DNA from: Candidatus Sumerlaeales bacterium
Lineage (GTDB): Bacteria; Sumerlaeota; Sumerlaeia; Sumerlaeales; Sumerlaeaceae
Assembly (NCBI GenBank): GCA_038243585.1
Contig: JBBSQY010000033.1
Location: 1-36,941, forward strand
Direction: 5' to 3'
DNA: 36,941 nucleotides
Positions 1-36,941 of the stretch are shown here, one piece after another. Both the position numbers and the translations under genes were made by a program. The notes below the pieces were generated by a model. That model saw only the letters and a list, made by a program, of their open reading frames with translations. It did not search any database and was not told where the DNA came from. Position 1 is the stretch's first letter. Each line of letters starts with the position of its first letter.

Positions 1-297
1 GGTGTGAAACCCTGTAAGCAATGCGGCTCGAGAGGGTGCGCAAACCGTACTGCCGCTGTAGAACTGTGTAAATCGAATTCCCTCGGTTGCCATTTTGTCC
101 AGAACGGGAGTACGAATCTTCTTCTGGCCATAACAGCCAAGCTCGCCGTAACCAAGATCGTCCGACAGGATATAAATGACGTTAGGCTTCGCACTCGTCT
201 GGCACAGCGCGCTGGAGCTGAGCGTTAAAACACATGCTACTATCAGCGCAGATCGTCCGGCAACGAAGAACGACGTCGCATTATGCATCAGGTTCAT
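1..297 (-). CDS. Arylsulfatase / formylglycine-dependent sulfatase (S1 family), N-terminal part; runs off the left edge
   Basis: Not in the ORF track. Manual translation from ATG at 297: [99 protein letters not shown]. It has a signal peptide, the PNxxxIxxDDLG motif and the CxPSRxxLLTG signature. SD GGAGGT lies upstream. Confidence 0.93.
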
Positions 298-329
298 GGG
301 ATTACCTCCGCCGGCATTGGCCGGTGTAT

Positions 330-959
330 TTACTTCTCCAGGCTGGCTGGAGTTGGAGCAGGACCCGGCACAATGGGCGCAGGCCCGACTTCCTGTATGA
401 TATCAGTAACTTCCGTACCGACAGCCAGCGTAGTAACTCCGCCGCCGTGGATGTAGACACCACCCCGTTCGGCGCTCGCGCCGATAGGGACAATGGCGGG
501 TTCTACCACTCGCATACCTTGAGGATAACCACCTCTCAGGTTGGCTGTGATGCCCGCTTCGCCCCGGTAGTATTTGGAAGCATGGGAACCCTTTGGCACG
601 CTGCTTTGATAGCCCTGGGGAGAACTAAAAAACCAGCCCGGCATTCCGCCATACTGATAATAAGGAGTAGCCAGCACACAAAGTGCCCAGGGATAATCCC
701 GCGGATTTTCGAAAAGGCTGGTAACGTGAGGGGTGTATCCGGGCACATAGCTGCGTTTAGCGTAAGAGGAATAATTAAAATACTCGTAATAAGGAATTCC
801 AGCCACAGGGGTTGGCGCACCCACGGGAATTTCCGGGCTGCCTTCCGTGCTGCCAGCCGAGAAATCAGGCGCAGGAAGCCCTTCAGGTCCGGCGCCGACT
901 ATACCGACCAAAGCCACAAACGCCGTAATGGATGTCACTTTACCAAAGTTAACCGTCAT
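330..959 (-). CDS. Hypothetical exported protein, Tyr/Gly/Pro-rich
   Basis: 209-aa ORF with an N-terminal hydrophobic signal-like segment and an AGGAG SD upstream of the ATG. It is co-oriented and closely spaced between its neighbours. Confidence 0.7.
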
Positions 960-992
960 TGCAAACTACTCCTGCTTCGCTTTAAAAAATTA

Positions 993-3104
993 TTATTGAG
1001 GCGTAAGACGCATAGCGTCAACGCTAACGCTGACGTTTGCGCCCTGCGGCGCGGTAACGCCTTCTGTGCTGACTGTTAATACAGGAACACCCTGGCCGGC
1101 TTTAAACTGGTAGGTTCCAAGCACCTGCCATTGGCCACTTTGAGTCTGGTTTATTGTCGTCTGCTGCGGGCCTGTGGCGGTATTTACCGTGACAGGTACG
1201 CTTGCGGAGCGAAACTGCGGCGTTCCCCCAATCCACCAGAGTGCGACTTCAAATGCGCCATCTGCTGGAATAGAAGCGTTAAAGGTCGCCGTTTTAACCG
1301 CGGCCGGATTGACTTGAGCCATGACAGATCCGCCCTCATAGCTGTCCGTGGTGCTGGCAGACTGGGTCCAGTCGGCGGCAGGCGACAGTGTAATTCCTCC
1401 TGGTGTTTTGTCATCCACAATAATGACATTTGCCGCTGCGGCTGGCACAGCAGGAGTTGGCAGTGAAGGCATCATGCTTGAAGGCGTAGCCGTGGCCGGT
1501 AATCCGGACGGCAGTGATGGCAACGCCGATGCGATCTCGGTCGAGGCCGCCGGAAGGGTAGGCAGGCCCTGGGCATCCACCGCAACAGGAACTGCTGGCA
1601 GGGTGGGCAAGCCTGGCACCTCGGACGAAGTAACAGGCGCTGCGGGCAACTCAGGCAACAGACCAGGGGCGGGGGCCGCTGGCGCAGACGGAGTTGGAGA
1701 GATAACTGGAGCGGCCGGCATTACGGGAAAGGCCGGTACCGGAGTGCCTAAGACGGGCGTCGGGATAAGCGGTGCCGCCGAAGGAAGCATTGGCATAACA
1801 GGGTCGCCGTTAACCACTGCCGGAGTAGTCGCGCTTACGTTGACCCCAGCATCGCTAAGCACGGGGAACGGGTTCACTTCCGTGGCAGGATAAATGGTCG
1901 TCTCAGCACTGGCAGTTGCTTCAAGACCAGGCTGCAAGACCGTGAGGGATGAGACAGGGGGCACAGAGGTCGAGATGGAAGCGGCATTGCCCGTTTCGTC
2001 TCCTGCAAGTCCCGTGCTGGCAACAAGGTTTGAATTTATTCCAGCGGTAATTGGGTTCAACGTTTCTTCGTTCGCAACACCGGGAACATAACGTGCGGCT
2101 GCATAATCTGCTTCCGTGCTCATGATGGCTGATGCGGGCGCCGTCACATAGGCAGGAACCTGCGGCTCAACAGGGGTCGTTCCAGCGTAGCCTTGCGGCC
2201 AGTAAAAAGTGCCATAAGGCAGGCTTGTGTAGATGTCCGTGCGCAGAAACGGGGCGCTGGCATAAACATAATTGGCTGGTGGCGACATGATGTTCGACGG
2301 ATATGGAGTCGCTCCGGGCAGTAGGACCCGTGTTACTGTCTGCGGCATATAAATGATTGGTGGTCCAGCGAACGCAGGGGATCTCAAGTATGGGGTACCA
2401 ACAGGGGCAGCGGCCGCAAGGCCCTGACCGTACGGTGCCGCTATCCCAGCTTCTGTGCTGACGACAGCTGGAGCCGGGAAAAGCGGAATGCCCATGCCGC
2501 GCGGGGTCGGTTCCGCGATGGCGGCAGTTGTGCGAGTATATGAGTAGCTGCGTCTGCTGCCTTTTTCCAACTGTTCGCCCTGAACGACTTGTTGAGTGAC
2601 CACGGCTGCAGCATCATGCTCTGGTGGTGGCACCATCCGGGCCACGGGTGGTGGTTCTGGAGCTCCGAGTTCAGTGGTTACGCGCGTGGTTTCCGTGCGA
2701 ACAGTAGCTGCCGAATTGGCTTGCGCAAGCTGTCTTTGACCGGGGCTTAAAGGCTGCACGTCGCCGGTCACTTTGACGTTATAGGCCGATGCGGGCAACG
2801 TTTTTTCAAGGGTCGAGGAAAGGCTTATTCTATCACCTACCTTGACCATTCCTGCCGCGCCGGCGGGCAACGTGATTACTGTGCCCCCCTGGCCGCCGCT
2901 GGATTTCACCGTGGCGTCTGTAACCAGACTTCCCTCGCGAACAACATAAACTTTGTCACCATCAGGACGCGCGGGGATATCCACGACCAACTCGCCGGTT
3001 GCCGCGCTTGGCACTGCGGAGACTATTCCTAATTCCTGTGACCATGCTGCGCCAGCAGACGCAAGCACCAACGATAACGATATCGTACCAACTACCTTGC
3101 TCAT
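993..3104 (-). CDS. Secreted Pro/Ala-rich protein with C-terminal golvesin/xanthan-lyase-type carbohydrate-binding-like beta-sandwich
   Basis: Signal peptide (MSKVVG...AAWS/Q; ATG at 3104 with GGGAG SD) and a long low-complexity P/A/T linker. The C-terminal IIVDD...W...ATF...G.FEV.LWW...VPVTV...INQ...GQWQVLGTYQF..G...V.VDAMRL pattern is typical of golvesin_C-like domains. Confidence 0.75.
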   Translation of the reverse strand: MSKVVGTISLSLVLASAGAAWSQELGIVSAVPSAATGELVVDIPARPDGDKVYVVREGSLVTDATVKSSGGQGGTVITLPAGAAGMVKVGDRISLSSTLEKTLPASAYNVKVTGDVQPLSPGQRQLAQANSAATVRTETTRVTTELGAPEPPPVARMVPPPEHDAAAVVTQQVVQGEQLEKGSRRSYSYTRTTAAIAEPTPRGMGIPLFPAPAVVSTEAGIAAPYGQGLAAAAPVGTPYLRSPAFAGPPIIYMPQTVTRVLLPGATPYPSNIMSPPANYVYASAPFLRTDIYTSLPYGTFYWPQGYAGTTPVEPQVPAYVTAPASAIMSTEADYAAARYVPGVANEETLNPITAGINSNLVASTGLAGDETGNAASISTSVPPVSSLTVLQPGLEATASAETTIYPATEVNPFPVLSDAGVNVSATTPAVVNGDPVMPMLPSAAPLIPTPVLGTPVPAFPVMPAAPVISPTPSAPAAPAPGLLPELPAAPVTSSEVPGLPTLPAVPVAVDAQGLPTLPAASTEIASALPSLPSGLPATATPSSMMPSLPTPAVPAAAANVIIVDDKTPGGITLSPAADWTQSASTTDSYEGGSVMAQVNPAAVKTATFNASIPADGAFEVALWWIGGTPQFRSASVPVTVNTATGPQQTTINQTQSGQWQVLGTYQFKAGQGVPVLTVSTEGVTAPQGANVSVSVDAMRLTPQ

Positions 3105-3320
3105 TCGCAAACTCCCATAACCGTCTTAACCCAAAACTCCAGCAGAACCGCAACCTACTGCATCTGATTCCAACACAGAAACTGGCTTAGCAATAAATTT
3201 CCGAAAATAGATCATGCCTCTCGTGGCAGGGCAAGCACATTGTTAACTGTATGGACGCTTTTCTGTTTAAAGCAGTTGAGACATAAAGAAAAAGCGTGAA
3301 GCAGTACGATAGACTTAGTT

Positions 3321-4439
3321 CTACCGGGATAGCAGGTTCCGGTATAGCCTGTCTGTATTCACGACTAAAGTCTCCACGGAAAATATCCGCTTTACTCTTT
3401 CTCGTGCCGCCAGGCCGAGCCTGACCCGCAGATCACGATCTTGTATCATCCGAACTAGTCCGTCTGCAAGCGCACGATGATCTTCTACTCGTGCAAGAAG
3501 CCCGGTCACCTCATGTTCGATAATATCGGGAATGCCTCCACTGTCTGAAGCCACAATGGGCAATCCCGCCGCGCCGGCCTCCAGCACGCTTGTTCCTAGG
3601 CCTTCCGATCTGCTTGGCTGCGTATAGATGTCCAACGCCGCCAGACATTGCGCCACGTCCGTCCGGAAACCACCCATCTGCACGTGTCCTGTCATACCAG
3701 AGTTTTTCAGTTCCTGAGCCAATTCGCCACCGAGGCTACCGGAACCAAAACATATAAAGCGGGCCTCTGGGCACTGCTCTACCACTAACGGAACCGCCCG
3801 AAACAGCACGTCATGAGCCTTCTCGCGGCGCAGCCGTCCGGTGATTCCAATTACCATATGTTGGTCATTGTAGCCAAATTCTTCGCGCAGTTCCGCTCGA
3901 ACATTATCGGCGACTTCATACTTATACGAGTCGATTGCGCTGGGAATGACAGTAAGTTTTGCCGGATCAATATAAGATTTTTCCGCCAGCTGACGCGCGA
4001 TGGCGGAAGATATGCAGACGATGCTTTCAAAGCTCTTGCCATATTGCCAACGGTTTAGCGGGTGATCCGACACGGGAAAAATATTGTGCTTGCTGCGGAT
4101 AACAACAGGGCGCGCTTCTGCCGGAACGAGCAGAGCCGCCTTGGCGTATGCCCAGGAATCGCGCCCACCATGAAGATGAATGATGTCAGGTTGATAGGAC
4201 TGCAATAGCCGTTTCATGGCCATCACATCATGAATCAAGCCCCAGCGAACGCCGCCGACGTAGTTGATCGTCGTATCTACTGCGAGCCCGGCGTCGCGCG
4301 ACCGCAGGGCAAGCTGGCTGCCCGGTGGCGCACTTACCAGAACGTCCCAGTTCTTGCCTGCCAGGCCGACGCATTCCGTTAAAATACGGTTGGACTGGCC
4401 GCCCCACCCGCGCAGGAAATTTGTGTGAAGAACTTTCAC
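3321..4439 (-). CDS. Glycosyltransferase family 4 (GT-B, RfaB/WcaC-like)
   Basis: N-terminal GGQ motif, DIIHLHG, GRL..EK, and the PSRSEGLGTSVLEA EX7E motif. The likely GTG start at 4439 overlaps the upstream stop (GTGA). Confidence 0.92.
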   Translation of the reverse strand: MKVLHTNFLRGWGGQSNRILTECVGLAGKNWDVLVSAPPGSQLALRSRDAGLAVDTTINYVGGVRWGLIHDVMAMKRLLQSYQPDIIHLHGGRDSWAYAKAALLVPAEARPVVIRSKHNIFPVSDHPLNRWQYGKSFESIVCISSAIARQLAEKSYIDPAKLTVIPSAIDSYKYEVADNVRAELREEFGYNDQHMVIGITGRLRREKAHDVLFRAVPLVVEQCPEARFICFGSGSLGGELAQELKNSGMTGHVQMGGFRTDVAQCLAALDIYTQPSRSEGLGTSVLEAGAAGLPIVASDSGGIPDIIEHEVTGLLARVEDHRALADGLVRMIQDRDLRVRLGLAARERVKRIFSVETLVVNTDRLYRNLLSR

Positions 4440-5194
4440 GGGAGAGACTTCCACCGTTTCTTGTTTTTTAACGCATGGACCCAGTGGTACCAGGGTGAAA
4501 GCATATAGCCTAGCCGTTTAGGATCAGTATCGTTCATGATCATTACTCTAGGCATCCAAAATAGCTGACCGGACGCCGGACGGTTATCGCGGATCGTGCT
4601 TAGCGCCCCACAGTAACCTGCCTTCCTGACAAGTTGGGCGATGCGCGGGGCGAAATTACCGTAAGGATAGCAAAACCAATCCCCCATTAAGCCAAGCTCT
4701 TCTTTCATTCGCCGACGCGATTCCGCAAGTTCGAACATGACGGTTCCAGCTTCTGTATCATTTGATCCGCTTTCAAGTTTTGTCAGACGCGGATGGGTGT
4801 GGGTGTGGCTGCCGAATTCAATGCCTGCTGCGCTCATCACTTTGATATCCGCGAGAGTCAAATAATCGTCCCATTGATTGGACGGCCGGGCTCGCGCGAC
4901 CTGGTTGGTAATTAGAAAGATAGTAGCGGAGAAACCAGCCTCCCGCAGCGCCGGAAACGCCTCGGTAAAGTTGTCGCGCCATCCGTCGTCAAAAGTGATC
5001 GCCACCCATCGCCTTGGCAGTGGGGCTTTACTGGAGATGGCGTCGGCGATAGCGTCTAGAGACACAGAAACATAGCCGCGGTCTTTCAGCCACGCCAGAT
5101 GCGCGCGAAACAGTTCCGTCGAAACAAAAAGCCCGCGATGATTTTCCTGTCCGGGCGGACATTCGCCGATATGGTGATAGGTAAGTATGGCCAC
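4436..5194 (-). CDS. Polysaccharide deacetylase (CE4/NodB homology)
   Basis: ILTYHH, ITFDDGW, GSHTHTHP and FCYPYG motifs. Start probably GTG at 5194; the longer ORF-track start at 5260 lies inside a REP-like repeat. Confidence 0.9.
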   Translation of the reverse strand: MAILTYHHIGECPPGQENHRGLFVSTELFRAHLAWLKDRGYVSVSLDAIADAISSKAPLPRRWVAITFDDGWRDNFTEAFPALREAGFSATIFLITNQVARARPSNQWDDYLTLADIKVMSAAGIEFGSHTHTHPRLTKLESGSNDTEAGTVMFELAESRRRMKEELGLMGDWFCYPYGNFAPRIAQLVRKAGYCGALSTIRDNRPASGQLFWMPRVMIMNDTDPKRLGYMLSPWYHWVHALKNKKRWKSLP

Positions 5195-5237
5195 GAATAG
5201 ATGGGCGCTTTGGGTGAGCCGTGTTGCAACACTAAAA

Positions 5238-5321
5238 GTAGGATGGGCACTCCTCCCCATTTCGCACAGCGCGAGCCGTAGCGGCTGCGCCGCTGATGCG
5301 GGCAGGAAATGCCCATCCTAC
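5238..5321. repeat. REP-like inverted pair, family A (GTAGGATGGGCA...TGCCCATCCTAC)
   Basis: GTAGGATGGGCACTCCTCCCC at 5238 and GGGCAGGAAATGCCCATCCTAC ending at 5321. Each has a GTAG foot plus a short GC-rich palindrome. Confidence 0.75.
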
Positions 5322-5333
5322 GTCTGCTATCTT

Positions 5334-6434
5334 TTAATCAAACAACTCCCAGCCGGCGGCTGAGGAAGGTCCTGTTTTTGGCGTAATCGCCAGCAGGTTT
5401 GTCGCAGCTGGAAAAGTTACAAAGCCGCCTATATAAACCGTAGCCAGTGGGCTGGCTGCGCCTCGCGTAAAGGGACGCGCTGGAAAATCCACTCGAGCGG
5501 AGGATACGTATCCGGCGTTGGTTTCAGCAAGCACGGTGCCCGTGGCGGTACCTGCCAGAAGGTTATCAGGGAGTTGAAACATCCTGATTGTGCCACCGTT
5601 TTCGCTCGTGATCAGCTTGCCGTCGCCAGTGGTGCCAAGGTCGGAAATACTGTTTGTCAGTTGGCTTGTGGTGACGATGTCGTTAAATTCTCCCGCATCA
5701 ATATTGTCGTCCGCATTGGTGTTTACCAGCGCCGCAACGCGTCCGGCCGGGAACTCCGAAATTCCACAGACCACATGGCCCTCCGGAGTAAAAGCCAGGC
5801 CGCCGTTGTAATTGAACCCGGAAAACCATGCCGCTCCCGAGGGGTAGTAGGCAGGGTTGGACTCAGGGTTTTGAATTACAAGTATTTCCGAGTTTGTGCC
5901 ACCATCCGCCGTCTGGACGAGGAGCGATCCTGCGGGAATACCGGCCTGATTGCCTGCGGGGGCAACGGTAAGCTGCGCACCCGTAAAGCTGCCATTAGTT
6001 AAAATAGGCGCTATCAGTTCAGTGATTTCTCCGGCGTCAAGCCAATCGCCATCCGCATTTAAATCCCGAGCGCGAAGAATCGTATCTGAAGTAAAATCGT
6101 CGTTATCTGTGATTGCCAGGTCGCCGTTAGCGAGAACGGCCAGTCCGCCGACGTTGCCTACAACGGGCGTAACCGTGCGGGTGGTTCCGGTGTCGAGTTG
6201 CACTTCGAGAATGGAGTGCATGGAGTAGGGCCCAACTGAAGCATAAAGGATGTTTTCGTCGGCAGGGTGCTGAGCGATGGCTCCGCCGAATCCCACTCCG
6301 AGTTCAATGGAATGTGCCAGGTAGCCGGGCGCGAGGGTGGTTATTTCAAGAGTATCGGCAATGGCTGGCTGGTTCATGGCAAAAGCTACGGCCGCAGCGA
6401 TTCCACTGTGGGTGATGATGTTAAATAATTTCAA
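5334..6434 (-). CDS. Secreted hypothetical protein (probable beta-propeller) downstream of the cobalamin riboswitch; C-terminal W-x-L-F tail
   Basis: TTG start with AAGGA SD and a signal peptide (..PAIA/D). Repeated GGLA(V/F)xxxGxL-type blade motifs and two D-x-N-x-D-G/D Ca-binding-like loops (DLNADGDWLDAGE, NTNADDNIDAGE). Ends SSAAGWELFD. Confidence 0.8.
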   Translation of the reverse strand: MKLFNIITHSGIAAAVAFAMNQPAIADTLEITTLAPGYLAHSIELGVGFGGAIAQHPADENILYASVGPYSMHSILEVQLDTGTTRTVTPVVGNVGGLAVLANGDLAITDNDDFTSDTILRARDLNADGDWLDAGEITELIAPILTNGSFTGAQLTVAPAGNQAGIPAGSLLVQTADGGTNSEILVIQNPESNPAYYPSGAAWFSGFNYNGGLAFTPEGHVVCGISEFPAGRVAALVNTNADDNIDAGEFNDIVTTSQLTNSISDLGTTGDGKLITSENGGTIRMFQLPDNLLAGTATGTVLAETNAGYVSSARVDFPARPFTRGAASPLATVYIGGFVTFPAATNLLAITPKTGPSSAAGWELFD

Positions 6435-6603
6435 TGTCTTTTCCTTGTGACCTGATTCCGAGGTCTGGTATTTTGCGTTTCGCTGGCGCGGACGATTAGT
6501 CCGTCGCTTTCTTTCATGGGATCATAGTAAAGATCCCGCGCGTTACAATGCGCGGCTCTACCTGCTTCTTTCTGTCCTTTCCGGCGATGATCCATCGCCT
6601 TTT

Positions 6604-6785
6604 CTCGGAGTTCGGTCTTCTGACTTGCGGATCAACCTCGGTTCTTCAGCCTTCCCAACCCGTGTCGCGGCCAGTGGCTACTGCTTTGAAGAACGTTGTC
6701 CCCGCTTACAGCGGCGGTCCCGTGCCGGATTTTCACCGGCTTCCCGTTAACTCTAAAAAAGAAAACTCACGGCGCACCTTCCGGT
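6604..6785 (-). promoter_or_regulatory. Cobalamin (B12) riboswitch
   Basis: Minus strand reads GGAAGGT...TTAACGGGAAGCCGGTGAAAATCCGGCACGGGACCGCCGCTGTAAGCGGGG...GCCACTGG...GGGAAGGC...CCGCAAGTCAGAAGACC. All core conserved segments are present, including the B12 box. Confidence 0.93.
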
Positions 6786-6802
6786 AAAGAAGAAAGTGCG
6801 TC

Positions 6803-6833
6803 GTGACTATAGTACTCTGTACAACGTAGTCAC
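6803..6833 (-). promoter_or_regulatory. Candidate sigma70-type promoter for the riboswitch, overlapped by an inverted repeat
   Basis: Minus strand GTGACT-N16-TATAGT just upstream of the aptamer. A perfect GTGACTA-N17-TAGTCAC inverted repeat spans it. Confidence 0.4.
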
Positions 6834-6896
6834 CGCAGACTCAGGCGATACAGCGGACCTTGACGTTTTAGCAGCCCGTCTGAGCCAGTGCGGGAC

Positions 6897-6917
6897 GGGC
6901 AGGAATGCCCATCCTAC
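6897..6917. repeat. REP-like element, family A (single copy)
   Basis: GGGCAGGAATGCCCATCCTAC, near-identical to 5300-5321, a few bases after the heme oxygenase stop. Confidence 0.7.
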
Positions 6918-6921
6918 GAGA

Positions 6922-7554
6922 TTAGGCCCGAACTGTCTCCGGGTAGATTTCTGCTTCTACATCGATGATCTGCAAGAATGTCGCTTTCGCGGCTTCCACT
7001 ATTTTGTCGCCCTCTTCTGGTGTGAACTCAAGCTGTTCCATGGCAGATTTGTAATCTGACCACTTCTGCCGCTGTTCATCTCCATAAGGATCAAGGTAGC
7101 GGGTGCCATCCTCGCCCTCAAGTCGCCATGCGCCGCGCAGGGCCATGGCGATGTATTTGGCTCCATTGTTGCTGCCTTCAAACACATAATGAAAGCCCAG
7201 GAGCGCAAGGTCGTCTGCTGATTCGATTGCCTCAAGCAGCTTTCCCGTGGCTTCACACGGCGCAGCCAGTTCAGGGTCGCCACCGTAGAATCGCAAATCG
7301 GCCGCGGCGCGCTCTTCCTGAAATTGATAATCATGGACGACCGCTGCAATGCGGGGATCGTTGGTACGCGCTTGCCTTAGTTTCGATTCCAAGGTGCGGT
7401 GAATGAGATAGCGCTGGGCCAGTTGCTCACTATAGACATCTTTTGGAAGCTTCCCTTTGACCAGATCCTTTTCGAGAGCGGCGTGTTCCGCCTGCTGATG
7501 CAGCGGCCAGGTCTCTTTTTTCAGTCGTTCTGTAATTGTAATTGCTTCGGTCAT
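6922..7554 (-). CDS. hemO: Biliverdin-producing heme oxygenase (HemO/PigA/HmuO family)
   Basis: LKKETWPLHQQAE carries the proximal His; LLGFHYVFEGSNNGAKYIA is the distal-helix YVxEGSxxG motif. The start overlaps the MFS stop (ATGA). Confidence 0.92.
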   Translation of the reverse strand: MTEAITITERLKKETWPLHQQAEHAALEKDLVKGKLPKDVYSEQLAQRYLIHRTLESKLRQARTNDPRIAAVVHDYQFQEERAAADLRFYGGDPELAAPCEATGKLLEAIESADDLALLGFHYVFEGSNNGAKYIAMALRGAWRLEGEDGTRYLDPYGDEQRQKWSDYKSAMEQLEFTPEEGDKIVEAAKATFLQIIDVEAEIYPETVRA

Positions 7555-8891
7555 GCCGGGAGTTTCCTTTCGTCTGTTAAATCAATTTTTGATATTTTTT
7601 CGTCAATGGGCGATGCATGATTATCAGCATAGTCACGGGGAACGGTAGATGCAGACGAGTCGATCGCAGCATTTCGCCGGGCGAGAATCCAGGCAAGTCC
7701 ACCGCAGCCAATTTCCACGGCACCAACGCTGGCGAAGGTGAAGGCATAACCCATGATTTTACCTGCCACCCCGGCATAAACAAAACCTAGCAGAAGACCG
7801 AAAGAACCCATAAGATTAAAAGCAGAAATAGCGGTGGCTTTTTCGTCCGGTTTGACCATCTGACCCACGAGTACCAGGTTTGCAACAAACTTCAGACCTG
7901 TGAAGAGCCCCGCGAGACCGATGAACACCAGGAACATCCAGGGAAAATCGAAGACCACAGCCAACGAAAGACAAAGGCCATAGCCCACCGAACTGACGGC
8001 TATAGCGCGCCACGCCCCGATACGACTTGTCAAGGTCCCCGCATAACCACTGGCTCCTGCGAACATAATCCAGAAGGCGGTCATCACGGCCCCGGCGGCG
8101 GTGAAGCCAGTTAGCCCGTAACGATCTTTCAGAACCAGGGCCGGCAATATGGCCAGAAGCGCAAACGAGAATTTGTCTACAAATCCGAACATGATCGGAA
8201 GCCATAAACGCGGAACGCCGCGGAGAGAGGCAATCATGGCGCGAGCGCCCGGCTCCCGAACGGTTACATTTTCAGGGCGTTTTACTTCCCACAACAGCAG
8301 GAGCGCCGCAAGCGCCAGCCCGCCGCCGGCAATTCCATAGACGACGTTTATCCCCGCGCCGGCCATTCCCAGAAGTAATGTAAGGGCGCTACCCAGTAAG
8401 TAGCCGGCAGGGATCGAAGTCATAAAAACAGCCATGACTCGAGACCGCGTTTGCGGCGAGCAAAGGTCCAGCGCGCGGGTCATCAACATACCGATGCCAA
8501 CGATTCCGAGCGCTCCATCCAGAAACCGAAGGGCCAAAAGGGAGGAATACTCGCTGGGGAAGGGAAGGAGCATAGTTGTTATGCCGGTTCCAAAACATCC
8601 TGCAAGCGCCAGGGGAACCCGACGCCCCCACCGATCCGAGATAAGGCCGGCCAGCAACCCCAACAGCAGAATCTGCGGCAGGGAATGAACCAGCATAAAC
8701 ATGGAAGTGCCGCGCTGATCCAGATGGAACTTGTTGCGAACCAGCTCATTCAGGGTCGGTGTAATGACCGCCATGGAACAGAACATCATTGTTGTTACCA
8801 CTACCAGGCGCAGCAAAGGACCCCAAGGCATTTGCCCGGGGTCCATGCTGTGCCGACTGGCAGGTGGCATAAGGTGTTTGTCAGTTTTCAT
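7551..8891 (-). CDS. Major facilitator superfamily transporter
   Basis: About 12 hydrophobic segments, motif A (GLISDRWGRR) and motif B (LRFLDG). Confidence 0.9.
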   Translation of the reverse strand: MKTDKHLMPPASRHSMDPGQMPWGPLLRLVVVTTMMFCSMAVITPTLNELVRNKFHLDQRGTSMFMLVHSLPQILLLGLLAGLISDRWGRRVPLALAGCFGTGITTMLLPFPSEYSSLLALRFLDGALGIVGIGMLMTRALDLCSPQTRSRVMAVFMTSIPAGYLLGSALTLLLGMAGAGINVVYGIAGGGLALAALLLLWEVKRPENVTVREPGARAMIASLRGVPRLWLPIMFGFVDKFSFALLAILPALVLKDRYGLTGFTAAGAVMTAFWIMFAGASGYAGTLTSRIGAWRAIAVSSVGYGLCLSLAVVFDFPWMFLVFIGLAGLFTGLKFVANLVLVGQMVKPDEKATAISAFNLMGSFGLLLGFVYAGVAGKIMGYAFTFASVGAVEIGCGGLAWILARRNAAIDSSASTVPRDYADNHASPIDEKISKIDLTDERKLPA

Positions 8892-8918
8892 ATAACTTCA
8901 TGCCACTGTTGTTAGTAA

Positions 8919-9746
8919 TTAGTAGAGGTCCCAGTTACTCGCTGCGCTGTGGGTCGAAATTTCCATAATGAGAGCAGGTGCCTGTTGCAGGGTGCCATTG
9001 GCGGGCTCGGAAACTCCCTCTTTCGTTACAAGACGCGGATAGGTAGCAGGAGGTCCGCCGGGCTGCGCGGCTGGAAAAGTACCGACCAAGCTCCACATTG
9101 CAATCCCGGATTCCAGATCGTCCCGCAATTGCTGGCGAACATCCGAGTTGCTAACGTCGAGGTTGAAAGTAATTGGAAATGCTTCAGCAGGTGAAGCACT
9201 GCCGTCATAAGATGGATCAAAAGTCCCGACCGAGTATGGTGTAGCCGCCAGGTTATCTTCTGCCCGGTTGCCAGTGCCCAGTTCAATCAAGTATGGGTCC
9301 TGCAGTGGGGTGGCGCTTACAACTCCGGGCCCCACATATCCCTGGGTTTCTGTCCAAGTGGCTTCGGTGAAGCCGTTTTGACCAGTGATTCCGGTAGCGA
9401 ACATTTTCAACTGGCCAGATGCAGGATTCCAGGCGTCGGCGTTTGCCGCCTGCCATAATACGATTCGCGCACTTGTAATCGCGTAAGGAGTGTTTTCCAG
9501 TTCTGGGGGGAGTGCCACAGTCCACTTCATATGCATTGATGAGTAATGTCTGTTGAACATATATGGGCTGGTCTCATCTTTGTAAAAAGCGTAAACTGGA
9601 ATCGTTTTACCTGTGCCCGTGCTGTGGTTCGGAGTCAGATTGGCGTCGCCTGTTAAAACGCCATTTACGGTTCCGGCTTGAGCCGGGGTGCCAAGTACGG
9701 AGAGCACCAACGCAATGCCTGCCGCCGTCATAAAACTTTGTAACAT
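8919..9746 (-). CDS. Secreted hypothetical protein with C-terminal W-x-L-Y tail
   Basis: ATG at 9746 preceded by AAGGA SD. Signal peptide MLQSFMTAAGIALVLSVLGTPAQA/G; ends SAASNWDLY. Confidence 0.8.
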   Translation of the reverse strand: MLQSFMTAAGIALVLSVLGTPAQAGTVNGVLTGDANLTPNHSTGTGKTIPVYAFYKDETSPYMFNRHYSSMHMKWTVALPPELENTPYAITSARIVLWQAANADAWNPASGQLKMFATGITGQNGFTEATWTETQGYVGPGVVSATPLQDPYLIELGTGNRAEDNLAATPYSVGTFDPSYDGSASPAEAFPITFNLDVSNSDVRQQLRDDLESGIAMWSLVGTFPAAQPGGPPATYPRLVTKEGVSEPANGTLQQAPALIMEISTHSAASNWDLY

Positions 9747-9824
9747 ACAATCATCCTTTTTCGTAGGGGTTATTAAACAGAAAATCAAGTGTTGCCGTTG
9801 AACTAAAGGCATGCATGCGACCTG

Positions 9825-10433
9825 TTACCAGCTGTCAACCCCTGGTAGCGGCGTCCGCGCTATGCCGCCTCGAGCGACAATCTCTCCGCCGCTAATGGTT
9901 CCATTAGTGGGGTCATAAATGTACGTCGCGTAACTGCCGGACCGGATTGAGTATTCGGGGAAAGCGTAATACGGAAAGCTAATAGTAAGATCCGGGCCGC
10001 CGCTGGTTAGAGAATAGGACATCTTGTCGTTTTTAAGCCCTGTTTCACCCGGCCCAGAGACGTGGGACGCGAGCTCGTACAAATAAACGTCAAGCGGCTC
10101 ATTAGGATCAACCACATTAATACTGTCCTCATAGTTATGCCCGGTGGTACGGACAAATGGATCGCGCGGACGAGAGGTTAGATAAGATATCGGCGTCGTA
10201 AGCGGGTTCAGGCGCACACTAGGCATTGGTTCGTAAAAAGTTCCGCTAGGCGGATACGCATTGTTGTCCAACTGATACGTTTCAAGAGCTGTAGCCATGG
10301 TGCGCATCTCGGCTCGAACTCTGGCGGCCTTGGCACGCACTTGCGCCTGTAAAAAGTTGGGTGTGGCGATTGCTGCAAGAATGGCTATAATCGCCACTAC
10401 AATCAGTAGTTCTATGAGCGTAAATGCTCTCAT
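9825..10433 (-). CDS. Prepilin-type N-terminal cleavage/methylation protein (type IV pilin / GspG-like pseudopilin)
   Basis: MRA|FTLIELLIVVAIIAILAAIATPNF class III signal, GspG-like helix ..ALETYQLDNNAYP, SGGPD, and C-terminal YDPTNGT.S.GEI motif. Confidence 0.92.
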   Translation of the reverse strand: MRAFTLIELLIVVAIIAILAAIATPNFLQAQVRAKAARVRAEMRTMATALETYQLDNNAYPPSGTFYEPMPSVRLNPLTTPISYLTSRPRDPFVRTTGHNYEDSINVVDPNEPLDVYLYELASHVSGPGETGLKNDKMSYSLTSGGPDLTISFPYYAFPEYSIRSGSYATYIYDPTNGTISGGEIVARGGIARTPLPGVDSW

Positions 10434-10775
10434 TACCACCTGGGTCCCTGTGTGTCTTTGGATATGTTCGACTGAAAACTTAAAATCACTGCCATTATCT
10501 CCTGCTACAACTTATAAACTTTAGTATGCAAAGAGCACACCAGACTCATCCGAGTCTCTAAATTGTTTATTTTGAATGTTATACATAAGAATAGAGTTGG
10601 GCCAGTGGGGAAATACCGGCTCGTATAAGCCACCGGGTGCGGCAAATAGTGCACTTTCTCAATTTAGTTAATAATGCCTTGGCTTCGGTGCTTTCCTCAC
10701 CGTATGCTAAACCCTTCCGAGCGATTTAATTGCTATTTTTCCCCCGAAAAAGAAGTAGTTTTTGGCGCAAACCAG

Positions 10776-10794
10776 GATAATGATAGCGCTTTTC
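10776..10794. promoter_or_regulatory. Candidate Fur box
   Basis: GATAATGATAGCGCTTTTC matches the E. coli Fur consensus GATAATGATAATCATTATC at 14/19 positions (hand count). It lies in the long intergenic region upstream of the pilin-heme oxygenase operon. Confidence 0.35.
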
Positions 10795-11170
10795 GCGAGC
10801 TGTCCATATGCGAGCCGCAGTGGCCAGATCTGCGAGGCATCCATTTCCTTACTAAAAAGACGTTTGAGGTTAATCGGCGGATTCGTATATGGGATAGTGC
10901 CGAGCGGCGATTTGCTGTTTATGAGGTTTTTATGCCGCTCATGCCCGTGGGTGCAGGCTGAGAGAAGGTTTTTGGACGCTTTTAACAATTTTATTTTTTA
11001 CTGGTTTAAAGTTCATGAAAGAGCGTTCCGGGGATGTCGCCATTGTAATTGTTCTCCGTTTCAGGAATGGTTGCATTTAGGGGAAACAATAGGTGGGGAA
11101 ATGGAGAGGGGAATTCCCGCATGGGTACTTAAATGAGATTTTGAAGGGATTGGTGAGCAGACGGCGGACG

Positions 11171-11250
11171 GCGGACGGCTCGGCGAGCCATCCCTACTCA
11201 TATATGACGTTGGGATCTCGGGAGCGGACGGCTCGGCGAGCCATCCCTAC
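11171..11250. repeat. REP-like family B, two direct copies (GCGGACGGCTCGGCGAGCCATCCCTAC)
   Basis: Identical 27-mers at 11171-11197 and 11224-11250, each followed by ..TATATGA.GTTG. The reverse complement starts with GTAG. Confidence 0.8.
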
Positions 11251-11347
11251 CCGTATATGAAGTTGCACAGGGTGATCCGGCTAAACCGGAAACTCGTATT
11301 CATAATCCTTACTGCATTTTGCTGAGTTGCGCCGTGTAGTTTCTTGC

Positions 11348-11638
11348 ATGAGTAAAAACCCTAAACCTGTGCCCGCTCCGGGTAACGCCAACGAAAGTGC
11401 TTTGGATAAAGAAATCGCGGCGATGTCCATGGAAGCGTGCTTTGAAGAGCTGGAAACTATCGTGACCGCCCTGGAAAACCAGACCACATCTCTTGAAGAC
11501 TCTATAAATCTGTTCGAGCGGGGCATGAAGCTGAGCCGCCGCTGCAACACGGAGTTGACCCGCATGGAGCGCCGAATTCAGATCATTGTGGAAACCTCCA
11601 AGCAAGAAGTCCAGTACAGGGACTTTGAGGAAGACTAG
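11348..11638 (+). CDS. xseB: Exodeoxyribonuclease VII small subunit
   Basis: SMEACFEELETIVTALE...SLEDSINLFERGMKLSRRC...L...E.RIQ pattern. Start probably ATG at 11348. Confidence 0.92.
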   Translation: MSKNPKPVPAPGNANESALDKEIAAMSMEACFEELETIVTALENQTTSLEDSINLFERGMKLSRRCNTELTRMERRIQIIVETSKQEVQYRDFEED

Positions 11639-11657
11639 TCAGCGTGGCTAAACCATC

Positions 11658-12713
11658 CTAATTCGGCAGGGATGGGTAGTCTGTATAGCCCTCCGGTCCC
11701 GGGCCATAGAAGGTTTCCGGATTGGGCGGGTTTAAAGGTGCACCCAGTGAGAATCGTTTGGGAAGATCTGGATTAGCTATAAATGGTCGGCCGAAGGCCA
11801 CAGCGTCTGCTCGCCCCCCGGCCACTACAGCCTCACCGGTTTCCCGGTCAAATCCCTCGTTAAAGATATAAACGCCGCCAAAAGTCTTGCGCAACTCGTC
11901 TCCCAGAAATGGCTCTCTCAGATGTTCTCGAGCGCAGATAAACGCAATGCCGCGGCTGCCGGCCTCGGCAGCGACATGGCCAAAGGTTTTGGAAGGATTT
12001 GAATCGCCCATCCCGTGACTGTCTCTGCGAGGTGCCAGGTGCAGACCGACCCGGTCGGCACCCCACACATCGATCGCGGCATCAAGGGCTTCGAGCATGA
12101 ACCTGGCCCGGTTTTCAACGGTGCCCCCATACTCATCTGTACGATGATTCGACTGATCCTGCAGAAACTGATCGGGTAGATAACCGTTTGCCCCATGGAG
12201 TTCCACTCCGTCAAATCCAGCGGCCATTGCATTCTCAGCGCCTTTACGGTAGTCCGCGATGATGCCTGGAATTTCTTCCAGTTCAAGAGCCCGAGGCACA
12301 GCGAACTCGCGCTTGGGGCGGAGCAGGCTGACTGTTCCACTGGCGGCAATAGCGCTTGGCGCGACGGGTTGCTTCCCGTCCAGGTAGTACGGATCGGAAA
12401 TGCGACCCACGTGCCAAAGTTGAAGTATGATGCGACCACCTGCGCTGTGAACGGCGTTGGTGGTCAGTTTCCAACCATTTACCTGGTCGTCGCTCCATAT
12501 CCCTGGCGTATCCGGGTAGCCGACACCCATTGGCGAAATGGCGGTGGCTTCCGATATGATTAATCCGGCGGAGGCGCGCTGACTATAGTACTCCGCCATC
12601 ATCGCATTAGGCACACGACCGTCATCAGCGCGACAACGCGTGAGGGGTGCCATGATTACTCGGTTCGGCAGTGTCCAGGCACCGACTTGAAGAGAGTCAT
12701 GTAATGTGGGCAT
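11658..12713 (-). CDS. nemA: Old Yellow Enzyme family alkene reductase (N-ethylmaleimide reductase/XenB-like)
   Basis: NRVIMAPLTRCR, QLWHVGR, GFDGVELHGANGYL and FGRPFIANPDL motifs. AAGGAG SD. Confidence 0.93.
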   Translation of the reverse strand: MPTLHDSLQVGAWTLPNRVIMAPLTRCRADDGRVPNAMMAEYYSQRASAGLIISEATAISPMGVGYPDTPGIWSDDQVNGWKLTTNAVHSAGGRIILQLWHVGRISDPYYLDGKQPVAPSAIAASGTVSLLRPKREFAVPRALELEEIPGIIADYRKGAENAMAAGFDGVELHGANGYLPDQFLQDQSNHRTDEYGGTVENRARFMLEALDAAIDVWGADRVGLHLAPRRDSHGMGDSNPSKTFGHVAAEAGSRGIAFICAREHLREPFLGDELRKTFGGVYIFNEGFDRETGEAVVAGGRADAVAFGRPFIANPDLPKRFSLGAPLNPPNPETFYGPGPEGYTDYPSLPN

Positions 12714-12769
12714 CAGCTACTCCTTTTATGACAGGACTCTAGCGCACTTTTCATTCCAGTCATATCAGT

Positions 12770-12804
12770 AAAAAAAAAGCCGCAGACCCCTAAAGGCCTG
12801 CGGC
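12770..12804 (-). terminator. Rho-independent terminator of the 12838-13755 gene
   Basis: GCCGCAG...CTGCGGC hairpin followed on the minus strand by a run of 9 T. Confidence 0.8.
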
Positions 12805-12837
12805 AATAAAACTTCCGATTCTTTAAAGCAGAGTCTC

Positions 12838-13755
12838 TTAGTAGAGATTCCAGTCATTTACATCAGAGGTTGGAGGACCAGCTCTTAGCTGATCAAAGAT
12901 GCCCTGACGTTCTTGAGCAGTACGTCCCGTGAATCCTACTTCTCTGTAGAACATACCCGGTCTACCGTTCAAGTATATGGCGGCTGGCGTTGTGCCAACT
13001 ACGGTTCCATTAACTTTGTATGTAATGACCGTGCCCACGCACTCAATGCGCAGTGTATGCCAGCCATTGGCTGTTAGTACAATAGGCGATCCAACTGGCG
13101 TAGATGGTCCTGAAACATTAGGAAACTCTTGAGCCTGGATTTCTTTAGTCCGGTAGTTATAAACGATTCCATAACTTCCATCGAGATCAGGACTGTATCC
13201 GTAATCTCTTCTCGTCAATTGAGTTGGACCATCATCACGTGCTGCACGTGCCACAAGACCGGCTGTTTCAACGTCAGCGACAGTGGCGGAAATCGAGGAA
13301 ACCGGGCAGAACAAATCAACCTGAACATAATAATTGGCATCGTCACTATTACCAAAGAAAAGGGCGTTATAACCACCGTCATCTCCAAGAACCACGGCCG
13401 TGCCTGGACCTGTAGCTCCAGGGCGAGTGTTGGCGATAATCGGAGGTAGCGCATTGCCACGATCCGGATTGTTGTGAGGACCGGTAACCGTCAAAACCGG
13501 CGACTCTGGGCTTCCGTCAGTGGCCCATGTATTTATATAACGTATAGATGTCGTAGGAACCGTTGATGCATCAGTGCCTGTGTAATCTGTAAATTCGGAT
13601 CCATCAGGTTTGGAGGCGCCGAATGTCCCGGTACCGGTGTTATTACCCCGTGTGCCCACGTTGAACTGATCAACAATGCTGACCGTATCTAAATCCTGCG
13701 CGAACGCGCCTGCTGTCAATGTAGCTGCTAAAACAAATAAGCCAAGTCGTTTCAT
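12838..13755 (-). CDS. Secreted protein with concanavalin-like/DUF1080-like beta-sandwich and C-terminal W-x-L-Y tail
   Basis: Signal peptide MKRLGLFVLAATLTAGAFA/Q with AAGGAG SD. GWHTLRIECVGTVITYKVNG...GRPG is typical of LamG/DUF1080 folds. Ends TSDVNDWNLY. Confidence 0.8.
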   Translation of the reverse strand: MKRLGLFVLAATLTAGAFAQDLDTVSIVDQFNVGTRGNNTGTGTFGASKPDGSEFTDYTGTDASTVPTTSIRYINTWATDGSPESPVLTVTGPHNNPDRGNALPPIIANTRPGATGPGTAVVLGDDGGYNALFFGNSDDANYYVQVDLFCPVSSISATVADVETAGLVARAARDDGPTQLTRRDYGYSPDLDGSYGIVYNYRTKEIQAQEFPNVSGPSTPVGSPIVLTANGWHTLRIECVGTVITYKVNGTVVGTTPAAIYLNGRPGMFYREVGFTGRTAQERQGIFDQLRAGPPTSDVNDWNLY

Positions 13756-13943
13756 GCTGTCTCCTTTTGCCCAATCGGGCTATTAGTTGTACTGATTTCG
13801 CCGCTCGACACAGGTTGTGTCAACACAAAATTGAGTCGTGGTCGTTTTTTATACTGGGCTATTTTAACCGACGTTTTCTTGTTGAATCTGCCCGTTAATC
13901 CCGCACAATAATCCTGATTTCGTGGAAAAAGGACTTCTGTCAT

Positions 13944-15236
13944 TTGAGCGCTAACCCCAGCCCCCCTGCCGACGCTAATACCCATTTGGATGATGAATAC
14001 CTGCAATACGTGCGTGATGAACCGGACGCCGTTTTAAAGGTTCTTAATCTTTCCAAACACTTTCCCATCCGCAAAGGTTTTTTCAGCCGGGTGACGGGGC
14101 AGGTGCGCGCTGTGGAAGATGTCTCCTTTTTTCTACGCCCGAAAGAGACGCTTGGGCTGGTGGGGGAATCGGGCTGTGGCAAGACCACCACGGGTCGTCT
14201 GATCCTGCAGCTTATCCGGCCCACCACAGGCCAGGTGCACGTGAAGGGGTCGCCGGACCTGACTGGTCTGTCGAATCGGCAACTGCTCCCCTTTCGACGC
14301 CGTATGCAGATGATTTTCCAGGATCCTTACAGCTCTTTGAATCCCCGTATGACCGTTGGCTCAATCATCGGCGAAGCTTTGACGATCCACAAACTGGCCT
14401 CAGGGAAAAAGAAGGTTGAGCGGATTCAGGAGCTCCTGAAGGAAGTGGGCTTGAATCCCGGCTCGATCAAACGGTTTCCCCACGAGTTTAGCGGCGGGCA
14501 GCGCCAGCGCATTGGTATCGCGCGGGCCTTGGCGGTGGAGCCGGAGGTTATTATCGCCGATGAGCCGGTAAGCGCGCTGGATGTATCGATTCAATCGCAG
14601 GTGATCAACCTGCTCGAACGCCTTCAGAACGAGTACGGCCTGAGCTACGTGTTTATCGCCCATGATTTGAGCGTGGTGGGTCACATCAGCCACCGGGTGG
14701 CGGTGATGTATCTGGGGCGGATTGTCGAGATTGGCCCGAAGTATAACCTGTTTGACACGCCGAAACATCCATATACCCAGGCGCTGCTGGCAGCGGTGCC
14801 GAAGCCGGACCCCCATAAGCGGGGCACCCGGGCGATCCTGCACGGTGATGTGCCGTCGCCGGCAAACCCGCCTTCGGGCTGCGTATTTCACACTCGTTGT
14901 CCTATGCGTTTCGAGCCGTGTGATAAAATAATCCCGCCGCTGCTGCGTCACGGCGGCGAGCATTTCACGGCCTGTCATCTTTATGATCCCCGATACAACG
15001 GCGGGGTTACCGACGCCTCCATTAATGTGATGAAGGCTATGGGGAATATTGCAGCCCAACCGCCAAGCCCGGAAGTCGTACGTCCGATGAAACAAGAGCA
15101 GGTGCGGGACGACCGGGGCGACGCGCCGGAAGACATACCGGAGCCGGATATCGTATCTCAGCGTAAAGATTCCGCCGTGTTTCCATCTGACGCGGACCGT
15201 CCGGATATTTTGCCACCCGGACCACCCATCGTCTGA
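13944..15236 (+). CDS. Oligopeptide/dipeptide ABC transporter ATP-binding subunit (OppF/AppF/DppF-like) with extra C-terminal tail
   Basis: Walker [26 protein letters not shown], and the oligopeptide C-terminal HPYT...GCVFHTRC...C...ACH Fe-S motif. Confidence 0.93.
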
Positions 15237-15247
15237 GCGACGGAGAG

Positions 15248-16531
15248 ATTAAGCACCTTTTTGCGGAACGGGCATGGCTGGGGCCGGGCCGGTTTGCTCA
15301 GCGTGTTGCGCTATCTTTTGGTTCTCAAATCACAGACGTGCAGGTTCTGGAGACTGATGAAAGTCCCCGTACAGACGCGCGGCGGGTGGAGTGGCTTGTT
15401 CCCGGATTTATTAATGCGCATTGCCATCTGGAATACTCCTGGCTTGCAGCCGGTGACCCGCCGGACTACGCTACGCTCCCACACGGCGACGTGCCGTTCG
15501 GGCGCTGGATGGAGGCGATTATTGCGTCACGACCAATATCTCCGGAGGATTTCGAAAGGCGGTCAGCCGCCATGGCCGACGGCGCAACGGCGCTGCGGCG
15601 CGGAGGCTGCACAGCCGTTATTGATTCCACTACGGACGGCTTTTCGGCGGCGCATCTGGAGCAGGCGGGCGTGCGGCATTTTCTTTTTCATGAGGTGCTT
15701 GGCCTGTCGAGGGAACGGGCAGAGCCGATCTGGCGACACACAATGGAGCAAATCGCAGGCAACGAGAAGAGACCGGCTGGCAGCCGCTCCATTGGCTGCG
15801 GCATTAATCCTCATGCACCATACAGCGTGGGACCGTGGCTGCGAAACGTGTTGCGGGGCGACGCAGCCAGTGGCTTTCCGCAGGCGTGGCACCTGGGAGA
15901 AACGCCGGACGAAGAGGAGCTTTTTCTGCGGGGAACGGGTTCTATAGCGGAGTTTCTGCAGAGGCGAGGGATGACACCGCCCTGGGGATCGGACAAGACG
16001 GTAGACACTGGCTTTAACATTAATCCTGTCCCTGGGGTTACTTCTTTTCGATTCCTTCAGATGGACGATATGATTGATCGCTGCCACGTTGCTTTTCACG
16101 GAAATACGCTCAAGACTTCGGAAGCGTCTTTTTTTTCAGGCGAGCGGGCTCTTGTTCATTGCCCGGCGACGCTTCGGTGGTTTCAGCGGTCCCCAGCGCC
16201 ACTCAAGGATTGGCTGGAGGCGGGGGTCAACGTGTGTCTTGGTACAGACAGTCTGGCCAGTTCGGACACATTGTCGATGGTTGATATCATCCGCACCACT
16301 TTACTAGACAACCCGGAGCTCTCTGCAAACGACGCACTTAGAATGGCGTGCTCAAATCCTGCAAATATTTCGTTTATGCGAAAAGCTGAATTCACTGGAT
16401 CACTCGTAACAGGCAACCGCGCAGATTTCGTAGCGTTGGAAACACCACAGCCTGTCGCGGACTGGCGTGAAGCCCTCACCGAAGCAGGAACTCGGGCAGC
16501 ATTGGTATGGATCGAAGGCACTGTAGCTTAA
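15248..16531 (+). CDS. Metal-dependent amidohydrolase (deaminase-like); start uncertain (first standard start GTG 15338, probable upstream non-canonical start)
   Basis: PGFINAHCHLE, PHAPYSV, HLGET..E, H.N, and LGTDSLAS..LS motifs. The frame is open from 15191. Confidence 0.85.
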   Translation: MKHLFAERAWLGPGRFAQRVALSFGSQITDVQVLETDESPRTDARRVEWLVPGFINAHCHLEYSWLAAGDPPDYATLPHGDVPFGRWMEAIIASRPISPEDFERRSAAMADGATALRRGGCTAVIDSTTDGFSAAHLEQAGVRHFLFHEVLGLSRERAEPIWRHTMEQIAGNEKRPAGSRSIGCGINPHAPYSVGPWLRNVLRGDAASGFPQAWHLGETPDEEELFLRGTGSIAEFLQRRGMTPPWGSDKTVDTGFNINPVPGVTSFRFLQMDDMIDRCHVAFHGNTLKTSEASFFSGERALVHCPATLRWFQRSPAPLKDWLEAGVNVCLGTDSLASSDTLSMVDIIRTTLLDNPELSANDALRMACSNPANISFMRKAEFTGSLVTGNRADFVALETPQPVADWREALTEAGTRAALVWIEGTVA

Positions 16532-16622
16532 ACGGACTAAAAAACTCTACCGTCCGTTTGTAGTTAAGTTCGGCCAACCTCTACGCGGATGAACCAGCAC
16601 CCGAATTACTCAGCCTGACGTA

Positions 16623-17759
16623 TTATACACTGACGACAGATGCAGTTTCCGCGTCCGTGGCTTCGGTTTTATGTTGGCTCAGCGAAAACCAAAAACACGC
16701 TCCCCCGTCCTCGTTGTTACGCGCGCCAATCTCTCCTTGATGAAGATCGATTAGCTTTTTGCAGATCGCCAGACCAAGTCCGCTGCTGCTTTCGCTACCC
16801 GTGGGGCGACGACTAAGTTTTCCATACCGTATGAAAACCTTTTCAAGATCCTGCGCGGTCAGGCCCGGTCCGTTATCCCGCACCATCAAATCCACCTTGT
16901 CGTCAGTACAGTGAACTTCCACTGTGACTTTGCCTTCTGCGGGGTTAAACTTGAGAGCATTACCGATAAGATTTTGCAGCACCTGCTCGAGGCGGCTCGG
17001 ATCTCCTTTGATCAAGGAGTGCTGCTCCGGAGAACAGTCGCTGAAGTTCAACGTGATCTGCTTTTCGGCCGCATAGGGCTGGAAGTTGTCCACCACCTGG
17101 TTTCCTAATTTCGTCATGTCCACAACCTGATAATTCAGCTTGATGTGGCCATCTTCCACGGCTTGGAAATCCAGAAAATCCGCGATGATCTTTTGCATGT
17201 TCTTGGAATGTTGCCCGATCTTATCCAGCATTTCCATGGCCTCTTCGGTCATGGGTTCACCGACGGGAACCTTTGTAGCGATAAGATAGGCCTGGCATAC
17301 AATAACGAACAGAGGGTTTTTCAGGTCATGACTGGCCATGCCCAGAAACTCATCTTTAAGCTTAAACAGATGTTTCACTTTGAGGTGAGTATCCACACGG
17401 GCAAGCAGCACGCTGAAATCAATGGGTTTTGTCACGTAATCATTGGCACCAAGACTAAGCGCCATCACGACGTCTTCGCTCTGGGTTTTGGCGGTGGCCA
17501 TAATGATAGGCAGTTCCGCAGCGCTATAGCGCTTTCGCAGAATTTCCAGCACTTCTATCCCGGTGAGGCCGGGCATCATTATATCAAGAATAATAAGATC
17601 GAACATTTCCCGCTCGATCATATCCATGGCCGAGGGGCCGTCCTCCGCCACCATTACTTCAAATCCCTTGCGCTGCAGGCGGCGTGAAAGCATCTCCCTG
17701 TTTAAATCATTGTCATCAACTACCAGTAGCCGCCCCGTCGTTTGATTCATCGGCTCCAT
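16623..17759 (-). CDS. Hybrid histidine kinase (REC-HisKA-HATPase)
   Basis: VVDD...LDIMMP...TKP receiver, ASHDLKNPL H-box, NLIGNALKF, DNGPG, GLGLAIC. Confidence 0.93.
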   Translation of the reverse strand: MEPMNQTTGRLLVVDDNDLNREMLSRRLQRKGFEVMVAEDGPSAMDMIEREMFDLIILDIMMPGLTGIEVLEILRKRYSAAELPIIMATAKTQSEDVVMALSLGANDYVTKPIDFSVLLARVDTHLKVKHLFKLKDEFLGMASHDLKNPLFVIVCQAYLIATKVPVGEPMTEEAMEMLDKIGQHSKNMQKIIADFLDFQAVEDGHIKLNYQVVDMTKLGNQVVDNFQPYAAEKQITLNFSDCSPEQHSLIKGDPSRLEQVLQNLIGNALKFNPAEGKVTVEVHCTDDKVDLMVRDNGPGLTAQDLEKVFIRYGKLSRRPTGSESSSGLGLAICKKLIDLHQGEIGARNNEDGGACFWFSLSQHKTEATDAETASVVSV

Positions 17760-18156
17760 CCTTCAAAGTCAGTTTTTCGATTTTCGCCAAAAGCCGATCC
17801 AGATGTATCGGCTTGGTCTCATAGTCATCACAGCCTACATCAAACGCGCGAGTTCTATCTTCCGACATGGCATGAGCGCTGAGTCCGATTACAGGAATAC
17901 CGCGGGTAGCGTCGTTATTCTTTATTAAACGTGTGGCTTCCCAACCGTCCATAACCGGCAGACTCATATCCATCAGGATGACGTCAGGTGCCTCCTGCTC
18001 GGCCAGTTGAACCCCGGCGGCTCCATCCATGGCGACAATGACGGCATAACCCAGGCGGTCGAGACGTCGCTTCAGCATATCGAGATTCAACTCGTTGTCT
18101 TCAACTAGTAAGATACGTTTCAATGGGGTCGCCTTTCGATAATGTTCGCCTGCCAT
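17716..18156 (-). CDS. Single-domain response regulator (DivK/CheY-like)
   Basis: ILLVEDNE...ILMDMSLPVMDGWE...LSAHAM...ETKP. Start at ATG 18156 or a nearby TTG. Confidence 0.92.
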   Translation of the reverse strand: MAGEHYRKATPLKRILLVEDNELNLDMLKRRLDRLGYAVIVAMDGAAGVQLAEQEAPDVILMDMSLPVMDGWEATRLIKNNDATRGIPVIGLSAHAMSEDRTRAFDVGCDDYETKPIHLDRLLAKIEKLTLKDGADESNDGAATGS

Positions 18157-18351
18157 GTTATATGTCAATTCGTGGGTTCTACACCCTTTACCAATGAAAG
18201 ACATTCATTTCCTATTACAGGAATGGTCAACAGTAGATAATCGGTGAAATACGGCACAATGGCGCGAAGAAAAAACACAGGCGGGAAAAACCTTATCGGA
18301 GAAGCGCAGAGGGGGGCAACCTGAGACCAATGCGCGGCGGGATGGCTTCTA

Positions 18352-21057
18352 ATGTACCAAAACACCACCAGTAAGCATATCGAATATCAACTCGATCTTA
18401 ACCCGGAGGCCCGCCGCAGCTTTCTGATGGAATGCAACCGGGCGCTGCAGGAGGCCCGCGAGGCGCAAAAAGGTTATATTCAGAAGCGTGCAGGCCGTCA
18501 GGCTGCGCTGGCGCTCAGCGAAGCGGTCGATCGTCTGCTTCGTTCCATGTGCGTGTGGCTTACAGAGAATTCTCCTACGGAACCGGGCATTGTATCTCGA
18601 ATAGCCATTGTTGCCCAAGGCGGCTATGGCCGCGCCCAGATGAATCCGTTTTCGGATGTCGACCTGCTTATCCTCATGCCAGACAATCCCTCTCCCGGTG
18701 AGCAGGCTTTTGTGAAAAGTCTGCTTTATCTGATCTGGGATTTAAACAAAGTTGAGCTGGGCCACGCCACCAAGCGGGTCTCAGAAGCCACGGAATGTGT
18801 GGGGCTTGATCTGGATTCCTCCACGGCGCTGTTGGAACTGCGGTTGCTGTTCGGAAGCCGGGCGATGGTGAACAAGGTTGAGGAAAGTGTGGCGGCGCTG
18901 GTGCGGGGACCCGCGGAAAAGTGGTTCGTGGAAAGCAAAATCAACGAGAGCCGGAATCGCAAAGAGAAGTATGGCAGTTCGATTTATCTGCTCGAGCCCA
19001 ACGTAAAAGAGGGCGAGGGCGGCCTGCGCGATATCCATTCTCTGATATGGCTTAGCTATGCGATTCTAAACTCCGGCAGTCTCAAAGTCCTCACTGAGCG
19101 CGACGCATTGCGCCCGGAGGAACTGGAAAAACTTAACAAAGCCACGGATTTTCTCCTCAGCATTCGCAGCGCCCTTCACCTGGCTGAGGGCCGAAAGATT
19201 GACTCACTGTCCTTTGATAAACAGCCGGTCGTCGCGCGCGACCTCGGATATGCTTCAGACTCGGTGCTGCTGGCGGAGGAAAAGATGATGAAAGACTATT
19301 ATATGCACGCTGGCGTCATCGACCGATACTCGAAAAAAGCCACTCGCCTTATAACAGCAAAAGCCCAGGGTAAGGTCAGCGGAATTGTCGAGGCCATGCG
19401 CCGCCGTTCGCTTAATGAAATTTACTATGTAAAAAGCGGCCTCCTTTTTCAGAAAAAGCCCGACGCTGGTTGGTTTCGGGATGATCCCGTACGCATCATG
19501 GACGCCTTCCGCACCGCAGTGCTTGCGGGCTCTGTGCTGAGCGAGGATCTGAAGCAGACTATTGAAGAGTGTGGCGACGCTACAGACACAACGACTTTTC
19601 GTCAGAGCCCACAGTGCCGCGACATTTTTATGGAAATTCTAAACCAGAAATCCGGTGCCGGTCCCACTCTTCATGCCATGCACGACACCGGGGTTCTTGC
19701 CGATTATATGCCGGAATTTCGGAAGCTGTTCTGCCTGGTGCGCATTGACCATTATCACCGTTACACCGTGGACGAACACCTTATTAAAACTTTGTATGAG
19801 GTGGAAGATCTTTATCAGACGGGGGCGGGGCAGCGGCCAGAGCTTGCCGATGAGACTCGCAAGGTTCGCCGGTGGGACTTGCTGAATCTGTCGCTGCTTC
19901 TACACGACATCGGAAAAGGGGAAGGGCACGGCCACGTGCTTCGCGGGGCGATTATCTCGCAGAAGATGACGCAGCGGATGGGGTTGCCGCCGGAGGATCA
20001 GGAGGTCGTTCGCCAGCTGATTTTGCAGCATTTGAAAATGGTGCATATTTCACAACGCCGAGACCTGGAGGATCCACACGTCATCGCGGAAATGGCCGGC
20101 ATTGTGCCGGACCCGGAACTTCTCCGCATGCTTTACATTCTGACCTACTGCGACACCAGAGCGGTAGGGCCAGGCGCCTGGAGCGACTGGAAGGGAATGC
20201 TGCTTTATGATCTTTATCGGAAAACCGTGATGCTTCTCGCGGGCGCAAACCCCATTGTCCCTATGGATGCAGCCGCGCGCGCTGTCTTGCAAAACGCGAT
20301 AACCGAAGCGGCGGATGGCGCGTTGACTGATTCGGAAATCAAACAGTTTCTCAATAACGCTTCGCCCAAGTATTTAACCACCGTGCCACCTGCTGGAATT
20401 GTCAGGCACATCCAGATGCACAAAAGCATCAACGAGGACACACCTGTGGCTTGGCGCGTGGAAGAGCGGGAGGATATGAATTATACGGAAATTACTGTGG
20501 TTGGAATGGATGTTCGCGGGCTGCTCAGCATGTTGTGTGGCGCACTCTCCAGTAAGGATATCAACATCCTCAGTCTTCAGGCCTTTTCGACTAAGGACGG
20601 GTATGCCATTGATTGTTTTCAGGTTACTGACCTGCGAGGGAACCAGTTGCCGCAAGGGTTTCGACTGGACCGCCTGAAGCAGGAACTAAACAACGTTTTG
20701 CAAAAGCGCAAAACCGTCGCTGAAGCCTTTCCCATTCGCAAGCGCCCAATATCCTCTCAGCGGGATGTGCCGGTGGTGAAACCCGCCGAGGTTATCATTA
20801 ATAACGAAGGCAGCTTTGATTTTACGATTCTCGAAGTGAAAGCGTATGATCGTCCCGGCCTGCTTTATGATATAACCCGAATTTGTAACGACCAGGCTTA
20901 TTACATCCATCTGGCGATGATTACCACCGAGGCTTACCGCGTGGTGGACGTGTTTTACATCACCGATTTGGAATTTAACAAACTTACCCTTGCCCAAACA
21001 AAGAAACTGCGGAGCGCATTGGAAGATACCCTGGCCGGGACGCTGGCTGTAGAGTAA
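18352..21057 (+). CDS. glnD: Bifunctional [protein-PII] uridylyltransferase/uridylyl-removing enzyme
   Basis: AQGGYGR..SDVDL NTase motif, EPNVKEGEGGLRD, YHRYTVDEH, LLHDIGKG HD domain, and two C-terminal ACT domains (DRPGLL). Confidence 0.97.
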   Translation: MYQNTTSKHIEYQLDLNPEARRSFLMECNRALQEAREAQKGYIQKRAGRQAALALSEAVDRLLRSMCVWLTENSPTEPGIVSRIAIVAQGGYGRAQMNPFSDVDLLILMPDNPSPGEQAFVKSLLYLIWDLNKVELGHATKRVSEATECVGLDLDSSTALLELRLLFGSRAMVNKVEESVAALVRGPAEKWFVESKINESRNRKEKYGSSIYLLEPNVKEGEGGLRDIHSLIWLSYAILNSGSLKVLTERDALRPEELEKLNKATDFLLSIRSALHLAEGRKIDSLSFDKQPVVARDLGYASDSVLLAEEKMMKDYYMHAGVIDRYSKKATRLITAKAQGKVSGIVEAMRRRSLNEIYYVKSGLLFQKKPDAGWFRDDPVRIMDAFRTAVLAGSVLSEDLKQTIEECGDATDTTTFRQSPQCRDIFMEILNQKSGAGPTLHAMHDTGVLADYMPEFRKLFCLVRIDHYHRYTVDEHLIKTLYEVEDLYQTGAGQRPELADETRKVRRWDLLNLSLLLHDIGKGEGHGHVLRGAIISQKMTQRMGLPPEDQEVVRQLILQHLKMVHISQRRDLEDPHVIAEMAGIVPDPELLRMLYILTYCDTRAVGPGAWSDWKGMLLYDLYRKTVMLLAGANPIVPMDAAARAVLQNAITEAADGALTDSEIKQFLNNASPKYLTTVPPAGIVRHIQMHKSINEDTPVAWRVEEREDMNYTEITVVGMDVRGLLSMLCGALSSKDINILSLQAFSTKDGYAIDCFQVTDLRGNQLPQGFRLDRLKQELNNVLQKRKTVAEAFPIRKRPISSQRDVPVVKPAEVIINNEGSFDFTILEVKAYDRPGLLYDITRICNDQAYYIHLAMITTEAYRVVDVFYITDLEFNKLTLAQTKKLRSALEDTLAGTLAVE

Positions 21058-21067
21058 GGCTTAAACT

Positions 21068-21922
21068 TTACTTTCTGGTCTTCGGATCCAGCGCGTCGCG
21101 GAGACCGTCTCCAAGCAGATTAAACCCGGTTACTGTAAGCAAAATGGCAAGACCCGGGAACAGTGGAAGCCATTCAAAAAACAGGATATAGTCCCGGCCT
21201 TCACTGAGCATTCCACCCCATGTAGGGGTTGGCGGTTGTGCGCCCAGTCCCAGGTAGCTAAGGCCGGCTTCCGCCAATATCGCGGTGCTCACCCGGAGCG
21301 TCCCGTACACAATCAGTGTTCCAACCAGGTTGGGAATCAGATGCTTAAACATGATTCGATTCGCACCGGCGCCTGCCACGCGTGCGGCGTCCACGTAATC
21401 TTCCTCTCGCAGGCTCAACACGTTTCCACGAACCAGGCGTGTATAACTGGGGAAGCTGGCTATGCCGAGCGCAAGAAGCACGTTTTGCAGGCTGGGTCCC
21501 AACGCTGCGGTGATGGCCAGGGCTAGAAGCAGAAATGGAAAGGCCAGCATAATATCCGTAATCCGCATCACTACGGTGTCCCACCAGCCACCGAAAAACC
21601 CGGCGCTGGTGCCTAACACGAGGCCGATGCTCATGCCGATGGCTACGGCCACAAATCCTACAAAGAGGGAGATGCGAGCGCCGTACAGAACCCGCAGGCC
21701 AACGTCGCGGCCGAACTGATCGGTTCCCATCCAGTGGCCGGCGCTGGGAGGTTGTAGCGCATCCTTAAGGTTTTGACTGGCCACGGCGGAAAATGGAGCA
21801 ATCCAGACAGAAGCGATGGCGGCCAAGGCAAGCGTGATTACGATCGCCAACCCGAGAACCGCGACTTTATCACGACTGAACTTGACCCATACGAGCTTCC
21901 ATCCCAGGAAGAATTCTTTCAT
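21068..21922 (-). CDS. Peptide/nickel ABC transporter permease (DppC/OppC-like)
   Basis: HWMGTDQFGRD, EAA-loop YVDAARVAGA, LSYLGLG.QPP.P.WG, FNLLGDGLRDALDP. Confidence 0.95.
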   Translation of the reverse strand: MKEFFLGWKLVWVKFSRDKVAVLGLAIVITLALAAIASVWIAPFSAVASQNLKDALQPPSAGHWMGTDQFGRDVGLRVLYGARISLFVGFVAVAIGMSIGLVLGTSAGFFGGWWDTVVMRITDIMLAFPFLLLALAITAALGPSLQNVLLALGIASFPSYTRLVRGNVLSLREEDYVDAARVAGAGANRIMFKHLIPNLVGTLIVYGTLRVSTAILAEAGLSYLGLGAQPPTPTWGGMLSEGRDYILFFEWLPLFPGLAILLTVTGFNLLGDGLRDALDPKTRK

Positions 21923-22884
21923 TAGTCTTTTCCGCCAGAGTCGAGTCTTATGCGTGGATCAATAACTGTGTAAAGGATGTCGACGATAAGATTTACGCCG
22001 GAATAAACCACAGCCGTCAGCAGGACTCCCGCCATTACAACCGGGGCGTCGCGACCCTTGATGCCGTCAACCATCCATTGGCCTATGCCCGGCCAGGCGA
22101 AAACGCTTTCGATAATAATACTTCCTTCCAACAGCGCAGCAATAGACAAGCCGCTCAGGGTTACAAACGGGATCAGGGCGTTTCTCAGGGCGTGGCGCAT
22201 CAGGACGACGCGTCCGCTGACGCCCTTGGCCCTTGCGGTCCGCACGAAATCCGAATGGAGAACCTCGAGCAGGCTGGCACGCAGGATCCGGCAAAGGGAA
22301 GCAGCCGTTCCCACACCCAGCGTGATGGCGGGCAGAGCGAGATGCGACAAGTGACTTGGCAGGTTGAAAAGCAGCGATCCATCGCCACGTCCCGCCGGCG
22401 GAAACCAACCGAGTTTTCTGCTGAAAAGGATGATTAACTCAATGCCGAGCCAGAATCCCGGCACGGCAAGAAATACAAAAATAACAGTGCGAGCTGTCTG
22501 ATCAAACATTCCCCCCGGTTTGCGCACCGACATTATCGCGACGAAAACCGAGATCAATGTCGCGATAAACATCGTGATTACCGCCAGTTCCAATGTGGCC
22601 GGAAGGCGCCTGACAAGTTCAGGAAAAACGGGAAGATGAGAGCCAGTGTAGCTTCTGCCAAGATCGCCCCGTAGCGCGTCCTTCAGCCACAGAACGTATC
22701 GCACTGGAATAGGTTTACCCAGGTTCAGTTCTTTGCGCAGAGCGATGATCTGTTCCGGTGGCGCATCCGGGGCCAGCAGACTTCGGATTGGATCGCCGCT
22801 TATGGCCAACAAAAAAAACACCAGCATGGAAACCCCAAGCAGCGTCGGAACCATCAAGAAGATGCGTTTGACTAAATGCTGCAT
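21922..22884 (-). CDS. Peptide/nickel ABC transporter permease (DppB/OppB-like)
   Basis: GDLGRS, RLPATLEL, FVRTARAKG, RHALRNAL, ESVFAWPGIG, DPRIR. ATG at 22884 with GGAGG SD. Confidence 0.95.
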   Translation of the reverse strand: MQHLVKRIFLMVPTLLGVSMLVFFLLAISGDPIRSLLAPDAPPEQIIALRKELNLGKPIPVRYVLWLKDALRGDLGRSYTGSHLPVFPELVRRLPATLELAVITMFIATLISVFVAIMSVRKPGGMFDQTARTVIFVFLAVPGFWLGIELIILFSRKLGWFPPAGRGDGSLLFNLPSHLSHLALPAITLGVGTAASLCRILRASLLEVLHSDFVRTARAKGVSGRVVLMRHALRNALIPFVTLSGLSIAALLEGSIIIESVFAWPGIGQWMVDGIKGRDAPVVMAGVLLTAVVYSGVNLIVDILYTVIDPRIRLDSGGKD

Positions 22885-22915
22885 AATGCCTCCAAGCACA
22901 GAGAAGGAAGAGTGA

Positions 22916-24556
22916 TCATAGTCGACCTTCAAATCCGCCCATGGTTACGCCATGAAACTCATATTCGCCGGCCGGATGCACGTGCATGTTGTTGATCCTG
23001 GGATTGATACCCCACAGCATCCGCGAACTGTATGCAAAAATCCAAGGGCAATCCTGGACGATAATCGCCTGCAACTGATCGTATATCTGGTTTCGTTTGG
23101 TCTCGTCCACAGTGGCGAGAGATTCCTGCAAGAGACGGTTCACATCTTCATTTTTATAGAAGCTGCTGTTACTGGTGCTGGTGCTGCGAAAAAGCGGATC
23201 GAGGAAGCCGTGGGGGTGTTCACCGCCGACCCAGCCGGCCGCGAACAGATCGAACACCCCATCCTTTTCCGGAAACCATTGCAGATCCAATGTTTGGTAT
23301 GGATCAAACTTTTCCCAGTAAACGTTTCGGTCAAATCTTAATATTTCGACTCGAATACCGATATCGCGTAGTTGATCTGCAACCACGACGCCAAGATTAG
23401 TGTCGTCCACGTCGTCCTTGGTCCAGAGAACGACGTTCATTCCATCCGGATACCCAGCCTCCACCAAAAGCGCTTTGGCTGCGTCTGGATCGTATCCCAG
23501 GGTTTCCATGTTTTTGTTAAAGTTCGGCATGACGGTCGGAAGCGGTCCGACAAGAGGATCGGCATTGTCGCGGAATCCATATTTTACCAGGGCGTTGCGG
23601 TTAATGGCCATGTTCGCAGCCCGCCGAACCCGCACGTCATTAAACGGGGGCTTCATATTATTAAAGCCGACATAGCGAACCGCCAGTTTGGGGGCCTTTA
23701 TTATTTCCACCTGGGCAGATTTTTCGGCCACTTCCGTGTGAGCAAACGTAACCGAACACAGATCGATCGCGCCCTGTTCCAGCAGAATCAGCCGGGTGGT
23801 CGGTTCTCGAACAACGAGAAACTCCACTTCGGGAATGCTGAACTCGTCGGCACGCCAGTAGTACGGATTTCGTTTCAGCAGGATTCGCTCGCCCTGTTGC
23901 TGCTCCGCCACCATGTACGGGCCGCTGCCCGTTGGGTTCAGGGTAAAAGCTTCGTTTCCATATTTTTTAACGGCGGTCGGGCTTACAATTCCGCCGAACG
24001 AGTCTCGCAGCACCACCGGCCATACCGAGTAGGGCTCGGTCATTTCAAACCGAACCGTCAGGGGGTCGATGGCTTCCACGCTTTTCATCTTCAGCACCTT
24101 GGAGCGCCGCTGCGAGGCTGTAGCAGGGTTTTTGATCCTGTCGAAATGGAACTTCACCGCCTCCGCGTCACATGGGGTGCCATCGGAAAACTTTACGCCT
24201 GGGCGGAGTTTAAATATCCACGAGTAGGCGTCGTCATGAGATTCCCAGGATAACGCCAGCCTCGGAATGAGCTCCAGTTCCCGGTTATACCAGGTCAGGG
24301 TGTCGTAAATATTACATATTATGTAAGAATCCAGCGCCATAGTTTGAAATGCAGGGTCGAGGGTCTGCACGCGCTCGTCCATGGCTACGACCATTCTCTT
24401 TACCAGTTCTTCCGGGGACCGTTTCTCCGTGCATCCGGAAAGCACGACCGCCCCCGGCGGCAGGCAAACCCCCAGCACGCGCATTCCCATGGCACCGGCG
24501 GCGACTTTTAAAAAGCCGCGGCGATCTGTAATTAAGCGGGAGTCACGTTTAGACAT
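22916..24556 (-). CDS. Peptide ABC transporter substrate-binding protein (family 5, DppA-like), Tat-exported lipoprotein
   Basis: ATG at 24556 followed by RRGFLK twin-arginine motif and LSG/C lipobox. LA.SWE...FKLRPGVKFSDG and P.GSGPY SBP_bac_5 motifs. Confidence 0.93.
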   Translation of the reverse strand: MSKRDSRLITDRRGFLKVAAGAMGMRVLGVCLPPGAVVLSGCTEKRSPEELVKRMVVAMDERVQTLDPAFQTMALDSYIICNIYDTLTWYNRELELIPRLALSWESHDDAYSWIFKLRPGVKFSDGTPCDAEAVKFHFDRIKNPATASQRRSKVLKMKSVEAIDPLTVRFEMTEPYSVWPVVLRDSFGGIVSPTAVKKYGNEAFTLNPTGSGPYMVAEQQQGERILLKRNPYYWRADEFSIPEVEFLVVREPTTRLILLEQGAIDLCSVTFAHTEVAEKSAQVEIIKAPKLAVRYVGFNNMKPPFNDVRVRRAANMAINRNALVKYGFRDNADPLVGPLPTVMPNFNKNMETLGYDPDAAKALLVEAGYPDGMNVVLWTKDDVDDTNLGVVVADQLRDIGIRVEILRFDRNVYWEKFDPYQTLDLQWFPEKDGVFDLFAAGWVGGEHPHGFLDPLFRSTSTSNSSFYKNEDVNRLLQESLATVDETKRNQIYDQLQAIIVQDCPWIFAYSSRMLWGINPRINNMHVHPAGEYEFHGVTMGGFEGRL

Positions 24557-24656
24557 GCGATCAACCGTGACACCCCATAGCGTGCTTGCAACATCGAAAA
24601 GAAACTTTCCGGTATAAATTGTGCCAGTCATAAAAAAGCCGAAGGAGACATGATCC

Positions 24657-25769
24657 ATGCGCGCTGTTGCGATATACCCCAAAAGTGGGAAGCTCGATGT
24701 CATTGAGACTCCCACACCCTCGATTAAATCTCCCCATGATGTGCTGGTCAAGACGTTGAGCGTCGGGCTTTGCGGCACAGATCATGAAATCGCTGCCCAG
24801 GATTATGGGCGCGCTCCTGATGATGGAGATTACCTTATCCTGGGCCATGAGTGCCTGGGAGAGGTTTTGGAAGTCGGCGCTGCCGTAAACCGCTTTTCTC
24901 CGGGGCAACTCGTGGTGCCGTCTGTCCGGCGACCTTGCGATTCAGAATCTTGCGCCGCTTGTCGAAGCGGTCGCCCGGATTTTTGCCTTACCGGCGACTT
25001 TACGGAACGAGGCATATCGGGTGCTCACGGGTTCATGTGTGAGCAGTTTGTTGAATCCGAACAATACCTTCACCCGGTGCCTGACGAAATGCGGGATTTT
25101 GGCGTGCTGACAGAGCCGCTGACCATCGCCATGAAAGCCCTGATCCAGATTCGCGACATACAGGATCGCCTGCCTTATATGAAAACCGCCAACTTCAAAA
25201 ACGGGATTCTGGAAGGCCTAACGGCCGTAGTGCTGGGGGCTGGTCCTGTTGGATTGCTCGGCGCGCTGGCACTTCTGAACTCTGGCGCACGCGTATTCGT
25301 GTATTCTCGCAAGGAGGAACCGAACGAGAACTCAAAGATCATTGAAAACGCAGGCGGCGAATACGTATCGTCCAGCACCGTAAGCGCGGAACAATTCGCC
25401 GAATTAACCGGAAATGTCGATGTGATTTACGAAGCCACAGGCGCATCGTCATTTGCGTTTAAAATGACAAAGTTGCTGGGGCGAAACAGCATCTATATCC
25501 TCACAGGGGTGCCGGGCCGCAAAGGTCCGGTCGAAATTGACGCGGATCGGATTATGCGCGATATGGTTCTGAAAAATCAGTTAATCGTCGGAACCGTAAA
25601 CGCCGGCGCACCGGCTTATGAGGCCGCCATTAATACCCTGGGAGACATCCATAAGCGCTGGCCAGCTTCCATCGATGGAATTATTACTGACGTGCTCAAA
25701 CCGGAAGACGTGGGCCAGGCTTTAAAAACAAGAAGCTCGGGTATAAAACAAGTGGTGCAGTTCACATGA
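24657..25769 (+). CDS. gdh: Zn-dependent glucose 1-dehydrogenase (MDR family, archaeal/Thermoplasma-type)
   Basis: GLCGTD.EI, ILGHE, VRRPC..C..C...DFC...ERGI...HGF, EPL, GAGPVG, GTVNA. Confidence 0.88.
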   Translation: MRAVAIYPKSGKLDVIETPTPSIKSPHDVLVKTLSVGLCGTDHEIAAQDYGRAPDDGDYLILGHECLGEVLEVGAAVNRFSPGQLVVPSVRRPCDSESCAACRSGRPDFCLTGDFTERGISGAHGFMCEQFVESEQYLHPVPDEMRDFGVLTEPLTIAMKALIQIRDIQDRLPYMKTANFKNGILEGLTAVVLGAGPVGLLGALALLNSGARVFVYSRKEEPNENSKIIENAGGEYVSSSTVSAEQFAELTGNVDVIYEATGASSFAFKMTKLLGRNSIYILTGVPGRKGPVEIDADRIMRDMVLKNQLIVGTVNAGAPAYEAAINTLGDIHKRWPASIDGIITDVLKPEDVGQALKTRSSGIKQVVQFT

Positions 25770-26413
25770 ACCGCCACGGAATCGGTGACGGCTGGATTGA
25801 TGTAACGAGGCCCATAACTGCTGGCATGGCGCGCTGGCCGGGAGATCCTGAGGTGGAAGTTGAACTTCTTTCCGATATGAGCAAGGGTGAGGCGTGCAAC
25901 GTCTCACGACTATCCATGTGCGCTCATACCGGTACACATATGGACGCACCGGTCCATTTTTTACGCTCCGGCGCAGGAATTGAAGCGGCACCTGTGCAAG
26001 TTCTTTTGGGGCCCGCGCGAGTGATCGCCATTGATGATCCTGTATCGGTGAGGCGGGCGGAACTCGAACAATATGACCTGCAGACCGGCGAGAGGATTAT
26101 CTTACGCACTCGCAACACCCAGATAGACTGGAACGGTGGTTTCCAGATGGACTTCGTCCATATCGCGGCCGACGCGGCGCGGTTCCTCGCGGATCGGAAG
26201 GTTTCTCTCGTCGGGATTGATTATATGTCGGTGGGCGGATTCTACCATGACATGGTAGAGACCCACGTAGCGCTTTTGGAAGCGGGAATCTGGATTGTGG
26301 AAAACCTGGATTTGCGCGAGATAGCTCCGGGAGACTGGGAGCTGATTTGCCTGCCCATGAAAATATTGGGTTGCGACGGCGCCCCGGCCAGAGTACTGAT
26401 GCGACCAATATGA
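25766..26413 (+). CDS. Cyclase family metal-dependent hydrolase (kynurenine formamidase KynB-like)
   Basis: HTGTHMDAP.HF, GIDYMSV, H..LL...IVENL, DGAPAR. ATGA overlap with gdh. Confidence 0.9.
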   Translation: MNRHGIGDGWIDVTRPITAGMARWPGDPEVEVELLSDMSKGEACNVSRLSMCAHTGTHMDAPVHFLRSGAGIEAAPVQVLLGPARVIAIDDPVSVRRAELEQYDLQTGERIILRTRNTQIDWNGGFQMDFVHIAADAARFLADRKVSLVGIDYMSVGGFYHDMVETHVALLEAGIWIVENLDLREIAPGDWELICLPMKILGCDGAPARVLMRPI

Positions 26414-26414
26414 G

Positions 26415-26562
26415 GTAGCATAGGCGTCTCGCCTGTGTTTACCAAATCGCTACTTTATAATCAGCGTCACACAGGCGAGACGCCTATGCTACTTCTTAAT
26501 TCGGCCCAGGCGCGACGCCTGTGCTACTTCTTAATTCGGCCCAGGCGCGACGCCTGTGCTAC
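26415..26562. repeat. REP-like family C cluster: one inverted copy plus three tandem copies with 35-bp period (BIME-like)
   Basis: GTAGCATAGGCGTCTCGCCTGTGT at 26415-26438, its reverse complement at 26469-26492, then TTCTTAATTCGGCCCAGGCGCGACGCCTGTGCTAC twice (26493-26562). Confidence 0.85.
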
Positions 26563-26903
26563 TTCTTCATTCCCTCACAGTAGTCCATGATGTCGGGAGT
26601 GCGCCACTTCATGGGAAATCCCACGCACTGAACAGGCTTTTCCGGGTGGACTTTACAGAGGTTCTGTTGCAGGAGAATGCATTCCTGCTCTGGCCCTGGT
26701 TTGTCCAGCAACCACAGGTCTCCTGCTTCAGCCTGCTGTTTTATCTCCGGTTCGCGGGTGTATATATCCATGAATACGGTCGGAGTAATTTGCAGATGCG
26801 CTGCCATTCGTTCAATATCTGACGTAGTAACTCGAACGTAACCTTCGCCCCGGCAGCAATTGCCGCAGCGGGCGCAGGCGAATTCCTGGATTTTATAATC
26901 CAT
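26559..26903 (-). CDS. YkgJ family cysteine-cluster protein (CxxCxxCC, FliB-like Fe-S/Zn)
   Basis: FACARCGNCC...C.LL....C.VH..KP.QC..FP pattern. ATG at 26903 overlaps the upstream kinase end. Confidence 0.9.
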   Translation of the reverse strand: MDYKIQEFACARCGNCCRGEGYVRVTTSDIERMAAHLQITPTVFMDIYTREPEIKQQAEAGDLWLLDKPGPEQECILLQQNLCKVHPEKPVQCVGFPMKWRTPDIMDYCEGMKK

Positions 26904-28488
26904 CGGTCGCGTTCCCCGCGCAAGCCCTTGATATCGCCGCGACAAATGGGTTTATTTTGACTGGCTTCGTAAAATAAGCAAAGATGTTGAGATCGTTAAC
27001 TGACTTCTCTCGTTCCGGAGACGCGTCAATTGTGAGAACAATAATGGGAATAGCAGAAAGACGGGTGTCGCCCTGCAGTTTCAGGATAAAATCTTCGCCG
27101 GGCCCATCCGGAAGATCAATCTCGGTAATAATCAGATCCGGGCTGTTGTCTTTAATATATAACGATGCTTCAGCCATAGTTTTCACCACGGTTAAGTTGG
27201 TGCTTCCACGGCGATAAAATACTCTCTCCATAAAATCCGCCGCCGCGGCGTGGTCTTCGATTATAAGTATCTTACAGTCGAGAGGCAGCAGCGGAATTGA
27301 AGACAACGGCGGTATTATTTCATCTTCTACGGATTCAGGTTCTGCCGAGGTCGCGCTTGGGACCTCCAACCAGAAAATGCAGCCGTCGTTATCTGAACAG
27401 ATAACGCCAACCATGCCGCCCATCGTTTCTACAAGAGACTTTACCACGGTGAGGCCGAGACCAGTGCCTTGTATCGAGGAATTCACATCCAGGTCCAGAC
27501 GGTCAAAAGGCGTAAAAAGTCGTTCAATTTTTTCAGAAGGTATGCCAATACCCGTATCTCGCACAAGAAGCTTAATAAATCCAGATCGCTCTTCCTGACA
27601 TTCGACATACACGTGGCCGTTAGGCTTGTTGTATTTGACGGCATTGGTGATCAGGTTAATAAGAACCTGGGTCAGCCTGTCCTTGTCCACATATGCGAAC
27701 AGGTTGCAGGGCCCTCCGTCAATATGGATGGTGACATGCGCGTCGCGGGCCATGGGCCGCGTCAGATCCACCGCTCTTTCAATAATTGGCACTATGGAGG
27801 TGGAGCGTGCGGACATTGGAATAACGCCGGACTCAATACGGGTTATATCCAGCACCTCGTTGATAAGCTGAAGGAGGTGCTCCCCTGCCTTTAAAATTCG
27901 CTCGCTGCAGTGCTGTTGTTCCTCGCTCATAGGGTCGGCCTGCATAAGCTGAGTATAACCGATGATAGCGTTTAACGGCGTCCTGAGTTCATGGCTGATG
28001 CGTCCCAGAAATCGGCCCTTGGCGCTACTCGCCTTCTGCGCCTCGTCCCGGGCTTCGCGCACCTCTTCCTGGCTTTGTTTTTCCCGCTTACGAATCTGAA
28101 ATTCTTCGAAGGCGCGGGTTACGACCAGCGGCAGGCGCTGCATATTGTTTTTGAGAACGTAATCAGTGGCGCCGTTTCTAAGTAGTTCCACCGCCAACTC
28201 TTCGCCAAGCGCGCCTGACAGTAATATAAACGGGATGTCTGGATCAATAGCGCGGGTAATGCGAAGAGCGGCAAAGCCATCAAAGCCCGGCATATTATAA
28301 TCGGCTAAAATCAAATCAAAATTTTGCTTAGCCGGGTATTCTTCCATGGCCCGGCGAAAATCTTCCAAATGGATTATGCGGAACATATGACAATCCATCC
28401 CGGCGCCAGATATCATTTCGCAGGTCAACTCTGCGTCAAGTGGATTATCTTCCAGGTGAAGGATCGTGATAGGACGTTCTTCAGACAT
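26893..28488 (-). CDS. Hybrid histidine kinase (REC-HisKA-HATPase-REC)
   Basis: N-terminal LEDN..LADYNMP receiver, ISHELRTPLN, NLITNAVKYN, DTGIGI, GTGLGL, and a degenerate C-terminal receiver. Confidence 0.93.
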   Translation of the reverse strand: MSEERPITILHLEDNPLDAELTCEMISGAGMDCHMFRIIHLEDFRRAMEEYPAKQNFDLILADYNMPGFDGFAALRITRAIDPDIPFILLSGALGEELAVELLRNGATDYVLKNNMQRLPLVVTRAFEEFQIRKREKQSQEEVREARDEAQKASSAKGRFLGRISHELRTPLNAIIGYTQLMQADPMSEEQQHCSERILKAGEHLLQLINEVLDITRIESGVIPMSARSTSIVPIIERAVDLTRPMARDAHVTIHIDGGPCNLFAYVDKDRLTQVLINLITNAVKYNKPNGHVYVECQEERSGFIKLLVRDTGIGIPSEKIERLFTPFDRLDLDVNSSIQGTGLGLTVVKSLVETMGGMVGVICSDNDGCIFWLEVPSATSAEPESVEDEIIPPLSSIPLLPLDCKILIIEDHAAAADFMERVFYRRGSTNLTVVKTMAEASLYIKDNSPDLIITEIDLPDGPGEDFILKLQGDTRLSAIPIIVLTIDASPEREKSVNDLNIFAYFTKPVKINPFVAAISRACAGNATDGL

Positions 28489-28516
28489 TTAGGTGACTTA
28501 GGCGCGCATGGCTTGC

Positions 28517-28993
28517 TTATTTGCTTTCTTCCGCTTGAATTACTCCGCCGGGCGACTCATTAATCAACGCCCAGAAAATACCAAGTTGCCGAATGGCATT
28601 TGTAAATTGATCAAAATCCACCGGTTTTACGACGTAAGCATTTACCCCAAGATCATAGCTTTGCACCACGTCGCGCTCCTGGCGGCTGCTGGTAAACATT
28701 ACCACAGGAATGTTTTTTAACAGTGGATTTGATTTTATCGCTTCCAAAACCTGCAGCCCGTCAACCTTCGGCATTTTAATATCCAGCAATATGACCGCCG
28801 GCGGAACGCAGCCAATCCGGTGTTCATAATTCCCCTTGCAGAGCAGGTAATCCATGGCTTCGGCACCATCACGGACCACGTCTATCTCGTTTGCCAGATG
28901 AAACGATTCAAACGTAGCCAGAGCAAGTTCAAGGTCGTTTTCATTATCTTCGGCCAATAAGATTGATCCCAACGGCTTTTTTTTAATGTCCAA
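28517..28993 (-). CDS. Response regulator, Rcp1/CphR-like single receiver
   Basis: ILLAEDNEND, LLDIKMPKVDG, FTSS..E.D...SYDLGVNAYVVKPVDF, FW...NE.P. Confidence 0.93.
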   Translation of the reverse strand: MDIKKKPLGSILLAEDNENDLELALATFESFHLANEIDVVRDGAEAMDYLLCKGNYEHRIGCVPPAVILLDIKMPKVDGLQVLEAIKSNPLLKNIPVVMFTSSRQERDVVQSYDLGVNAYVVKPVDFDQFTNAIRQLGIFWALINESPGGVIQAEESK

Positions 28994-30542
28994 GTTGATT
29001 ACCCTCCCGAGGTAACGTGAAACTAAACTTCGCGCCCACGTCTATTTCTCCAAATGCCGTAACCGCGCCGCCGTGACGTTGGACGATTCGCCTGACTGTA
29101 GCAAGGCCTATTCCGGTGCCCTCAAACTCTTCGGCGCTATGAAGACGTTGGAACACACCGAACAGCTTGTCATGGTATTGCATATCGAAGCCGGAACCGT
29201 TATCGGAAACAATAATTTTCGTCATGTCCACCCCCGGTTGATCTTCTACTTCCACGATGATAATGGCCGATTCGCGAGTTCGGCTGTACTTCAGAGCATT
29301 GCTAAGTAAGTTTTGGAAAACCAGCCTGATAGTGCCGTTGTCCCCCAAGACCACCGGCAAAGGACTTATACGCCAGTCAACGTTTCGACCCTGCATCTCC
29401 GGGCCTAAATCTGTAAGGACATCAACAATAATTCTATTTAAGTCTACAGGATCAGATTTAAGCGAAGTGCGGCCCATTCGTGAAAAGGCCAGAAGGTCGT
29501 CGATGAGAACGCCCATCTGCTGGATGCTCGAAACGATAATGTTTAAGTAGCGCTGATTTTTGGCATCAAGGCTTTCGCTATTTTTAAGCATGAGTTCCGA
29601 AAACCCTGCAACATGGCGCAATGGAGCCCGCAGATCGTGGGACACGCTGTAGCTGAAGGCTTCCAGTTCCTGGTTAGCGCTCTGGGTTTCTGTCAGCTGG
29701 GCTTCCAGATTAATGTTCGCCTCAGACAGCTTCCCCTGTGCATCCCGCAGCGCTTCTTCACGGCTGAGCAGACTGGTTGTCATTACCTGCACGCTGTGGC
29801 CAAGTGAACCTATTTCATCCAGTCCTGAATCTTTCCACAGGGCCGGCTGCCCGCGAGAGACACGACTGGCATACTCCTCAAGATTCTTTACGCGCCTAAG
29901 TATGCCGGCGGACACAATATAAGATGCCGTCATGCCGCATAGCAGCGCAGCCAGCAAAAGAATGCCAAGCATAACGTTTATCTGTCCGCGGAGCCTGTCG
30001 TGCTTGCTGATCCGGGCAGACAAAAGGGCGTCTTCTTCTGTTGTCATGCTGTTTAAAATAGAGCGAACGTCCTCCATGGCCTGCTGGCTCTGCCGGGCCA
30101 CGGGAGGAATGGCTGAATCGGAAAAGTCGGGATTTTGCTTAAGAGAGTTCAGTGCGTCCAGTTTTAAAAATGCTTTGGCGCGAAGCTCCCTGATCCGGGA
30201 TGCTTGATTGCTATTATTCTGGACAAGTGCTCCCAGCCCGTCCAGCGCGGGACTAAGCTGAATTCGAGCTTCATTGTAAGGATCCAGATAAACGGGTTCT
30301 CGCCACAACAGGTATCCGCGCACGCCGGTTTCTGCATCAACGACGATTGACAACACCTCGAATATGGACGCCTTGACTCGAAGCGAGTGCTGAATTCGCT
30401 GCTGCGCCTCTTTCGACACCTTGTCATGCCATGCTCCAAGCCCTAATGTGACAAGCAAAATGAGTAATGGGATTGAGACAACGGCCAGCCCTTTTTTCCA
30501 AAGAGAAACATCGTCAATCGCCGCATTATATCTACTTAGCAT
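28983..30542 (-). CDS. Membrane sensor histidine kinase, CHASE3-HAMP-HisKA-HATPase (Cph1/BphP-type kinase core)
   Basis: Two TM helices flanking DAETGVRGYLL (CHASE3), DEIG.L (HAMP), ELEAFSYSVSHDLRAPLR, DNG.GFD, FQRLH, GTGIGLA. Confidence 0.93.
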   Translation of the reverse strand: MLSRYNAAIDDVSLWKKGLAVVSIPLLILLVTLGLGAWHDKVSKEAQQRIQHSLRVKASIFEVLSIVVDAETGVRGYLLWREPVYLDPYNEARIQLSPALDGLGALVQNNSNQASRIRELRAKAFLKLDALNSLKQNPDFSDSAIPPVARQSQQAMEDVRSILNSMTTEEDALLSARISKHDRLRGQINVMLGILLLAALLCGMTASYIVSAGILRRVKNLEEYASRVSRGQPALWKDSGLDEIGSLGHSVQVMTTSLLSREEALRDAQGKLSEANINLEAQLTETQSANQELEAFSYSVSHDLRAPLRHVAGFSELMLKNSESLDAKNQRYLNIIVSSIQQMGVLIDDLLAFSRMGRTSLKSDPVDLNRIIVDVLTDLGPEMQGRNVDWRISPLPVVLGDNGTIRLVFQNLLSNALKYSRTRESAIIIVEVEDQPGVDMTKIIVSDNGSGFDMQYHDKLFGVFQRLHSAEEFEGTGIGLATVRRIVQRHGGAVTAFGEIDVGAKFSFTLPREGNQLGH

Positions 30543-30564
30543 ACGGAGTCGCTGCGGCTCTGCA

Positions 30565-31200
30565 TCAAATACTTTCTCCGGATCCTGTACCGGTGTCTTT
30601 CCAGCGCAAGTTGCTGTCGCCTTCGATTTGCAAGGCGTCCATCATCTTTAGCACAAGATGATTCAACAGATCGTCCAGCGTTTTTGGCCTGACGTAGAAC
30701 CCTGGCATGGCAGGTAATACAACGGCACCGGCTTCGGTGACGGCGACCATGTTTTTAAGATGAATGAGGCTGAGAGGCGTTTCTCTCGGAACCAAAACCA
30801 GTCGCCGTCGTTCTTTCAGACAGGCGTCAGCAGCGCGGGTAATTAGCGAGCCGCCGGTGCCCGTGGCAATATTGGCGAGAGTTTTCATGCTACACGGACA
30901 AATAATCATACCACGATGGCGGAATGACCCGCTGGCCGGGCCTGCAGCCAGATCTCTTTCGTCATACAAAATTATCTGTTCAGGCTCAACAGCGTGACCC
31001 AGGTAAAAGGACGCGTCGAACTGATTTCCTTCGAACGTCAGTGCCATCTCTTCCCGCATAACCAGCAGCGCGGCCTGGCTTACCAGCAGATGCACCTGGA
31101 GATTCGCCTTTAGCAGAGCGCCTAGCAGTGCCCGCGCATACGGGGCGCCGCTGGCCCCGGTTATGGCCATGACTACTCGGTCTGTGGGTTTCGCGTTCAC
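30565..31200 (-). CDS. ubiX: Flavin prenyltransferase UbiX
   Basis: AITGASGA.Y, ASGS, PCSMKTLA, RAAD..LKERR.LVLVPRETP, PAMPGFY. Confidence 0.95.
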   Translation of the reverse strand: MNAKPTDRVVMAITGASGAPYARALLGALLKANLQVHLLVSQAALLVMREEMALTFEGNQFDASFYLGHAVEPEQIILYDERDLAAGPASGSFRHRGMIICPCSMKTLANIATGTGGSLITRAADACLKERRRLVLVPRETPLSLIHLKNMVAVTEAGAVVLPAMPGFYVRPKTLDDLLNHLVLKMMDALQIEGDSNLRWKDTGTGSGESI

Positions 31201-31297
31201 AATTCACAAGTAACACGCCAGAGCGATAAAATGTTTTTTGAATCATTCTGAAAGTTGCATGAAACGAATGACTGGCAAAATCATATATGCCGTTTTA

Positions 31298-32836
31298 ATG
31301 GACACGAACGACGATGGCATAGTTTATCTTGTGGGCGCGGGGCCGGGCGATGCCGGGCTAATAACTGTGCGCGGCGCGGACTGTCTGCGCCGGGCCGACG
31401 TTGTCGTGTATGATAACCTCGCAAATCCTGAGTTACTCCGCTACGCTCCGGCTACCGCTGAACTTATATACGCGGGAAAAATTGCCGATCTGCACACGAA
31501 GAGTCAGGCGGAAATAAACGAAATTTTGGCAGATAGAGCGCGGCGTGGGCTGACGGTGGTGCGGCTTAAGGGCGGCGATCCGTTTTTGTATGGCCGTGGC
31601 GGCGAAGAAGCGGCGTGGCTGGTTGGCCTTGGTATCCGGTGGCAAGTGGTGCCGGGCATTTCATCCGCCATCGCAGTACCGGCATACGCAGGAATTCCTG
31701 TGACTCACCGCACCATGACCGGCTCGGTTCATGTGGTGACCGGCCATGAAAACATGGAGGGCGTAGGCCCCGACGTGGACTGGTCCCTACTGGCGAAAGC
31801 CCGCGGGACAATTGTGGTACTTATGGGCGTAAAAAATCTGGCAGTGATCGCCCGGCGACTTATTGAGCACGGCCTGTCCGGAGCCACGCCTGCGGCCATG
31901 ATAAGGTCAGGAAGTCTGGCGGAGCAGGAGACTCTGGTCTCGCGTCTGGACAAAATTGCTGAGGATGTGGCCACCACCGGATTGAAGCCCCCGGCGGTTT
32001 GCGTTATTGGAGAAGTCGTCGATCTACGGGAAACCCTGGCCTGGGCAGAGCAGCGCCCGCTATCCGGAATGCGCATCGCCGTAACGCGGCCGTCGGATGA
32101 GAACGACAGCCTTGCCGGAGCACTCGATACGTTGGGCGCGGAGGTGGTACGAACCCCAACGCTTATGATCGTTCCAAGAAGCCTGGATGTGAGTAGCAGG
32201 CAGACCTTTGAACGGCTTGGGGCGGGAGACTTCGACTGGGTCGTGTTGACCAGCGCCAATGGAGCGCGTTTATTTGCCAGATTATTAGCCGATGAAAACA
32301 AGGACGCGCGCTGGCTGGCAGGGCGCAGGCTGGCAGCCATCGGCGCGCGGACAGCGGAGGCCATGCGTGCCCACGGACTAATGGCTGATGTGGTCGTGGC
32401 TGATTCCCGCCAGGAAGGGATGGCGGACGCCCTGTTGGCAGAACAGCCCGGGAGCGTCTTGATTGCCAGGGCTGCCCAGGCCCGACCTGTGCTGGAGGAT
32501 CGCCTGAACAAGGCAGGTGTGCAGACGGCGGTGTTGCCGTTATATGATGCAACGCCCGATCCCGTGGGGATAAACCGGCTTAAAGATTTGTTGGGACGGG
32601 AGAAGATCCATGCTGTCACATTCACGTCCGCTCGCACCTTCGAGGCCCTCGCGGAATCTGCGGCGGCAAGCGACATGGCCATTATAGAATTGCTCGGCAG
32701 CTGTGCTATCGCAGTCATTGGCCCTGTTACCCGCGCCGCGGTGGAGCAGGCTGGCGTAGCGGTAGCCATAGAATCCGACGTCGCCGACATGAAAGCTTTG
32801 GCGCAAGCCTTAGGCCGGTGGAACCAATTAAGCTAG
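31298..32836 (+). CDS. cobA: Uroporphyrinogen-III C-methyltransferase / uroporphyrinogen-III synthase fusion (CobA-HemD)
   Basis: VYLVGAGPGD.GLIT, RLKGGDP..YGRGGEE, VPGISS, then the HemD part VTRP...TSANG...AIG..TA...FTS...IGPVT. Confidence 0.95.
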   Translation: MDTNDDGIVYLVGAGPGDAGLITVRGADCLRRADVVVYDNLANPELLRYAPATAELIYAGKIADLHTKSQAEINEILADRARRGLTVVRLKGGDPFLYGRGGEEAAWLVGLGIRWQVVPGISSAIAVPAYAGIPVTHRTMTGSVHVVTGHENMEGVGPDVDWSLLAKARGTIVVLMGVKNLAVIARRLIEHGLSGATPAAMIRSGSLAEQETLVSRLDKIAEDVATTGLKPPAVCVIGEVVDLRETLAWAEQRPLSGMRIAVTRPSDENDSLAGALDTLGAEVVRTPTLMIVPRSLDVSSRQTFERLGAGDFDWVVLTSANGARLFARLLADENKDARWLAGRRLAAIGARTAEAMRAHGLMADVVVADSRQEGMADALLAEQPGSVLIARAAQARPVLEDRLNKAGVQTAVLPLYDATPDPVGINRLKDLLGREKIHAVTFTSARTFEALAESAAASDMAIIELLGSCAIAVIGPVTRAAVEQAGVAVAIESDVADMKALAQALGRWNQLS

Positions 32837-32917
32837 GGATGGCTCGCCGAGCGGTCCGAAAAACTGAACTAATTCTTTAGCCTTTGCGTTTCGGACGGCT
32901 CGGCGAGCCATCCCTAC
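32833..32917. repeat. REP-like family B inverted pair
   Basis: CTAGGGATGGCTCGCCGAGCGGTCCG (32833-32858, overlapping the cobA-hemD TAG) and CGGACGGCTCGGCGAGCCATCCCTAC ending at 32917. Same unit as 11171/11224. Confidence 0.8.
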
Positions 32918-33112
32918 CCGAAACTGCGCGAACTTTCTAATACTACGGAGGCGCTGATCGCAGTTACACCGTGTCGGTTCCTCACTTTGAAGTGAATGCC
33001 TGTGCCCCCGGCGGGTTATTCTTTCGTGGTTTCGGGTGTGGATGCTCACACCCATATCCGCCGGTTCCGGTCGTTGTTGTGGCCGGTCTCAACTTGCTGG
33101 AAGGAGGCTTGA

Positions 33113-33199
33113 ATGGGAAGCGTTATTAAAAAGCGGCGTAAAAAAATCCGCAAGCATAAGTATAAAAAGCTTCGCAAAAAGATGCGCCATCGTAAGTAG
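33113..33199 (+). CDS. Small basic ribosomal protein bS22/mS38-like (AURKAIP1/COX24, DUF1713 family), 28 aa
   Basis: Below the ORF-track cutoff: MGSVIKKRRKKIRKHKYKKLRKKMRHRK, with a perfect AAGGAGG SD at 33101-33107. Confidence 0.92.
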   Translation: MGSVIKKRRKKIRKHKYKKLRKKMRHRK

Positions 33200-33386
33200 T
33201 ACCGTTTCCTGATCTGTAGCCTGATCCTATGGCCTTTGTCATAGTATCGGTCGCCGCCAGGATTCGAGTTACTTACTCGCTTTCTTAATCAGGCCTTGTA
33301 TTGTACAGTGCCGGGGATGCTTTTTTAGGGTTGCTTCTTTTCAACCCTTGACAGCGCCGCGATAATTGCGAACACACCTGAGGCTT

Positions 33387-34283
33387 GTGAAGCTCATTAG
33401 CCAAAGAAAATTATGGGGGCTGGCATTTGCCGCCCCCAGTCTTATTTTATTTCTCGTATTTACGCTGATTCCCGTCGCCGGCGCAATGATGCTGGCGTTT
33501 CAGGATTATCAGGCAGGACGAGGGATCTGGCATAGCCCGTGGGTTGGACTGGACAATTTTCGCGACTTGTTTTTCAATCCTGTGTTCAACGAAGATTTCC
33601 GGGTTGCGCTTCAAAACACCGCCGTAATCACCCTTGTGCTTGTGCCGGTCAACATTATCATCGCTCTTACGGTCGCAGGTCTCATCTATCCGCTGAATTC
33701 CCGCGCTCAGGGCTTTTTCAAAGCGGCCTTCTACCTACCCGGTATTGTAAGCGCCGTCGTGCTGGCCATGGTCTGGCAGTGGATGTTTACTGAGCACAAC
33801 GGGCTTATCAATCTTACGCTTCGCGCTTTTGGTGGCGAAGGCGTGGGATGGTTCAGTGACCGCTGGAACGCCGTTTGGACGATCATCATTAGCTCCCTGC
33901 CTTATGCTCCCGGCGCCGGCATCATCCTTTACGTAGCGGCGCTGGCGCGCATCCCCCCTGAGCTGACCGAGTCTGCGGATATCGATGGCGCAAGCGTTTT
34001 CCAAAAATGGCAGCACATCATACTTCCGCTTTTGCGCCCCACCACCCTCTATCTGGTTGTTATCAGCACCATCGAAAGTTTTAAGGTATTTACCCCGGTT
34101 TATGTAATGACTCAGGCGCGCCCCGCGAATCAGTCGACCTCTCTTGTATATGAAATATATCAGAATGCTTTCAGCGCGGGCGAATTCGGACTTGCGGCGG
34201 CGGAGGCGATGGTACTGTTTGTAATAACTGTTGTATTCGCGCTAATCCAGTTTCGGGTTTTGCGCGGTGGAGAGGAAATGTAA
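33387..34283 (+). CDS. Carbohydrate ABC transporter permease (UgpA/MalF-like)
   Basis: WVGLDNF, FYLP..VS.V, GLIN..L, IP.EL.ESA.IDGAS.FQ...I.LPLLRP, G.AAA. Likely GTG start at 33387 with GAGG SD. Confidence 0.92.
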   Translation: MKLISQRKLWGLAFAAPSLILFLVFTLIPVAGAMMLAFQDYQAGRGIWHSPWVGLDNFRDLFFNPVFNEDFRVALQNTAVITLVLVPVNIIIALTVAGLIYPLNSRAQGFFKAAFYLPGIVSAVVLAMVWQWMFTEHNGLINLTLRAFGGEGVGWFSDRWNAVWTIIISSLPYAPGAGIILYVAALARIPPELTESADIDGASVFQKWQHIILPLLRPTTLYLVVISTIESFKVFTPVYVMTQARPANQSTSLVYEIYQNAFSAGEFGLAAAEAMVLFVITVVFALIQFRVLRGGEEM

Positions 34284-34348
34284 ATGTTTGAACTTCGAAA
34301 AAATCTCAAAGACGCTACGATTGAAGTAACCGGGGGCAATGCAAAGCC

Positions 34349-35503
34349 GTGAAAAAGACACTTTTTGTCCTTTTTGCCCTGGCTTTAGTGGTCGCTTCAC
34401 TAGCGGGCGGAGCCGCGTTTCTTTTAAGGCAGAAACACCTGGTAGAACTCAATCGGCTGGCCAGCCAGGCAGAAGATCGGCTCAATTCGAAATCCTATGA
34501 TCAGGCTATCTCCATGCTGAGAAAGGTGGAAGCGGACGGCGGAACTGATCGCTCTTCCTACCTCCTTGGACGCTCCTTCAGCCAGCAGGGGAAAAATGAC
34601 GACGCAAAGCGATACTATAACGCGCTGTTATCTAAATACCCCAATAGCCCTCTGGTTCCTGATGCCCGTCTCGCCCTCGCCCGTTTCGACATCGAAGCGA
34701 AAAAAGACCTGGTATCCGCTCAAAATCAATTGCTCCAAATCCTTTCCAAGTCTCCAAAAACCCCGGCTGCGGATCATGCCTTGGTGTTGCTGGCGGAAAT
34801 CAGCCTTCAAAAGAAGGATGAAACGCAGGCCCGCAAAAACCTGGAAATTGTTTTGCGCAAAAAGAACTCCCCGGCTCGAGGTGAGGCCGAATTCCTGATT
34901 GGCGACCTCAACATGAAACGCCTGAAATCTCCTGAGCCGGCACCTGGCGATGAGGTATACACCATCCAGCGCGGTGACACACTTTGGGTCATGGCGAAGA
35001 AACTGAAAGTCCCCCAGGATCTGCTGATCGGCATTAATGACCTCAGCCCAAAATCTCTTACGGTAGGGCAGCAGATTCGGATTCCGCGCCTGAGCATTTC
35101 CCTGGTCGTTGACAAGCCAGCACGTACCGTTACAATATTGAACAATAACGAGTTTTTAAAAAAGTACAAAATCGCCATAAATCAAAACGACAAGGTGCTG
35201 CCGGCAGGCAATTACTCTGTCGTTAAAAAAGAAGACAAAGGGATTGCTTATGCAGATCCTGAGACGAACGAAACCATTAAAGCCGGCGCGCCGGGCAACC
35301 CCTACGGCGATAAATATATTGAAATGCGGCGTGGCACTGGCATTCATGGGACAAACGATCCCGAGAAAATTGGAAAGCTTGTAAGCACCGGGGCCATACT
35401 CATGTCGAATCAGGACATTGATGAAGTGTATGCGCTGGTGCAAATCAAAACGCCAGTCGTCGTAAAAGGCAGTGTAGATCCGGAGAAAACCCCTGGCATC
35501 TGA
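34349..35503 (+). CDS. Membrane-anchored TPR + LysM + L,D-transpeptidase (YkuD)-like protein lacking the catalytic Cys
   Basis: N-terminal TM, TPR helices ([11 protein letters not shown]), LysM ([11 protein letters not shown]...L...N.L....L.VGQQIRIP), and YkuD (GNPYG...[10 protein letters not shown]...STGA). Confidence 0.88.
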
Positions 35504-35504
35504 T

Positions 35505-36440
35505 ATGAAGTTAACGAGGAAGCAAATGCCTGAGGGAGATACGAATTCCATGATCGAAACGCCGCCGGAGCCAATGCTGAAACTTGGCTTACCCAAGGGA
35601 AGCCTGCAGGAAGCCACATTTTCTCTGTTCCGAAAAGCAGGGTATAATTTTGCCGTGAACTCTCGCAGCTATTCGGCAAGCTGCGACGATCCGGAGATCA
35701 ATGCCCTCCTGATCAGGGCGCAGGAAATGAGCCGTTACGTCCAAGACGGTATTTTTGATGTAGGACTAACCGGTCTCGACTGGATACAGGAAAATCGTTC
35801 ATCGGTAGTTGAAGTCGCCGACCTCGTTTATGCAAAAGCGAGCATGCGGCCCGTCCGGTGGGTGTTGGCTGTGCCGGAATCCAGCCCGTTCAAGACCGTA
35901 CAAGACTTGCAGGGAAAGCGCATCGCGACGGAAGTGGTCAATCTGACGAACGACTACCTTGCGCGGCATGGCGTGAAAGCCGACGTGGAATTTTCATGGG
36001 GCGCAACCGAGGCAAAAGCGCCGGATTTAGTTGATGCTATCGTGGAAGTGACCGAGACGGGCAGCAGCCTGAGGGCGAACAAATACCGCATTATTGACAC
36101 GGTTTTGGAAAGCTGGACTAAGCTGATCGCCAATCCGGAAGCCATGAAAGACCCATGGAAGCGGGATCGAATTGAAAATATGGCCGTGTTGCTGGACGCC
36201 GCCATACAGGCTGAAGGCCGGGTGGGTCTGAAAATGAACATCGAACGCTCGAAGCTGGAACAGGTGATGAAAGTTCTACCCAGCATTACCTCGCCCACCG
36301 TCTCCAGTTTAATGGACGAAAGCTGGGTGGCTTTGGAAGTGATCTTGCAGGAATCTCTGGTCAAACGCTTGATCCCGGACCTCAAAAGAGCCGGGGCCGC
36401 GGGAATCATTGAGTATCCCCTTAACAAGATAATTTACTAA
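35505..36440 (+). CDS. hisG: ATP phosphoribosyltransferase, long form
   Basis: [39 protein letters not shown], and C-terminal regulatory domain (SPTVS.L...K.AGA.GI). Start may be 35550 or 35574. Confidence 0.96.
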
Positions 36441-36705
36441 ATAACAGCGTTTTCACGCTTTTAAAATTTTAAACTATCGACGTTTCGAAGTGCGTTATGA
36501 GCAGATAATTTGCCGTGGCCATTAGCAGACCCACGCCCAATCAGCTTGATGCGTGTCGCACTAATTTAATTCCAAAACCTCTTGCACTTTATGTTTCCAT
36601 GACGGCACGGTCTGGTTGACTTGACGTTTTGCAAATTGTTCAATCGCTTGCTGTTACGAGCCATTTGCTACTCGTCATGTTGAACATATTTTATTAGAGG
36701 GCACC

Positions 36706-36941
36706 ATGACATATTTTCCTTTTGAATCCTGGCGAGCAAACCTGTACTCAGGTCTTATTGCAGCCATATTTGCTTTACCTGCCATGGGGATTGCGCAAGG
36801 TCCGTTGACCACTGTGCTGGCGGATTTCGAATCTAATGGTGGCGCTGTTGCTGTTACCACGGGCAACTCCCATGCCTCCGGCAACTCGAACTCAGTCGCA
36901 ACTATGGCAACAGAAACCGGCAGTGGCCGCTTAGTGATTAC
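36706..36941 (+). CDS. Secreted hypothetical protein, N-terminal fragment; runs off the right edge
   Basis: Not in the ORF track: MTYFPFESWRANLYSGLIAAIFALPAMGIAQGPLTTVLADFESNGG..., with AGAGGG SD and a signal peptide. The frame is open to the window end. Confidence 0.7.
   Translation, partial: MTYFPFESWRANLYSGLIAAIFALPAMGIAQGPLTTVLADFESNGGAVAVTTGNSHASGNSNSVATMATETGSGRLVI

Follow-up and report, generated by a model that had tools for sequence, protein, structure and literature searches.

Transpeptidation of the PorU type has been described together with the secretion system of type IX (T9SS). One of the closest parallels to the protein tail reported here is offered by the C-terminal domain (CTD) of this system and PorU (PMC4560394; PMC11969387; NF033707; PDB 6za2). 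At 17 PorU sites (PMC4560394 Table 2; the tallies are our own count), P1' is G/S/A/D in 17, P2' is V/L/I in 14 and P4' is D/N/Q/E in 12. Other parallels come from type IV filaments. The PilC/PilY1 tails are tryptophan-containing peptides of about ten residues through which PilK gains a strand (PMC13533445; PMC13711793). TcpF has a linear export signal which, according to PMC10120004, is cleaved and binds a tip pilin; the same paper describes substrate choice by the secretion system of type II (T2SS) as still poorly defined.

The window, i.e. the whole analyzed stretch of 36,941 nucleotides from a Candidatus Sumerlaeales bacterium, encodes three exported proteins (passengers) that end in a similar short tail. 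The features concerned are the following.

5334..6434, minus strand: exported passenger 1 (366 aa), assigned to no family; 53/61 homologues fit the tail pattern
5334..5366, minus strand: tail 1, SSAAGWELFD-stop, with a predicted cut between the two Ser
6922..7554, minus strand: haem oxygenase (PF01126, E 3e-24), sharing an operon with the pilin-cargo pair; context only
7551..8891, minus strand: MFS transporter (PF07690), downstream of passenger 2; context only
8919..9812, minus strand: exported passenger 2, probable start at 9746 giving 275 aa, with a beta-rich domain
8919..8948, minus strand: tail 2, SAASNWDLY-stop, a free coil outside the fold in a structure model (pLDDT 55-64)
9825..10439, minus strand: GspG-like pseudopilin of the YD[PA]TNGT family, directly upstream of passenger 2
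12838..13755, minus strand: exported passenger 3, 305 aa, weak PF06439 match
12838..12867, minus strand: tail 3, SDVNDWNLY-stop, nearest of the three to the consensus

The initial annotation had proposed that three unrelated proteins share one tail, and this is borne out by the lack of any mutual BLAST match at 1e-5 once the tails are removed. A signal-peptide-like N-terminus and a short Pro/Thr/Ser linker before the tail, also part of that proposal, are seen in all three ORFs. Among close homologues of passenger 1, the Trp is invariant (60/60) and positions -5 to -3 are A/S/T, A/S/G and V/A. Passenger 3 has two paralogues in the genome, both tailed. A likeness of the passenger 2 domain to CBM96/DNRLRE is only a lead; solved structures and Pfam were searched with this protein and gave no match, nor did a metagenome scan.

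Across the genome studied (G000), 2300 crude gene calls reach at least 150 aa, and 67 of them end in W-x-[LIM]-[YF] plus zero or one residue. The frequency of this pattern inside proteins (168 in 964,270 positions) predicts 0.8; a single match among the 67, with a low score, is due to chance. A profile built from these 67 tails yielded 92 matches of at least 10 bits in 1,012,584 windows, 77 of which lie no more than two residues from the stop. The consensus is [ST]-[ASDG]-[VA]-x-D-W-x-[LIM]-[YF], carried by about 80 mostly exported proteins in 47 sequence clusters. Hydrophobic positions are -3, 0, +2 and +3 relative to W, and 30/67 tails have an extra residue after the Y/F. The residue after W, first described as E, D or N, is actually Q in 13, S in 11, T in 10, A in 10 and E in 9 tails (n=67). 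A crude signal-peptide rule passes 62/74 tail proteins versus 877/2177 others, and a transmembrane segment after residue 70 occurs in 1/74 versus 473/2177, in agreement with the suggested link to export and lack of a membrane anchor. Chance or a single paralogue family as origin of the tail is ruled out by the genome-wide excess and the non-homologous passengers. A Tat-type leader is present on a DUF1501 passenger, consistent with folded proteins being exported. Neither NCBIfam nor Pfam has a model that covers the tail, which agrees with none of the catalogued signals compared; we infer that it acts as a sorting signal. A description of the motif was not found in the literature, the Sumerlaea chitinivorans genome paper and all supplements being outside the scope of that search; in the main text of PMC8092238, the terms 'C-terminal', 'pili' and 'sortase' never occur.

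The motif had been taken to be lineage-specific, and it indeed recurs, without a transmembrane helix, on exported proteins across Sumerlaeota in lineage dialects. An impression from the strict pattern that families f2-f8 and f16 lack the tail was wrong for the genomes inspected, as G005, G067, G068 and G069 carry variants; these variants preclude a clean presence/absence profile for a putative reader of the tail. The spacing between the tail halves is variable in G067, and Golvesin_C is a poor probe for f16. Ends reading VVQWQEY in G005 and G006 were rejected as passenger tails, both being GspK ends.

The tail is far shorter than a T9SS CTD, as originally noted: in the model it begins 3-6 residues past the last strand and comprises nine residues versus 40-80. 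NCBIfam CTD models gave no match on the last 199 aa of 42/80 tail proteins. PorV was found in 0/3 Sumerlaeota genomes (G000 and two single-contig genomes) and in 2/2 controls, and a SprA search of G000 gave no match, with none in the controls either. The asserted dissimilarity to LPXTG and PEP-CTERM also holds, there being no transmembrane helix or basic cluster and exosortase being found in 0/3 genomes (one control matched). The T9SS/PorU pair nevertheless resembles the present system: the exported passengers stem from many families, the signal opens with a small/hydrophobic/x/acidic motif, His-Cys C25 proteases are present and glycan genes lie close by; it differs in that PorV is absent here and that the C25s fall under the PorU cut-off, lack Arg722 and are tail-less.

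The likeness concerns the front half of the tail. Position -4 is A/S/D/G in 50 tails, -3 is V/I in 43 and A in 22, and -1 is D/N/E in 51 (n=67). The pattern [TSND][GSAD][VLI] occupies -5 to -3 in 29/80 tails versus 1.5% before other Trp residues. The PorU cleavage motif X/(GSA)(VLI) is matched only in part (34/80 at -4,-3 versus 5.5% background), because Ala often replaces V/L/I; Ala stands at P2' in a third of the tails and at none of the PorU sites. The front half, one of two modules suggested for the tail, resembles published PorU cleavage sites.

Peptidase_C25 was found in 73/75 genomes of the phylum. The three C25s of G000 represent three orthologous groups, A, B and C, across four sampled families, with the His-Cys dyad intact in all three. 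They score 161, 160 and 185 bits against the NF033707 PorU model, below its cut-off of 420; the conserved Arg722 of PorU is Gly in type A (compared with 6za2), and alignment revealed no conserved Arg in B or C. In their vicinity are genes of the O-antigen-ligase-like, TPR and GT4 types. The three C25s themselves carry no tail, so that it would not account for their presumed surface location. C25 genes are possibly common in other phyla without the tail.

Genus g53 (G068 and G069, the latter closed in one contig) lacks C25 orthologues A and B by direct search, and Pfam reveals no third; its sole C25 is a divergent protein that ends in a tail variant. A PorU-like site is present in 1 of 15 hand-picked g53 tails versus 51/80 in G000 and 3/4 in the C25-bearing relative G067 (background 14%), and the W-x-hydrophobic-Y end is kept. 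The loss of the C25s and of the front half in g53 is one evolutionary event. The profiling against peptidase genes that the initial annotation had recommended yields evidence of a second module; two genomes fit poorly, G061 (95% complete, 400 contigs), which has many full tails yet one C25 match, and G005, where C25 is present and only 2/5 tails have the PorU-like site.

The W end, in turn, is linked to type IV filament genes. G000 has three secretins. Two T2SS-like tip sets, together with a giant secretin, come close to one copy per genome across the phylum (72, 73, 73 and 69 of 75, with g53 among them). Pilins with YD[PA][TS]NGT, an expanded pseudopilin family, occur in 75/75 genomes. Ten of 27 such pilins flank a tail gene versus 1.7 and 1.8 expected (0/2000 shuffles each); a tail neighbour is absent for 17/27, and the majority of tail genes stand without a pilin beside them. 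In 13/16 other loci from five families, an orthologue of the window pilin is found immediately upstream of a passenger 2 orthologue. This linkage and synteny lend genomic support to the earlier idea of pilus or pseudopilus recognition, and the linkage may reflect shared regulation. Profiling against T2SS and type IV pilus genes located the machines; every one tested is phylum-wide, so that co-occurrence does not discriminate for the W end. When the window pilin, as residues 27-199, was predicted in complex with passenger 2, using alignments for both, the score was 0.10 (mark 0.32) without folded controls, which speaks neither for nor against an interaction.

The favoured, though tentative, reading of these sequence data is a two-part C-terminal signal for type IV filament export followed by C25 transpeptidation onto a surface glycan. 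Passengers would first cross the inner membrane by Sec or Tat. A T2SS-like pilus machine would then read the W-x-hydrophobic-Y/F end, whether through its pseudopilin, its tip pilin or its secretin, and move the folded periplasmic passengers out. A PorU-like C25 would finally cut the front half, [ST]/[ASDG]-[VA]-x-D, after Ser/Thr and join the passenger to an LPS-like surface glycan by transpeptidation; the order, export before cleavage, is itself presumed.

It is conceivable, if doubtful, that the tail is instead an uncleaved docking peptide for the type IV filament alone and the front half a linker relic. It would then be bound by a tip pilin, through PilC-like strand addition or TcpF-like capture, or by variable pseudopilins, so that a retractile filament displays binding proteins. 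The PilC/PilY1 Trp tails of about ten residues (PMC13533445; PMC13711793) are a precedent: the terminal strands of PilC, PilY1 and MshQ likewise comprise about ten residues with an invariant Trp, a hydrophobic W+3 and linked type IV filament genes, and GspK-like proteins of the phylum end in similar strands (IRVLQWIE, VRVVQWQEY, IIDWRF). The pilin linkage fits as well, and so does the finding of TonB-dependent receptors in 0 of 5 genomes (controls gave matches), since uptake then needs another route. However, those systems involve one adhesin rather than about 80 unrelated passengers, W-2 is hydrophobic in GspK and PilC strands and polar in the tail, and the PilC beta-propeller was not seen before the tail (42/80 passengers scanned, with unrelated domains). 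A K-like acceptor without its own strand, as in PilK or PilX, was not found, a PilX_N search for an open-slot K included; the orthologues of both conserved K-like proteins, K1 and K2, end in their own terminal strand by alignment, held in cis, and three further K-like genes were assessed by eye only, so that sequence revealed no open slot. Moreover, the front half is kept even in Sumerlaeota-type families and lost along with the C25s. The TcpF/CofJ signal bound by TcpB/CofB (PMC10120004) is also a short, disordered peptide with an aromatic residue; it serves type IV filament export and undergoes proteolysis upon secretion, as proposed for the tail, but it is N-terminal and paired with trimeric TcpB/CofB of a T4bP, whereas the present tail is C-terminal, proteome-wide and tied to T2SS-like machinery.

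An improbable alternative has the whole tail read by the C25 system or a TPR partner for anchoring, with export through a channel unrelated to pilins. TPR domains bind C-terminal peptides, the TPR gene follows C25-B in 4/4 loci inspected, and C25s are phylum-wide; yet the W end is retained in g53 without C25 A or B, the pilin linkage is left unexplained, and the TPR gene was traced in only 16/75 genomes with a single query, the neighbour profile being too insensitive. The BAM beta-signal is an alternating hydrophobic strand at the end of a beta-barrel. Dockerin-like modules in the same passenger slot and the aromatic last residue notwithstanding, it is very improbable that the tail is a dockerin-like, non-covalent ligand of an outer-membrane or S-layer scaffold or a mimic of the BAM/TAM beta-signal: the tail lacks alternating hydrophobics, often bears the extra residue (30/67) and sits on passengers that are not barrels, and a search revealed no scaffold.

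New here is the evidence for a two-module tail with a PorU-like front half and a filament-linked W end. The full hybrid pathway, in which a linear nine-residue tag directs T2SS-like export with cargo-linked pseudopilins and then a PorU-like glycan swap without a type IX translocon, is possible but rather unlikely; if true, it would provide the first linear signal of a T2SS to serve a whole proteome. With one transferable tag of nine residues shared by about 80 folded proteins of unrelated kinds, T2SS selection becomes testable by peptides or fusions. Should the PorU-type site and enzymes serve another export route, the view of how both systems evolved would change. For an uncultured phylum seemingly without TonB-dependent receptors, the motif is in addition a predictor of the exoproteome.

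In passenger relatives elsewhere, other terminal modules occupy the tail slot, dockerin-like ones in 12/150 matches from other bacteria. We know of no description of two other short tails without a transmembrane helix, YLPxI and IFxDGFE, which share slot, passenger and approximate length with the present tail and differ in sequence. This interchangeability in one slot of a common passenger recalls the tripartite CTERM signals (LPXTG, PEP-CTERM, GlyGly-CTERM, IPTL-CTERM), and under the hybrid pathway the two tails would count as additional dialects within a single class not recognised so far. Among the context genes, the haem oxygenase also occurs in the same-genus locus L283, and a similar MFS-type gene is next in loci L284, L285 and L298.

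Three genes of the window had been proposed in the initial annotation to encode unrelated secreted proteins with a shared C-terminal tail. The genes and their ends were confirmed, and BLAST found the products mutually non-homologous. Together with an associated pseudopilin gene they are:

5334..6434, minus strand: passenger 1, ending in SSAAGWELFD
8919..9812, minus strand: passenger 2, ending in SAASNWDLY
12838..13755, minus strand: passenger 3, ending in SDVNDWNLY
9825..10439, minus strand: the window pilin, a GspG-like YD[PA]TNGT pseudopilin

Of 2300 proteins of at least 150 aa, called crudely from six-frame ORFs of the genome (G000), 67 end in W-x-[LIM]-[YF] or in that motif plus a single further residue, compared to 0.8 expected. 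The 67 yield the consensus [ST]-[ASDG]-[VA]-x-D-W-x-[LIM]-[YF] and a profile that enlarged the tail set to 80. The anticipated enrichment among signal-peptide proteins was likewise borne out: a rough rule, which over-calls but leaves the enrichment clear, accepted 62/74 tail proteins and 877/2177 others. Tail proteins are almost devoid of TM segments (n=74). The 80 form 47 BLAST clusters, and Pfam domains on 42 include glycoside hydrolases, proteases, amidase, nucleases, LTD, FG-GAP, ice-binding, PQQ dehydrogenase and DUF1501. AlphaFold2 modelled passenger 2 with a mean pLDDT of 92.6 and placed the tail past the final strand, as coil of low confidence. When compared with the NCBIfam CTERM models, the tail was covered by no NCBIfam model, HMMER filters being prone to lose weak short matches, and no description of it was found in the article text searched. 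Some form of sorting or docking role for the tail is almost certain. An exported Pro/Ala-rich protein at 993-3110 of the window has a C-terminal Golvesin domain and no tail; elsewhere such domains often precede the tail.

Among the best 150 relatives of a 95-aa tail protein, C-termini classed by rough regex comprised this tail (13, two false), YLPxI (57), dockerin-like modules (12) and IFxDGFE (2); 66 rows were unclassed, some of which, read by eye, carry TM-type CTERM and FlgD/CTD-like ends. Judged from these sequences, the tail is in a sorting-signal slot. For a 70-aa passenger (P0109-P0258), the other short TM-less tails YLPxI (57/150), IFxDGFE and PVxLSxFxxE are perhaps further undescribed signals.

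The strict DNA pattern of the tail was found in 47/75 phylum genomes. A tail HMM (E up to 10) matched 15-68 times per genome in G000's own family, 2-21 in families f9-f15, 1-52 in nine Sumerlaeota-titled genomes and 0-4, which is background, in 41 genomes not so titled (one record among these being a probable phylum member). Dialects are seen in tail-poor genomes: among the LTD proteins of G069, G068 and G005, some terminate in, e.g., PTIWAIY, VVEWRVY or VRRWREY, and several lack any tail. The dialect core is W-x-hydrophobic-Y/F (the W end), whose W is sometimes replaced by F or L in g53, the genus of G068 and G069.

YD[PA][TS]NGT pseudopilins are present in 75/75 genomes (4-90 copies). In G000, 10 of 27 adjoin a tail gene, with 1.7 expected from random genes and 1.8 from other predicted secreted genes (reached in 0/2000 shuffles for each control); the tail set here comprised 86 proteins, six weaker variants picked by eye among 32 candidates being added to the 80. 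A looser pilin set gave 7 adjacencies compared to 2.1 and 3.0 expected (reached in 5 and 11 of 500 shuffles). The window pilin and passenger 2 form a conserved pair, the pilin orthologue lying immediately upstream in 13/16 other loci; two of the three exceptions are contig edges. In G000 similar pilins do not stand beside similar passengers, a pattern that gives no support to strict cognate families. At 5334-10439 of the window, a pilin and two tail proteins, with an MFS transporter and a haem oxygenase between the latter, make up one conserved block; the genome lacks TonB-dependent receptors, and the block may serve pilus-linked haem uptake. A membrane protein without prepilin leader (G000:C4:109726-110574) ends in the pilin GPD...YDPTNG module.

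Searches of G000 and two single-contig relatives for PorV, exosortase and TonB-dependent barrels returned nothing, with their controls detected; SprA gave no match in G000, in a search without control. G000 has three secretins, in a PilMNOPQ-like operon, in a T2SS-like operon and as a 1692-aa TPR protein with a long low-complexity N-terminal region (G000:C32:28553-33631, L105), the last kept in 69/75 genomes. GspK-like K1 occurs in 72 of the 75, GspJ-like J2 in 73 and LTD-bearing K2 in 73; H2-I2-J2-K2 form a single operon in other families; in G000's family the genes are split. K1 and K2 each carry their own final strand in cis, a finding that speaks against plain strand addition of the PilC type. 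A GspK-like pilin with inserted lamin-tail domain (G000:C15:49439-51850, L106) is an orphan in G000 and an H-I-J-K operon member in other families. Locus L101 carries a small additional type IV filament cluster (G000:C45:4030-10425; ATPase, two GspF-like genes, I/J/K-like pilins, YDPTNG pilin) and a GspJ-like pilin (G000:C45:196-1161), near single-copy in 73/75 genomes, whose Asp-rich insertion looks calcium-binding.

The front half of the tail (-5 to -1 from W) resembles the PorU cleavage site, X/(GSA)(VLI) as given in PMC4560394: [GSA][VLI] stands at -4,-3 in 34/80 G000 tails compared to 5.5% ahead of other Trp residues. C25 domains were detected in 73/75 phylum genomes; the three of G000 each have the dyad, belong to separate orthologous groups (types A, B and C) and lie near glycan-related genes. 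On the motif, passengers, machines, gene linkage and one co-loss, all directly observed, a model can tentatively be built in which Sec or Tat would bring the passenger into the periplasm, a T2SS-like machine would recognise the W end, and a C25 would cut after Ser/Thr and transpeptidate the passenger onto surface glycan. The G000 C25s fall outside PorU by score and by Arg722. Docking without cleavage is conceivable, if rather unlikely.

In g53, direct searches give no C25 type A or B orthologue, and each genome has one weak C25 match, that of G069 (a single contig) being divergent and itself ending in a tail variant. PorU-like sites occur in 1/15 g53 tails (12 from the LTD search, three from 20 pattern matches, the other 17 not being long ORFs), 51/80 in G000, 3/4 in the C25-bearing relative G067 (the long ORFs among 20 pattern matches) and 2/5 in G005, with a background of 14% (Fisher's p = 4e-5 for front-half loss, from hand-picked rows and a single lineage event). 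Of the suggested profiling against T2SS/T4P or peptidase genes, the peptidase part points to a second module, front half and C25 A/B both being lost in g53 (one event); the T2SS/T4P machines are kept there with the W end, which must therefore have a reader different from C25 A and B. Reading of the tail by C25 only is accordingly improbable, and a scaffold-ligand role, to which the dockerin-like ends might be referred, is very unlikely.

In the model combining T2SS-like reading with C25 cleavage, the tail would act as a T9SS CTD with PorU in miniature and has some resemblance to PilC and TcpF peptides, while falling outside the membership of all three. New here are the evidence for its division into two modules, with one co-loss, and the conserved pilin-passenger synteny. 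Some C25s bear the tail themselves, as in G036:C4 (L328:3620-6514) and G069 (L322:5164-9042); since they also lie outside the three conserved groups, they look like passengers.

Follow-up and report, generated by a model that had tools for sequence, protein, structure and literature searches.

In the cases of active heme uptake across the outer membrane that we know of, passage depends on TonB-dependent receptors. As set out in one review, canonical diderm heme loci combine such a receptor (HmuR, PhuR, ChuA or HasR) with HmuTUV and with HemO, HemS or ChuW/X (PMC6449446). The same review describes the pilQ mutants of Neisseria gonorrhoeae (Chen et al., 2004), in which heme entry depends on PilQ and PilT; they show that a pilus secretin, aided by PilT, can let heme pass the outer membrane (PMC6449446). 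That case, as described there, is a leak in a mutant with no dedicated pilin or partner, whereas the pilin treated here belongs to a dedicated clade found in heme operons. Type IV pilus-like genes have also been tied to nutrient acquisition in Akkermansia MUL2, from a family of the Verrucomicrobiota; there glycan is the substrate, attachment has been proposed as the role, and PilM and an archaeal-type pilin are encoded (PMC13174399). The present system differs from MUL2 in having heme enzymes and a GspG-like pilin with a single tagged partner. Literature searches, which covered main texts and few subscription papers, turned up no account of a heme cassette linked to a pilin.

Another parallel is provided by TcpB–TcpF and CofB–CofJ. 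In each, a type IVb minor pilin is paired with one exported protein that carries a short aromatic peptide, much as in the pair described below, and an N-terminal peptide serves in export and adhesion. Here the tag is C-terminal, is common to about 70 proteins, and occurs in a heme context.

The cassette lies in a window of 36,941 nucleotides, contig JBBSQY010000033.1 of a Candidatus Sumerlaeales bacterium. It has a heme oxygenase (HO) in common with canonical heme loci, and homologous loci add an HmuTUV-like ABC transporter, HemS or HutX, ChaN and HutW-like genes; in relatives, an operator is shared with feoAB as well. It differs from canonical loci in having a pilin and a tagged exported protein (SEC) in the TonB receptor's place and a major facilitator (MFS) protein for the ABC transporter, and in lacking a conserved E. 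coli-type Fur box.

Layout and regulation of the locus

The four minus-strand genes follow one another in the order pilin, SEC, MFS and HO (Table 1). They are co-oriented and close-set, as the original prediction had stated, with gaps of 78 and 27 nt and an ATGA overlap between MFS and HO. The pilin open reading frame spans 9825-10439, the ATG at 10433 being the likely start. The genome (G000) is 89.7% complete and was compared with a genome of the same genus (G001) and with a phylum set of 75 genomes.

Table 1. Positions in the window of the cassette genes and adjoining features
Feature	Coordinates	Strand	Basis or remark
Pilin (type IV/GspG-like, SEC-associated clade)	9825..10433	-	N_methyl and T2SSG Pfam profiles, clade tree
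SEC, exported 275-aa protein, candidate surface capture partner	8919..9746	-	Start as deposited
MFS transporter, candidate inner-membrane heme importer in HmuTUV's stead	7551..8891	-	MFS_1, E 4.5e-38
HO, heme oxygenase with proximal His retained and YVFEGS distal helix	6922..7554	-	PF01126, E 3.4e-24
14/19 match to E. coli Fur consensus, judged chance	10776..10794	.	Not part of the system
Cobalamin riboswitch heading the next gene; end marker of the heme unit	6593..6784	-	RF00174, 87 bits
Exported protein under B12-riboswitch control, sharing the SEC tail	5334..6434	-	Neighbouring, probably separate unit

The upstream Fur-consensus match of the original prediction is present, but it is put down to chance and is not conserved. 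A single genome strand carries 85 sites with at least 14 of 19 Fur-type matches, including one within HO itself, and when the 400 nt upstream were shuffled, 4 of the 60 shuffled versions also reached 14 matches. The 13 orthologous upstream regions score just 10-12, and the entire gap between genes in G001 measures about 210 nt, less than the 343 nt that separate the Fur-like site from the pilin start in this window. A different palindrome is found upstream of 11 of 13 orthologous pilin–SEC operons and also before two feoAB operons. It is absent from this window, where the best site scores 3.2 bits against 7.1-27.6 bits in leave-one-out scoring, and a degenerate copy was rejected on the same score. 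Top sites of the palindrome matrix in G000 are mostly intragenic and mark no clear regulon, and promoter and terminator scans gave chance-level output only.

The B12-controlled neighbour had been joined with the cassette in a tetrapyrrole-scavenging island. This does not hold as a conserved arrangement: the linkage recurs in G001 only, one of ten loci scanned for the riboswitch, and G001 alone has a homologue (52% identical) at the same position. The protein has no credible family or structure match; its weak resemblance to the B subunit of an enterotoxin, below cut-off at E 0.005 in one search and at E 0.26 in another, was put down to chance.

The pilin and its exported partner

The pilin scores above cut-off with the Pfam and NCBIfam profiles PF07963 (N_methyl) and TIGR02532, and reaches 21.9 bits with T2SSG (cut-off 21). 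The class III signal of type IV pilins is present, with Phe1, Glu5 and a hydrophobic helix. It falls short of the equivalog profile for GspG, the major pseudopilin of type II secretion (TIGR01710, 56 bits against a cut-off of 89) and does not sit in a type II secretion operon; a GspG-like gene and the minor pseudopilin cluster (judged by eye) are located on contigs C5 and C45. About 26 pilin paralogues, three secretin genes and 12 close matches to a query that we take to be PilT-like are found in this genome.

That the pilin is a dedicated one agrees with a quick tree in which 13 SEC-adjacent pilins form one clade (SH-aLRT 93). The pilin carries an F-P-Y-Y-A-F loop, whose Tyr is invariant in 14/14 SEC-associated pilins, and a C-terminal extension. 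Pilins of the sister clade, termed type B, accompany an unrelated tagged partner (TailB) in HmuTUV/HO/HutX loci and have a Y-C-x-x-H-P loop that is invariant in 14/14. Structure-atlas comparison gave no consistent family for TailB.

SEC has its true start at 9746 and ends in ASNWDLY, a W-x-L-Y tail; its signal peptide was judged by eye. Distant homologues have PEP-CTERM or dockerin-like ends in place of the tail. SEC matches no family in Pfam (E 0.01) or NCBIfam, and its profile finds nothing at E 1 among solved structures. The structural model (pLDDT 95) is a CBM96/DNRLRE-like jelly-roll with insertions. Fold searching places 8wab (Z 13.6) and 7vbo (Z 12.3) ahead of the next match at 7.9, and the atlas features for a CBM96/DNRLRE module score 0.94. 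SEC has the jelly-roll core in common with these two modules, 166-168 residues being aligned with an rmsd of 3.4, but is only 14-18% identical to them, has about 80 extra residues, and stands alone, with no lyase attached and no Pfam match.

The suggestion that SEC is a recognisable hemophore is not borne out, given the CBM96-like fold and the lack of an invariant His or Met. None of the known hemophore families (HasA, HmuY, NEAT, HtaA and others) is among the fold-search matches listed, the best of which are CBM96 modules. The His/Tyr/Met-rich patch that had drawn attention, YMFNRHYSSMHM, does occur, but H67 is found in 12 of 67 aligned homologues and H72 in one of 67; as a heme ligand the patch was rejected, its residues being unconserved. 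Tyr180 is kept in 14/14 locus-paired SEC proteins and in 47/67 homologues overall.

Complex folding of the pilin with SEC, put forward originally as a check on their pairing, is weakly consistent with binding: the pair scores 0.39 against 0.02 for the best control, runs agree in at least 57% of contacts, and partner pLDDT is at least 88. In calibration, 18 of 157 solved complexes passed with values this low, and 2 of 215 mismatched pairs passed, both also this low. The single-chain pilin model (pLDDT 52.6) was too poor for use.

Recurrence beside heme genes

SEC loci number 17 and come from 16 of the 75 phylum genomes, which are related and not independent of one another. Of 15 assessable loci, 14 have the pilin as the gene just upstream of SEC, and the complete pilin–SEC–MFS–HO order is conserved in 5 of 17, so that the linkage originally proposed does recur. 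As had been anticipated, prepilin, HO and HemS genes are found beside SEC homologues. HO is present in 14/16 SEC genomes versus 10/59 others, and eight of those ten have a type-B pilin. Among 28 HO loci, a pilin of the two heme clades lies within three genes in 16, none does in nine, and three more are cut by contig ends, the corresponding background in this genome being 70/2629 genes. Type-B loci also bear the HmuTUV-like ABC, HutX, ChaN and HutW-like genes mentioned above. There are exceptions: one genome has SEC without HO or HutX (G062), and two have the type-B pair without HO, HutX or a close HmuU (G005, G006). Scanning metagenomes with close SEC homologues gave no confirmed case. Among 160 distant SEC loci read in other phyla and in metagenomes, SEC–pilin adjoins HemS in 12 (HmuTUV being present or absent) and HO in six. 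By sequence and gene context, the pilin and SEC are inherited as a fixed pair that is repeatedly placed in the TonB-receptor slot of heme loci.

The receptor count that the original prediction called for agrees with this placement. No PF00593 receptor is found in this genome or in the heme loci read, and since the genome is 89.7% complete a TonB receptor gene may have been missed. In the phylum set, 12/75 genomes have PF00593 receptors, one apiece; the heme-receptor model, with its cut-off of 317, gives the three that were typed 55-57 bits or no score at all.

HO exceeds the PF01126 cut-off, and its His19 is aligned to the proximal heme ligand of human HO-1, His25; judged from its sequence, it is an intact-looking heme oxygenase. 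All seven phylum matches to the MFS with at least 40% identity sit in SEC loci. MFS and HmuTUV do not occur in one gene run among the loci read, and in L192, a type-B locus, a second and unrelated MFS takes HmuTUV's place. This genome has no close HmuU match, only a lone FecCD permease on contig C41 whose best match is BtuC. Import by the MFS is slightly favoured over export.

Proposed role of the pilin–SEC pair

The operon is probably a heme/iron utilisation unit. That heme is captured by the pilin–SEC pair, which would thereby do the work of a TonB receptor, is about as likely as not. In the proposed mechanism, SEC would be exported, displayed via its tail and bound by its cognate pilin, and at the cell surface the pair would capture heme itself or its carrier; the pilin loop, with its Tyr here and its Cys/His in the sister clade, might contribute. 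The pilin would be incorporated as a minor component in a general type IV pilus or pseudopilus of the cell and would bring heme through a secretin into the periplasm; import of this kind, by pilus retraction, is put forward tentatively. The MFS would then import heme, and HO would open the ring and free the iron, external heme being the iron source.

Since tagged proteins adjoin pilins generally, in 6/26 against a background of 2.5%, and many of them are unrelated, the pilin may merely export or anchor its partner. It would then be a cargo-specific adaptor only, SEC would work extracellularly, either like a hemophore or by releasing heme, and entry of heme would be via a porin, by passive secretin passage or by an unrecognised channel. 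The GspG-like profile match and the precedents of TcpB–TcpF and CofB–CofJ fit such an adaptor, but it is on balance unlikely. Most of the 74 tagged proteins counted have no neighbouring pilin, so export needs no private one. In addition, the type-B pilin is kept inside HmuTUV–HO–HutX in a 92% complete genome with no TailB match (G064), and in another genome (G060) it is in that heme locus with TailB elsewhere; the invariant Y-C-x-x-H-P loop likewise argues for more than an adaptor.

Among the solved CBM96 structures, the ligand is alginate or chondroitin sulfate. The CBM96-like fold of SEC and its lack of a conserved His or Met ligand raise the question of whether the pair forms an iron-regulated module for general adhesion or glycan binding, directed at particles, prey debris or iron-bearing surfaces, which shares a regulon with an MFS and HO that handle heme independently. 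No heme gene is present in the flanks covered for 142/160 distant loci, and 6/17 phylum loci consist of pilin–SEC alone with no adjacent heme gene; pilus-linked glycan attachment is also proposed for the Akkermansiaceae MUL2 (PMC13174399). Such a module is nonetheless improbable, as the pair is found with three different heme-processing sets (MFS–HO, HutX and HemS–HmuTUV) in separate lineages, the sister pilin clade is likewise in heme loci with an unrelated partner, and no feoAB or siderophore gene lies beside the pair in the loci read.

MFS-type exporters of porphyrin or heme, such as PefA and HatT, do exist, and this genome has a PHY-domain protein. A role for HO in supplying phytochrome with biliverdin made from the cell's own heme, or in detoxifying heme, with the MFS as exporter of heme or biliverdin and no link to the upstream genes, is very improbable even so: PHY domains occur in 4/75 genomes (4/24 of those with HO) against HO in 24/75, the other five genomes with contiguous SEC–MFS–HO have no PHY match, and the MFS, like the unrelated one of L192, is found where HmuTUV is absent. 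The HO operon does not contain bphP, the arrangement that would mark a BphO, and the phytochrome is on another contig; phytochrome supply may be a side role of HO here.

Returning to capture by the pilin–SEC pair, the recurrence of a pilin and a tagged protein beside heme genes, in an uncultured group in which the usual outer-membrane heme receptors are mostly lacking, points to an undescribed way of crossing the envelope with heme. Perhaps these bacteria replace TonB receptors with a substrate-specific pilin library (about 26 paralogues and about 12 PilT-like motors), each pilin and its tagged protein reeling a scarce nutrient through the secretin. The two heme clades would illustrate this best, the Tyr or Cys-x-x-His of the pilin's own loop serving to hold heme, and a second example would be the pilin pair under the B12 riboswitch; this wider scheme is tentative. 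If the proposal is true, a pilin-plus-partner module in the receptor slot, in at least three phyla, would be a second outer-membrane heme route, and a function would be given to some of the orphan prepilin genes and tagged proteins (PEP-CTERM, W-x-L-Y) of these lineages.

Cassette order and conservation

As originally predicted, genes for a pilin, an exported protein with a W-x-L-Y tail (SEC), an MFS transporter and a heme oxygenase (HO) were all found in one orientation on the minus strand of the window. The window corresponds to contig C33 in genome G000 (3.4 Mb, 89.7% complete). Gaps of 78 and 27 nt separate the genes, and MFS and HO are joined by an ATGA overlap. In an alignment with human HO-1, His19 of the cassette enzyme falls opposite His25, the proximal ligand. 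A cobalamin riboswitch intervenes 137 nt downstream of HO, and the gene after it is therefore probably a separate unit. The only other such riboswitch of the genome, at L070, also precedes a protein bearing this kind of tail (a tagged protein), together with a pilin; thus both B12 switches control tagged proteins. W-x-L-Y-tailed proteins number about 74 in the genome; of its 36 pilin-motif ORFs, 26 share one near-identical N-terminal type.

The linkage of pilin and SEC is conserved. An SEC profile searched against 75 genomes of the phylum matches 17 loci in 16 genomes, and a pilin lies directly upstream of SEC at 14 of these loci; two others end at a contig edge, and one has an SEC fragment without a pilin. 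The complete order pilin-SEC-MFS-HO is found at five loci, from three families. Among the partial loci, one contig ends after pilin-SEC-MFS and another begins with SEC-MFS-HO; the rest are pilin-SEC-HO, pilin-SEC-SEC-HutX, an SEC fragment followed by MFS, pilin-SEC alone at six loci (once behind a DtxR-family gene) and one edge-cut SEC. HO is present in 24 of the 75 genomes, 14 of 16 with SEC versus 10 of 59 others, counts that are not independent because the genomes are kin. Counting against a heme role, neither HO nor HutX was found in one SEC genome, G062.

Two sequence features of the original prediction were not sustained. The 14/19 Fur match is not significant, as 85 such matches occur on one strand of G000 and 4 of 60 shuffles reach the same score, and it is missing from 13 orthologous upstream regions. 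The His/Tyr/Met patch of SEC is likewise unconserved, with H67 in 12 and H72 in 1 of 67 homologues.

Beyond the phylum, the profile found 270 representatives. Distant homologues have PEP-CTERM or dockerin-like ends in place of W-x-L-Y, an exchange consistent with a tail that serves in surface sorting. From 445 genome matches, most of them in Planctomycetota, the best 80 loci were read, as were the best 80 from 428 metagenome matches; the metagenome matches were ranked with a verrucomicrobial SEC from a heme locus and are hence enriched for heme loci. As raw counts, pilin motifs flank SEC at 56 and 68 of these loci, respectively. The anticipated heme genes, always accompanied by a pilin, are near SEC at 5 genome and 13 metagenome loci (12 have HemS, either alone or alongside HmuTUV, and 6 have HO; the set includes at least three near-duplicate pairs). 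The other 142 of the 160 loci, many on short contigs, show no heme gene when compared with the reference set used. Outside the phylum, SEC is often accompanied by another small exported protein (210-245 aa); of the five cases tabulated, which need not be homologous to one another, three have a PEP-CTERM match.

Features of the cassette, its window and related loci
Feature	Location	Remarks
Pilin	9825..10433	minus strand
SEC	8919..9746	minus strand; start 9746, 275 aa; exported, matches no known family
MFS	7551..8891	minus strand
HO	6922..7554	minus strand
Golvesin C-terminal domain protein	window 993-3110	705 aa
Tagged exported protein	window 12838-13755	no known family
Opp/Dpp-type ABC system	window 13944-15236, 21068-24778	binding protein, two permeases, ATPase
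Tetrapyrrole methylase/uroporphyrinogen-III synthase fusion	window 31238-32836
Riboswitch, tagged protein, pilin	G000:C10:20793-22444 (L070)
ExbD and TonB/TolA-like pair	C81:1612-3256, C1:24194-25832	near-duplicates
Type-B pilin cassettes	L191:6421-8567, L028:8916-11056, L223:3771-5938, among others	within HmuTUV-HO-HutX loci; tagged protein of 515 aa, no known family
HO with divergent pilin	L027:5831-9741	pilin outside both heme clades; then two paralogous exported proteins, different tails
SEC C-terminal fragment	L082:7448-8270	MFS intact; adjoining opposite-strand ORF transposase-like by eye
SEC (PEP-CTERM end) and pilin in one open frame	L109:2065-3861	fusion or assembly-missed stop
Small SEC-flanking proteins	L147:6079-6819, L113:6181-6867, L146:6215-6943, L118:7982-8614, L119:5276-6010

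The sister cassette, heme-linked pilin clades and regulation

Eight of the 10 HO genomes without SEC have a second cassette, type B. It consists of a pilin, nearly always with TailB, a tagged protein of ~515 aa unrelated to SEC that is matched in 14 of 75 genomes and tracks the type-B pilin head. In most of these genomes the cassette adjoins HO and HutX. HmuTUV-like ABC genes are often present as well, and ChaN and a radical SAM gene resembling HutW in some cases, the HutW-like calls being below cut-off (315-322 bits; cut-off 400). Also counting against a heme role, two genomes (G005 and G006) carry the type-B pilin and its partner with no HO, HutX or close HmuU match. Among 28 HO loci, the pilin within three genes is of the SEC-adjacent clade (type A) at 6 and of type B at 10; three loci are cut by contig ends and nine have neither heme-clade pilin. 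As background, 70 of 2629 G000 genes have a generic pilin on their own strand no more than three genes away.

A quick tree built from 45 pilins places the 13 that adjoin SEC in one clade (SH-aLRT 93), which also takes in a single long-branch intruder, the B12-linked pilin. This clade is sister to three type-B pilins (support 98; joint support 89), and both are separate from the other 24 pilin paralogues of G000. Type-A pilins have a loop F-P-Y-[YWF]-[AP]-F, with the Tyr invariant (14/14), and type-B pilins have Y-C-x-x-H-P at the same place (14/14); neither motif is found in the 19 of 25 G000 paralogues whose loop was readable. The type-A Tyr and the type-B Cys and His may be heme ligands.

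A palindrome, TTTG-R-Y-AT-R-Y-CAAA, precedes 11 of the 13 orthologous pilin-SEC operons. It also lies upstream in 5 of 9 type-B or HO regions, and at most sites it stands 7-9 nt ahead of a TTGAC box. An exact search of five genomes gave 12 sites versus 3 for the reversed control, six of the 12 being part of the set from which the motif was derived. The six new sites precede feoAB (two), other pilins (two) and a phosphonate-type binding protein (one), with one unclear. These sites suggest an iron regulon in relatives, perhaps read by a DtxR-type regulator. The palindrome is absent from the window and from loci of its family, so that iron control of the window copy is conjectural. At L203, L207, L210, L212, L213, L214 and L222, this 14-bp palindrome stands ahead of feoAB, hmuT, a TailB gene without its pilin and two additional pilins. 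It is a candidate iron operator for several families and may flag more iron-linked pilins.

Protein structure and the possible route of heme

The predicted SEC model (pLDDT 95) is a CBM96-like jelly roll with insertions, its best fold matches being 8wab (Z 13.6) and 7vbo (Z 12.3), with the next at 7.9. With this predicted fold, SEC is not recognisable as the hemophore once proposed. Co-folding of the pilin head and SEC, heme included, scored 0.39 versus 0.02 for the best control, with contact agreement of at least 57% and partner pLDDT of at least 88. In calibration, 18 of 157 solved complexes passed at or below 0.60, and so did both of the mismatches (2 of 215) that passed at all; these counts apply only roughly to the run with heme. 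The models hint, weakly, that the pilin head may bind SEC.

TonB-dependent receptors are scarce: PF00593 is matched once each in 12 of 75 genomes, including 3 of the 16 with SEC, and has no match in G000. Three of the 12 proteins were typed; two resemble TIGR01782 and one is SusC-like, and on a heme-receptor model with a cut-off of 317 bits these three scored 55-57 or not at all. G000 has three secretin genes. A PilT-like query finds 12 close matches there, and ExbD is paired with a TonB/TolA-like gene at two places, the PilT and pair labels being by eye.

All seven matches to the cassette MFS at 40% identity or more are in SEC loci; nine weaker ones are outside, two of them in genomes without HO. 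A close HmuU is found in only 2 of 8 genomes with an SEC-linked MFS, both also having a type-B locus, and in one type-B locus without ABC genes an unrelated MFS lies ahead of HutX. These gene patterns favour the MFS as a candidate heme importer. Phytochrome is present in G000, but in only 4 of 24 HO genomes. Because Dpp of E. coli can import heme, the Opp/Dpp-type system of the window is a candidate alternative inner-membrane route. The fused methylase/synthase suggests that tetrapyrroles are made in the cell itself and that heme is sought as an iron source.

Standing of the pilins

The linkage, the pilin clades, the folds and the scarcity of receptors are observed, and from there on we infer heme binding, its passage and the direction of transport. 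Most likely, SEC and its pilin would capture heme at the surface and pass it inward via the general pilus and secretin machinery, and the MFS would take it in for HO to release iron. Alternatively, the pilin may be an export adaptor for its tagged partner, since pilins adjoin tagged proteins generally (6 of 26, versus a background of 2.5%); however, genome G064 keeps a type-B pilin in a heme operon while TailB is unmatched in that genome. Read as a capture and import system, the cassette would work like a canonical heme uptake locus, but receptor and ABC importer are absent from it, and it does not belong with such loci on either count.

The nearest precedents are a Neisseria mutant with heme entry dependent on PilQ/PilT (PMC6449446) and, in Akkermansiaceae, MUL2, a locus with pilus-like genes (PMC13174399). 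The main texts of two Sumerlaeota papers (PMC8092238, PMC10866078) do not mention pili, heme or TonB, and a literature search found no description of a pilin-linked heme cassette. The cassette is a genuine and conserved architecture for heme utilisation, apparently one not described before. That pilins act as nutrient-specific import adaptors is a stronger and tentative reading, less probable than not.
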